Shown: piece after piece, positions 1 through 64,000 of the stretch
Position numbering within the stretch: the stretch's first letter is position 1
Layout of the letters: each line of letters begins with the position of its first letter
NCBI RefSeq assembly: GCF_006345805.1
Contig: NC_042997.1
Span: 49,104,001-49,168,000 of the forward strand
Source of the DNA: Octopus sinensis
Taxonomy: Eukaryota
Reading direction: 5' to 3'
Length of the DNA: 64,000 nt
The notes under the pieces: model-generated
Told to the model about the DNA's origin: nothing
Seen by the model: only the letters and a program-made list of their open reading frames with translations
The model's database searches: none
Made by a program: the position numbers and the translations under genes

Positions 1-264
1 CAGAAACTGAAAGAAGTCTATCATCATCATCATCATCATCGTTTAACATCCGTTTTCCGTGCTAGCATGGGTTGGACGGTTCGACCAGGATCTGGGAAGC
101 CAGGTGGCTGCACGAGGCTCCAGTTTGATCTGGCAGTAAGCAGTATAACCCGGCTTTACCTGGGACTAAGTTAGGATTATTAAGCTAATCAAGTTCTTTA
201 TTTCATACCAAACTAAGTAATATCGACGTCGAATTTAGGCGAAATCCGTTGCTATTGGTTTATA

Positions 265-266
265 CA

Positions 267-319
<53 letters not shown>

Positions 320-359
320 TGTGTGTGTGTGTGTGTGTATATATAAGTATATATATATG

Positions 360-390
<31 letters not shown>

Positions 391-536
391 ATATAAGTAT
401 ATATATATGTATATATATATGTATATATATGTGTGTGTGTGTATATATATGTATATATATATAATGTGTATATATGTATATATATATATGTGTGTGTGTG
501 TGTGTATATATATGTATATATATATATGTGTGTATA

Positions 537-579
<43 letters not shown>

Positions 580-582
580 ATA

Positions 583-654
<72 letters not shown>

Positions 655-670
655 TATATTATATAATATA
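265..670. repeat. Compound (TA)/(TG) microsatellite
   Basis: Direct inspection. Confidence 0.97.
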
Positions 671-1392
671 AATAATATAACACATACGTACGAACATACA
701 CCTATTGCATGTATGTTTTTTGTACGCATACATGTTCATAAACAGAAATGAATGGAAAAAATGTTGGTAAATTTGTAGATTGACACTCACATGATTTTCA
801 CTAAGAAAAAAAATTGGATTTTTTGTGTGGAATCAACTACTCTGGCCTCCTAATATGCTACAAAAGCCCTTTTTGTGGTCTGAAAAAGGGGGTCAGGTGT
901 GGTGGAAGCCTCAGAAATTGTACCAAATTGTTACCTACCTCTTTGTTTCTTTGTAGTTAAATAAATGGATTCTCAACAAAACACTTTTTTCCTTGGCGTA
1001 AAATAAAAACAAAACTCTTTCGCGCCCAAAGTAATGTGTGTGTGAGATGGGGGAGAAACATGAACGATTTAAAATAAATATAGGATTTAAAATATATTTT
1101 AACTGTTTTGTGAGAAAGTATATATAATCTGATTAGGAAATATAGTGCCTTTCAAAAACATTCAAAATTTGAAGACTATATCTCGTGTTTAAGAAAACAA
1201 CAAAACATTTTACACTCTCTCACTTTGTCTTTACCTTTTTTTGTTAGATGCTGTCAAACACATTCTCTTTCTCTCCCTGACACACACACACATACATCAA
1301 CACACAACTCATATATATATACATACATAGATATATACATATATACATATACACACACAGACGCACACATAAATACAAAGCGTAACACACAC

Positions 1393-1592
1393 CTTGGAAG
1401 CTTCCCCAGCCATGTCTTGTGCTTCTTTTGCTTTATCAAGTGCTTCTTTAGCATCATCTTCAGCCCCTAGAAGAGCAGTCTGAGACTGAGCCGTTTTCGC
1501 TTCCGCTTGCCGAATCATTTTTTTGATGTCACCAACTTTAGTTAAAGACTTCTCTGCTTTCTTTTTATTGTCTGCCACATTTCTATCAAAGT
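1393..1592 (-). CDS. LAMC1: Laminin gamma exon, coiled coil
   Basis: DFDRNVADNKKKAEKSLTKVGDIKKMIRQAEAKTAQSQTALLGAEDDAKEALDKAKEAQDMAGEASK; gattgcag| and |gtgtgt. Confidence 0.9.
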
Positions 1593-1747
1593 CTGCAATC
1601 AAAGAAAGAAATAATATACTAATTCGTGGCGAAATGAAAATTCAGTTATACATCAACAGTGTGCAGAATGTGTGTGATGGATATGTGTTTATGTATATTT
1701 ATGTGAGGTAAGAAACTGATATGAAAATATCATATATATATATATAT

Positions 1748-2147
1748 AGGCACAGGAGTGGCTGTGTGGTAAGTAGCTTGCTTACCAACCACATGGTTCT
1801 GGGTTCAGTCCCACTGTGTGGCACCTTCGGCAAGTGTCTTCTACTATAGCCTCGGGCCAACCAAAGTCTTGTGGGTGGATTTGGTAGACGGAAACTGAAA
1901 GAAGCCTGTCATGTATATATATATGTGTGTGTGTGTATGTTTGTGTGTCTGTGTTTGTCCCCCTAGCATTGCTTGACAACCGATGCTGGTGTGTTTATGT
2001 CCCCGTCACTTAGCGGTTCGGCAAAAGAGACCGATAGAATAAGTACTGGGCTTACAAAGAATAAGTCCCGGGTTCGATTTGCTCGACTAAAGGCGGTGCT
2101 CCAGCATGGCCACAGTCAAATGACTGAAACAAGTAAAAGAGTAAAAG
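1748..2147 (+). mobile_element. tRNA-derived SINE family A. Other copies: 10800-11203 (-), 24178-24590 (-), 29317-29730 (+), 36252-36668 (+), 44523-44959 (+); partial copies 6920-7039, 12645-12898, 26690-26843, 39305-39545, 46139-46327
   Basis: A box TGGCTGTGTGG, B box GGTTCAGTCCC, CORE-like GGGCAAGTGTCTT, internal (TA)/(TG) tract, (AGTAAAAG)n tail; copies are highly similar. Confidence 0.88.
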
Positions 2148-2232
2148 GATAAGATTGATATTTAAATATCGAACTTATCAAGGGGCCAGCATGGGAATAA
2201 AAACCTTCAAAGGTAATGATAATTATTATTAA

Positions 2233-2423
2233 AATTATAATTTAGGGTATCTAAGAGATACCACTACGCTTGAAATAACAGCCAAAACTTGACTCTAAAG
2301 CCACATTAAAATTTCATACAGTTCTCTCCTGGTGCTGTATGAATTTTTAATGTGGCTTTAGAGTCAAGTTTTGGCTGCTATTTCAAATGTGGAGGTATCT
2401 CTTAGATACCCTAAATTATAATT
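2233..2423. repeat. Near-perfect palindrome, ~88-bp arms, 13-nt loop
   Basis: AATTATAATTTAGGGTATCTAAGAGATACC...TTCATACAG / CTGTATGAA...GGTATCTCTTAGATACCCTAAATTATAATT. Confidence 0.85.
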
Positions 2424-2943
2424 ATATATATATATATATTTAAAATGACAAAAGTTGCCTATGGGCCACAAACCCACATATGCTGTAAACATGACAGAAG
2501 TCTTACAAGCAACAATTGTTTCCATCAAAAGGGTTTTTAACCAAACATTTACATGCTTTATCAACAGCCTTATCTGCTTCAAGCTCTACAGTTAATTTTA
2601 TATATATATATATTTATATATTTGTGGCTGTGTGGTAAGAAGGTTGCTTCCCAACAACAGGGTTCTGGGTTTGGTCCCATTATGTAGCACCTTGGCCAAG
2701 TGTCTTCTACTATAACCTCGGGGTCAACCAAAGCCTTGTGAGTGGATTTGGTAGACAGAAACTGAGAGAAGTCCATCATGTGCCATGCAGTGGGGCTGAA
2801 ATTTGACTGGGTAGATGAGAAATGTAAGTAAATTTTAACATTTTTTGAAGAGTACCATATTATCATTTTTTCTTATTTTGCTTCACATTTTAAAGAAATT
2901 AAGACAAAAATTGAAATCAAGAAAGAAGAAAATAAGCACCTAC

Positions 2944-3058
2944 CCTTGAGAGTTTTCAGGGTTTCTTGAGCTTCTTTTAGAATAGCTTCACCTTTTTCTA
3001 CAGCTTCCTTAGCTTTTGAATTAGCCTTGAAAATGTCTGACATCAACTTATCTGTTTC
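2944..3058 (-). CDS. LAMC1: Laminin gamma exon, coiled coil (not in ORF track)
   Basis: ETDKLMSDIFKANSKAKEAVEKGEAILKEAQETLKTLK; ctgtag| and |gtaggt; phase 0 to 1. Confidence 0.9.
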
Positions 3059-3148
3059 CTACAGTGATGGAGTAGAAATAAAGATTGTAAATTAGAACAG
3101 TGGTTATGTTGACAGTAATGAAATGATGTGTGTGTGTGTGTGTGTGTA

Positions 3149-4080
3149 CATCATCATCATCATTGTTCGAACGTGGTCGAGACAATGGAATTTACTATAT
3201 TACGCCAGACTTCACGGTCCATCATAGCATTACGGAGGTCCTGTTGCTGGATGCCTGTATCCCTGGAGATTACATCAGGGTACGAGAGTGTGCGCCCTCT
3301 GGTATTGCGAGTAGATGGCTTCCAGAGGAGAAGAGTAGAAATGACTTCTTTTTCAGTTCTACAACAATGTCAGGCAAACTGGACTCTCCTACCTTTCACA
3401 AGAGATGACACAGGTGGTAGTTTCCCATATATTTGCATTTTGGTTGGATGGCGCCTCCACGAGAGATTTTGAGCTCTCATAAGGAGGCGAGTGTAGGTTC
3501 CATCCAACTGCCTCTCAAGCTTCTTTGATAACGTCCAGGTTTCTGAGCCATATAGTAGAATTGGTTCGACTGTTGCTTTGAATATTTCAAGTTTGAAGTC
3601 TCTACTTAGATTTGATGACCAGATGTTATGCATGTCATTACAGGCTGACCAGGCCATACCCTTTCTAGTTAGAAAGTCTTTTCCAGATGATGATATGTAT
3701 GGCGCAAGATATTTGTAATTAGAAACCATATTTAAAGGTGCACTGAGGAGAGTATGGATGATGCAATCACTGTTGGACAGGCACTTGTTTATGTATTCAG
3801 TTTTGACCTCATGGAGGTAAAGACCTACACAATTTGAGGCTTGTTCAAGAGATTGTAAAAGAGACTGGGCATTGGAGAGAGAATCACTGATAAAAGCGAT
3901 GTTGTCAGCAAAGTCAGTGTCTGTCAAGTACTCAGCTGGGTGTCTGGAACTTCTTCTTGGTTTTATTTCAAAGCCCTTGCCAGAGATGGTATCAACTGAC
4001 ATATGTAGCACATAATCAACAACAATGATGAAAAGAAATGGGGCGAGTGTGTCTCCCTGCAGTATTCCGGCTTTGATTGT
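3149..4080 (-). mobile_element. 5'-truncated non-LTR retrotransposon (RTE-related), RT C-terminal half
   Basis: GILQGDTLAPFLFIIVVDYVL, DTDFADNIA, LLYGSETWTL; frame resumes after one TGA and ends directly in a (GAT)n tail. Confidence 0.88.
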
Positions 4081-4574
4081 GTGTATATACATACATGTGC
4101 ATGTGTGAATTTGTCTATATATAAATGTATACATGTATGATTGGATGCTGAAAAGTTCCTGGCTTCAAGGGTATTGCTAAAGCCCTTGTTGGAGGTCCAA
4201 CCGTCCGAGTTCTGAAGGACCACTGCAACAAGTGTATGATTCTGAGAGAGGAATATGGTGAACAGAATCATAATTAACTGATCCTCCTGTATTTTCTTCT
4301 ACCCAAAGCCAGGAACTCTTCAGCCCCCTGTCATATGTTTGTGCCTGTATATAAATGTACATATAAAAAGTACAAGCATGGCTGTGTGGTAAGTGGTTTG
4401 CTTTCCAATCACACAGTTTCAGGTTCAGTCCCACAACACAGTATATTGGGGAACTATCTTCTACTATAGCCCCAGACCAACCAAAATCTTGGGGGTGAAT
4501 CTGGTAGATAGAAACTGAGATAAGCCCATTGCACGTGTGGGTGTACATATGTGTATGTGTGTACATATCTATAT

Positions 4575-4809
4575 ATAACGTGACAGTCTCGTAGAGGGAA
4601 TTGCACCACCGCTATATAGCCCTAGGAATCATCGTCGCTTCCTGTCAGCTTTGACACATTTCCTGTTGCTAGTCCTAGCTGGTGGGGGTGCTTGCCTCCC
4701 CTTTGCAAATATAAGGACACAGGAAATGTGTCAAAGCTGACAGGAAGCATCGATGATTCCTAGGGCTAAACAGCGGTGGTGTAATTCCCATACGGGACTG
4801 TCACGTTAT
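4575..4809. mobile_element. MITE with ~90-bp imperfect TIRs
   Basis: ATAACGTGACAGTC...TTTCCTGT mirrored by ACAGGAAA...GACTGTCACGTTAT. Confidence 0.75.
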
Positions 4810-4880
4810 GTTGACTTTATACAACCATTATATCGCTCCACCGCTGCTCATGTCTTGTTGAGACATTTAGAAATTCAATA

Positions 4881-4912
<32 letters not shown>

Positions 4913-4944
4913 GTTGATATGTACACACATATCTCGATGTGGAT

Positions 4945-5675
4945 AGCTGTGTAAAAAAGTGCCACACCCTAGCAGTTGAGGGAACCTGTGGAAGAGGTAG
5001 ACCCAAGAAGACCTGGGATGAGGTGGTGAAGCAATGACTAGTGACCGGGACCTTTGGAAATATGCTGTGCTTGAGAAGACTCGGCAAGCTCAAGTGAGAC
5101 CATAAACCTTGTGGTCTATGTCAGGGGTGTAACCAGCCCACTTATGTGTACCTTTCCCTCATTGGACACTAAACTCTGCTTGCGAAGACCTGTTGAGGCA
5201 AGTGAAATTGAAATCAAGTTTGATGACTGGCATCCGTGCTAGTGGAGCGCAAAGAGTACCATACAAGCGTGATCATTGCCAGAGCAACAAGCTGGCCTCC
5301 GTGCCGATGGCACATAGAAAAGCACCATTCGAGCGTGATCGTTACCAGTCGCCTTACTGGCACTTACTGGCACGTGAAAAAACATTCGAATGAGGTCGTT
5401 GCCACTGCCGCTGGACTGGCTCCTGTGCAGGTGGCACATAAAAAACACCATTTGAGCGAGGTCGTCGCCAGTACCGCCTGATTGGCCCTCGTGCCGGTGG
5501 CACGTAAAAGCACCCACTACAATCTCAGAGTGGTTGGCATTAGGAAGGGCATCCAGCCATAGAAACTCTGCCAGATCAGATTGGAATTTGGTGCAGCCAT
5601 CTGGTTCACCAGACCTCGGCCAAATCATCCAACCCATGCTAGCATGGAAAGCGGATGTTAAATGATGATGATGAT
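4945..5675 (+). mobile_element. 5'-truncated RTE copy (ORF C-terminus plus 3' UTR of a related subfamily)
   Basis: First ~100 bp match 55790-55870 (CACACCCTAGCAGTTGAGGGAACCTGTGGAAGAGGTAGACCC); about 60-bp UTR repeats; same (GAT)n tail. Confidence 0.85.
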
Positions 5676-5939
5676 ATATATATTTCCCCATACATATATT
5701 GGCAGATATGGTATAAACCCAATGAGAAGATGATAACTCTACCATCAAACAAAATGGTAAGAGTTGAGAGCGGAAGCCATTCATTGTAAAGACAGACTTT
5801 AGATGTGATGAAGAAGATAGAAGATTGGAGTAAAACGGTAAATGCTGACCAACACAGCCAGGCCAAGAGGGAGACAAAATGGTTTAGAACTAAAAAAAAA
5901 ATGACGATTATATTTTTAGAACAATTTTTAACAACTAAA

Positions 5940-6207
5940 TTAAATCATACCTGTTAAATCATACCTAAAATTAAATCATACCTGTTAAATCATACCTAAA
6001 ATTAAATCATACTTGTTAAATCATACCTAAAATTAAATCATACCTGTTAAATCATACCTAAAATTAAATCATACCTGTTAAATCATACCTAAAATTAAAT
6101 CATACCTAAAATTAAATCATACCTGTTAAATCATACCTAAAATTAAATCATACCTAAAATTAAATCATACCTAAAATTAAATCATACCTAAAATTAAATC
6201 ATACCTG
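5940..6207 (-). repeat. Tandem array of 14-nt and 17-nt units, each containing the exon/intron junction motif
   Basis: Plus strand TTAAATCATACCTG (7 units, one variant) and TTAAATCATACCTAAAA (10 units); the last unit is the real donor of exon 6205-6327. Confidence 0.95.
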
Positions 6208-6327
6208 TTGCTTGTTTAAAGCATCTTCATAGAGAAGATTTGCCTTCCTCTTCTCTTCATCAACATCATTCAACATGTCATTGTTTGCAGTCAATGTTTC
6301 TTGTAGAGACTTCTGAATTTCATTAGC
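6205..6327 (-). CDS. LAMC1: Laminin gamma exon, coiled coil (41 codons, not in ORF track)
   Basis: ANEIQKSLQETLTANNDMLNDVDEEKRKANLLYEDALNKQQ; gtctttag| and CAG|gtatga; phase 0 to 0. Confidence 0.88.
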
Positions 6328-6760
6328 CTAAAGACAATACAATAAATATGATTTTTATGTGAGCCTAAATTGAAAATAGTTCATGAAATGAGGTTGTAAT
6401 AATTTGAAGTTGTATGCACTCTCAGACAGGTGCTTAAATATGTGTGTGTGTGTGCATGCTCGTGTGTTTGTTTGTTACAGGTAAAGGGAAACAAAATTAT
6501 GTATGTAAACCAAAGTTTTTCTCAAAAATATGAGACAAGCATTTGAACAAAGTTTTTTGCTTGGACAAGCAACTCAATTAATCTAACAATTGACAAACAT
6601 TTGACTCAAATGTTTTCTAATACAAGAGTGTACTGGTGATATTCACACTGCATTCAACTCCATCCTCATCTCAAATCATCTATCACACTCACTTCATTCT
6701 GGCACACTTTCCTACCCACTCATATTTTTTCTTCTGTCCCATTAACTTCACATATTTACT

Positions 6761-6814
<54 letters not shown>

Positions 6815-8523
6815 TGGGAAACCCATGTATTCACCTCTTCCACAAGACACTTGCTCCTGTCCTATTATATTTTTATATTCCTCAATGCTATACTTCACTC
6901 TGCTGAGGGTGCTTGCCATATTGGTCGGCCCAAGGCTATAGTAGAAGACACTTGCCCAAGGTGCCACACAGTGAGACTGAACCCGGAACCATGTGGTTGG
7001 TAAGCAAGCTACTTACCACACAGCCACTCCTGCACCTTAAATTTATTATAAACACTAAGTCCTACATATTAAGTTAAAAGATTTTAGTTAACAGAATATA
7101 TTTAATAAGATATTTTGTGTATTTGCTTTAAGATATATTGTTGGATTTTTGTTCGATTTTTTTTATCAAAAAATTATGTATTTTTATATATATTTATACT
7201 TTCTTATTAGATAATATATGTACATTTATATAATTATGTTATTGTTTTTATCTCGGACCTGATGGGTGACTATATTTAAATTGAATTGATTTTACAGTTA
7301 TCAGTTTGAAAATATAGCCACAAAACACGTGTAGTCTATTTACTAATTATATACTATTTATTTATTGTTTCGTACTTAATTTAGTTCAAGGTAAATGTTT
7401 TATCCTATCTTTGATTTTTTTCTTTATTGTATGATTTAAGTATATCATTATTGAATTGCTACATGGTGGTTCTTCTTTGATGTGTGTGTATGTATATATA
7501 TATATATATATAGTAAGGAAATGCAAACCATTAGGCAAGACAAATGTCCTTGTCATACCTTGCTTGTTTTTCTTCACTACTTTAACCTATAACTACTGAC
7601 TCAAAGGGAAGCCACCTTTAGCTGCTTTGAACAAGACAATCACATAATCACAACTTCAGCAGCTGTTCAAACTGGAATTTTGGTGGCACACCCATTTGAG
7701 CACTCAAAATGCATTCCTACTATTTTGTGTCATCCTGACAAAAACTCTTCATATCCATTATATGTGTGTGTGTGTGGGATGTTCTCTTTTACTGGTATCA
7801 GTCTGTGGCCATGCTAGAGTATTGCCTTCAAGGTTGTAATCAAACAAATTGACCCCAACATTTACTTTTTTAAAGTCTGATGTCTATTTTAAAGATTTCT
7901 TCTTATTTGTCAAACTGCTAAAGTTACAGGGATGTAAGTAAACCAACAACAGTTGTCAAGAGGTGAGAGATAAACACACACACATATATATGTATACAAA
8001 CACATGACACATACATGTATACATACAAACACATATATATGTATACATACAAGCACATGCACACACACATATATATGTATACAAACACATGTACACATAC
8101 ATATATACATACAAACACACATATATATATTTCTTTACTGCCAAGAAGGGGCTAAACATAGAGGGGACAAACAAGGACAAACAAAGGAATTAAGTCGATT
8201 ACATCAACCCCAGTGCGAAACTGGTACTTTATTTATCGACCCCGAAAGGATGAAAGGCAAAGTCGATCTCGGCGGAATTTGAACTCGGAACGTAACAACA
8301 GACGAAATACGGCTACGCATTTCGCCCGGCGTGCTAACGTCTCTGCCAGCTCGCCACCTTATATGTATACACATATATATGTATACATACAAGCACATGC
8401 ACACACACACACACATATATGTATACATACAAACACACACAGTGAACTGACTGCTGCTGTCACAAACACTAATTTCTACATATATCAATGATCGATCATC
8501 GTTGATTTTAACAAAATAATTAC

Positions 8524-8701
8524 CTCTTGCTTGATTTTTTCAGCCTCCGTAACTAAGTGATCCACATTGACGTTAGAAATGTTAAATCGAGCAATTTTTG
8601 TATTTATTTCCAAAGCTTTGTTTAATGCGTCTTCGGCCTTCATTTTGGCATTTTTGGATAAGATCTCCGTCTGATGCATCAGATTTTTGTTATTTTCATT
8701 C
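8524..8701 (-). CDS. LAMC1: Laminin gamma exon, coiled coil
   Basis: NENNKNLMHQTEILSKNAKMKAEDALNKALEINTKIARFNISNVNVDHLVTEAEKIKQE; ttcag| and |gtaatt; phase 2 to 0. Confidence 0.9.
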
Positions 8702-10080
8702 CTGAATTTAAAAATAAATTTGGTAAAAAAAAGTTACATTTTTACTAGCTTTTATTTATGTTTATTTGTACAAACAAAAATTTGTTTACTAGGAAAGTTG
8801 GTCTTTCTGATATAACTGATACATTTATTTTACAGTAGAATGCTCTTTTTAAAACTAAACTACTCATCATTTTACAATATCTTTCTGCATGACAAATAAG
8901 TACTATTGTCAGTTAATGGACTGCTGACTGCAACCAAACAACATTTACCAATATATGAAAAATGAAATTCTGTAGATTACACAACTATCTACTATTTAGT
9001 TGTCAAACAAAATAAAACAGCAAAACAAAGGTAAGATTATATTTTACCATTGTCAGGTGGGCTGTAGGATTAGTATATAGATATGGTGGTATAATGGTTC
9101 AAAGTAGAGAAGAGATCTACTATAACTTCTCCAAGGTAGAACACTAGTTCGTGTTGCATATAATATTACAAAAGATCAAACTAAATCTTGAATAATCTGA
9201 TGTTCTGTTGAAAGACATACCTTAAAACACCTGAGATAAATTAAAACTTTATATCCACTTGGAATTAATAGAACTAAACTTTAGTCCTTCCTACCTGAGG
9301 GAAGAAAAACTTGGCAATCTTGACTTAACATTTTGGTATTTAAACCAGCCAAATCCAGCCCAAATATTTTACCAGTTTTATGTAAAAACCAGCCAGATAT
9401 GGCCTCTCACACCAATTTTACAATGTCATTATAAAAATAATCAATTACATCACTGAAATCTAAAAGCTACAAGAAAATACATGATAAATTCAAAGGAATG
9501 TAAATAAGCATTAATTACATTTGGTAGAGTAATCTGAATGTTAAATCTGAATCTTAATCTGAATGTTAAATCTGAATCTTAATCTGAATGTTAATCTATC
9601 ACCTCATTGAACATCCCACCTGGTCCAATGAGTGCCTTTCAATGAGTTCATTGGTTATGAGCATCCGAGCCAGGTTTTCAATTTGAGAAGAATTTCTGTA
9701 TTACCAGTGACAGAGACATTAGAAAGGATTATCTGTATCGCCTTTACTCCTCTGAATTAACAAAATCTCTATCATCATATTTTCCAGCATTCTAGTCAGC
9801 ATAGAACATTTAGTGTAAACATTTAAACATGGTCACTATCTTTTCAAATCCAGCTGCATTTCCCATGGAGTTTTTGGTCGTCCAAAGTAGTCTTGGTGTA
9901 AACTGGATGTAAATTTTGGCCTGAAAATCTCAACTTGTATGTTGGGAAAACTCAACTAAAATGTTTTCTTTATCTTCTAGTACAAATATGTTTGTTTTTG
10001 CTTTTTCCTTCCTCAGCAAAAGTTTAACATTTTATCCTTGGTTTCATGGCAATGAATACCAGGATTCTTAACTAACATAC

Positions 10081-10303
10081 ACAGGGTGGGGTACTGAAAA
10101 GTTCTTGGTTTTAAGGGTATCACAAAAGGTCTTGTTGGAGGCCCAACCTTCTGAGTTCTTTTACAGGGGTTAGAAAAACTGAACGACCATTGCAATAAGT
10201 GTAGGAATCTGAGAGGGGAAAATGTTGCATAAAACTATAATTAACCAATCCTCCTGATTTTTCTTTTTACCCAGAAGCCAGGAACTTTTCAGCACCCCCT
10301 TAT
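10081..10303. mobile_element. Mariner-derived MITE (other copies ~4134-4331 and 18083-18269)
   Basis: TIR-like ends GGGGTACTGAAAAGTTCTTGG / CCAGGAACTTTTCAGCACCCC; interior resembles a transposase C-terminus (..DRCNKC.NLRGE.VE*). Confidence 0.7.
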
Positions 10304-10523
10304 AAATACTTAATAATGTGTGAAAGAGCATGTGGTTCTCTGAGTAATCTGGAAGTAAGTAATATTTAAGTACCTGAAGAGTCTAAACATATTTACTCTA
10401 TGTTCCTTAAGTTAACTGACCAAAAATTAACTACATTTCTCATTCTTCTTATTTGTGAATGGGGCTGTTATTGTCAGCAAAAAGTACTATTTGCACATGG
10501 TAATTCAAAATGCTGATACTCAC

Positions 10524-10661
10524 ATGGAATTAAGCCTACTGATTTCATTGGCCAATCTCTCAGGGAATCGATACAGATCCTTCGTAGTTTGAAGAGCATC
10601 TCTTGAAATATTCAAAGCTTCATTTGCATTTTCCTCTGTTTCTTTGGCATCACTCATCTGT
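10524..10661 (-). CDS. LAMC1: Laminin gamma exon, coiled coil
   Basis: QMSDAKETEENANEALNISRDALQTTKDLYRFPERLANEISRLNS; ttttcag| and |gtgagt; phase 2 to 2. Confidence 0.9.
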
Positions 10662-11321
10662 CTGAAAAGTAACACAAAAAAAAAGATAAATACATACATA
10701 TATAGTTCAGCATCACTCAACATCAAAATAATCACTTTAAGATTCTTTATTCCAGATAAGTCAGATGAATATTCTTGATATTCTTTTTTTTTTCCTTTTT
10801 TCTTTTACTTGTTTCAGTTATTTGACTGCGGCCATGCTGGAGCACTGCTTTTAATCGAGCAACTCAACCCCAGGACTTATTCTTTTGTAAGCCCAGTACT
10901 TATTCTATCGGTCTCTTTTGCCAAACCGCTAAGTGACGGGGTCGTAAACACACCAGCATCGGTTGTCAAGCAATGCTAGGGGGACAAACACAGACACAAA
11001 CACACACACACACACACATACATATATATACATATATACGACGGGCTTCTTTCAGTTTCCATCTACCAAATCCACTCACAAGGCTTTGGTCGGCCCGAGG
11101 CTGTAGTAGAAGACACTTGCTCAAGGTGCCCCACAGTGGGACTGAACCCGGAACCATGTGGTTGGTAAACAAGCTACTTACCACACAGCCACTCCTACGC
11201 CTTGGAAATAATATATTTCCAATACAGCAACACGCTAAATACACTTCATTTCCTGATTACTTACTTATCAACCAGAATTACACAACTTAGTAAATTATTA
11301 AGTCAGTTTCATTTTACTTAC

Positions 11322-11631
11322 TGTTTAGCAGTTAGCATGGCTCTGGCTGCAATACTTTTCATTTTGTCAGAGCGGGTTCCAAACTTCGTGGTGGCAAGCT
11401 GAGCTTGTTTCAGTGCCGTTTGGCCTTCATTGTCGATGTAATCAGAAGCTCTGGCTATCTCTCTCTCAGCCCGTCTTATAGCATCTTGTGCTTCTGTAAT
11501 GAAGTCTTGTGTGCGACGAATATCTTTGTCAGCAGCTTCCACACTACCAGCTATCATACCACATTTGTCCATGATGTCCGAAATGGCGTTCTTTAAATCG
11601 TCCAACTGCTTACCAAAAGTACTATTTGTTC
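11322..11631 (-). CDS. LAMC1: Laminin gamma exon, coiled coil
   Basis: TNSTFGKQLDDLKNAISDIMDKC...KMKSIAARAMLTAK; ttttcccag| and |gtaagt; phase 1 to 2. Confidence 0.9.
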
Positions 11632-12898
11632 CTGGGAAAACAGAAAAATATATAAATATATGAGGATGCATGGCTTAGTGGTTAGGGTGTTGCACTCATG
11701 ATCTAGTGAGTATGGTTTCAATTCCTAGACTGGGATTGTGCATTGTGTTCTTAAGCAAAACACTTCATCTCATGTTGCTCTGTGATCACTTCGACACCCA
11801 ACTCGTGGTGCACAGTGCACCTGTTCACACATCATCAATTTGATGGAGGGAGTGAGTTAATGTACAACGCATACATTTGATTACTATAAACAAATCATTT
11901 GTGCAGGTCGTTCAGCAAAAACCAAACATTCATGCATTGCGTTCGACAGGTGAGTCTATCAAATATACATATGAAATAATCATCATTATTTTAAAAACTA
12001 TTTTTCCATGCCTGCATGAGTCAGATAAGTCGGCATTGTCACTGAGTTTTCTATGCCCAGATGCTCTTCCTAACACCAACTACTGCCTGTTTCTGAACAA
12101 AGTAATAATCCTCCAGTCTATGGAACAACAAACAACCCAATCATGGTTACTTGGAAAACTGCAAACAAACATCATTAGTTAAATGAACCTTTTGTTTACA
12201 AAGCTCATACAACATGTTAAGGATATGTCAAGACATGTCAAAAAGCCCAAACAAGCTTTTGCAGTGGACTGTAAACAAATACTGCTGTTTGTTTGTGAAA
12301 TCATTGTTTACAACCAGAGCACACTCACATTGACAATGTACGTGTGAGAGAGAGCTTCTTTCAGTTTCTTTCCATCAAATCTATTCACATGGCTTTAGTT
12401 GGTCAGAGGCTTCACTAGAAGACACTTTCTCTAAATATAGGTTTCAAATTTTGGCACAAGGCCAGCAATTTCATTAGAGGAAGTAAGTCAATTACATCAA
12501 CCCAATGTTTAACTGGTACTTATTTTACTGACCCCTAAAATGGAAATTGAACTCAGAACATAAAGACAGATGAAATGTCGCTAAGCATTTTACCCAGCAT
12601 CCCAATGATTCTGCCAACTCACCACCTTACTTGCTCTCTTTCTCTTTTATCTCTTTTACTTGTTTCAGTCATTTGACTGCGGCCATGCTGGAGCACCGCC
12701 TTTAGTCGAGCAAATCGACCCCAGGACTTATTCTTTGGAAACCCAGTACTTATTCTATCGGTCTCATTTGCCGAACCGCTAAGCTACGGGGGCGTAAACA
12801 TACCAGCATCGGTTGTCAAGCGATGTTGGGGGAACAAACACAAACACACACACACACACATACACATATATACGATGGGCTTCTTTCAGTTTCCATCA

Positions 12899-13177
12899 AC
12901 TGTTTCTTTACATGATTTCTTACATTCTGCACCATCTCATCAAACATATTTCAGAAATTGACTCTAGAATCTTTGACTTGTACTCAGCCTGTTCTTCTAT
13001 TACCACAAATATCTGACGCTATATATTTGAAGACTGCTTTTATCTTATTTCTTATTCAAGATGAACCATGAAATTAGTTGTTGGGATTTCTGAAAATTAC
13101 ATAAACATATTGAGTCAATTTCTGAAATATGTTTGATGAGACGGTGCAGAATGTAAGAAATCATGTAAAGAAACAGT
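12899..13177. repeat. Inverted repeat, 66-bp arms (1 mismatch), ~147-bp spacer
   Basis: 12899-12964 versus 13112-13177. Confidence 0.85.
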
Positions 13178-13361
13178 AATAATAGTCTATCAATCATCTA
13201 TCCATTCGGTAACAGTAAAAGTTTTACATCAGATATTTGCATAGATTGCTGAGATACTTTCAAAAAATAGTTTCCTTGTTTTGGAAAAAGTGTAAATAGC
13301 CAAATGGTTAAGATATTACACAACCAACTTAAAAGCTGTGAATTTATATCCTTATTTTATA

Positions 13362-14612
13362 TTAGGTTGTTCCGAAAATAATGGCCGATTTCAGAAACAT
13401 AATTTTGTTTTGGAAAAATTAAAAATAGAAATGTTTTGATTAGTCTGAGCCGTGAACGTCAATCAACGAGATTATTTATGCCTCGTTGACAAAAACTTAT
13501 TGGCTTTGATTCTAAGAAATCTTTGAAAGCTGATTCCACCTCTGGTTTGGACCTGAAAAATTTATATCTTAAAAACGTGTTTAAATACTTTAAAACATGG
13601 TAGTCAGTGGGTGAAAGATGAGGAGAATATGGCGAATGTGGCAAAGTCTCATTTCCCAAGTCTGTGAGTTTCTACAGCATCATTCTTGCAACTTGTAGCT
13701 TTGCATTATCATGGAGCAGAATTGGACAATGCCAATTCACCAATGCAGGTCTCAGTTTTTTTTTGCGAGTGAGCATGCATGTCAGCAAGTTGATTGCAGT
13801 AAACCACTGCTGTAATGCTCTGATTGGATTCCAGAAAGCTGTAATGGACAACACCTATTGCTGACCACCAGAGAGTCACCATAATTCTTTGCTGATGCAA
13901 CTTTGGCTTTGAGAAATGTTTGGGAGACTCATCACAATCAAGCCACTGACCTGATCATTTACAGTTATCATAAAGGAACCACTTTTCGTCACAAGTGACT
14001 ATTCGGTCAACAAAAGGATCATTGGTGTTTCACAGAAAGAGCATTGAGTACACTTCAAAATGCTGAACTTTTTGATTTTCAGTGAGCTCATGCAGTACCC
14101 GTTTATAGCGCTTTTTCACCTTACCAATCTTCTGCAGATTGTGTGAGACTGTTGCAAAACCAACACCAAGTGATTGAGATATTTCTCTGCTACTTTGACA
14201 TGGGCTTTGTTCAACAATTGCATTCAAGATTGCATGACCGTCTTCTACCATCTTCATCCACAAGGCTCGCATGACCACTATGGAATTTTTTAAACCACCT
14301 TCGTACTGTGCGAACAGTTGTAGACCCCTCTATCCATGTTCTGTTAATATTGGCAGCAGTTTGGGAGGCATTGTGCCCCAGCTTGAACTCATGCAAGAAA
14401 AGTTAGCAAAAGTCCTTTTTTGTCATGTTCATAATTAAGGGCGCTTATGCTTCAAGAATGTTTTCTGTTAGAAATAAGTAGACAATTATTAAAGAGCATT
14501 CATCAATTATTAAGTAGGTCGAAATTCACCTCAAATATAATTAAAATACTATGATAGAATTGCCTTTCGAAACACAACACTTAGAGTGGCCATTATTTTC
14601 AGAACAACCTAA
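13362..14612 (-). mobile_element. Full-length decayed mariner transposon with TIRs and TA TSD
   Basis: TA|TTAGGTTGTTCCGAAAATAATGGCC ... GGCCATTATTTTCAGAACAACCTAA|TA; fragments HEFKLGHNASQTAANIN, VRRWFKKF, MVTLWWS, ILLHDNA, PHSPYSPHLSPTDYH; stops and frameshifts. Confidence 0.92.
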
Positions 14613-15125
14613 TATTATGCCTGTATTAAGCATTATGAGCAAACAAGATGCCTAAACAAGAGAAGTGGCACCAAATAATCTGGAAAAATCATTAATCTGC
14701 AGCACATTTGCTGCTTCTAATGGTATGGAAACCAGACATTACTATCAGCCTAATAAAATACATGGGCTTCATTGTAAAAGTTGAAGCCAGAGGGGAAACT
14801 ATGCAGTCACTTGACCTGCTGGAAACAACAGCCTAATCTACATTAAAATTATATCATCATTTTCAAAACAAGAAAGAACACATTAGATGATGCTTTCTTA
14901 GATACTTGAAAAGTCGACATGGAGACAGCTGGAATGCTTTGATTATTATTGATCAGCAAGACCAAAGTTAAAAATGGCGCTAAACAACAACAATAAATAC
15001 TAAGCTTGACAAAATACTTTCTGGCCAATATTCCAAAAGCCAAAAGGGAAGAAACAATGAATCTAAAGGAGAAAGAACTGTTAAAGAGAGAAAGCTTAAA
15101 ACGTGGAGAACAAAATTCGGCTTAC

Positions 15126-15317
15126 GACTGATACGACGAGCATCATTGATTAATTTCTCAACTGAATCACTGACTTTCTTCATATGCGTAAGAAACTGTG
15201 AATCGTTGAAAGCTTGTGGGCTGGTTTTAATGACCTCTGTGTAATTACGCATCTCCTCCAGGTGCTTGCGGTGTTCGTTTACTTGTTGCTGGACCAAATT
15301 GTAACATGGTGGACAAT
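15126..15317 (-). CDS. LAMC1: Laminin gamma exon, start of coiled coil
   Basis: CPPCYNLVQQQVNEHRKHLEEMRNYTEVIKTSPQAFNDSQFLTHMKKVSDSVEKLINDARRIS; ctttacag| and |gtaagc. Confidence 0.92.
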
Positions 15318-15639
15318 CTGTAAAGGAAAGAGAAATCATAGTTTTTGATGGATTTCAAACTGAAACAAATTGAAAATAATCTAAATAATTATTATAATTA
15401 ATAGTAATTATTATAGTAATGATTTCTTTGGCTACAGTATACAAGAAAAGCAACAGGTAGTGAAGGGGTCCCAATATCTTACAGGTAATCATTTTACAAA
15501 AACAAATTAATGAAAAGACCGACTTTTATCATCCTCTACATTTAACATCCGTTTTCCATGCTAGTGTGGGTTGGACAGCTTGAAAGGAACTGGCAAGGCC
15601 AGGGGCAGCACCAGGCTCTTACTGCATAGGTATGTAATG

Positions 15640-16200
15640 TAAATTATGTCAGGTCACTTTCGAGTGCTACTGGTAACATGTAACCCAGTACAACCTGTTG
15701 CATGGTCGGGTTGTCGGAGACTAAACCGGCAACCCCACAAAGCTTGTTTGGTGAGGAGGGTGTTTATTGGACACCCTGCGGGATGAAAAACAAAACCCGT
15801 CAAAGGGCGGAGGAACTTTTGAGAGTCAACGGCCATCCAATAAATGTTTTAAGGGTGATCATGCGCGGGGACATAGAAATAATCAGACTGAATACCCGAT
15901 AGCGTGGTTAAACCATTGGGAGTGAAGGACTCCTAGCCTTTGTTAGGGCATCCTTCTAGGAGAAGGTAACTCAGGTAACTGGGATAACTCCGACATAAAA
16001 CCTGCAGCTCAGTGGTTACCGATGATGTTGACTTGTTCTTCTTTTCGGATTATGGCTGCTGTTGCTTATTGAGTGGGATTGACTCAGTGCACAACCTTTG
16101 CTCACTTTAAAAAAATCTTCTTGCACAGGCATTGCATGATAACAACATTGATTAAGATTCGTGCAATGGCCATACTCGATAACGAGGGGGCAGTCACCAT
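15640..16200 (+). mobile_element. Probable 5' UTR fragment of an RTE-type element
   Basis: GC-richer island with several hairpins and GGGCATCCTTCTAGGAGAAGGTAACTC, resembling a motif I recall from RTE 5' UTRs. Confidence 0.4.
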
Positions 16201-16551
16201 GTAATATAAATGTGTGTGTGTGTGTGTGTATGAATGTATGTATATATGTATGTAGGTTGGTAGGCAGGTACATATGTATGTAGGAAGGGAGGCAGACAGA
16301 TAGATATAGATATATACATATGTATTGGAAAGTAAGTTCAACTATATGACTAGTTGGTAAGATAAAAAAAAATATAATAAAATTACATAGTTATTGAGTT
16401 ATTGATAAGAGAACAAACTGAAGATGACCAATGGTTAAGAGGAAAGATGCCACATGATTAAATAGAAAACGGTTATGGAACAAAGTCAGTGACATGATAC
16501 AAATGACAAGAATGGGATAAAAGAAGAGAAAAAAAAAGACTGTAGGACTTT

Positions 16552-16945
16552 AGATCTGGATGGAAGCACTCCGTCAGTTACGACGATGAGGGTTCCGGTT
16601 GATCCGAATCAACGGAACAGCCTGCTCGTGAAATTAATGTGTAAGTGGCTGAGCACTCCACAGACACGTGTACCCTTAACGTAGTTCTCGGGGATATTCA
16701 GCGTGACACAGAGAGTGACAAGGCCGACCCCTTGAAATACAGGTACAACAGAAACAGGAAGTAAGAGTGAGAGAAAGTTGTGGTGAAAGAGTACAGCAGG
16801 GATCACCACCACCCCCTGCCAGAGCCTTGTGGAGCTTTTAGGTGTTTTCGCTCAATAAACACTCACAACGCCCGGTCTGGGAATCGAAACCGCGATCCAA
16901 TGACCGCGAGTCCGCTGCCCTAACCACTGGGCCATTGCGCCTCCA
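16552..16945 (-). mobile_element. tRNA(Arg)-like SINE family B (related copies ~17417-17722 and ~31400-31640)
   Basis: Head GGAGGCGCAATGGCCCAGTGGTTAGGGCAGCGGACTCGCGG...GGTTTCGATTCCC; TCG anticodon-like loop, consistent with octopus tRNA-Arg-derived SINEs (family name not verified). Confidence 0.75.
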
Positions 16946-16963
16946 CACTTTAGATCTACTCAC

Positions 16964-17101
16964 CAATACAACCAGCAGTGATGTTATACTTGTTTTCTTG
17001 ACACCGGTCACATCTGTCCCCTGTAGTTGTTGGACGACATTTGCAGGCCCCTTTGTCATCACATTGCTGGTCATAGGAACCAAGGGGATCACACTGACAA
17101 C
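16964..17101 (-). CDS. LAMC1: Laminin gamma exon, last LE
   Basis: [45 protein letters not shown]; not in the supplied ORF track in this frame; attacag| and |gtgagt. Confidence 0.92.
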
Positions 17102-17381
17102 CTGTAATTCATAAAATTGGTAAAATACATATTCAGGTATAAAACAAAAATGCTTGACATATATGTGTGCGAGTGTGTATGTGTGTGCATACATACATAT
17201 ATACACACAAACATAGTCTGGTAAAGGCTAGTAGGATGAAAATATGAAGTCCCCATTGCCCTGCTACTTGTCAAAGTTTAATAAAAATGTGCCCAGTTAA
17301 AATGTATTGTGTAATTCTTAAGTTTAATGTTACACTGTTGTTTTTTTCTATTAATATATAACTTGACATAAAAACAAACAT

Positions 17382-17420
<39 letters not shown>

Positions 17421-18270
17421 CGTGATCACCGTGACCGACCAGGTTATCAGATGTTGCTACACATCGCTGGTCACAATGCACTTCACATTGTTTTAGTCTT
17501 CAAATGACACTACCCTGCTGGCTAAGTGAGCAGGCCAACAGAAGAAAAAGAGAAAGTTGTGGTGAAAGAGTACAGCAGGGATCACCACCACCCCCTGTTG
17601 GAGCCTCATTGAGCTTTAGGTGTTTTCGCTCAATAAACACTCAAAACACCTGGTCTGGGAATCGAAATCATGATCCTACAACTGCGAGTCCGCTGCCCTA
17701 ACCACTGGGCCATTGTGCTTCCATGTGTATATATATATATATATAACTGACTGCCTTACAATCTCCATCACTGCTCGGCTCTGTGTATCACTGCCTTCAC
17801 TACTCCATTTTTATACTCAGGTCTTTGTGTCTATTAATATATAATTCAACATAAAATAAACAAATATATATAGATATATATAACTATGATTGTCTTCCAA
17901 TCCCCTTCTCACTGCCCTGCTCATTGTATCGCTGCTTTCTCCCAACCCATTTAGCAACTGCTTTCCATGCTGGCATGGGTTAGATGGTTTGACAGGACCT
18001 GGTAAGCTGGATAGCCACATCAAGTTCCACTCTAATATGGCATGTTTTCTATGGCTGGGGGACCCTTCCTAATGCCAATATATGACAAAGTACTAAAAAG
18101 TTCCTGGCTTTAAGAATATCTGAGTTCTTTTACATGGCTTAAAAAAACTGAAGGACCACTGCAATAAGTGTGTGAATCTGAGAGGAGAAAATGTTGAATA
18201 AAATCATGATTAACTGAACCTCCTGTACTATCTTTTACCCGAAGCCAAGAACATTTCCAGTATCCCCTCA

Positions 18271-19312
18271 TGGAATGGCCAAGGGAACGAGAATGGGCCC
18301 TAGCTATGCGAACCTGTTCGTTGGCTACGTTGAGGCACAAATATTTTCACAATTCATTGGTCACACTCCCGAACTATATGGTCATTATATTGATGACTGT
18401 ATTGGTGTAACCTCACTCTCCCACAAATAACTAGAATCCTGCATCTCTTTGTCCAATCCTTCCATCCTGCCCTCGAATTCTCCAGCACCATTTCCAACAC
18501 TTCTGTCGCCTTTCTTGACATTTTGGTCAACATACACAACTCCACTCTCACTACCTCCATTCAATACAAACACACCGACTCACACTCATACCTCAACTTC
18601 TCCTCCTCCCACCCTACCCACACAAAACTCCCCATCCCCTACTCCCAATTCCTCCATCTGCGTAAGCTCTGCAGTGACAACCATGACTTTAACTCAGTTT
18701 CAACTCATGGCTTGACACTTCATCCTTCGTGGATATCTCCTCACCACTATCCACACCACCCTTGCCAGAGCACATTCCATAGCCCCTGCCACTGTTCTCC
18801 CTGTGCCCACCCTGTCATTACCCATCTCTAGTTTCCCCTCAACTACCACTCCTCCACTCTGCCTCTCCAATGCACCATTCTGCAAGCCTTCCAGTGACTC
18901 CAGTCCAACCCCTCCACTTTGCACATCTTCCCCAACTTACCCCTCCCCTCCTTCAAATGAGCCCACAACCTACGTGATTTCCTGATCTGCAGTTTCTTCC
19001 CTAACCCCACCTTCCAACTTGGCTCGTTCCCCTGCTCCCACCCACACTGCTGCAGTTGCCCCTACTTCTCTCCAACACTACCATCTTCACAGGCACCTAT
19101 CACCATCCTTATCACTGACTCCTTTACATGTACTTCTAGCAACGTCATTTACTGCATCTCTTGCACTTTCTGTCCTCTTTCTGTTCCTTTCTGATGAAGA
19201 GCATAGGCTTGAAATGTAAAATATTTTCTCACCTTCCTGGGCATTAAACTAATACACCTGTTTGTTGTTTATACACCTGTCTTCGTCTTTTGTTTTTCTG
19301 TAAATTTCAACT
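18271..19312 (+). mobile_element. Degenerate Penelope-like element fragment: RT, start of GIY-YIG region, terminal repeat with hammerhead motif
   Basis: GMAKGTRMGPSYANLFVGYVE, YIDDCIG, FLDI, YKHTDSHSYLNFSSSHP, IPYSQFL; FTCTSSNVIYCISC; CTGATGAAGAGC-ATAG-GCTTGAAATGTA at 19191-19218. Confidence 0.85.
19188..19221 (+). ncRNA. Minimal type I hammerhead ribozyme motif of PLE type, decayed
   Basis: CUGAUGA core, extra A, stem II GAGC/GCUU, GAAA, UG-UA; two changes look like CpG decay from GCUC and CG. Confidence 0.6.
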
Positions 19313-19973
19313 ATATATATGTGTGTGTGTGTATATATATATAAGACATATAGCAACACACACATAGGTGTTCTATATAAAATATCAGATTACATCTAAT
19401 TCACACATGCACCAACAATAACAACAATTCTTGCTTTGGTTCCCCAACTGATGAGACTCTAGGAATGCCACCATGATATTATATATGGTGGTAAGACTTG
19501 TGCAGTTTTAGACATGGTAGACTACATCCCTCTTTAAATCTGCCTACAGTTGACTGCCTTCAGAAAGAGAAACAAGCAGACAGGCAGGAGGTAAATTGAT
19601 CCCAGTACAAAACCAGTATTTTATTAATTCTGAAATTATGGAAAGCCTAAGTGAAATTCAGGATGTAAATATTTACACAGACATACATGACTACACACAG
19701 TGAGAGAGAGAGTGGAGAGAGAGAGAGAGAGAGTATTTCTTTATTCACCATTAGGTTGAGAAAAAGAGGAGACAATACGGGGACAGACAAAACAAACGTT
19801 GGGGTCAGGGTACGAAACTATGAATAAACAAACAGACAGACAGACAAACAAACAAAGAGAGGGAGAGTAATCTGTGGAAATCACATAGCACAGAACAAAA
19901 GCTACCATGTAGCAAGTGGAGTCAATTAAATATTTGAGTTTCACGAGGAGTATTTAATCATAGGGTTACTCAC

Positions 19974-20126
19974 GTTTACAGCCATCAACTGAAAATCCAT
20001 AGTGATAAGGTAAGCATTTACCACATCGCTTGCCGACAATGTTATTTTTACATTTACACTGGCCTGTGCCGTGGTCACATTCGCTTTCCAGCGAACCGAT
20101 TGAGTTGCAACGGCAAGATTCACAAC
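19974..20126 (-). CDS. LAMC1: Laminin gamma exon, LE
   Basis: CESCRCNSIGSLESECDHGTGQCKCKNNIVGKRCGKCLPYHYGFSVDGCK; tctgcag| and |gtgagt. Confidence 0.93.
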
Positions 20127-20203
20127 CTGCAGATAAGAAGATTATCATTAAAGCAAAAGATAGTCTTAAAGAGTTCATATGAAATAAAGAGGTGAATACA
20201 TCG

Positions 20204-20422
20204 TTAACCTTTTAACATTTACATTATTTTGTGAAATATAATGCTTATTTATTCTCATTGATTTGACTTTGTTATGCATTACCTTTTAGCTTTAAAATTT
20301 TAATGACATAATTGTTTATATTCAGAATAATATTGTAGGAGAAGTGCAAGAGGCCAGATCTGGCCAGTTTGAAGATAAAACAGAACTGGACATTTTGGCC
20401 AGTTTGAATGTTAAAAGGTTAA
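20204..20422. mobile_element. piggyBac-type MITE family 2 (related copies 20423-20643, ~32848-33070, ~47996-48213, 51158-51606, ~60253-60472)
   Basis: TTAA|CCTTTTAACATT ... AATGTTAAAAGG|TTAA; shared internal CCAGATCTGGCC motif. Confidence 0.75.
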
Positions 20423-20680
20423 ACCCTTTAGCATTCAGATTATTTTGTCAAATGTAATTCTTATCTATTCCCATTATTATGAATTAACCATGCATTATCT
20501 TGTAGCTTCAAGATTTCAATGATGCAATTATCTATTTTCAGAATGACATTATAGGGTAGGTGTGAGAAACCAGATCTAGCCAGTTTGAACATAAAACAGA
20601 TAGAATATTTTGGCCAAATATAACTGGTTTAAATGCTAAAGTTTGGTTTCCATATGACATGTGACACCCAAATTTTATTC

Positions 20681-20682
<2 letters not shown>

Positions 20683-20723
<41 letters not shown>

Positions 20724-20800
20724 TATACACACATATATGTATATATATCCACATACATATATATACACACACATATATATATATATATATACATATATAC

Positions 20801-20831
<31 letters not shown>

Positions 20832-20855
20832 CATATATATATACTACATATATAC

Positions 20856-20888
<33 letters not shown>

Positions 20889-21032
20889 CATATATATATA
20901 CATATATAATATATATACATATATACATACATATATATATACATATATATAATATATATACATATATATATATATATATACATAGATACATACATATATA
21001 TACATACATATATATTATATACATATATATAT

Positions 21033-21076
<44 letters not shown>

Positions 21077-21140
21077 CATACATATATATACATATATATA
21101 CATATACATACTATATATATATACATATATATATATATAC

Positions 21141-21181
<41 letters not shown>

Positions 21182-21310
21182 CATACATATATATATATAC
21201 ATATAAATATATATATATATACATACATATAAATATATATATATACATACATACATACATGTATGTGTGTATATATATGTGTGCATGTGCATGCATGTGT
21301 GTGTGTATAT
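20683..21310. repeat. Compound (TA)/(TACA) microsatellite, ~630 bp
   Basis: Direct inspection. Confidence 0.97.
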
Positions 21311-21521
21311 CATCATCATCATCATCGTCGTTTAACGTCCGTTCTCCATGCTAGCATATATATACACAATATAATATAAATATAAGAGAGTGGTCACTAT
21401 ATGGGCTCACTCTAGCACCAGTTAATCCAAAAGGTTTCAACCACTAAAAATACATGTTTCCCATGAAAGTCATACGATTGTTAGCTCACACGGACAGGGC
21501 TAATAAAAAATAACAAAAATA

Positions 21522-21616
21522 CAGATTATCTTGGGACAATTGTTTCGCTATTAATGAATTAAATGTAATTTTACTTACAAAAAATCCACTTGTAGCTCAT
21601 CGGCCAAAACTATCTG
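21522..21616 (-). ncRNA. Mirror copy of the hammerhead fold, sense to the laminin pre-mRNA; predicted cleavage between 21535 and 21534
   Basis: Reverse complement of 22330-22425, differing by one base in the stem II loop T-run. Confidence 0.75.
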
Positions 21617-22329
21617 GATGAAATCCACTCAATCACACGCCAGATTTTTACCATAACGATAAATACGCGTGTGGTTCAATTGATTACATCCGACGTTATA
21701 ATTCAAATGCCCCAACTAACAGCGCGCCAAACTTTCACGGAAAACAATACAGCATTTAGAAATAAATGCAGCATAATTATAATTAATTAATAAGGGTGAG
21801 AGAATTAGATACTAATTTAATAGTATATCCATTCAACACCAAGTGGCCTAGTGCTCCGAGAAACCTGGATTATTATAATATTTTATAATATATTATAATA
21901 TTTTTACAAAATAAATATAAGAGAGTGGTCACTATATGGCTCACTCTAGCACGAAACATGTATTTTTAGTGGTTGAAACCTTTTGGATTAACTGGTGCTA
22001 GAGTGAGCCATATAGTGACCACTCTCTTATATTATTTTGTAAAAATATTATAATATATTATAAAATATTATAATAATCCAGGTTTCTCAGAGCACTAGGC
22101 CACTTGGTGTTGAATGGATATACTATTAAATTAGTATCTAATTCTCTCACCCTTATTAATTAATTATATTATGCTGCATTTATTTCTAAATGCTGTATTT
22201 GTTTTCCGTGAAAGTTTGGCGCGCTGTTAGTTGGGGCATTTGAATTATAACGTCGGATGTAATCAATTGAACCACACGCGTATTTATCGTTATGGTAAAA
22301 ATCTGGCGTGTGATTGAGTGGATTTCATC

Positions 22330-22425
22330 CAGATAGTTTTGGCCGATGAGCTACAAGTGGATTTTTTTGTAAGTAAAATTACATTTAATTCATTAATAGC
22401 GAAACAATTGTCCCAAGATAATCTG
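22330..22425 (+). ncRNA. Type I hammerhead ribozyme fold (U4C core variant); predicted cleavage after GUC at 22412
   Basis: Stem I CAGAU/AUCUG plus UUUUGG/CCAAGA; core CCGAUGA; stem II GCUA/UAGC; GAAA; palindromic stem III CAAUUG; UC. Confidence 0.75.
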
Positions 22426-22760
22426 TATTTTTGTTATTTTTTATTAGCCCTGTCCGTGTGAGCTAACAATCGTACTGACTTTCATGGGAAACATGTATTT
22501 TTAGTGGTTGAAACCTTTTGGATTAACTGGTGCTAGAGTGAGCCATATAGTGACCACTCTCTTATATTTATTTTGTAAAAATATTATAATATATTATAAA
22601 ATATTATAATAATCCAGGTTTCTCGGAGCACTAGGCCACTTGGTGTTGAATGGATATACTATTAAATTAGTATCTAATTCTCTCACCCTTATTAATTAAT
22701 TATACACAATATATATATATATATATATACACATACATATTATATATTAATAAACTTTAC

Positions 22761-22907
22761 CATTTCCACTTTCTAAATTCCAGTAGCCAGGTGCACATCT
22801 ATCACATTTGAGTCCTTCAACATGAAGCTGACATGGACACTGTCCATTTCTTGGATCACAAGAATACATTCCAGTGTGAAGGATTCCTTTGGGATTACAA
22901 TTACAGG
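22761..22907 (-). CDS. LAMC1: Laminin gamma exon, LE
   Basis: [48 protein letters not shown]; tttcag| and |gtaaag. Confidence 0.93.
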
Positions 22908-23557
22908 CTGAAATAAGAGAGAAAAACAAGAGATATAGAAAGTGACTAAAAGAGAAAGAAAAAAAAGATTTCAAAGGACTTATAAAAAGAAAACAGAAAA
23001 TATTTCAATTCTGTTTTGAGTGTGTTTGTTGTAGTGATTTTGTATTAATGCATCTTGCCAATCTGTCCTTAGACTTTGAATTACTTTTCACATCCACTTT
23101 GTCAAAACATCTATTTTCTGCATCCCTTAATTGCTTTGAATCAAAACATTTTACAAATCAAAAACTTCCATAAAGCTAACTGCAACTTCAGAAGTATTGT
23201 TTTAAAGCATCCTCTCAAGAATTCTAACTATTCTTTCTCTAAACATGCAATGCTCTTCTAAACAAGATGCATCAGGCGTTGAGGTAGCAGAATCATTAGA
23301 ACACCAGAAAAATGTTAAGCAACATTTCTTGCGATTCTTTACATTCTGAACAGAAATTCATGCCAAAGTCAATTTTGCCTTTCATCCTTTCAGGATCAAT
23401 AACGCAAGTACCAGTTGAATACTGGGGGTGAATGTAATCAACTATGCACCCTCCTGCAAAATTTCAGGCTTTGGGACTGTAGTAGAAAGAATTATTTAAA
23501 GACATATAGCCTGCAGGAAAGCTGTATAAATAAGAATGAATTCATGTTGTGACTAAC

Positions 23558-23670
23558 CTTTACATTGTCCCTTTGGCAAAGCAAGGGCATCACCATAATA
23601 ATTGGGTAAACATCTTTCGCAGTAAAAGCCAGCAGTGTTGTGAAGACATATCAAACATTCACCTGTGGTC
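23558..23670 (-). CDS. LAMC1: Laminin gamma exon, LE
   Basis: [37 protein letters not shown]; taaacag| and |gttagt. Confidence 0.93.
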
Positions 23671-23875
23671 CTGTTTAGCAATAAATCAATACAAATCAAG
23701 TATAAGTATACATTTTGGCATTTCAAAAAGTAATCATCATCAATTTGCACTTCTTTGTGTTTCTTAATTTCATGCTGGGCAAAAGGAACAAAATGAATAT
23801 CGTTACAGCACTGAACAGGGAGTAAATAGCTGGCAAGTGTGAAATTATTTTAAATGAAAACATGCTACTTCTCAC

Positions 23876-24005
23876 CTGTTGCAGTTACCCACAGCATTCA
23901 AATCGATGTTGCCGTTGCAAGGACAAGGCTTGCAAGTAGTACGAGGACCATAACGTCCTGTTGGATCACCATAGTAACCATCCAAACAAACTTGGCATAG
24001 ATCAC
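23876..24005 (-). CDS. LAMC1: Laminin gamma exon with nidogen-binding loop
   Basis: [42 protein letters not shown]; atacag| and |gtgaga. Confidence 0.94.
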
Positions 24006-26154
24006 CTGTATGAATATAGCATGGAAATTATTAGTGTCTTGATTTCCAAAAAAAAAATTTATTCCATTCTTTCAAGAATGGTAAATTCCCAAAATATCGC
24101 CTTTAAAACATTTACATCATTGTAACACCAAACTGTTTTGGAAAATGTTAAGAATTTTTTTTTTTTTAATTGTTTTACACATTTCAGTCATTTGACTGTG
24201 GCCATGCTGGAGCACCACCTCAAAGGGTTTCAGTCTCAGAAATCAACCCCAGGACTTATTCTTTATAAACCCGGTACTTATTCTATCGGTTTCTTTTGCC
24301 GAACCACTCAGTTACAGGGACATAAGCACACCAACATCAGTTGTCAAGCGATGGGGGGGGGAACAAACGCAGACACAAAGACACACACACACACACATAT
24401 AGATATATACACATATATACATAGATAGATATATAATGAGCTTTTCTTCAGTTTCCATCTACCAAATCCACTCACAAGGCTTTGGTTTGCCTGAGGCTAA
24501 AGTAGTAAACACTTGCCCAAGGTGCCATGCAGTAGGGCTGAACCCAGAACACCATGTGGTTAGGAAGCAAGCAGCTTACCACACAGCCATACCCCAAGAT
24601 TTTTTTTTTTTTTCTGATGACAGCTAGAGATTTTCTGCTCAAGCTTGCTTAACCTGCTGAGACAGTAGTCAGAGTTCTCTTAACACACACTCAACTTATC
24701 TTAGAATGAGGAGAATATATTGTTTTTTTTCAATTCAACCATTCATTATCAAGGGATCCCTTTGATTACAATTTTATTCTGGTGGACACCCCCATAGCCA
24801 TTTGATGCATAAAAGGTAGTTTTATAGAAACTTCTTTTAAAATACCTATTTTGTTTCTCACATATTCCCTTATGTAGGTTGAACTATGCAAAATGTTAGA
24901 GAAAGAACACAGCTATTTCTTGCAATATATACCAATACATGCATCTAAAGCAAAATATTTTCAGGGGCCCTTGAAATACTATTATGCATCCCCACTTTAC
25001 TATTTTGTTATGCGGACCCCAAAAATCTCATATGAAACCTTAGGGACCATATGGACCCCGACTGAAAACTACTGGTCTACACAGTTCATGAAGAAGATGT
25101 TTCTAAATATAAATTTACTTTAAACTATTATTATTCAATAGAGTACGACATAACATTCACTATGGTCCTTAAATCGGTTGTGGGCCATTCAGTACATGTC
25201 GTGCATTACTTCATATATTTGTACAGGATCTCTGTTCACCTTGTAAACAAATAGTTGTTGGTGAGTTTATGATAGATCACCTAGCAATGTTAACTGTGAT
25301 AGATCAACATCTCATTCAAAAAGAGTGGAACTAATAAATTGTCACTATAAGTCCTACAGTACTTGGGATTTCATAACGAGTAAGAAGGAAAGTAAGTATA
25401 TACAGCTAGCAGGTATATGGTCCAGTCATCAAAAGAAAAAGTTTCCCTCAGTGAACAGTTATTACAAGGGAGATAATTTCTTCAAAATGTTAGGCAAGAT
25501 TAGAAATTTGAATATGAAATTAAGAGATTAGAAGAAAAAAGCAAAGCACAGAATTCACAGCTGGAAATTTAAAATGTTTGCAATACAATTACAGAGATTG
25601 ATATTCAGCTGACTCAATGAATATTTCAAGACTTTCAGTTTGATGTTTCATTCAAGACATGTTGCAACAAATTACATCAAAAGAAGGAATTGCTTCAACA
25701 GTTGTTGCCATTTGACAAAGCAATAACAAGAACCTGACACAGAATCAGTGAAACTAAAATAATTATTTCTCTTTCAAAATCTCAAAGTTACTCATTTTTT
25801 AACATTTGCTATTGATTTACAATTGTAGAACAGAGGACCGGGGAGCTATACAATAAAATAATATTGCACTTTTGAAAAGGTTGAGTAACATCATTATCAT
25901 CATTATTATCATCATTTAACGTCCATTTTCCATGCTGGCATGGGTTGGACGGGAGCTACACCAGGTTCCAATCTTTGGCATGGTTTCTATGGCTGGATGC
26001 CCTTCCTAATGTCAACCACCCCAAAAGTGGTTCTGAGATATAGATTAATTTATTTGGGAAAGGATATGTAACAAAGCAATTCCCTGAAATTATGAAAGTC
26101 CCATGACTCCAAGCATTCAACAGAATAATTAGATTTTGCAAACGAGTTACTTAC

Positions 26155-26340
26155 CTCCATAACCTTCTGGACAGTTTGTACAATGAACACTTTTATCGTC
26201 AAGCTGTGTACAGGTGCCATTATTAGGACAGGGACAGGATCTACAGTCATTTGGGGTTCCACCTTTGGCATCACCATAGAAACCTTCCAAACATTGTTCA
26301 CAGTTACGGCCAGCAGTGTTGTGCTTGCAGATACAACGAC
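26155..26340 (-). CDS. LAMC1: Laminin gamma exon, LE repeats
   Basis: [61 protein letters not shown]; ttttag| and |gtaagt. Confidence 0.93.
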
Positions 26341-27125
26341 CTAAAATTAAACATTATACATGAATACATAAATGTGTGTGTACGTACGTACATACATACA
26401 TACATGCATACAATCATCACCATCATCACCATCATCATTATTTGATGCCCACTTTTCCATGGTTCTCAAATTTTATTTTAGATTTTCTACAGCCACATGT
26501 CTATCCTGTCACCAATCCTCACTTGTTCCAGGCAAGCTAATGTTACCACATGGACAAACATGTTCTCACACATTATTGAAAATGAATGACACTGCTTGCG
26601 TGACAGTGACACTCATTTACAGCTATCATGCAATGTCTAGATAAGGACACAAAATCACACACACACACACACACACACATACATACAAGAGGTTCTTTCA
26701 GTTTCCATCTGTTAAATTCACACACAGGTCTTTGGTCGGCCTGGAGTTATTGTAGAAGACACCCAAAGTGCCACATGGTGGGACTGAACCCAGAACCATG
26801 TGGATGGACAGTAAACTTCTTACCACACAGCCATGCCTGCACCTATGTGTGAGTGCATTTTGAATTACACATAAAATATCCATCACAGAAATAAACAAAG
26901 AAGTGAAGACCAATGATTCTTCATTCTTTGCTTATAAAACCTCCTCAGTTTTTAATAAAAAAAAAAAAGACAAGAGACAGCACTGTATTCATTCAGGGTT
27001 ACATAATAATCACAGTTTAGGCTCATTAGTGGTCAGCTGGATCTAATGTTAGATTATTAGCCAAATATTCCATGAAACATATCTCCCCATCACCAACACT
27101 AATTGAGTTTATGACAAAAGTATTC

Positions 27126-27183
<58 letters not shown>

Positions 27184-27870
27184 TTGGTTTATCTGGCTGT
27201 AGTTAGGTAACATGAGTACATACTTCTCACCACTACTTGAAACAGGAGAACTGCATTGTGAATTTCACAATTGTCTATAGTCATTATTATCATATACTTT
27301 ACAGACTATGAAAGAAATATGCAGACCATCATTTCATATTAAAAAAATTCTATCACCTATACAGTTCAAGTAGAATCTTCGTATATGTCATAATTCCAAC
27401 ATAATGTTTTTTAGCTTTTTGTTTTTCTTTTCATAATGGATACAGGTTGAGTTCTTTTGTTTCAATTCATTTTGAGAATAGTAAAGAATTTAGTAGAATA
27501 ACTCTGCTGTTATTAAGCTGAAATTTGGAATATAAATTATCACAGAATTTTGATACGAAGTTTCAATTTATATGACTTTAAAATGATTAGTTTTTCTCAT
27601 ACAACCAGGAGTGGTCTCTGGTGATTCAGTATCAGGTCTTCATCATATGAAACAGCTAACTTGGACAAGGTTTTTTTTTTTTTTGTTTTTTGCTACCTCA
27701 CTCCATTTTTTTCTCTTCATTTTGTTTCCATATTCCTTTCTGTCATACATCACTGGCTCGAAACATCAAAGACATATCCATTTTTCTTGAGCATCAAACT
27801 AACACACCTTGTTTGTTGTACATTTGGACCATTCATAAACTATTGCTTAACAACAAAAAAGACAACTTAC

Positions 27871-28092
27871 CAGTATTAACGTCACAATCATCAGAGTGAC
27901 CATTGCAAACACATGGTATACATCGGGCAAAAGGACCACCGTTGGGGGGGTCTCTTCTAAAGCCTGGAGAACAAGACTGGCAGTTTTCTCCTAAGTAAGC
28001 ATCGGGGCAAGTACATTGTTCTACCCAAGAAGCTGGCTTGCCAGATGCATAACCTGCAGTCTCTAGCCTGACATCATCAATAAATCCAGTAC
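27871..28092 (-). CDS. LAMC1: Laminin gamma exon, end of L4 and second half of LE5
   Basis: TGFIDDVRLETAGYASGKPASWVEQCTCPDAYLGENCQSCSPGFRRDPPNGGPFARCIPCVCNGHSDDCDVNT; ccatag| and |gtaagt. Confidence 0.94.
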
Positions 28093-28117
28093 CTATGGAG
28101 AAAAACAAAGGTAAGAT

Positions 28118-28855
28118 ATGTATAAAGAGAAGAATCAAGAGTCGATGAAAAAGAGAAGGAAACAGGAGACTCAAGAATCAAATGAAGAGGAGAAATGGGA
28201 GAGTCAAAAGTTAATGAAGAGAAAGAAACAGAAGAATCAAGAGTCAATGAAGAGAAAGAAAGAGAAGAATCAAGAGTCAATGAAAAAGAGAAGGAAACAG
28301 GAGACTCAAGAATCAAAAGAAGAGGAGAAATGGGAGAGTCAAAAGTTAATGAAGAGAAAGAAAGAGAAGAATCAAGAGTCAATGAAGAGAAAGAAAGAGA
28401 AGAATCAAGAGTCAATGAAAAAGAGAAACAAACAGGAGACTCAAGAATCAAAAGAAGAGGAGAAATGGGAGAGTCAAAAGTTAATGAAGAGAAAGAAACA
28501 GAAGAATCAAGAGTCAATGAAGAGAAAGAAAGAGAAGAATCAAGAGTCAATGAAAAAGAGAAACAAACAGGAGACTCAAGAATCAAAAGAAGAGGAGAAA
28601 TGGGAGAGTCAAAAGTTAATGAAGAGAAAGAAACAGAAGAATCAAGAGTCAATGAAGAGAAAGAAAGAGAAGAATCAAGAGTCAATGAAAAAGAGAAACA
28701 AACAGGAGACTCAAGAATCAAAAGAAGAGGAGAAATGGGAGAGTCAAAAGTTAATGAAGAGAAAGAAACAGAAGAATCAAGAGTCAATGAAGAGAAAGAA
28801 ACAGAAGAATCAAGAGTCAATGAAGAGAAAGAAAGAGAAGAATCAAGAGTCAAGG
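28118..28855. repeat. Minisatellite: 27-bp units in a 135-bp higher-order repeat (~5.5 copies)
   Basis: GGAGACTC recurs at 28165, 28300, 28435, 28570 and 28705. Confidence 0.95.
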
Positions 28856-28959
28856 TCAGAGTATAAGTAATAAATCAATTAAAAGTATAACAAAACAATA
28901 AAAAAAAAGAAATAAAAGAAAAGCAAAAAAATATAATAGTAAAAAAGAAAATCTAATAC

Positions 28960-29265
28960 CATCTGTGTTGTATGTTCCTTTGATTTTGATGGCTGTCAAA
29001 TTGGAAAGGAGAGCAATGAAATCTTGGGCCCGCAGTCTTGGTTGCCATTTGTAATCCTGATGTTCGTGGAGACGGAATCGGAAAGTCTGTTCCTTTGTAT
29101 TAGGAGTTGGATTTCCCTGAGAGAATATTGGAGTTGATATCGTCTGACCTTCACTGCCAACTAAAACAACATCCATTATTGAGGGTCTGGAACGGTCATC
29201 ACTGGTCTGGAGTTTGAAGCTTAGAAACTGGTTATAGCTGTGACGCTGGTCATGTAAGTAGCGTT
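28960..29265 (-). CDS. LAMC1: Laminin gamma exon, L4 domain core
   Basis: RYLHDQRHSYNQFLSF...FRFRLHEHQDYKWQPRL...LLSNLTAIKIKGTYNTD; tcttacag| and |gtatta. Confidence 0.94.
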
Positions 29266-30289
29266 CTGTAAGACAAAATTTATTCAATCAGAGAAATAAA
29301 TATCATATATTATATATAGGTGCAGGAGTGGCTGTGTGGTAAGTAGCTTGCTTACCAACCACATGGTTCCGGGTTCAGTCCCACTGTGTGGCATCTTGGG
29401 CAAGTGTCTTCTGCTATAGCCTCGGGCCAACCAAAGCCTTGTGAGTGGATTTGGTAGACAGAAACTGAAAGAAGCCCGTCGTATATATGTATGTATATAT
29501 ATGTGTGTATGTGTATGTTTGTGTGTCTGTGTTTGTCCCCCTAGCATTGCTTGACAACCGATGCTGGTGTGTTTACGTCCCCGTCACTTAGCGGTTCGGC
29601 AAAAGACACCGATAGCATAAGTACTGGGCTTACAAAGAATAAGTCCCGGGGTCGATTTGCTCAACTAAAGACGGTGCTCCAGCATGGCCGCAGTCAAATG
29701 ACTGAAAAGAGTAAAAGAGTAAAAAGAGTATATATATATATACACACACACATGTATATATATCATCATCATTTAATGCTCGCATTTGGTTAGATGGTTT
29801 GACAAAAGCTGGCAAGCCAGGGGGCTGTAGCAAGCCCTATTGCATGCTTAGGCATGGTTCCTCTAGCTGAATGCCCTTCTTAATCCCATATCTACATACA
29901 CACATATGTACAAACACATGCATATATACGTTACGATACATATATAGGTATATATGTATGTATGTAGATATGTATGCGTATATACCAGTTTAAAAGCCAC
30001 TCTATTGGGCAGCTTTTAAGCTAGTATATTGGTTTTAAGCAACTGACCCCAAATGGGAAGATCTACAAACAGATCTCTGACTTGTTTCAGAGAATTTGTT
30101 GCATTTGCTTCCTCCAGACTCATATCCCAATGATGATCATATTTGGCAAAGGACCGAGATCTCTGGAGATATGCTGTGACTGCAAAGACCTGGGCTGCTT
30201 CCTGCACCAGTTCTGCATAGCCCCTGCCCATTCAAAGTACCTTGGATTCCAGAACATCCCACTATGCTTGAGGAGACCTGTTGAGTCAA

Positions 30290-30730
30290 GTACATGAACA
30301 TCGAAATAAATATCAATGGAAATAGTAGTTGTGATACCTGTGTCGGTGGCACATAAAAAGCACCATCTAAACGTGGCCGTTGCCAGCGCCGCCTCGACTG
30401 GCTTCTGTGCCGGTGGCACATAAAAAGCACCATCCAAACGTGGCCGATGCCAGCGCCGCCTTGGCTGGCTTCCGTGCCAGTGGCACGTTAAAAGCACCAA
30501 CCGATCGTGGCCGATGCCGGACTCCCCTGGCACCTGTGCAGGTGGCACGTAAAAAGCACCCACTACACTCACAGAGTGGTTGGCGTTAGGAAAGCCATCC
30601 AGCTGTAGAAACACTGCCAGATCAGACTGGAGCCTGGTGCAGCCCCTGGCTTCCCAGACCCCGGTCAAACCGTCCAACCCGTGCTAGTGCGGAAAACAGA
30701 TGTTAAACGATGATGATCATCATCATCATA
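30290..30730 (+). mobile_element. RTE 3' UTR fragment
   Basis: GGTGGCACATAAAAAGCACC repeats and tail like 57400-57625. Confidence 0.8.
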
Positions 30731-31041
30731 TAAAAAAAAAATGCCATAAACAATAGCAGTAAAGAAAACATAGGAATCCAAAATTTCAGGATTGCAGGTT
30801 CAGATTCAGCCCAGAATGCTTTTAATTTACTCACAGAGTTGGCCTTTAGATTATAAAAATTGTTATCATACCAAAAAATTTGTTATAAAAAGTCACGTAA
30901 AAAAATTGCCAAAAACAATCACAGTAATGAAAACTTGGGAATCCAAAATTTCAGGATTGTGGGTCCAGATTCGGCCAGAATGTTTTTAATTTACTCATGG
31001 AGTCAGCCTGATTCCCAAATGATATATGTTGGGCTACAGCC

Positions 31042-31102
<61 letters not shown>

Positions 31103-31157
31103 TATATTACATTCATCTAATTTCAAGTAGAAGAAAGAAGAAACAAAAATTGCTTAC

Positions 31158-31280
31158 CTGGGGCCATGAAGTAAATGATTTCATTGCCTGACGCCGCCAC
31201 TCCGATCTTCTTAGTTATTGCATTAAACTGAGTAGGAATTTCTCTGTTTCCTCGGTCAGCTGCTTTCCATCTTTGTCTTC
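31158..31280 (-). CDS. LAMC1: Laminin gamma exon, start of L4 (domain IV); acceptor could alternatively be at 31304
   Basis: RQRWKAADRGNREIPTQFNAITKKIGVAASGNEIIYFMAP; |gtaagc donor; two in-frame AAG acceptors. Confidence 0.8.
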
Positions 31281-31651
31281 CTTTAATCAACAACAACAAA
31301 TTACCTTAAAGAATCGTAAGTTATATTCATTCACAGATTTTTTTTAGTTTCATTATTATGACAGTTGAAACCCACAGATCTTATACCGGTTCCAGTTTCA
31401 CGGTTTCCTTGGTGTATAGGTTCCTCACCTGGACAGGACACCAGTCCATTGCAGGTGAGCTGCAAGATGCAGGAGGAAAGAGTGAGTGAAAGTTGTGGCG
31501 AAAGAGTCAGCAGAAGTTTGCCAGAGTCACGTGGAGCTTGGGTGTTTAGCTCATAAACACACACATCGCCTGGTCTGAGATTCAAACCCGCAATCCCTCG
31601 ACCGCGAGTCCGCTCCTCAAACCACTAGGCCATGTGCCTCCAGATCTTATA

Positions 31652-31818
31652 GCAAGTATGTGCAAACTTTTTCAGGAAGTGGGCCACACAAGACATGGCG
31701 CATCATTAGCTGGGCCACGGCTAAAAAAGATTCAAGATAATTTTTTTCATTGACATGACATTCAGAAAGTTCCACAGGCTGCATGTGGCCCATGGCCTAC
31801 AGTTTGCCTGTGACTGCC
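31652..31818. mobile_element. Degenerate hAT/Charlie-like MITE
   Basis: GTGCAAACTTTTT...GGGCCAC...GCATGTGGCCC...AGTTTGCC pattern; ends decayed. Confidence 0.45.
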
Positions 31819-33115
31819 TTAGACTATAACAAACTAAACATACTGTTGCCTAAATCTTACATTAAATATATTTTTAAACTTTAAAATAATATTTATTGTT
31901 CTGATCATACATAAATCATTTACAACTTATTTTAAAATTTCAGTAAAGTTATTCCAGCATTAAGAGAAGTCATTATGAACAGAGCCTTCAATATGCAAGA
32001 CCTATAAAATTGTTCTTAGCATCTTGTTCTTTAAGTTATATCAACCTGAGGATGGGATTAAAAAATCCTTTATCCACATTTAGGCATTTATAATACATCA
32101 ATATGGCACTAAAGAAATGGCATAAAAAACTGGCATTCCATGTTACAACAACAAGGGTTCCAGTTTATCCCAGCAGCAGAACAACCTGCTCTTGAACTTA
32201 ATGTGCAACTGGCTGAGCGCTCCACAGACAACCATACCCTTAACATAGCTCTCAGGGTGATTCAGCATGACACAAAAGGTGACAAGGTTGGCCCTTTGAA
32301 ATATGGGGTCCTACTCATTTTTGCCAGTTGACTGGATTGGAGTAACATGAAATAAAGTCTCTTTCTCAAGGACAGATGCAATGTGCCACCAGGAATGAAC
32401 CTCACAACCTTCAGATTGAGATCCAAATACCTCTAAACACAAAGCCATGTGCCTTCACAAAAGAAATGTCATAAAGCACATAAGCTAACTGCCTTATTAT
32501 CTTAACCATTTGCTTCATATAAATAAATAATAAATGCACAATTTCAAAGCCTAGCCAGGCTCATGGGCCCGGTTTCCTGGTTTCTATGGTGTATGTTTTC
32601 CCCAGCTGGACAGGATGCCAGTCCATCACAGCATTACTCAGTTTTGCTAGTCGAGTGGACTGGAGCAACGTGAAATGAAGTGTTTTGCTCAAGAACACAA
32701 TGCGTTGCCCAGTCCAGGAATCAAAACCACAATCTTACGATTATGATGCTGACACCCTAACCACTAAGCCACGCACCTGCAAAATTATATATATTTAAAA
32801 TTTTCTAAACTTAAAAAAAATACCTTTTAAAGACAAGATATATTTTTAACCTTTTAGCATTCAGACTATTCTGTCAAATGTAAACCTTTTTTATATTCAT
32901 ATTGATTTTTAATTAAACATGCATTATCTTGTAGCTTCAGAATTTTGATAATGTGACTGTATTTTTAGAATGGCATTTAAGGGTAAGATATGATGGGCTG
33001 GATCTGGCTGGATCTGGCTGGTTGGGTATTTTTGAGAAATTGAATGGATTTACAAAAACTTTTAATTTTGAAAGACAATTGATGAGCAAAGAAAGGAACA
33101 AAAATGGAAACGAAC

Positions 33116-33252
33116 CATTGCTGAACTGGCTGAGAATTGAGCGACCATAGAATCCATTCGCAGATTGACAAGAGGAAGAATGACCATAACAGAAACAGGC
33201 AATGCAGCCAAATTTATTGCTTTCTTCCATTCCAAAGAAACCATTTTTACAC
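33116..33252 (-). CDS. LAMC1: Laminin gamma exon, end of LE4 and half-LE5
   Basis: CKNGFFGMEESNKFGCIACFCYGHSSSCQSANGFYGRSILSQFSN; AAG acceptor, |gttcgt donor; phases match neighbours. Confidence 0.88.
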
Positions 33253-34017
33253 CTTTTATTTGAAGGTAAAAGAAGAGAGAATATTAGACAAGTGTATATT
33301 TTTTCACATGCACAAAACGCACGTGCGTGTGTACGCACGCACATGTAAATACAGATAACTATGTGTACATGTGGGTATGAACAGTTTATTGCATATGAAA
33401 GTAGGTGAAGACAAAGATAGTGACCTTACTATTTCGAGCACGAAAATATGTGGGGAGGGAGGTTTCCAGTTTAAAATAGGAGTTACCCACCTTGATTTTC
33501 AATTACCTCCCTTGCATTTAACATAAAGAAAATTTTTTAGGATATCCTTGGACCAACGGTTCACGAAGGAGGGCGGTATCGCCACCTTGGGGCGTTGTTA
33601 GCTCACACAGAGAAAGCAAATGTTATAGCGGGCTTTATGAGAAGCAGTGAGTATTTAGGGGGTCGTAAAATACATTTTAAATACATAAAAAAGAAAATTT
33701 GGTAAGAATTATATTATCAAAGAGCAGAAAAACGACTCATGATGTACCAGGGTCCAATATAGTTTTATTATACAGTTTCACACCATCTATAGCAATTTCC
33801 ATGAAATTTTAACATAGGCAGCATTAGACTTGCAGATTTTATGAAGGTGAACATGCTGGAAGGGACGGTGAAGGGCAATCTGGTTAGTAAACCAATGCAA
33901 AATGAAGCTACTGTCTGATATACCATGATGGTCATTGTAACTTTATGTTCATTTTCCATTCTGGCATGGGTAGGATACAGAATTCAGGGGGTCACAGGAC
34001 CATGTCAAGCTCCAATA

Positions 34018-34302
34018 TCTTTATATATAAAAGTCAAGTTGTGTGTCTGTCTCCTACGATTTAGATTCCTAACTACTCCCACATTTTGTGGTGCATTTTA
34101 ACCAAAACCGGGTATCTTACAGTCGTGATTAATATCGAGCCCTTCTGGGTATTAGCGCGCGTCTACGATTTAAAAAAAAATTTACCATCATTTTTTTTCC
34201 ATTTTTAATGCATTTTTTGCTACTTTTTGGCTATAACTCTCTAAAAATGCTTATATAGTTATTTCCCTTACAAACCCGAGCAACGCCGGGCGATACTGCT
34301 AG
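34018..34302 (+). mobile_element. Non-autonomous Helitron (second copy 61082-61477 on minus strand)
   Basis: A|TC start, CCCG-AGCAACGC-CGGG hairpin then CTAG|T; no TSD. Confidence 0.8.
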
Positions 34303-34634
34303 TCTTATATATGTGCATATGTGTATATGGGTAACATATGTGAGTGTGAGGTGTGGGCAGTCCCACTGAATGCCACTTTGGACAAGTGTCTTCTACTATA
34401 GCCCTGGGCCAACTAAAACCATGTGAATGGATCTAACAGAAAGAAACTGAAAGACATTGTGTGTGTGTGTGTGTGTGTGTGTACGTTTGTCTTGACTTTA
34501 CGTGATGATTTTAAATGAGCATCACCAGCATACAAGCAATGTTACTCTTTTCCATTCTTCCACGAAAAAAAGAAACGTCTGACCATTGGGGAACTATTAC
34601 TTCACTTAGAAACAGGTGAGGTTTTGTAACAGGA

Positions 34635-35110
34635 TCATCATCATCATCGTTTAACATCCGCTTTCCATGCTAGCATGGGTTGAACAATTTGACTGAGGGC
34701 TGGTGAACCAGATGGCTGCACCAGGCTTCAATCTTGATCTGGCAGAGTTTCTACAGCTGGATGCCCTTCCTAACGCCAACCACTCCGAGAGTGTAGTGGG
34801 TGCTTTTACGTGCCACCAGCACAGGGCCAGTCAGGTGGTACTGGCAACGACCTCGCTCGAATCTTTTACACATGCCAGTAAGGCAATGCTGGTAATGATC
34901 ACGCACGAATGGTGTCTTTTACGTGCCACTGGCACGGAGGCCGGTTAGCCTCTCTGGCAACGATCACGCTCGGATGGTGCTCTTAATACCCTACCAGCAA
35001 AGGGCTCGAGTGCCAGTAAGGTGACGCTGCTAACGATCACACTTGAATGGTGCCTTTTAAGTGCCACTGGCACGGAGGCCGGTTAGCTGCTCTGTCAATG
35101 ATCACACTCA
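34635..35110 (-). mobile_element. RTE 3' UTR fragment
   Basis: Reverse complement of the RTE tail and about 60-bp repeats. Smaller tail fragments also at ~21-135, 15535-15625, 17930-18070, 21311-21356, 25900-26010, 47020-47162, 62560-62682. Confidence 0.8.
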
Positions 35111-35393
35111 TATGGTCCTCTTGGCATGGACTGGCCTCACAAATACCATCTGACTAACATAAAAGTGGATATTAAGCAATGATGGTGATGATGTGTATGT
35201 GTATACTACATACATGTGCATGCATATTCAAGGACTACAGGTGAAAAAAATGATTCAGTGAAAATGAGCTGCAGAAGGTTGAAAGCCAGTTTTAAACAAT
35301 CACAAAAGAATTTGTACATATGTCATGTAAAAGAATTTATATAATTTTAATATTATTGAAAAAGGAAATATAAAAATAATTCTCTTCTATTAC

Positions 35394-35501
35394 CTGTCAC
35401 ATTTCTGGCCATCAACATTTGCTTTACAGGTACATTTTCCAGTTGCGGTATCACAGTAAGGAGTGTTATTCAAACTTCCTTCTACCTTACAGTTGCAGGG
35501 T
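35394..35501 (-). CDS. LAMC1: Laminin gamma exon, LE4
   Basis: PCNCKVEGSLNNTPYCDTATGKCTCKANVDGQKCD; attctag| and |gtaata; phase 2 to 2. Confidence 0.92.
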
Positions 35502-35660
35502 CTAGAATGGGAAGAAAAAAGACAATTTAAGAAAAATAGCCAAGAAATATAATTTACACAAATTTAGTAGAATAATACACTATTTTTAACCAACCATAGC
35601 TACTATATTACTCATGATACATTTTTATTATGTGGTAAGGATAAAATCATCTTCTTTGGG

Positions 35661-35691
<31 letters not shown>

Positions 35692-35760
35692 CTGCATTAA
35701 TAAAAAATCTTTTCCTGAGAAGCAAAACACAAACCCACAGGAAAATACCATCACCACAAC

Positions 35761-36087
35761 CAGAGCCGGATTTGCCATTGTGCTTAGGTGTGCTTAAGCA
35801 CAAGGCCAAGTCAACCAGGTGAGGCCCATCTGCCTGCCCCCAAAATTTTTTACAATAAATTTTTCAAATATCAAAAATTCAAAGGCACAAAAAGAAAATG
35901 ACAATCTCCAGACACAACAGAAAAATTCAAATGTTTTTCCTAAAAGTTATAAAAGTGAAATTAATAACGTAAACGCTTTTACATGCTATTTTTTAACAAA
36001 ATTGTGTATAAAGAATTCTCTATACAAAAGTAAGGGGTCTCATAACTTAACTAGCACAGGGCCCCATTTGTCCTAAATCTAGCACTG
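35761..36087. mobile_element. hAT-type MITE
   Basis: TIR CAGAGCCGGATTT / AAATCTAGCACTG; perfect 8-bp TSD ACCACAAC at 35753-35760 and 36088-36095. Confidence 0.85.
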
Positions 36088-37314
36088 ACCACAACAACCA
36101 CCATCATTATCACAGCATGGGCAAAACTATTATCACAACATGACACCAGACACAACCATGTAGGCAGACCAATATCACTAGACTACAGACAGATGAATGC
36201 CACTTGTCCTAACAGATGGCTGGATGTCACTATAACACATAGACACACACAGGCGCAGGAGTGGCTGTGTGGTAAGTAGCTTGCTAACCAACCACATGGT
36301 TCCGGGTTCAGTCCCACTGCGTGGCATCTTGGGCAAGTGTCTTCTGCTATAGCCCCAGGCCGACCAATGCCTTGTGAGTGGATTTGGTAGACGGAAACTG
36401 AAAGAAGTCGGTCGTATATATGTATACATATATATGTATATATATATATGTATATATATATATGTATATATGTGTTTGTGTGCCTGTGTTTGTCCCCGAT
36501 GCTGGTGTGTTTACGTCCCCATCACCTAGCGGTTCGGCAAAAAGAGACCGATAGAATAAGTACTGGGCTTACAAAGAATAAGTCCTGGGGTCGATTTGCT
36601 CGACTAAAGGCGGTGCTCCAGCATGGCCGCAGTCAAATGACTGAAACAAGTAAAAGAGTAAAAGAGAGATGTCTCTTGGCCATCCAGGTAAACGATCAGA
36701 TTTAAAGACATCACTAAATAAGATGACCAAATAGTCAGATATATAGACATCCCTAAACTAGACACGTAATCTGATATGCATTGCCACTAAACAAGACAGA
36801 AGGATGTCACCAGAACAGACAGAGACAGATATACATTACTAGAGGACTTGCAGATACATTCGAGCATCTGACAAGTTATCTGTGGTATTTAGTTACAGCC
36901 TTTTACATTTTTAAGTCCTGCAGAGGTCAAATTTTACATTTCATCCTTCCAGTGTTGATAAAAATAAAGTACCAGTTAAATTCTTGGGTTTGCTTTATAT
37001 TTTCTTATTCCAATAATTCATCTTAGATGTGGATGGAATTATAACAGAAGATAGATGGGTATCACTAGATCAAACTGACATCATCATCACACCACAAACA
37101 CTCAGATACAGCTACATCATAGACAGACAGATTGACAGACACCACCACCACTACAGACAGTCAGATATCATCATAATTAGACATGGCCATCACCACCAAC
37201 AGACAGACAAATATCACCAGAGACAGATAGATATCACCATACACATATAACCATCCCACAAACAGATATAGAAATATCAGCACAAACAATTATATAAATG
37301 AGTAAACAAATTAC

Positions 37315-37432
37315 CTGCAACCATAGTTTGAGAAGTCATAGAAGTTTGCCTGACACCGATCACATCGGTCACCAGTCACTCCAGGTTTACATTGGCATTT
37401 TCCTTGATTATTACACTGAAGATCAACAGAAC
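37315..37432 (-). CDS. LAMC1: Laminin gamma exon, LE3
   Basis: [38 protein letters not shown]; ttttctag| and |gtaatt; phase 1 to 2. Confidence 0.92.
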
Positions 37433-37919
37433 CTAGAAAAAGGATATCAAAAAAAATATTAGCTTTTCACTTGGACTCAAGACAATAAATTGGAGAGGTT
37501 GGGTACAATAGTTTTGTCTTCATAACCAGACTGAGCCACTGAATGAATGACAGATAAACCTAAAATAAAAGACTCCCTTCAGTCAGGAATGACCATGGGA
37601 TTACACCTAGAAACTTCACTTCCAAGGCACTAGTCCGGGTAAGGCTGTTTATGGAAGAATAATAGTCACCCATGCATACAAACCTCCCTTCTCCAATGCC
37701 ACCAATTTTATCCAAGGGAAAAGCAAAGGCCAATACACCTTGGTACCAGTGACATTGCAACTCATTTCTACAGCTGAGTGAACTGGAACAATGTGAAATA
37801 AAGTGTCTTGCTCAAGAACACAACACATAGCCCAGTCTGGGAATCGAACTCATTACCTCATGATTGTGAGCTTGACACTCTAACCACTGAGCCATGTAGT
37901 TCATATAGACCTAACATAC

Positions 37920-38350
37920 CACTCTGCTTAACACCATCATCACTTGGTTCTTGCAAATTGAGTGATTGGTATACTGGTTCATTGATAGATTTAGCATCCC
38001 ATTTGGTTCAACAGTCACCACCTAGTTCTTTGTAATTGACTTCAATAGTATATTGGTTGAATGGTCGGCCTAACAGATTGGTATACTGGTGGAATGGGTC
38101 TTGCTAAGTGAGTTCAATGACTGATTGATATACCAGTTGAATGGTAGGCCTATCTCTACCACCCAGCTCTCAATATCATTACAACCTAGTCCTTTATAGC
38201 TGAGTTCAATACCTGGTTAGTACACTGGTTGAATAGTAGGCCAAACATACCACTCAGTTCAGTACTTTTACCATCTGGATCTTGCTAATTGACTTCACTA
38301 GCTCATTAGTACACTGGGTGAATGTTAGCTTTAACACAGCACTCAGTTTA
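37920..38350. repeat. Degenerate tandem repeat, ~70-90-bp unit, about 5 copies
   Basis: Recurrent TCTT..TAA.TGA.TTCA.TA...GT.TACTGG.TGAATG.T.GGCC near 37950, 38025, 38097, 38188 and 38278. Confidence 0.6.
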
Positions 38351-38718
38351 AGATGAATTGAAATGCTCAAAGCCATTCCCCCCATCCCACCCCCATTCCA
38401 ATGTGGAATTTACAGTACATTCAATTAACAACAATTCTTCATATGTGATTACTACTTTATTTCATCAACTCTAGGTCAATCGAAAATAGTCAGTACTGGA
38501 AAGATTCAAACTCTTGACTGACAAGTACGAAACTAAAGCTACAATGCACTTACTGACCTATTTGAGCATTTCAACTAAGTTAATCCACCAGTCTACTTAG
38601 AAAGTTTTAATCTGAAAATTTAATGCTAACCAACATTTGACATATTTACATGGAAATTAAGAAAGATCTCAAAACTGTTTGATACGAGGACCATGTAGGA
38701 ATATTAAAAGAGCCAGAC

Positions 38719-38947
38719 TTAACCCTTTCATTACTGTATTTATTTTGAGATGCTCTGTGTTTCTTTCAATTATTTTAAATATAACAAAGAATTTAGTAAA
38801 ATAACTTAGTTATCACTCAGTAAGTATTATGAACATAAATTGTGACTAAGGTTTGGTGGTATATTTTAATGTAAAACTTATGAAAACAAGACATTTGTAT
38901 TACACAGCCAGAGCCGGTTTTGGCCGGGTTGGTAACGAAAGGGTTAA
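38719..38947. mobile_element. piggyBac-type MITE family 1 (other copies 41896-42125, 47289-47517, 59615-59840)
   Basis: TTAA|CCCTTTC...GAAAGGG|TTAA; ~220 bp; four similar copies. Confidence 0.85.
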
Positions 38948-40007
38948 GGAAACTTTTTCAGTGTTAAATAATTCTATTAATGTTTATTAAATTGTAAACT
39001 CATGTAAACAAAAGCAAAGTATTACTTCAAGCTAATGTCAGCTTGAAAATACTTTGAATGATGACATAAGGGACATGATCAGATTGTTTACACACTAATT
39101 TAAACATGAAGTTATAGCTACAGCGGTAAAATATAAGCAGACTCTCAAGTCTTTTTTTAGAGTAAAAAGGCAATATCTAAAGACAGACACAGAAACATGA
39201 AATTTTGTAACTGAAAGGTTGCAATCTTAATTTTTGTTTTAAATTTCAATTTGTAAACTTAATTATATTCCACCTATATCTCTCTCTCTCTGTATATATA
39301 TATACTCTTTTACTCTTTTACTTGTTTCAGTCATTTGACTGCGGCCATGCTGGAGCACCGCCTTTTAGTCGAGCAAATCGACCCCAGGACTTATTCTTTG
39401 TAAGCCTAATACTTATTCTATCGGTCTTTTTGCCAAACCGCTAAGTAACGGGGACGTAAACATACAAGCATCGGTTGTCAAGCGATGTTGGGGGGGGGAC
39501 AAACACAGACACACAAACACACACACACACACATATATATATATACACATATATATTATTGATAATTTATAAGGGAATTCTACAAACGATTTCAATTTTA
39601 CTCAGTTAGGTTTTCAAAAATTTGTCCATATCAACAGTTACTATATAAATTTTGTTATAATTCTTATTAGATAAGAATTTAGAGATATATTCCGCTGATT
39701 TATTCCAAATAGATAACTTTTAACCATATATTAAACGTATGTAGGTCAATATTAAGCTGTATTTAAATCAAAATGTAAATTTCAATTCATGAAATGCCAC
39801 TTTATCATTATATATTTATCATTATATATATATAATGGTTGTATACTGTCAATCTCTCCACCACCGTACACCTCTCTACGAGAGATTTAGAAACTCAATA
39901 TTTCTTATTATATATATATATATATATATATATAATCAATTGCAGTGTGGAAGGTGTTTGTAAGCCATTTAAGAAACACACAAAAGCCGTTCAACATTTA
40001 AGTTTAA

Positions 40008-40058
40008 TTTGTCAAAATATTTTCGTCGCTATAAGACCGCGACCTGTTCACTGACAAA
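40008..40058 (-). ncRNA. Candidate variant hammerhead fold (G3-C8 core) within a TA-flanked repeat
   Basis: UUUGUCA-GUGAACA-G-GUCGC(9 nt)GCGAC-GAAA-AUAU-UU-UGACAAA: stem I 7 bp, stem II 5 bp, palindromic stem III. Confidence 0.5.
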
Positions 40059-40204
40059 AATCGTGGTGCAGCACGGATTTTTGTCAGTGTATATCTTATA
40101 CACACACACATACATTAATCAAAGTATACAGTATTGTAGATCCATTTCAGCTAAACTTGACACTCAGTTTTGCGCTGGATATTAATTAACGGCATGAGCG
40201 AGTA

Positions 40205-41097
40205 ACACCATATGCAGACGACATCAAGCTGTACCTTGAAATCAAGAGGACTGATCCTGATGTCTACAACTCTTTCCTGCAATCAGACCTAGACACAATG
40301 CAGCAATGGATCACAGACTGGCAACTGAAACTGGCTGTGGACAAGTGTACCACCATGCATTTTGGGAGAAAAAACCCTGCGTCCACATACTCCCTCCACA
40401 ACACTGATATCAAGAAATCCTCTTGCGAGCGTGACCTAGGCATCACTGTCAGCAGTGATTTGCGTTGGACAAAGCATATCTCTAAAATTGTCAAGAAGGC
40501 CGAGGGTGTCTTGGCATCACTCAGCAAGACTTTTGTTAGCTGCTCTCCAGCCATCTATTTAAAACTGTATACAGCTATGGTACAACCACACTTGGAATTC
40601 GCATCATCAGTTTAGAATCCCTATCTTGCTCAGAACATTGACCTCCTGGAATCTGTCCAGAGACGTGCAACCAAACGCATACCCTCCATCAGACACCTAC
40701 CATATTCTGAGCGCCTTGTTTCCCTGGGCATGGATTCACTGAAGCTCCGGCGTCTGGCGACGGACTTGGTAAACACCCACAAGGTTATCAACCACCTCAC
40801 CAACAACAACACTGAACAACTTTTTGATCTCCATGTGTCTAACACACGTGGACATGCCTACAAAGTCAGAAAACAGCACAGCTCCCATGACTTTCGGAAA
40901 CATTTTTTCACACTCAGGGTTGCTGAAGCGTGGAATAAACTGCCTGCATCAGTTGTTGACTGCCATGACACTGCATCCTTTAAGGCCCTCATGCTTCCCG
41001 AAATCCGTCGAAACTACACCTGATTATATATACACTTTAGATGAGTTGTAGTGCACCTGAGCATTGTACACAATTATTATTATTATTATTATTATTT
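40205..41097 (+). mobile_element. 5'-truncated CR1-clade LINE
   Basis: YADDIKLY, ERDLGITVSSDL, PHLEFASSV*NPYL, LESVQRRATK, FFTLRVAEAWNKLP; (ATT)n tail; one in-frame stop seen. Confidence 0.9.
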
Positions 41098-41558
41098 TAT
41101 ATGCTCTTCAAAGATAGCAAGTATTTTATTTTTTCCATACCTGCCATCCCTGAAGAATTTGTAGTGTTACATAACTTTGCTGTTATCGTTGTATGGTTAC
41201 CTAATCTCTTGTATGAAACTGACTGGTAAGATTAGGTGAAATGGATCTATAGTTCTGTATACTTAGATTAATATATGAGTGCATATTTTTTATGACATGG
41301 ATTCTTAGATGACTCTCTCTCTCTCTCTGTGGATTGGGGGAGAGACAGGCTGAAAAACCCATACACACACAAACAGAGGCAGACTCCATTTGATTTGCCT
41401 TTGATCCACTATATGAAGACAAAATGTTTCCATGTCATACCTGCGACTCAGTGAAATACAGCTTGTTAATCTACCATAAAATAAATATGACTAAACATAA
41501 GGCAAATAAATATGAAGAGAAAGAAGAAGTAGTTACAGTGTTATCTGTTCGTACTTAC

Positions 41559-41747
41559 CAATTGGATTACAATTGCATGGCATGCACATATGTTGTGGTT
41601 GTTTCAAAAAGTGGTTCACTTTGCACTGGTCACACGCAGGTCCAGCAGTGTTGTCCCGACAGTTGATACAATAGCCACCATGACCAGTTTGGTCATACAA
41701 AGTTTGGTTGAAAATACATTCCCGAGATTTTCCATTGCAGTTACACT
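41559..41747 (-). CDS. LAMC1: Laminin gamma exon, LE2
   Basis: CNCNGKSRECIFNQTLYDQTGHGGYCINCRDNTAGPACDQCKVNHFLKQPQHMCMPCNCNPI; atttcag| and |gtaagt. Confidence 0.93.
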
Positions 41748-44208
41748 CTGAAATCAGACAAATAAATGGATAAATAAATAAAATGCACAAGTCACAATAT
41801 TTGCAATCAGTGCATCACAGACATCTATTTTAATGACGTGTATAACTGTGAGTATATCTGTGCAAGAAAGGTTGGGGTGGTTGACGATTCTATATTTAAC
41901 CCTTTTGTTACTGTATTTATTTTGAGATGTTCTGCATTTCTTTCAATTAATTTTAAATGTAACAAAGAATTTAATAAAATAACTTAGTTATCATTAAGCC
42001 AGTGTTAGGAACATAAATTGTGACTAAGGTTTGGTGGAAGATTTTAATTCAGAACTTTTGAAAACAAGACATTTGTACGACAGAGCTAGAGGTGGTTTCA
42101 GTCGGGTTGGTAACGAAAGGGTTAATGAATTACAGTAAAGATGACATCTTTAGTACGTAATATCACATTAGTTATATAATCCATTCCAGGAACTGGAGAG
42201 GTAGAAAGGAGAATTTAGAGTCAGAATTCAGATTTATCAAGACTGTCATTCTTATAACTTTCATGTCACTGGTGCCGAGAGGTAATCACCCTTCCACAAA
42301 TTTCAACAGTTTTCTTAACTGAGGAATATCTACAGCATAGGCAGACAGTCCTTCCCAGTGTAGTTTTCCTTCAGTTGGCGCTTTGGGAAACAGTCCAGAT
42401 TTAACTAGGTCAAGAAAAAAATGTTTCGAACTTTATTGTTATTTCACATTTACTTTCCATGTTGGCATGGACCAGATGGGTCATTTCTGCTCTTCCAGAT
42501 GGATCAGGAAAGCATATTACATCTATTATCTTTGTATTTAATTTGGTTTCAATGGCTGGATATCTTTCCTAATACCAACCACTTTAAAGAGTGTACTACA
42601 TGCATTTTTTTTGTAGCACTAACACTAGAGGGATTGCTATGTTTTTTGACAAGGCTAACACATTTTCACAACCCTACACTTTGCAGGGTGAACCGGGTAC
42701 ATTCCATTGTGGCACCAATACCAGAGAGAATGTGAGTGAGAAAGTGATGGGTAGCAAGGGAATGGTCAGTGAAGAAGATAGGTAGAGTGTATGAGGAAAA
42801 TGCAAGTCTGGTGGAGTTTCTTAATTATATATCTGAAGAAGGTAAAAGAGCTAGAGTGATAAGGATGAGAGAAGGAAGGACGATAGTACAAAGTCCAAAA
42901 TTCCCTATTCTATGAAACAAGACTAACGGGCACTTAAAATTTGCGACATACATATTATCATGTATTTTGGTAACTGTATTGTTGAAAACCAACTTCCTTT
43001 TTTTTTTAAAGAATCAACTTGACTTTTAATACTTTCCATGACTATGACTGACAGATACAATAGAGAAAATGCCAGCCTTTAACAGTATCGCATCTAGAAG
43101 ATTTCTCTTGAAACAAAGCTCCAAGGTAGTTTATTCTACATTGTTCATAGCAGAACTTGAGTACAACACTAAAAGCTAAGAAAACATTTGTCAACTATAC
43201 AATGCTTCTACTACTTGCAGTGGTGAATAGTACCACACAACTGCACCCATGTACAATTAGCTAGATGTTTCCACATAAAGCATAAAAAAACCTGTGGCTT
43301 AAGTTTTACAAAAAGTAAAGCAGTAACAACCCCAAAACAAACAAAATACCACCAAAAAAAATGAAATAAATACACAGAAATACCAATACAAAAAACTTCT
43401 TTTGTTTGACAAATAAGTATACACTATGTAAAAATACTTACCTGAAATTATATCCTGAGAGCAATAATAAAAGATGAAAAGATAATTTTACAGTAACTAT
43501 TGATACAAAAACCATTTTAAAATACATTAAACTTTGCTTGTTCATCAAATAGTTTAATTAGTCTCAAATCTTTATTTCTCGTTGGGTTCCATCACTCACA
43601 CTTTAATAATAATAATAATATTATTATTATAATTATTATTGTTATTATTATTATTTTTTCTTCTTTCAAATTTGCTTCCATTTCTAGCCAAGTGTCTTCC
43701 CGACTCCTAGGGCAAAGAAACTCATAGTATACATTGGTAGGCCATTAAACTAAACTCAATAGTTCGTTCATTTTTTTTTTTTAAGTTAAATTAAAATACA
43801 TGGGTAGTAATAGTTCTCACATCGACAATGCTCTTCTCAATACGTGTGATGTACCAGTTAAGACAATCTTTTGCACTTTAAGGACCCATCACTAAAATAT
43901 GATGGGTCCTTAAACCTCATAAAATACGAGAATGGAAATAAAATATTGATTTCAAATTTTGGCAACAAGGTCAGCAAATTCAGAGGAGGGATAAAATCAA
44001 TTACATTGACCCCAGTGCTCAATTGGCACGTATTTTATTGATCCCGAAAGGAGGAAAGGCAAAGCTGACCTCAACAGAATTTGAAATGTAAAGATGGACT
44101 AAACGCCAGAAAGCATTTTGCTTGGCATACTAACGAGTTTCCCAGTTCTCTGCCTTCTCTAAGAGAAATAAAATACTATGAATAATTTTGATTAACTTAA
44201 TCACTTAC

Positions 44209-44375
44209 GTAGACACTCTTGAGCATCAGTTTCTGTTGCTCTTTTCCAGGGTCTATCGTTGTAAAAACTACTGCACTTTTCACAGCTTACTCCTGCAGTG
44301 TTGTGCTCACACTTACACCGGACACGGTTATCAGCGGTTTTTTCACAGGCTTTAGCATGACCATTACATTTGCAT
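44209..44375 (-). CDS. LAMC1: Laminin gamma exon, LE1
   Basis: CKCNGHAKACEKTADNRVRCKCEHNTAGVSCEKCSSFYNDRPWKRATETDAQECL; tttcag| and |gtaagt; phase 2 to 1. Confidence 0.93.
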
Positions 44376-44718
44376 CTGAAACAAAAAAGAAACTATAAAT
44401 TATTGGCAGGAAATAATCATGAAGGTTTCAAAACTAATTGTTTGAGAGTAAACATCAATCAATATAAAGAAACTTGACAACAAATCAGGCTTAAGAAATT
44501 TAGCAAAACACATGCAACAATATTTTTCTTTTACACAGTAAAAGGTGCAGGAGTGGCTGTGTGGTAAGTAGCTTGCTTACCAACCACATGGTTCCGGGTT
44601 CAGTCCCACTGCGTGGCATCTTGGGCAAGTGTCTTCTGCTATAGCCCTGGGCCGACCAATGCCTTGTGAGTGGATTTGGTAGACGGAAACTGAAAGAAGC
44701 CTGTCGTATATATGTATG

Positions 44719-44749
<31 letters not shown>

Positions 44750-47700
44750 TTGTGTGTCTGTGTTTGTCCCCCTAGCATTGCTTGACAACCGATGCTCGTG
44801 TGTTTATGTCCCCGTCACTTAGCGGTTCGGCAAAAGACATCGATAGAATAAGTACTGGGCTTACAAAGAATAAGTCCCGGGGTCGATTTGCTCGACTAAA
44901 GGCGGTGCTCCAGCATGGCCGCAGTCAAATGACTGAAACAAGTAAAAGAGTAAAAGAGTAGGACATTGTGCAGAAACATGGAATCTCAAAATAATATGAA
45001 AGCTTAAAAACAGTTATGAAGAAGAAACAGGAATGGCAAAACCCATGAAGAGATAATGGCTTCTGAACATTATTATGTTCACTGAGAATATAAAACAACA
45101 CTTTTTTTTAAGGCAAGGAGACAGTAAAACACACACACTCTCATTTAATTGCATACATATGCACATCTATACACCAAGCTTCTTTCAGTTTCTGTCTACA
45201 AAATGCATTCATAAGGCTTTAGTTGGTTTAGGGCTTTTGTAGAAGACACTTGCCCAAGGTTCTAAGCAGTATAATTGAATCCATAACCATACATTTGATA
45301 CTATCAACCTGAGGTTGATGATTAATTAACTCCTTTTTTGCAAAATTTCAGATCTTGTGCCTACTATGTGAGAAAGAAATACTAATCTAGCTGAAGTCAA
45401 ATTTTCATTTTTCTATGTACCCCACCTGACAAAATTTGGGACCTTGTTTCTATATAACATATCAAAAACAGTACCCGGATATGAAGTCCTTGATTCACAA
45501 AACTCAAAAAATCATTATGCAGAATTAACAGCTGGCTATAGAAGAGATGACTAGATCTTTGTCATTTTAAAGTATTCTATTTTTCAAAGGTGGAAAGGTG
45601 TGTAATACAATTCACAGGTTTCTATGAGTTTTAGTTCCATGTTATATCTCGTCTGTAAGACTCGTCAATTTTTAAATAACAAGCCTAATTAAAATTTATT
45701 CCATTGATTGAAGTAAAAATTCAGGGCTTAATAATCTTCCAACATACTTTGCATTAAAAACTTATTTTCAAGATGTGAGAAGAAATAAACTTTCTTTTTG
45801 TTTCCTTTCCTGCAGACTTTTAGTTAAAAATACTACAAGCAGGAACTCACTGTTACTTTAAGATGCTTCCTTTCTTATATAATTCCATCAATCTTCTGTG
45901 TGTGCCCCATGTGATGGGTAGATACCAACACAAGGTGTCACTTGAATTTCAGTTGACATTTTAATGGAGTTACTTAATATCTTCAAAGGAGTAAACTTTA
46001 GAAAGAATGTGTTGACCTGATCATAATTAATGAGAATTTTCTAAACAAATTAAGCATCCTTCAGCAGTAAAACATGAAATGCCAATTATGATTTATGCGT
46101 CTGGTTCTATATGAACTGCGAAAATAAAGACCAAGACCCTAGCATTGCTTGACAACCGATGCTGGTGTGTTTACGTCCCCGTCACTTAGCGGTTCGGCAA
46201 AAGAGACCGATAGAATAAGTACTGGGCTTACAAAGAATAAGTCCCGGGGTCGATTTGTTCAACTAAAGGCAGTGCTCCAGCATGGCCGCAGTCAAATGAC
46301 TGAAACAAGTAAAAGAGTAAAAGAGTAAGCCACATCTGAAAGTAACCAGTTGCTTTGGCTGTGTAAGGCCCTAAGTCAACAACGATCAATCAAGTCCATG
46401 GCATGTAGGTTGTCAATTGAATGACCAGGAGTGACCCACAGGTTCATCTTGTTAGTTATACCATGTTTCCATCCAGCTCAATACTATACTGCACACTCTA
46501 GTAGGTAATGATGATTCATATGGGATCTACAGTAAGATAGTCTGAACTTACTGCAATCCTTCAACTGTTCAGTCTGTCTTATGCACTTGTAGATTCTGAT
46601 AATGGTTCAAAAGAGGTGAGCAAAGTGAACTCAGTCACAGCATGACATTAGTTCATCATCATCATCATCATCATCATCACCTTCATTATTTTGACATCCA
46701 CTTCTAGATGCTTGCATGGGTGAGTCAGATAGAATTCATTGAGGCAGATTTTCTACAATTGGATGCTCTCCCTACCTCCAGCCTCACCTGTTTCCAAATA
46801 AGATGATGCTTCTCATGGCTTGGCATGTTTTCACAGAAGACAGGCAATGAAGGACATCACTTGTATGACAGTGATGCTCCTTGACAGCTACCACATGAGG
46901 TCAGACATATAAATTCCAAGAAGCAATAAATTACAGAACTCAATACATAAACATAGAGTGTTCTTTAAAACATTATAACTGAAAGGCTCATAATTCCAGT
47001 ACTCCAAGTTTCACATTTCCGATTATTCAACTGGTGGGAAGAGCATCCAGCCATAGAAACCATGTTAGGACAGACAATGGAGCCTGGTGGAGTCCCTGGC
47101 CTTACCAGTACCAGTCAAACAGTCCAAGCGCCATGCTACATGGAAAAACGGATGATGATGATCTGAACCTAGTGACAAGTACAAAAACAGCAGTTCCAAG
47201 CTCTTTTCATTTCATTTCCAGCTCTCAAGGGCCACTGAGGTTATTAAAGAAGTCATAACTATGTGGCCAGTAAATAACAGGACAGCATTTAACCCTTTCG
47301 TTACTGTATTTATTTTGAGATGCTCTGTGCTTCTTTCAATTATTTTAAATATAACAAAGAATTTAGTAAAATAACTTAATTATCATTCAGCTAGTGTTAG
47401 GAACATAAATTGAGACTAAGGTCTGGTGGTATATTTTAATGCAAAACTTACGAAAACAAGACATTTGTACTACAGAGCCAGAGCCGGTATCAGCCGGGTT
47501 GGTAATGAAAGGGTTAACCTCAAAAGTCTTTATTCAGCTTTGTGCATACAAAGAAAAAAAATTCAAAAAGATAATAAGCATTTTTTCAGGGAATAAAGTT
47601 TGGGTCAGACCATTATGTTTCTCCTTCACCACCATATTTCTTGTTTGATAACACAACTAGCATTTGAAGTTCTACTGTCCTTGTAAACAGACAAAATTCA

Positions 47701-48562
47701 CCTCGCAGTTGCTTCCATCCTAAGCCCATTTCATAATCATCAAGAACAGAGACCAAAATAAATACTAATTACATATATATTCACATACATAAGCGCAATA
47801 AATAGCATCAAACACCTAACGACTGTATATTCTGTCAGACTATTCCTAACAGGTGGAACCTTTATGAATAATTAATTGTATGGACTTTCTAAATGAGGTG
47901 TTAAGAGATATTATATTCATGATATTTTCCTAAGATAGTAATATATCCATAAGCAAAATGGTCTTCCTAATAACAAAATATAATAATTTAACCATTAGTA
48001 TTTAAACTGGCCTTATCCAGACCAAATATTCTTTTGTTTTATATTCAAACTAGCCAAATCTGGCTTTTCACACCTATCCTACAATGTCATTTTAAAACTA
48101 AACAATCACATCATTGAAATTTCAAAGCCACAAGATAAAACATGATTGATTCAAAACAATATGAATAGATTAGGATTACATTTAACTGGGTAATCTAAAT
48201 GCTGAAGAGTTAAGGCCAAAATTCAGTCGTGCAAAAGCTGATAAACATATCAATGAGAATGCCATTGAAAAAAAACCAAAATGGCACATGTGTGTGTGCG
48301 TGACCACTGCTTGACAACAGGTGTTAGTTGTTTACAACCGTTAACTTAGTGGTTCAGTAAAAGAAACTGGGAGAATAAGTACCAGACTTTAACAACAGAA
48401 TTAGTTATTGCTATAACTCACACAATTTTGAGTCATTTTAGAACTTTTTAAAACTGTAGAAAATATATCAGTCATCTTGGAGACATTTAATTGGTAAAGA
48501 GAACTTTACTGAGACAATAACTAATAGAAAGATGGATTGCCATAATAGAGCTTCCATATAAA

Positions 48563-48949
48563 TCTATATATATATATATATATAAAGCTAAAGTTGTCTA
48601 TGTGTGTGTGTGTGTGTGTGGCAGGTTTGGTAGCCTTCAACTAACACAATCTCCTCTGAGACTCTGCGGCACAAGTTGACCAAAATTGAGACTATGATAG
48701 AAGAAGGCTTGCTCTTCCTTCCGTAGAAGAAAGAATTCAAAATTTCAAATTGGACCATGTTAAGACCAAAAATTATTTACATCAAAAAGGTGCTTTTTTT
48801 CTATGAAGATCCCTATTTTTTTACAATTTTTTGACTGCTGTATCACCATTTTTCAGTATATTTCAACCAGAAAAATGTTCACTTAAAGGGAATAACAAGC
48901 TACATAATGCAAAATTTTACTTTTCAAAAATTCCGGGCTATACTGCTAG
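48563..48949 (+). mobile_element. Non-autonomous Helitron, second family
   Basis: A|TC(TA)n AAAG start; CCGGGCTATACTGCTAG|T end shared with the 34018 family. Confidence 0.65.
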
Positions 48950-50287
48950 TGTTTATATATTCATAAAGGGAAAATAAAGCAAGTACAGTGACAAAAAGCA
49001 TTCAGTGTATACTTCAAGAATGAATTTACATTGCAAGTCATAAAAGGGAAACAAATAATGAATAGATTATCACAAATGTGTAAAGCACAGGCTTAACATT
49101 CACACAGAGAGATTCTACACGTTAATATATCAGTGCATCAATCACAGGGCGATTGGTTTAGTTCCTTGACAAAGTGGCATGTTGCGTCCTTGAGCAAGGC
49201 ACTTCATTTCACACCATGCCATTCCACTCAGCTGAAACTGAGTACTAACCTTAATTAGTGGAGGTGCATGGCTTAGTGGTTAGGGTGTTGGACTCATCAT
49301 CATAAGATTGTGGTTTCCATTCCTGGATCAGGCAATGCATTATATTCTTAAGCAAAACACCTCGTTTCACATAGCTCCAGTCTACTCAGTTGACAAAAAT
49401 GAGTAATCCTGCGATGGACTTGTGGACTGACCAGGTGGGGAATATATATGCCATGGAATCTGGCCCTTATGAGTCAGCATGACTCAAGAAAGTAACTTTA
49501 CCTTTACTTTTTTACCAACCTTAAAGGTATTAGAGCCCCAGTTGCAACATCCTCAGCCTCCCTACTGCTGCTCAGTCAAGAAGTAGGAAGGCTGTGAGAG
49601 TACCTGTGTCTGCTCATGACTACACAGACACCTAAAACAATTAGTGATAGCATGGTACATACTAATTAGTAATACTTACAAGTGATGGCTGTGGTTGCTG
49701 GTTAATTTTATAAGTGTAAATAATGTAAATTATCAACTTTAGCTGGTTAAATGTTTTAAAGAAGTATTTGAACAGACCAGAACATCAGGTGATACACAAA
49801 ACATTAAACAGATTCTACTTTGGAATTCAGTTATGTTAGCATAAAAACCAAAATAATTTGCCAGAATAATTATAGCTTATCATAGCCATATAGTTTTGAT
49901 GACTTTCAGACAGATTATTGTAAACGTGCTAAAATGGATAAGATGAATTTTTTAAAATTTAGGTAGTTTATCAAATATTTCATTGCTTCCTTTCACTTAT
50001 CTATGAAGCAAAAATGGTATTAAATGCAAGTAATGCAAATTGAAACAAACATAACATGTCTTATCTGGAGGTACAGCACCATACATTAAATGAATTGGAT
50101 CACTATCTTGCAACATGTCATCTGCCACCTTAGCCTGCCAGCAACCATCTTATCTGTTTCTCCACCTATATGTGTGTATGTATGTGTGATTGCATAGTTA
50201 TACAAGTTAATCTAGATAATATGCATACATAGATTAATAAATAATAGTCTTTTAGTTGCTAGCTATTAGAAAAAAACAACAAGTATA

Positions 50288-50661
50288 AACAAGGGCACTC
50301 AGAGAGAGCAAACTTTTGCCAAGGCAACACTGTCCTCTCAATGATTAGCCAGGGATGATTTTTAAAATGGGAATATCCGAAATAAACTCGACAGCTCTCA
50401 AAAACAAGAATACTAAAAATGAAGCCGACCACTCTCAAAAATTAAGTAAAAATACAAGAAAAATAATCCAGAATCCTTGTCCGGTACCGGATCGATACCC
50501 AAATCTAATCAGTTTGTGCCAGTCATGAGGCCAAACATCCCTCAAAGTTTCATCCGAAGCCATCCAGCAGTTCTTGAGATATTTTGTCCACAGACAACCA
50601 AACAAACAAACAAATATGACTGAAAACAATACCTCCACCTTCGCTAAGGTGGAGGTAATAA
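50288..50661 (+). mobile_element. Helentron/DINE-like non-autonomous element
   Basis: Internal (CAAA)n followed by terminal hairpin ACCTCCACC-TTCGCTAA-GGTGGAGGT; AAGTTTCAT..ATCC core. Confidence 0.55.
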
Positions 50662-51815
50662 CAATTAGTTACTTGCTAACAACTACAGAAATTATTATTA
50701 GTCACACATTTAAATATACCTGATACCAAAGTAAAATATAATTAAGAGACTAATAAACTTAGAAGCTGTAGATGATACCTATCTGCAGTAGAAATATAAA
50801 CAGCAGACCATTAGAAAAATCAAACCTCAAAGATTTACCCAAAAACTAACTAGCAAGATTTGTAAGATTTTGGGGAGCACTGATCCTTACTAATAAAGTT
50901 AGGTGTATAATACAATCAATAGAGTAAAGAATGTGTACAGATATAAAAGCTAGAGTGGAATGCTGGACACATATACGGACTAAATACAGTTGTAGTTTCA
51001 TATACAACAGATTTGAGTAACACAACTATCATGATTTTATATAACTACTGTTTCAATAGCAAATTAAAATGTTTAAATTGATAGGTGGGCCAAGATGATA
51101 AGGTAGCAGGCATTCAAACTATTGGTTGATGTTTGTGTTCTACGCTGCTTCTGCAATTAACCCTTTAGCATTTAAACCAGCTATATCTGGCCAAAATATT
51201 CAAACTGGCCAGATCTAATCTATTTCTTTACTACCTACAAGGGGCTAAACACAGAGAGGACAAACAAGGACAGACAAACGGATTAAGTCGATTATATCGA
51301 CCCCAGTGCATAACTGGTACTTGATTTATCGACCCTGAAAGAGATGAAAGGCAAAGTCGACCTCGGCAGAATTTGAACTCAGAACGTAATGGCAGATGAC
51401 ATACCACTAAGCATTTCGCCCGGCATGCTAACGATTCTTCTAGCTCTCTGCCCTAATCTGTCACACCTACCCTACACTGTCATTCTAAAAATAGATGAGC
51501 ACATCATCAAATTCTCAAAGCCATAAAATAAGGCATAATTAATTCAAAACAATGTGAATAAATAAGCATTGCATTTGACAAGAATAACCTGAATACTAAC
51601 GAGTTAAAACAATTTTATGCATCAATTAAAAAGACTGATATAATTATCTACTTCAAATGAAAGGAATACTGAACAGGAGCACTGTAAACTTAACAAGAGT
51701 ACTTCAATAGGTTGCCATACCAAGTCCAACACAGCCCCAAAGCAGAGCATCATTCTTCAGATGGAGGGTTCAGGAGTGACCCAGCAAGTTACTGCTGCAG
51801 AAATAATGTCAAAAG

Positions 51816-52046
51816 GTGGTGAGCCGGCAGAAACATTAACATGCTAGGCGAAATGCTTAGCAGTTTTTCGCCCGTCGCTATGTTCTGAGTTCAAATTCTG
51901 CCGACGTCGACTTTGCCTTTCATCCTTTCAGGGTCGATTAAATACGTACTAGTTACGTACTGGAGTCGATGTAATCGACTTAATCCCTTTGTCTGTCCTT
52001 GTTTGTCCCCTCTATGTTTAGCCCCTTGTGGGCAATAAAGAAATAA
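51816..52046 (+). mobile_element. SINE family C with 16-bp TSD (minus-strand copies ~8130-8361, 12445-12630, 43970-44160, 51221-51453)
   Basis: Core GTCGACTTTGCCTTTCATCCTTTC.GGGTCGAT; TSD GAAATAATGTCAAAAG at 51800-51815 and 52047-52062. Confidence 0.85.
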
Positions 52047-52844
52047 GAAATAATGTCAAAAGAAATTTTGTCAGGGTTGTATGTTCCACAAAGTGTTTGG
52101 CGAGGAAGATAGAACGGAAACATAAAATAAATTGCAGGACACTTGCTGCTAAGTTACATCTGTTGAATATTAACCAAAACTGATTGTATTTAAATGACCT
52201 AGCTTTACATTACACGCATATTTAACAGCTGTTTCCCAACAAAGAAACTTAGTAATTAAAACTTGTTTTATCATTAACTGTACGAAGGTCCTTTAATTTG
52301 GTAATAAACAAACTATAATTCAAAATATTCAGGTTTATAGTTTGTATTTTCTTTAAATGTAAAGATTTTAAAGTATTTTTTGAATTGTTGAGTATAAAAT
52401 TATTTTAGAATATAGAATACAGTGTTACTCTTAGAGAATAAAATCAGCCTAAGCTTATCCTAAGTTCTTTACTGATAAATGCAATGGGAAATTGCTAAAG
52501 GTAAAAATGAAAACTGAATCAGAGAAAGATTTCATTTTGCCAGCAACCATTGTCTACTCTATCAGTTCATAAAGAACAAATTACTATTCTATATAGTAGA
52601 GGAAGAAATAGTCTACAGACTCAAGTTTATTACAAGTGTCTGTGTTAACAATTATAGAGAGATGAAAAGAAAAGGCAAGTACGATAAACAAACTGCCTGT
52701 CCATCCACTATCTGTGCATATCCATCCAATCCTATCTATCTATCTAATGTCAATATATATATATATATATATATAGTGGTCAGTCATTGCAAGATATGTT
52801 TAGTGTTGTATACGAGGTTTGAACTTAAGTTCCATTGTTTGTCT

Positions 52845-55800
52845 ATGAATACTGCCAAACGCGAGTTTTCTTTTCAGGTACATGACGCTATTAGGACCAA
52901 TGCCACTTCCACCCCCACCCACAGCCTCAGGGTTGGCACCCTCAACGTCGGCACACTGAAAGGCAGATCTGGCGAGATAGTTGAATTGCTTGAACGGAGG
53001 TGGGTTGATATATGCTGCATTCAAGAAGTGAGGTGGAGAGGAGGTTCTGCTAGGTTCCTCACAGGCAAAGGACAGAGGTACAAGATTTTCTGGGCTGGGA
53101 ATACTGACGGAGTCGGGGGTGTGGGCATGCTTATCGCCGAAAAATGGGGAGATAAGGTAATCGAGGTAGTCAGAGTAAGTGACAGAATAATTAAGATTAG
53201 ATTAGTGCTCCACCATAGTTTAGCAACTATTATATCGGCCTATGCCCCTCAGCCAGGGCTACCTGATGGACAGAAAGACTGTTTCTATGACACCCTACTG
53301 CAGACCACATCATTGACGAACGACAGGGACCTTCTCTTTGTGGCTGGTGACTTCAATGGGCATGTTGGACGACGTGCTGGGGGCTTCCATGGCGTACATG
53401 GAGGCTACGGTTATGGTTCCCGCAACGAGGAGGGAACCAGGCTGCTGGAGTTCTGCGATGCGAATAGTCTTATGATTTGCAACACTAACTTCAGGAAACC
53501 GACAAGCCACCTGGTCACCTACCGATCGGGCCGGCATACTAGCCAAATCGACTACATCCTTGCCAGAAAAAGGGAAAGATGGCTGCTTATAAATGCCAAA
53601 ACCTTCCCAGGTGAAGAATGCACCCCACAACATAGACTGGTAGTTAGTGACTTTAGGATCAGGACAAAGAGGGCGACTAGAAGACGACCAACATGGAGAA
53701 GAAGGGTCTGGAAGCTTAAAGACCCTGCGAATGGACAGAGATTTAGAGATATGTTATTTGAAGCCTTAGACGAAATGGAAGGGAGTATAGCTACGCATGG
53801 GGTAGAAGACAACTGGACGCTTCTGAGGGACAACCTGCTGAAAGCCGCTGACCAGATCTGTGGCTGGTGCAAAGTCCCCTTAAGACCCAAAATAACGTGG
53901 TGGTGGAACAATATTGTTGACAGGGCTATTAGACAAAAGAAACAGGCTTGGAAGGCCTGGAAGAACGGTGGTAGCAGGGAAGTGTATCAGTCTGCCAGAA
54001 GGGAAGCCAGGAGACAGGTCTATCTAGCCAGAGGGGAGGCAGATAAGGAAAAATTTGCCAATGTCCTGCGTCGTGAGGATGAAAGACTTGAGGTATTTCG
54101 TGTTGCAAGACAGTGTGTGAGAGAGAATCGTGACGTGGTAGGAGAGAAATGTGTTCGCATGGAGGATGGTTCACTTGCGTTAAATGAGGATGCAAAGAGA
54201 GAAGCTTGGAGACGCCACTATGAAAGGTTGCTGAATGAGGAAAATGAATGGGATAAAGAGAGTCTGCCGAATGTCGACCCAACAGAGGGACCAGCAATCC
54301 GAGTTAACAGTTCCTTAGTAGATAAGGCAATTAGAAGCATGAAAACAGGGAAAGCCCCAGGCCCATCAGGAATTACTGCAGAGATGCTCAAAATATCTGG
54401 TGGTGTCGGCTATAGCTTAGTCACCCGTATAGTTAACCAGGTGATACACGAGGGGGTCATACCCAATGACTGGTGTAGCAGCATAATAGTCAACTGCTAC
54501 AAAGGTAAAGGCGACGCCCTAGAGACAAATAACTACAGGGGCATCAAGCTGCTGGATCAGGTAATGAAGGTTACGGAGAGGGTTGTAGCCCAACTAATTA
54601 GAGAGAGAGTTACCTTAGATGATATGCAGTTTGGGTTCGTGCCAGGGAAAAGTACTACTGATGCTATATTCCTGGTAAGACAGCTGCAGGAGAAATACCT
54701 AGCCAAAGATAAGCCCTTGTACCTGGCTTTTGTTGACTTGGAGAAAGCCTTTGACAGGGTCCCCCGGTCCCTTATCTGGTGGTCAATGAGGAAACTAGGG
54801 ATAGAAGAATGGTTGGTGAGAGCTGTTCAAGCCATGTACAGAGACGCTGCTAGTAAGGTGAGGGTTGGCAACGAGTACAGTGAAGAATTCCGGGTAGAGG
54901 TTGGGGTCCACCAAGGTTCAGTCCTCAGTCCCCTCCTATTTATCATAGTCCTCCAGGCAATAACGGAGGAATTCAAGACAGGTTGCCCCTGGGAGCTCCT
55001 CTATGCTGATGACCTTGCTCTAATTGCTGAGTCACTATCAGAACTGGAGGAGAAGTTTCAGGTGTGGAAACAAGGATTAGAATCGAAGGGCCTTAGAATC
55101 AACCTAGCCAAAACCAAAGTTCTAATAAGTAGGAAGGTAGATCAATCACAAACACCTTCAGGTAGATGGCCCTGCTCGATCTGTAAAAAAGGTGTAGGTA
55201 GAAACTCTATAAGATGCACCAAGTGTAAGCTATGGACACATAAGAGGTGCAGCAATGTCAAAGGAAGGCTAACTAGGAAAATAGTTTTTGTCTGTGGCAA
55301 ATGCTCAGGAGCAATAAACACTGGAAATATGCAGAGACCAACTTCTGCCACGTTCCAGGGAGACAAACTAGAAGTAGTTGATAGCTTCCGCTACCTAGGA
55401 GACCAAGTCAGTAGCGGGGGTGGGTGTGCTGAAAGTGTAACTGCTAGAGTAAGAATAGCCTGGGCAAAGTTTAGAGAGCTCTTACCCCTGCTGGTGACAA
55501 AAGGCCTCTCGCTCAGAGTAAAAGGCAGACTGTATGATGCATGTGTACGTACAGCCATGCTACATGGTAGTGAAACATGGGCCGTGACTGCTGAGGATAT
55601 GCGTAAGCTCGCAAGAAATGAAGCCAGTATGCTCCGATGGATGTGTAATGTCAGTGTTCATAATCGTCAGAGTGTAAGTTCCTTGAGAGAAAAGTTGAAC
55701 CTAAGAAGCGTCAGTTGTGGCGTGCAAGAGAGACGGCTGCGCTGGTATGGTCATGTGACAAGAAAGGCTGAAGATAGTTGTGTGCAAAAGTGCTACACCC

Positions 55801-55955
55801 TAGCAGTGGAGGGAACCTGTGGAAGAGGTAGACCCAGGAAAACCTGGGACGAGGTGGTGAAGCACGACCTTCGAACTTTAGGTCTCACTAAGGAAATGTC
55901 TAGAGACCGAGACCTATGGAAGTATGCTGTGCATGAGAAGACCCGGCAAGACTAG
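52845..55955 (+). CDS. RTE ORF: AP endonuclease + reverse transcriptase + PHD-like zinc finger; true start uncertain
   Basis: LRVGTLNVGTL, CIQEVRW, AGDFNGHVG, SQIDYIL; NYRGIKLL, FVDLEKAFD, GVHQGSVLSPLLF, YADDL; C4HC3 pattern at 55173-55304. Confidence 0.92.
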   Translation: MNTAKREFSFQVHDAIRTNATSTPTHSLRVGTLNVGTLKGRSGEIVELLERRWVDICCIQEVRWRGGSARFLTGKGQRYKIFWAGNTDGVGGVGMLIAEKWGDKVIEVVRVSDRIIKIRLVLHHSLATIISAYAPQPGLPDGQKDCFYDTLLQTTSLTNDRDLLFVAGDFNGHVGRRAGGFHGVHGGYGYGSRNEEGTRLLEFCDANSLMICNTNFRKPTSHLVTYRSGRHTSQIDYILARKRERWLLINAKTFPGEECTPQHRLVVSDFRIRTKRATRRRPTWRRRVWKLKDPANGQRFRDMLFEALDEMEGSIATHGVEDNWTLLRDNLLKAADQICGWCKVPLRPKITWWWNNIVDRAIRQKKQAWKAWKNGGSREVYQSARREARRQVYLARGEADKEKFANVLRREDERLEVFRVARQCVRENRDVVGEKCVRMEDGSLALNEDAKREAWRRHYERLLNEENEWDKESLPNVDPTEGPAIRVNSSLVDKAIRSMKTGKAPGPSGITAEMLKISGGVGYSLVTRIVNQVIHEGVIPNDWCSSIIVNCYKGKGDALETNNYRGIKLLDQVMKVTERVVAQLIRERVTLDDMQFGFVPGKSTTDAIFLVRQLQEKYLAKDKPLYLAFVDLEKAFDRVPRSLIWWSMRKLGIEEWLVRAVQAMYRDAASKVRVGNEYSEEFRVEVGVHQGSVLSPLLFIIVLQAITEEFKTGCPWELLYADDLALIAESLSELEEKFQVWKQGLESKGLRINLAKTKVLISRKVDQSQTPSGRWPCSICKKGVGRNSIRCTKCKLWTHKRCSNVKGRLTRKIVFVCGKCSGAINTGNMQRPTSATFQGDKLEVVDSFRYLGDQVSSGGGCAESVTARVRIAWAKFRELLPLLVTKGLSLRVKGRLYDACVRTAMLHGSETWAVTAEDMRKLARNEASMLRWMCNVSVHNRQSVSSLREKLNLRSVSCGVQERRLRWYGHVTRKAEDSCVQKCYTLAVEGTCGRGRPRKTWDEVVKHDLRTLGLTKEMSRDRDLWKYAVHEKTRQD

Positions 55956-57625
55956 TCAGGCCATAACCCGTGGCCCCGACCGGGGACGTAGTCAGTCCTG
56001 TGCATACCTTCCTTCTTGTGACACTTATGAAGACCTGTTGAGGCAAGTGAAAATCAAATCAAATCAAAACAAATCAAAATAGATGAACATCAGTGGAATT
56101 GTATTCTTCGTGGTACCAGTGCCGGTGGCACACAAGAAAACCACCCAAACGTGGCCGTAACCAGTACCGCATCGACTGGCCTCCGTGCTGTGGGCACAAC
56201 ACACACCATCCGATCGTGGCCGTTCGCCAGCCTCATCTGGCACCTGTGCCGGTGGCACATAAAGACACCATCCGAAGACCCGGCGACGTAGTCAGTCCAC
56301 CTGTGCATACCTTCCCTCTTATGACACTTGTGAAGACCTGTTGAGGCAAGTGTGTGACACTTGTGAAGACCTGTTGAGGCAGAGGCAAGTGTGTGACACT
56401 TGTGGAGACCTGTTGAGGCAAGTGTGTGACCCTTGTGAAGACCTGTTGAGGCAAGTGAAAATCAAACCAAATCAAAATAGATGAATATCAATGGAATTTG
56501 TATCTTTGTGGTTCCAGTACCGGTGGCACACAAGAAAACCATCCGAACGTGGCCGTCGACTGGCCTCCGTGCTGTGGGCACAACAAACACCATCTGATCG
56601 TGGCCGTTCGCCAGCCTCACCTGGCACCTGTGTCGGTGGCACATAAAAACACCACCACCATCCAAAGACCCGGCGACGTAGTCAGTCCACCTGTGCTTAC
56701 CTTCCCTCTTATGACACTTGTGAAGACCTGTTGAGGCAGAGGCAAGTGTGTGACACTTTGTGAAGACCTGTTGAGGCAGAGGCAAGTGTGTGACACTTGT
56801 GGAGACCTGTTGAGGCAAGTGTGTGACACGCGTGACACTTGTGAAGACCTGTTGAGGCAAGTGAAATCAAACCAAATCAAAATAGATGAACATCAATGGA
56901 ATTTGTATATTTGTGGTTCCAGTACCGGTGGCACACAAGAAAACCATCCGATCGTGGCCGTTCGCCAGCCACATCTGGCACCTGTGTCGGTGGCACATAA
57001 AGACACCATCCGAAGACCCGGCGACGTAGACAGTCCACCTATGCATACCTTCCTTCTTGTGACACTTGTGAAGACCTGTTGAGGCAAGTGAAAATCAAAT
57101 CAAATCAAATCAAATCAAATCAAATCAAAACAAATCAAAATAGATGAACATAAATGGAATTTGTATCTTTGTGGTACCAGTGCCGGTGGCACACAAGAAA
57201 ATCATCCGAACGTGGCCGTAGCCAGTACCGCATAGACTGGCCTCCGTGCTTTGGGGACGTAACAAACACCATCCGATCGTGGCCGTCCGCCAGCCTCATC
57301 TGGCACCTGTGTCGGTGGCACATAAAAACACCATCCGAGCGTGGCCGTCTGCCAGCCTCGTCTGGCACCTGTGTCGGTGGCACATAAAAACACCATCCGA
57401 GCGTGGCCGTTCGCCAGCCTCGTCTGGCACCTGTGTCGGTGGCACATAAAATCACCCACTACACTCTCGGAGTGGTTGGCGTTAGGAAGGGCATCCAGCT
57501 GTAGAAACACTGCCAGATCTGACTGGCCTGGTGCAGCCTTCGGGCTCCCCAGACCCCAGTTGAACCGTCCAACCCATGCTAGCATGGAAAACGGACGCTA
57601 AATGATGATGATGATGATGATGATG
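52852..57625 (+). mobile_element. RTE-clade LINE, near full length, intact ORF, long repetitive 3' UTR, (GAT)n tail
   Basis: APE endonuclease and RT motifs in one uninterrupted ORF; 3' end CATGCTAGCATGGAAAACGGACGCTAAA(TGA)n; possible 7-bp TSD ATGAATA at 52845-52851 and 57626-57632. Confidence 0.93.
55977..57440 (+). repeat. Nested tandem repeats in the RTE 3' UTR
   Basis: Four ~300-420-bp modules starting near 55977, 56277, 56667 and 57016, with ~30-37-bp, (CAAAT)n and ~62-bp sub-repeats. Confidence 0.9.
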
Positions 57626-60503
57626 ATGAATAGCCTTCGCGCAAACCACTGGTTCGTTTTGTTCTCTTACTTTATTATCATCTTATAATCATCTCATAAT
57701 AATGACCTTTATGACTCGTATTACTGCCTCAGTCAATCTAAATGTATATATTTGTCGTTACCTGTCATAAATAGCCTTTTTCTATTTGCAATATGCATTT
57801 TCGTTGATTTTTCATATTTTACCCTTACATTTCCACGTGTATTTTATATTTTCTTTTCGTAACATATTTCTACTATATATATATATATATATACATATAT
57901 CAAATATAAATATATCAAATACACTTATCAAGTATTCACTCTAAATTTACAGTACCTATATATATATATATATTTAGTCACAAATAACAGTTTCATAACT
58001 TAAAACATGTATCCTACAATATATTCTACATGTTTTGTAGAATGATACATTAAGGACCTTTTTTTTTATGAGTACACACACACCCACCCACCCATATATA
58101 CACTAATTTACCATTGAGTATAATAAGGATTTCTAATGTTGACACAAAGTCATTTTGAGAAAGGGAATAGTCAATTTATTGGTCCTATTATTTAACTGGT
58201 GAGATTCTTGTGAACCCTGAAGGATAATAAATGAAATTAAACTTGGCAGAATTTGAAACTACGATGTATAATACAGAAATCTAGGCAGCTTAAGGTCATA
58301 GGATTAGTGTAGATTAAGTGGATAACAGCTCTAGAATTAGGAGTAGTAAGAGTATAAGAAGTAGAGACAAAGCAAAAATTCTGGGTTGAACTGGTCTTTA
58401 CATATGAAAGAAATTAAATAAGATTTTATTTTTTTAAATAATAAGACAGAGGCCATGTTTGTCAGATGGAATACAAACAAGAATATGAGATTCACATTTG
58501 AAACAGGCAAACTTTGTTGGCCATGTGTTGTTAATATGTTGATTTATAGGGTCTTTAATATGGAAACTGGGATTCCAATGACGGATACAAAAGGACCCTT
58601 TATACATTAATCGATGTTGTGATAGTTTTCTGAAACAGAAAACTCAAGTCTTTCTTGTTGATTTTGTTTGTTTGTTTTTTGTTGGGAGGGGGAGGGGGCA
58701 AACTTCAACTGTTTTAAATTTCTTTCAAGTTATTTCAAGTCAACAAGGGAGCATCTACGAAGTCATTCAAGCTGATAGAACTAGTAACCAAATCCTCATC
58801 AAACTATTCCCTACTGTTTTAAAAAGAAAAAAAAAACATATATATTGAAAAATTCCTTTCCTAAAAAACCTTTTTATAGACAGTGAAGAATCAAAATAGA
58901 ACAACAAACACACCAACATTACCACAAGTGACTTCAACCTGTTTTCATATAAACAAGTTTTTTACCAACATTTCAAACATAATCAAACAATGGATAAATT
59001 CAAAACAAACAAAAATAATCCGTAAAGACTGTAATGGCTAGATAAGATTGATTAAATTTGTTGACAAGTGAAGAATTTCAAACATTCTTATCAAATTCTA
59101 ATAAATAATAGTCTTAAGTAGAAGAAAAAAATAAAGGATCTGGCAAGTCTTATTAGATAGAATAAAAGTTGGGAAAAAAGCCAGATTATTTACAATGCAC
59201 ATATATTTTGGAGCATGGTGCTTCAGATTAAAATCTTAAAGGTTGAATTTTGCCATGTTTCATTAGACCATCTGGAGCTGATTAAATAGATTCCGCAAAG
59301 GTTAACACTAATTACTGTGTACTAATCATGTTACGAAGCATAAATAGTATACAAAAACAATATGGCCAGAATTTGTAATTTCCTTTCTTTTTTCCCATTT
59401 TATACCTTTTAATGACTGGGTTTAGAAGAAGGGACAATGCCCCAGAACATTGTCTCTTCTAATTTACTAAATTTCTAAATTAATGAAATCAATACTTGAG
59501 CCTTTGTTAAGTCTATACCTGCTGAAAAAAATATGAGTAGAGAGAGAATTCAAGGGGACTGATGTTTTGAGAAGGAAAGACTAGGTATAGGGATTAGTTT
59601 TGGGGGAGAGATTTTCAACCCTTTCGTTACTGTATTTCTGTTGAGATGCTCTGTGTTTCTTTCAATTATTTTAAATATAACAAAGAATTTAGTAAAATAA
59701 CTTGGTTATTATTAAGCCAGTGTTAGGGACATAAATTGTGACTAAGGTTTGGTGGAAGATTTTAATTCAAAACTTGTGAAAACAAGACATTTGTACTGAG
59801 AGCCAGAGCCAGTTTCAGCTGGGTTGGTACGAATGGTTAAATACAAGGCCAAGTGGGAGAGGAATACCTGAGTGGAGTGGTGGCCACATAGAAGGAGTAG
59901 AAGCAGTGGAGTATCACAAGAATATCTCCTTTCCACCCACCTTCACAGATTTCCAGTGCAAAATACACAACCTCTTATGCAGATGGCATCAGACTCACAT
60001 CTTTCACCAGCACTCTCTGTGCACGGCTGCACACTGTAACTTTATAAATCACCAAGAACTCTTGCTCCAAAATAACAGACTTAAATAACCAAAGGACAAG
60101 GTAGAGGTTAAAAATAGCAGCCAAATCTTCCTCAAATCATGTCCACTATAGTAGTGATCGAAATTGTAGAAAGAGAGATTGGATTTTTGTGGGCCAGGGA
60201 TTGGGGTGTGTGAGTGAGCAAATTCATATAAGTTGACTAGTCATTCTTTTAAACTTTTAGTATTTAAACTGGTGACATCAAGCCAAAATATTCTGTTTTA
60301 TGTTCAGAATGGTCAGATCCAGCCTCTTACACATAACCTACAATGTCATTCTAAAGATAAGCAATCAGATTTTCAAAATCTCAAAGCTATATAGTAATGT
60401 ATGATTTATACAAACTGATGTGAATAAATAAGTAATGCATTTGACAGAGTAATCTTAATGCAAAAGGGTTAACTCAGTCTAAGACTGCAACTATAAACAA
60501 GCC

Positions 60504-60843
60504 TGAGACCCCCTTCAGTCACGACACAGACCATGGGATTGCACCTAGAAAGTTACCCTCCCAGGCACAAGTCCGAACAAGGTTGTTTATGGAAGACCAG
60601 CAGTCGCCCATGCATACCGGCCTCCCCTCTCCACGCCACCAGTGTTATTCAAGGGAAAGGCAAAGCTGATATAGCTTGGCACCTGTGACGTCGCAACTCA
60701 TTTCTACAACTGAGTGAACTGGAGCAACGTGAAATAAAGTGTCTTACTCAAGAACACAACATGCAGCCCGGTCCGGGATTCGAACTCACAACCTCACGAT
60801 CATAAGCTCAACGCTCTAACCACTGAGCCATGCACCTTCACAT
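60504..60843 (-). mobile_element. tRNA-derived SINE family D (related copies ~11665-11930, 32540-32780, 37575-37900, 49255-49510, 62933-63230)
   Basis: Head GCATGGCTCAGTGGTTAGAGCG...GAGTTCGAATCCC, then GTGTTCTTGAGTAAGACACTTTATTTCACGTTGCTCCAG. Confidence 0.8.
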
Positions 60844-61589
60844 AAACAACAGTACTGTCTAAAATATAGGATCAGTATCTGAATGCTGGCCTCCACCGAG
60901 CATTGTAGAAGGGTTGTTGTCATAGGAGTAAAGTGGGGCTTTCACCAGAGAGAGACACCCAGTTATGATGAAGCGCTACCAACTGTAACAACACTGGTTC
61001 ATATTGTTTGGGCTTCACATTTGTGGGTGGTTGTATAATAATGATTGTTTGATATGGTTTATATCAAACATTTATATCAAACTAGGAGTATCGCCCAGCG
61101 TTGCTCGGGTTTGTAAGGGAAATAACTATATAAGCATTTTTAGAGATGTAAAGTATAATAGCCATCTCAATATGGCTAACAACAAAGGTGGGGTGTTACT
61201 GTAGCTTTTTACGTTCTGAGATTTAATAATACATTTTTAGAGAGTTACTTCCCTTATATAATAGCAAAAAAATGCATTAAAAATGGAAAAAAATTATGGT
61301 ATTTTTTTTTTTAAATCGTAGACTCATCGTAGACGCGCGCTAATACCCCGAAGGGCTCAATATGAATCCCGACTATAAGATACCCGCTTTTGGTTACACT
61401 GCACCGCAAAATGTGGGAGTAGTTAGGAATCTAAATCGTAGGAGACAGACACACAACTTCCTTTTTATATATAAAGATTAGTAAAGTATTAAGTTTCAGT
61501 TCTTATAAATAGGAGCTTTCTAAAAAGAAACCGATATAGTTAGTTAATTTTTTGGCTCAAAAAGCAAAAAGTAAGGCCATGTAGGGGGA

Positions 61590-61774
61590 CATGGAGTTAT
61601 GTACAGGGTGGTGTTCATGTAAAGAGTTCAGGCCACTTGTGGTCAAGGGAGACTTTGAACCAAGCGGTCGTTGGCATCTTCACCATCTCGTCCGGCAGCT
61701 TATTCCACGGATCCGCAACCTGGACAGAGAAAGCCCCTCTCCTTCGATTGAGATGTCAGAGTTTTACCTTGACA
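61590..61774 (-). mobile_element. CR1-like 3' fragment
   Basis: Minus-strand translation RRGAFSVQVADPWNKLPDEMV...FKVSLDHKWPELF. Confidence 0.7.
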
Positions 61775-63493
61775 TTGAATACTACTTTGATCTGCTATTC
61801 ACAGTTACACACTTACAGAACAATTGTATGGAGCATTCTACAGGATGTTGCAGAAAATGTCATAAAAAGTAACCAACATTAACAACACTGAAGTTTACTA
61901 GTGTTACAACACCTTTTTCTTTCTTTCTTTTTTTTTTTACTGTTTAAAATGTACTTTTACAAACAATTTTGCAGCATTTTTATTTTAGACAAGAAGAGAT
62001 AAAACCCAGGTTATTCTTTAAAGCAACATTTAATATAAGATAATATGTGATCTTGAGATAGGTTTGATTACTATTTCTAGCAGGTCAGACTCCCAAACAG
62101 GTCTCCCTTGCTGGCTTATGTACACATACAAATACACACACACACACACAGACACACACACATACATAAGATGTGTGGACATACACACATACATAAGACA
62201 GAAAGGTGTGGGTTGAGGAAGATTTGGTTGCTATTTTTAGCATGTTTAGCTGCCAAGTAGTGATTCACTTGTTGACACATGCATGCATACACATACACAC
62301 AATTTTAAGGTAGTAATTATTATTATTGGCAGATGAAACAGCAGAAGCCTTACACCAAAAGTTGGATACATTCCTGATAATCTGTTCTGATTAACTTCCA
62401 AGCAATAAAATATTTTCAATCAATCTTTTATATTTTATCTTCTTTTAATTCATTTTAATGATCATCATTCATAATCATTACGAGCAGCAACTAGCCATAA
62501 ATAACTACAGAAGCAACACTCAAATGGTTTGTAAGATGCATACACATGTATTTTGGGCATCCACCCATAGAAACCACACCAAAATAGACTATGGAACCTG
62601 GTGCAGCCCCTGACCTTACCAGAACCAGTCAAGCCATCAAACCCATGTCAGCATGGAAAGTGGATGTTAAACGATGATCATGATATACACACACACAATT
62701 TGATCCTATATTTGATCCTATATACACAATACAAGGTAATCCCCACAATCAAGAACCCTACATGGCATTATTGCAATTCTTTGTTAACCCAGGTCTGTCT
62801 GTTCAACATGACCATGATCCCAGGGTCTCCAAGTTTTCGTCATCCCTTCTTTGTGTTTCCAGGCCATATGGTGAGGTATGATCTGGCTGCTGTAGACGCT
62901 CACATAATTCATGTTATTCATATAGGATAGGACTCCCTTCAGTTATGAATGACCATGGATTGCACCTAGAAAGCTCCTCTTCCAAGTAAGTTTGCTTATG
63001 GAAGACCAACAGTCAGCTTTGCATACCAACCTCCCCTCTCCATGCCACCAATGTTATCCAAGGGAAAGGCCAATACAGCTTGGCACTAGTGATGTCGCAA
63101 CTCATTTCTATCAATGAGAGAACTGGAGCAACATGAAATAAAGTGCTTTGCTCAAAAACACAACACACAGTCCGGTCCAGCAATTGCATAATTGTGAGCC
63201 CAGTGCTCTAACCAATGAGCTATGTGCCTTTATGTTGTTGTTCAAGGGAATATAGAAATATAGTTTATGGAACTAGTTTGGTTGAAGAAGCCACCAAAGG
63301 AAAGGAAAGCAACCAGTCTAACTCCTCAATTGGTGCAAGTCAGTACCAGATTCTTTGTAAAGGTTTACAGTGTTTACATTGCAAAAGGCATTCACAGGAA
63401 AGCGATTATTTGTAGTAGTAGAAATTTCCTAACAATACATCAAAATTGTTTATACAACTAAAGTGTCTTACTCACATACATTATATATATATG

Positions 63494-63532
<39 letters not shown>

Positions 63533-63601
63533 TACATGTATGCATATATATATACATGTATACATATATATACATGTATACATAGATATACATTCGCTGT
63601 A

Positions 63602-64000
63602 TTTTGTCACGGAAAATATATCTCGCTTGTTGACAAATAGTGTATATCCACCTAGATCAGCTCGCAGAGCCATCTACTCAGACAGTGAAATGTTAACATT
63701 TCAGAATAGTTACCTCCTCATTGGTCACAGACACTAAGCAGATGACACTACAAGCTAAATTAAGAGATTAACTCTCTTGTGCTTTTCCAGTCATCGTATG
63801 GTGATCGGTAGCGCAATATGGTGACTCACAGTAAGTAAATTATGGAGGGGGAGCGCTAAGCAATGATAAGTGAAATTACAATGTTATTATCAGTCTAAAT
63901 ATGCTCAATGCATGTTCAAACTGGGGAACAAGCTACTCACCGTCTTTTGTCACGGAGAATATATCTCACTTGTTGACAAATAGTGTGCATACTCCTAGAT
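63602..64000. repeat. ~344-bp-spaced direct repeat running off the window end
   Basis: TTTTGTCACGGA.AATATATCTC.CTTGTTGACAAATAGTGT at ~63602 and ~63946. Confidence 0.7.

What the first reader, a model, noticed from the sequence alone, without database searches (positions are those of the whole stretch)
5940..6207. Exon-intron junction amplified into a 17-unit array of splice donors and AG|GT sites
Seen: on the minus strand the true junction CAG|GTATGA is followed by 16 more units, either CAGGTATGATTTAA or TTTTAGGTATGATTTAA. Fifteen of these retain AG|GTATGA and one reads AA|GTATGA. The 17-nt unit gives TTTAATTTTAG|GTATGA, which is an acceptor abutting a donor. The exon ends in phase 0, so use of any downstream donor reads GTA TGA, an immediate stop. 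Known: juxtaposed 3'ss/5'ss motifs define recursive splice sites, and premature stops trigger NMD. Inference: this may be a U1-binding decoy or enhancer array, a recursive-splicing ladder, or a copy-number-variable dial on productive laminin splicing. It may also be neutral slippage.
Basis: partly seen in the sequence, partly recalled or inferred. Interest (0 to 1): 0.7.

Follow-up and report, generated by a model that had tools for sequence, protein, structure and literature searches.

The report
Repeated splice donors in octopus laminin
The first 14-17 bases of one intron of the octopus laminin gamma-1 gene are copied head-to-tail 17 times, so the real splice donor is followed by 16 look-alikes; this kind of minisatellite is already known from several human genes, and nothing here shows that it has a function.

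Summary
On the minus strand, GTATGATTTAA occurs 17 times between 6204 and 5940. The copies are joined by TTTTAG (10), CAG (5), CAA (1) or TTTAG (last). The motif occurs nowhere else in the 64 kb.

The gene is laminin subunit gamma-1 of Octopus sinensis. Splicing 6205->3058 (phase 0, intron 3146 nt) reproduces the annotated protein exactly (…ALNKQQ|ETDKLM…). That junction is colinear, without a gap, with gamma-1 chains from oyster to fish. Any downstream donor would add GTA TGA, which is Val then stop.

This architecture is a known kind: a minisatellite that starts at the exon-intron boundary and reiterates the donor. It is described for human F7, IFI6, CBS, LMNB2, PDGFA and ABCA7. In those genes the most upstream donor is used, sometimes with leakage to the next one or two.

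The AG|GT "acceptor-donor" junctions follow automatically from duplicating a unit that starts with GT and ends with AG. The sites lie 17-254 nt into a 3.1-kb intron and have weak pyrimidine tracts, so a recursive-splicing role is unlikely. The 11-nt core is invariant in all 17 copies, which points to a young or homogenised slippage product.

Transcript use and copy-number variation could not be tested. Verdict: real, ordinary, a new member of a known kind.

The parts
6205..6327 (-). Laminin gamma-1 coding exon (123 nt, 41 codons, phase 0 at both ends): ANEIQKSLQETLTANNDMLNDVDEEKRKANLLYEDALNKQQ
   Evidence: 100% tblastn match to residues 1471-1511 of O. sinensis XP_029636725.1. Exact spliced solution.
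6199..6207 (-). Authentic 5' splice site CAG|GTATGA (cleavage between 6205 and 6204). It matches the CAG|GTAAGT consensus at 7 of 9 positions.
   Evidence: Duplex with the U1 5' end is -8.5 kcal/mol, mid-range among the gene's 18 donors in the window (-3.6 to -12.4).
6199..6201 (-). In-frame TGA, read if any downstream donor is used or the intron is retained (GTA TGA = Val-stop)
6137..6204 (-). Proximal block of four 17-nt units (GTATGATTTAA+TTTTAG). The pseudo-donors at 6187, 6170, 6153 and 6136 read TAG|GTATGA.
   Evidence: These donors match 6 of 9 positions, -6.4 kcal/mol.
5935..6136 (-). Distal block dominated by a 31-nt higher-order repeat (14-nt unit + 17-nt unit). The pseudo-donors at 6122, 6074, 6043, 5981 and 5950 are identical to the authentic site from -5 to at least +14 (to +28 for the first four), beginning AACAG|GTATGATTTAA. 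The last unit ends in TTTAG and runs into unique intron sequence.
6013..6013 (-). The only point substitution in the array: G->A at position -1 of pseudo-donor 13 (CAA|GTATGA)
3059..6204 (-). Intron (3146 nt, phase 0). It holds the array at its 5' end, then a repeat element with 66-nt internal repeats (5292-5509) and a reverse-transcriptase fragment (3370-4134).
2944..3058 (-). Next coding exon (115 nt): ETDKLMSDIFKANSKAKEAVEKGEAILKEAQETLKTLK; acceptor ...CATCACTGTAG|GAAACA

Best explanation
This is a young intronic minisatellite made by replication slippage or unequal exchange at the very start of an intron of the Octopus sinensis laminin gamma-1 gene. The unit begins with the GT of the donor, so each copy carries a pseudo-donor. 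The unit ends in AG, so each joint reads AG|GT. The most upstream (authentic) donor at 6205|6204 is the one used to make laminin gamma-1. The 16 pseudo-donors are silent, or used at a low level that yields Val-stop transcripts expected to be removed by nonsense-mediated decay. The array is therefore neutral or slightly deleterious, is probably variable in copy number, and has no dedicated function. Shown: the array, its position, the gene, the junction that gives the annotated protein, the stop, and donor strengths relative to the gene's other donors. Inferred: that the first donor wins in vivo by position (as in human F7), that leakage is low, that the array is polymorphic, and that it has no function.
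For: The array and its exact start at the donor are shown. The gene is laminin gamma-1: 16 of 16 fully resolved exons are exact substrings of O. sinensis XP_029636725.1. Only 6205->3058 reproduces the annotated protein. O. vulgaris, O. bimaculoides and Argonauta hians models have the same ...KQQ|E(T/A)DKLM join. The join is gap-free against gamma-1 chains of oyster, snail, spider, insects, fish and Nematostella. The core GTATGATTTAA is identical in 17 of 17 copies (187 nt without a substitution), including positions irrelevant to splicing. There is a single point change in about 270 nt and a 31-nt higher-order period, which is the signature of recent expansion or homogenisation. The unit does not occur elsewhere in 64 kb, so it is not a transposon tail or satellite family. 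Minisatellites are common in this window, with about a dozen arrays of period >=10. No RNA structure masks the pseudo-donors: the array folds worse than all 100 shuffles, z +2.81. Precedent: in human F7 IVS7 the identical pseudo-sites of a junction-spanning VNTR are functional but unused because the most upstream site wins. The same architecture is reported in IFI6, CBS, LMNB2 and PDGFA (PMC1557585) and in ABCA7 (PMC5954066).
Against: No transcript reads were available, so use of the first donor rests on gene models and homology. Those would not reveal a minority of NMD-sensitive isoforms. In IFI6, CBS and ABCA7 the nearest one or two pseudo-sites are in fact used, so some leakage is likely here too. 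In CBS and ABCA7 repeat length correlates with activity or splicing, so 'no effect' cannot be assumed. The spacing here (14-17 nt) is tighter than in F7 (37 nt). The first-donor rule has been tested only in mammalian cells. Conservation and polymorphism could not be examined.
Confidence: 0.7

Rival explanations
1. Copy-number dial on productive splicing. A fraction of transcripts uses pseudo-donors and is destroyed by NMD (or the array lowers splicing efficiency or promotes skipping of a neighbouring exon). The fraction depends on array length, so laminin gamma-1 output varies with the allele.
For: Every pseudo-donor gives Val-stop. Five pseudo-donors are identical to the authentic site from -5 to at least +14, and ten more differ only at -3. 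Human precedents exist. The second-unit donor of the ABCA7 VNTR is used, gives a premature stop, rises under cycloheximide, and VNTR length correlates with exon-19 skipping and lower expression. The 31-bp CBS VNTR is associated with reduced activity (title cited). The two nearest IFI6 pseudo-sites are used constitutively.
Against: There is no expression or population data. The four nearest pseudo-donors are the weaker TAG type, and the first identical copy is 82 nt away. In ABCA7 the pseudo-donor isoform itself did not change with VNTR length. Even if true, such an effect would more likely be a side effect than a selected regulator, given the array's apparent youth.
Confidence: 0.13
2. U1-recruiting enhancer or decoy. 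The cluster of U1-binding sites just downstream of a middling donor raises local U1 concentration and helps define the 123-nt exon, or alternatively it competes with the true donor.
For: The authentic donor is non-consensus (GTATGA, 7 of 9). There are 16 further U1-complementary sites within 254 nt, and the RNA is unstructured and so accessible.
Against: The donor is mid-range for this gene, and weaker donors in the same gene (for example GTTCGT and GTATTA at 33116 and 28960) have no such array. The uniformity extends to non-U1 positions. The F7 study found no autonomous regulatory element in the repeat context (section heading; discussion). Sites 14-17 nt apart probably cannot all be occupied at once (general knowledge of the U1 snRNP footprint; inference).
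Confidence: 0.07
3. Recursive-splicing ladder. The intron's 5' end is removed stepwise through the AG|GT joints, each step regenerating CAG|GTATGA.
For: Fifteen AG|GT joints are present. TTAAC/TTAAT branch-point-like motifs in each unit lie about 20-23 nt upstream of the next unit's AG. Joints at least about 68 nt from the donor are sterically conceivable.
Against: The AG|GT follows automatically from the unit's ends. The intron is 3146 nt and the sites lie in its first 254 nt, whereas known ratchet points sit in long introns (about 31 kb and 73 kb in the examples), are ultraconserved and have strong donors. Pyrimidine fraction upstream of the array AGs is 0.5-0.6 against a mean of 0.71 for real acceptors, and another AG lies 14-17 nt upstream of each. 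The donor is non-consensus. A zero-length recursive step here would change nothing in the mRNA.
Confidence: 0.04
4. Assembly artefact. The array or its copy number is produced by long-read assembly or polishing error.
For: Tandem arrays are places where copy number is most often misassembled (general knowledge). No reads were available to check.
Against: The array has ordered internal structure: two unit types, a 31-nt higher-order period and one point variant. It has clean unique flanks, and it lies inside a gene whose 16 resolved exons are all exact. Errors might change the count but would not create the array.
Confidence: 0.04

Closest known systems
Human F7 intron 7 VNTR (37 bp x 5-9), Borensztajn et al. 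2006, PMC1557585
   Same: It is a minisatellite whose first monomer spans the exon-intron boundary. The authentic donor is followed by pseudo-donors of identical sequence, the donor is non-consensus, and only the most upstream site is used physiologically. No masking secondary structure was found there, and none here.
   Different: The F7 unit is 37 bp with 4-8 pseudo-sites. Here the units are 14 and 17 nt with 16 pseudo-sites in a mixed higher-order pattern. In F7 some pseudo-sites would keep the frame, whereas here every one gives an immediate stop. Use and polymorphism were demonstrated in F7 and are untested here.
Human ABCA7 intron 18 VNTR (25 bp, 12 or more units), De Roeck et al. 2018, PMC5954066
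   Same: The array starts exactly at the GT of the donor. Use of the next unit's donor retains one unit, giving a premature stop and NMD.
   Different: The ABCA7 unit is C-rich and the array can be very long. Its length is linked to skipping of the downstream exon and to disease risk. None of this is known for the octopus array.
Human IFI6 (6-16) intron 2 minisatellite (25 pseudo-sites; 12-nt unit from my own recollection), Turri et al. 1995, cited in PMC1557585
   Same: It is a short-period array reiterating the donor many times. Its tight spacing is comparable to 14-17 nt.
   Different: There the two nearest pseudo-sites are used constitutively, and (from my own knowledge) they add in-frame residues. 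Here any use is out of the reading frame's reach because of the TGA at codon 2.
Human CBS exon 13/intron 13 31-bp VNTR; LMNB2 100-bp and PDGFA 81-bp junction-reiterating repeats (cited in PMC1557585)
   Same: These are repeats that reiterate the exon/intron junction. CBS shows leakage to two pseudo-sites and an association of length with enzyme activity.
   Different: The units are longer and the genes are vertebrate.
Drosophila/vertebrate recursive splice sites (ratchet points), PMC8605326
   Same: Both show a juxtaposed acceptor-donor motif AG|GT.
   Different: Ratchet points are single, ultraconserved sites deep in long introns, with a strong pyrimidine tract and a strong regenerated donor. 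Here there are 15 young copies within 254 nt of the donor of a 3.1-kb intron, with weak tracts.

Membership tests
Junction-reiterating intronic minisatellite (F7 / IFI6 / CBS / LMNB2 / PDGFA / ABCA7 type) | Head-to-tail array of a 10-100-nt unit | tested here: met
   TRF reports 5937-6209, period 31 (14+17) x 8.6 at 92% matches. There are 17 units.
Junction-reiterating intronic minisatellite (F7 / IFI6 / CBS / LMNB2 / PDGFA / ABCA7 type) | First monomer contains or starts at the authentic exon-intron boundary | tested here: met
   Unit 1 starts at 6204, the G of the donor that reproduces the annotated protein. The 14-nt units also repeat the exon's last 5 nt, AACAG (AACAA in one).
Junction-reiterating intronic minisatellite (F7 / IFI6 / CBS / LMNB2 / PDGFA / ABCA7 type) | Donor consensus reiterated in the following monomers | tested here: met
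   There are 16 further GTATGA copies: 5 with an identical 9-mer, 10 TAG|GTATGA and 1 CAA|GTATGA.
Junction-reiterating intronic minisatellite (F7 / IFI6 / CBS / LMNB2 / PDGFA / ABCA7 type) | Most upstream donor is the one used in the mature mRNA | tested here: inconclusive
   This is supported by annotated proteins of four octopods and a gap-free alignment across phyla. No transcript reads were examined, so minor isoforms are invisible.
Junction-reiterating intronic minisatellite (F7 / IFI6 / CBS / LMNB2 / PDGFA / ABCA7 type) | Copy number varies among individuals (VNTR) | not testable with these tools
   No other octopus genomic DNA could be fetched. Gene ranges are 130-214 kb, and DNA pattern scans of the collections found nothing.
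Recursive splice site / ratchet point | Juxtaposed strong 3' splice site (pyrimidine tract, AG) and strong 5' splice site | tested here: not met
   AG|GT is present, but the pyrimidine fraction is 0.5-0.6 against 0.55-0.90 (mean 0.71) at the gene's real acceptors. Another AG lies 14-17 nt upstream of each. The donor matches 6-7 of 9 positions.
Recursive splice site / ratchet point | Located within a long intron (tens of kb), far from the donor | tested here: not met
   The intron is 3146 nt and the sites lie 17-254 nt from the donor. The criterion is from PMC8605326.
Recursive splice site / ratchet point | Motif conserved across species; saw-tooth or lariat intermediates | not testable with these tools
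   No orthologous introns or RNA data were reachable.
NMD-coupled unproductive splicing (poison splice site) | Alternative site introduces a premature stop upstream of further exon junctions | tested here: met
   GTA TGA follows the exon directly, and at least two exon junctions follow in the window.
NMD-coupled unproductive splicing (poison splice site) | Alternative site is actually used, and its use is regulated or conserved | not testable with these tools
   No octopus transcript fragments were found in the protein collection.

The most novel reading that the evidence does not exclude
The array is a length-polymorphic regulator of an essential basement-membrane gene. A copy-number-dependent share of laminin gamma-1 pre-mRNA is spliced from pseudo-donors (or through intra-array recursive steps) into Val-stop transcripts that are degraded. 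Octopus individuals or species would then differ in laminin gamma-1 dosage according to allele length.
Probability: 0.1. Interest if true: 0.55.

Novelty: new member of a known kind. Interest (0 to 1): 0.27.

Why it matters
As it stands, this mainly shows that junction-reiterating minisatellites, so far described in a handful of human genes, also arise in a cephalopod. It also offers an unusually dense natural test case for 5' splice-site choice outside mammals. The case has 17 donors 14-17 nt apart, and five of them are identical to the real one from -5 to at least +14. The read-out is clean, because every wrong choice gives an immediate stop. If the first donor is used exclusively, that extends the "most upstream site wins" rule to molluscs and to very tight spacing. 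If not, the locus would be a copy-number-dependent leak in an essential extracellular-matrix gene.

Tried and rejected
(1) Orthologous introns could not be fetched. The gene ranges of O. sinensis (about 214 kb), Argonauta hians (about 130 kb) and O. bimaculoides (about 193 kb) exceed the 100-kb limit, and the shorter O. vulgaris isoform is not on record.

(2) No transcript-derived fragments were found. A 461-aa C-terminal query gave no hit at E<=1e-10. Six ORFs flanking the array are not in the protein collection.

(3) Exact DNA scans found nothing. I scanned for the exon-end+donor 20-mer and for a two-unit 30-mer in the metagenome collection (two scans) and for the 30-mer in the genome collection (one scan), with 0 hits. 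This was expected, because those collections are essentially prokaryotic or environmental.

(4) A transposon tail or satellite family is rejected, because the unit occurs only in the array.

(5) A structured RNA, a known RNA family or an ADAR substrate is rejected. The array folds worse than all shuffles (z +2.81). No inverted copy of the unit exists in the window. Rfam gives no hit on the array, only sub-threshold matches of CA/TA-rich repeats to repeat-derived miRNA families elsewhere.

(6) A coding or alternative-exon reading is rejected, because all three sense frames of the array are full of stops.

(7) I did not compute Shapiro-Senapathy or MaxEnt scores, because the tables are not available offline. 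I used consensus matches and U1 duplex energies instead. The U1 5' end sequence was taken from general knowledge.

(8) Two upstream junctions (around 37314/35518 and 35393/33254) were not resolved exactly by my simple splice solver. They are irrelevant to the finding.

Full report

Yes. Reading 5700-6500 on the minus strand shows the exon end ...AAACAAGCAACAG followed by GTATGATTTAA repeated many times. A script finds 17 GTATGA copies. The G of GT lies at 6204, 6187, 6170, 6153, 6136, 6122, 6105, 6088, 6074, 6057, 6043, 6026, 6012, 5995, 5981, 5964 and 5950.

Parsed as units starting at GT, the 11-nt core GTATGATTTAA is identical in all 17 copies. The linkers are:
- TTTTAG, 10 times
- CAG, 5 times
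- CAA, once
- TTTAG, once, in the last unit, which runs into unique sequence

The unit-length pattern is 17 17 17 17 14 17 17 14 17 14 17 14 17 14 17 14 16. Tandem Repeats Finder calls 5937-6209 with period 31 x 8.6 at 92% matches, or alternatively period 17 x 16.9.

AGGTATGATTTAA (up to 1 mismatch) occurs 17 times in the window against 0.29 expected. All matches are in the array and on the minus strand.

**2. What gene, and is CAG|GTATGA at 6205|6204 the true junction?**

Minus-strand ORF pieces include laminin-type EGF domains (PF00053, E 2e-11). A concatenation of exon cores finds laminin subunit gamma-1 proteins:
- Magallana gigas, E 1e-57
- With a longer query, Octopus sinensis XP_029636725.1 (1790 aa, 97% to my rough model) and Argonauta hians (70%)

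tblastn places residues 452-1616 of the O. sinensis protein on 44.4 kb to 1.4 kb of the window. Exon 6327-6205 corresponds to residues 1471-1511 and exon 3058-2945 to residues 1512-1549, both at 100%.

A search over GT/AG pairs gives one exact solution for this intron. The last exon base is 6205, the first base of the next exon is 3058, the phase is 0 and the intron is 3146 nt.

All 16 exons with both borders resolved are exact substrings of the O. sinensis protein, and three differ from O. vulgaris. The window is therefore O. sinensis.

The O. vulgaris, O. bimaculoides and Argonauta models carry the same join...NKQQ|ETDKLM... or ...SKQQ|EADKLM.... In a MAFFT alignment the join is gap-free against gamma-1 chains of oyster, snail, spider, insects, sardine and Nematostella.

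These results rest on gene models and homology, not reads. They show which donor yields the functional protein. They do not show that no other donor is ever used.

**3. Consequences of using another donor**

The exon ends on a complete codon (CAG, Gln). Use of donor n inserts 17-254 nt that always begin GTA TGA, which is Val then stop. All three sense frames of the array are full of stops. At least two further exon junctions follow within the window. By general knowledge of NMD, such transcripts would be candidates for decay. If translated, the chain would lack its last 279 residues.

**4. How good are the sites?**

I compared each site with CAG|GTAAGT and with the U1 5' end (sequence taken from general knowledge).

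| Site | Consensus matches (of 9) | U1 duplex energy (kcal/mol) |
|---|---|---|
| Authentic donor | 7 | -8.5 |
| Five CAG-type pseudo-donors (6122, 6074, 6043, 5981, 5950) | 7 | -8.5 |
| Ten TAG-type pseudo-donors | 6 | -6.4 |
| CAA variant (6012) | 6 | -4.0 |
| Range for the gene's 18 donors in the window | 4-8 | -3.6 to -12.4 |

The authentic donor is mid-range for the gene. The five CAG-type pseudo-donors have the identical 9-mer, and are identical to the authentic site from -5 to at least +14 (to +28 for the first four).

The four pseudo-donors nearest the exon are all of the weaker TAG type. The first identical competitor is 82 nt downstream.

The array RNA is unstructured. Its MFE is -33.3 kcal/mol against -43.3 +/- 3.6 for shuffles (z +2.81), so no hairpin hides the pseudo-donors.

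As acceptors, the AG|GT joints are poor:
- Pyrimidine fraction in the 20 nt upstream is 0.5-0.6. The gene's 18 real acceptors range from 0.55 to 0.90, with a mean of 0.71.
- Another AG lies 14-17 nt upstream of each.
- TTAAC/TTAAT motifs could serve as branch points for the next unit's AG.

Splicing into the array therefore cannot be excluded from sequence alone.

**5. Origin**

The last unit ends ...GTATGATTTAATTTAG|TTGTTAAAAATTG. The likely single-copy ancestor is therefore CAACAG|GTATGATTTAATTT(T)AGTTGTT (inference).

A 17-nt unit running from +1 to +17 is bounded on both sides by AG. Slippage on that 2-nt homology duplicates it, and this necessarily creates AG|GT at each joint. The "acceptor abutting a donor" is thus a by-product, not evidence of design.

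The 14-nt unit (CAG+GTATGATTTAA) repeats the exon's last bases: AACAG is shared with the exon end. It is bounded by AA, so it may be a true copy across the junction. It could equally derive from the 17-nt unit by loss of TTT plus a T>C change. I therefore regard "junction amplified" as right in effect but only partly demonstrated in origin.

The terminal QQ of the exon is conserved across phyla. The exon end is therefore ancestral, and the repeat copies are derived.

There are zero substitutions in 187 nt of core, including +7..+11, which have no role in U1 pairing. There is one point change overall. This indicates recent expansion or ongoing homogenisation rather than selection on the donor motif.

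The unit is not found elsewhere in the window, so it is not a transposon tail. Minisatellites are frequent here, with about a dozen arrays of period >=10 in 64 kb. One of them is a 135-nt array filling another intron of the same gene.

**6. What is known**

Borensztajn et al. [quoted passage not shown] Their examples are:
- F7 IVS7: 37 bp x 5-9. Only the most upstream site is used. The pseudo-sites are functional when the upstream ones are inactivated. Pseudo-sites strengthened to a consensus value of 91 still do not compete.
- IFI6/6-16: 25 pseudo-sites, with the two nearest also used.
- CBS IVS13: two pseudo-sites are used. A 31-bp VNTR is associated with reduced activity.
- LMNB2 and PDGFA: only the authentic site is used.

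De Roeck et al. 2018 (PMC5954066) add ABCA7 intron 18. There a 25-bp VNTR starts at the GT of the donor. The second-unit donor is used, giving a premature stop that rises under cycloheximide. VNTR length correlates with exon-19 skipping and lower expression.

Recursive splice sites, by contrast, are single ultraconserved acceptor|donor pairs in long introns, with strong regenerated donors (PMC8605326). The present sites fail the context criteria: intron length, distance from the donor and tract strength.

**7. Most likely mechanism**

I commit to this reading: a young slippage-generated minisatellite that reiterates the donor. The first donor is chosen by position and exon context, as in F7. 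Pseudo-donors are silent, or leak at a low level into NMD substrates. There is no dedicated function (confidence about 0.7).

The rivals are:
- a copy-number-dependent effect on output (0.13)
- a U1 enhancer or decoy (0.07)
- a recursive ladder (0.04)
- an assembly artefact (0.04)

The steps that are shown and those that are inferred are listed under Best explanation.

**8. What could not be done**

No orthologous intron could be fetched, because the gene ranges are 130-214 kb and one isoform is not on record. No octopus transcript fragments were found. ORFs beside the array are not in the collection. DNA scans of the available collections found nothing. Conservation, polymorphism and actual donor usage therefore remain untested. 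The decisive analyses are listed separately.

**9. Verdict**

The finding is real and accurately described. It is not chance, but it is not new in kind. It is a cephalopod example of a junction-reiterating VNTR, and a notably dense one. Interest is modest (0.27). It would rise if reads showed regulated or allele-dependent use of the pseudo-donors.

Noticed in passing
window 28093-28959 (minus-strand intron); array 28124-28853: Another intron of the same laminin gamma-1 gene (867 nt) is about 84% filled by a 135-nt x 5.4 tandem repeat at 97% identity. The repeat is pyrimidine-rich on the sense strand, with repeated CATTGAC/CATTAAC motifs. It does not reiterate either splice junction.
   Followed up: partly
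window 3370-4134 (-): A reverse-transcriptase fragment (PF00078, E 3.8e-7), probably a LINE remnant, lies in the same intron as the donor array.
   Followed up: partly
window 13459-14396 (-): Mos1/mariner-type transposase remnants lie in a laminin intron, broken into several ORFs: HTH_48 (E 1.6e-11) and Transposase_1 DDE (E 2e-13).
   Followed up: partly
window 5292-5509, 30338-30560, 34873-35122, 56061-57456: A dispersed repeat family carrying internal 62-67-nt (and 135-405-nt) tandem units recurs four times. One copy lies about 430 nt downstream of the donor array in the same intron.
   Followed up: no
Proteins P0031 and P0032 (O. bimaculoides), corresponding to window ~2944 and ~8524: The O. 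bimaculoides RefSeq model reads into the intron after the exon equivalent to 3058-2944 (…TLRGRWSFSSFLISIF…) and lacks the DFDR exon. An older model ends in intron-derived residues after the exon equivalent to 8701-8524. These look like annotation errors in the relatives, and they are not at the array junction.
   Followed up: no
window 261-679, 20684-21278, 63482-63590: There are long (TA)n microsatellites of up to about 300 repeats, plus many CA/TA-rich stretches. The latter give sub-threshold Rfam matches to repeat-derived miRNA families such as mir-297 and mir-466, all far below gathering scores.
   Followed up: no
window ~37314-35393 and ~35393-33254 (-): My simple GT/AG solver did not reproduce two exon joins of the gene model exactly, although the flanking exon translations match the protein. 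This is probably a frame-anchor problem in the script rather than biology.
   Followed up: partly
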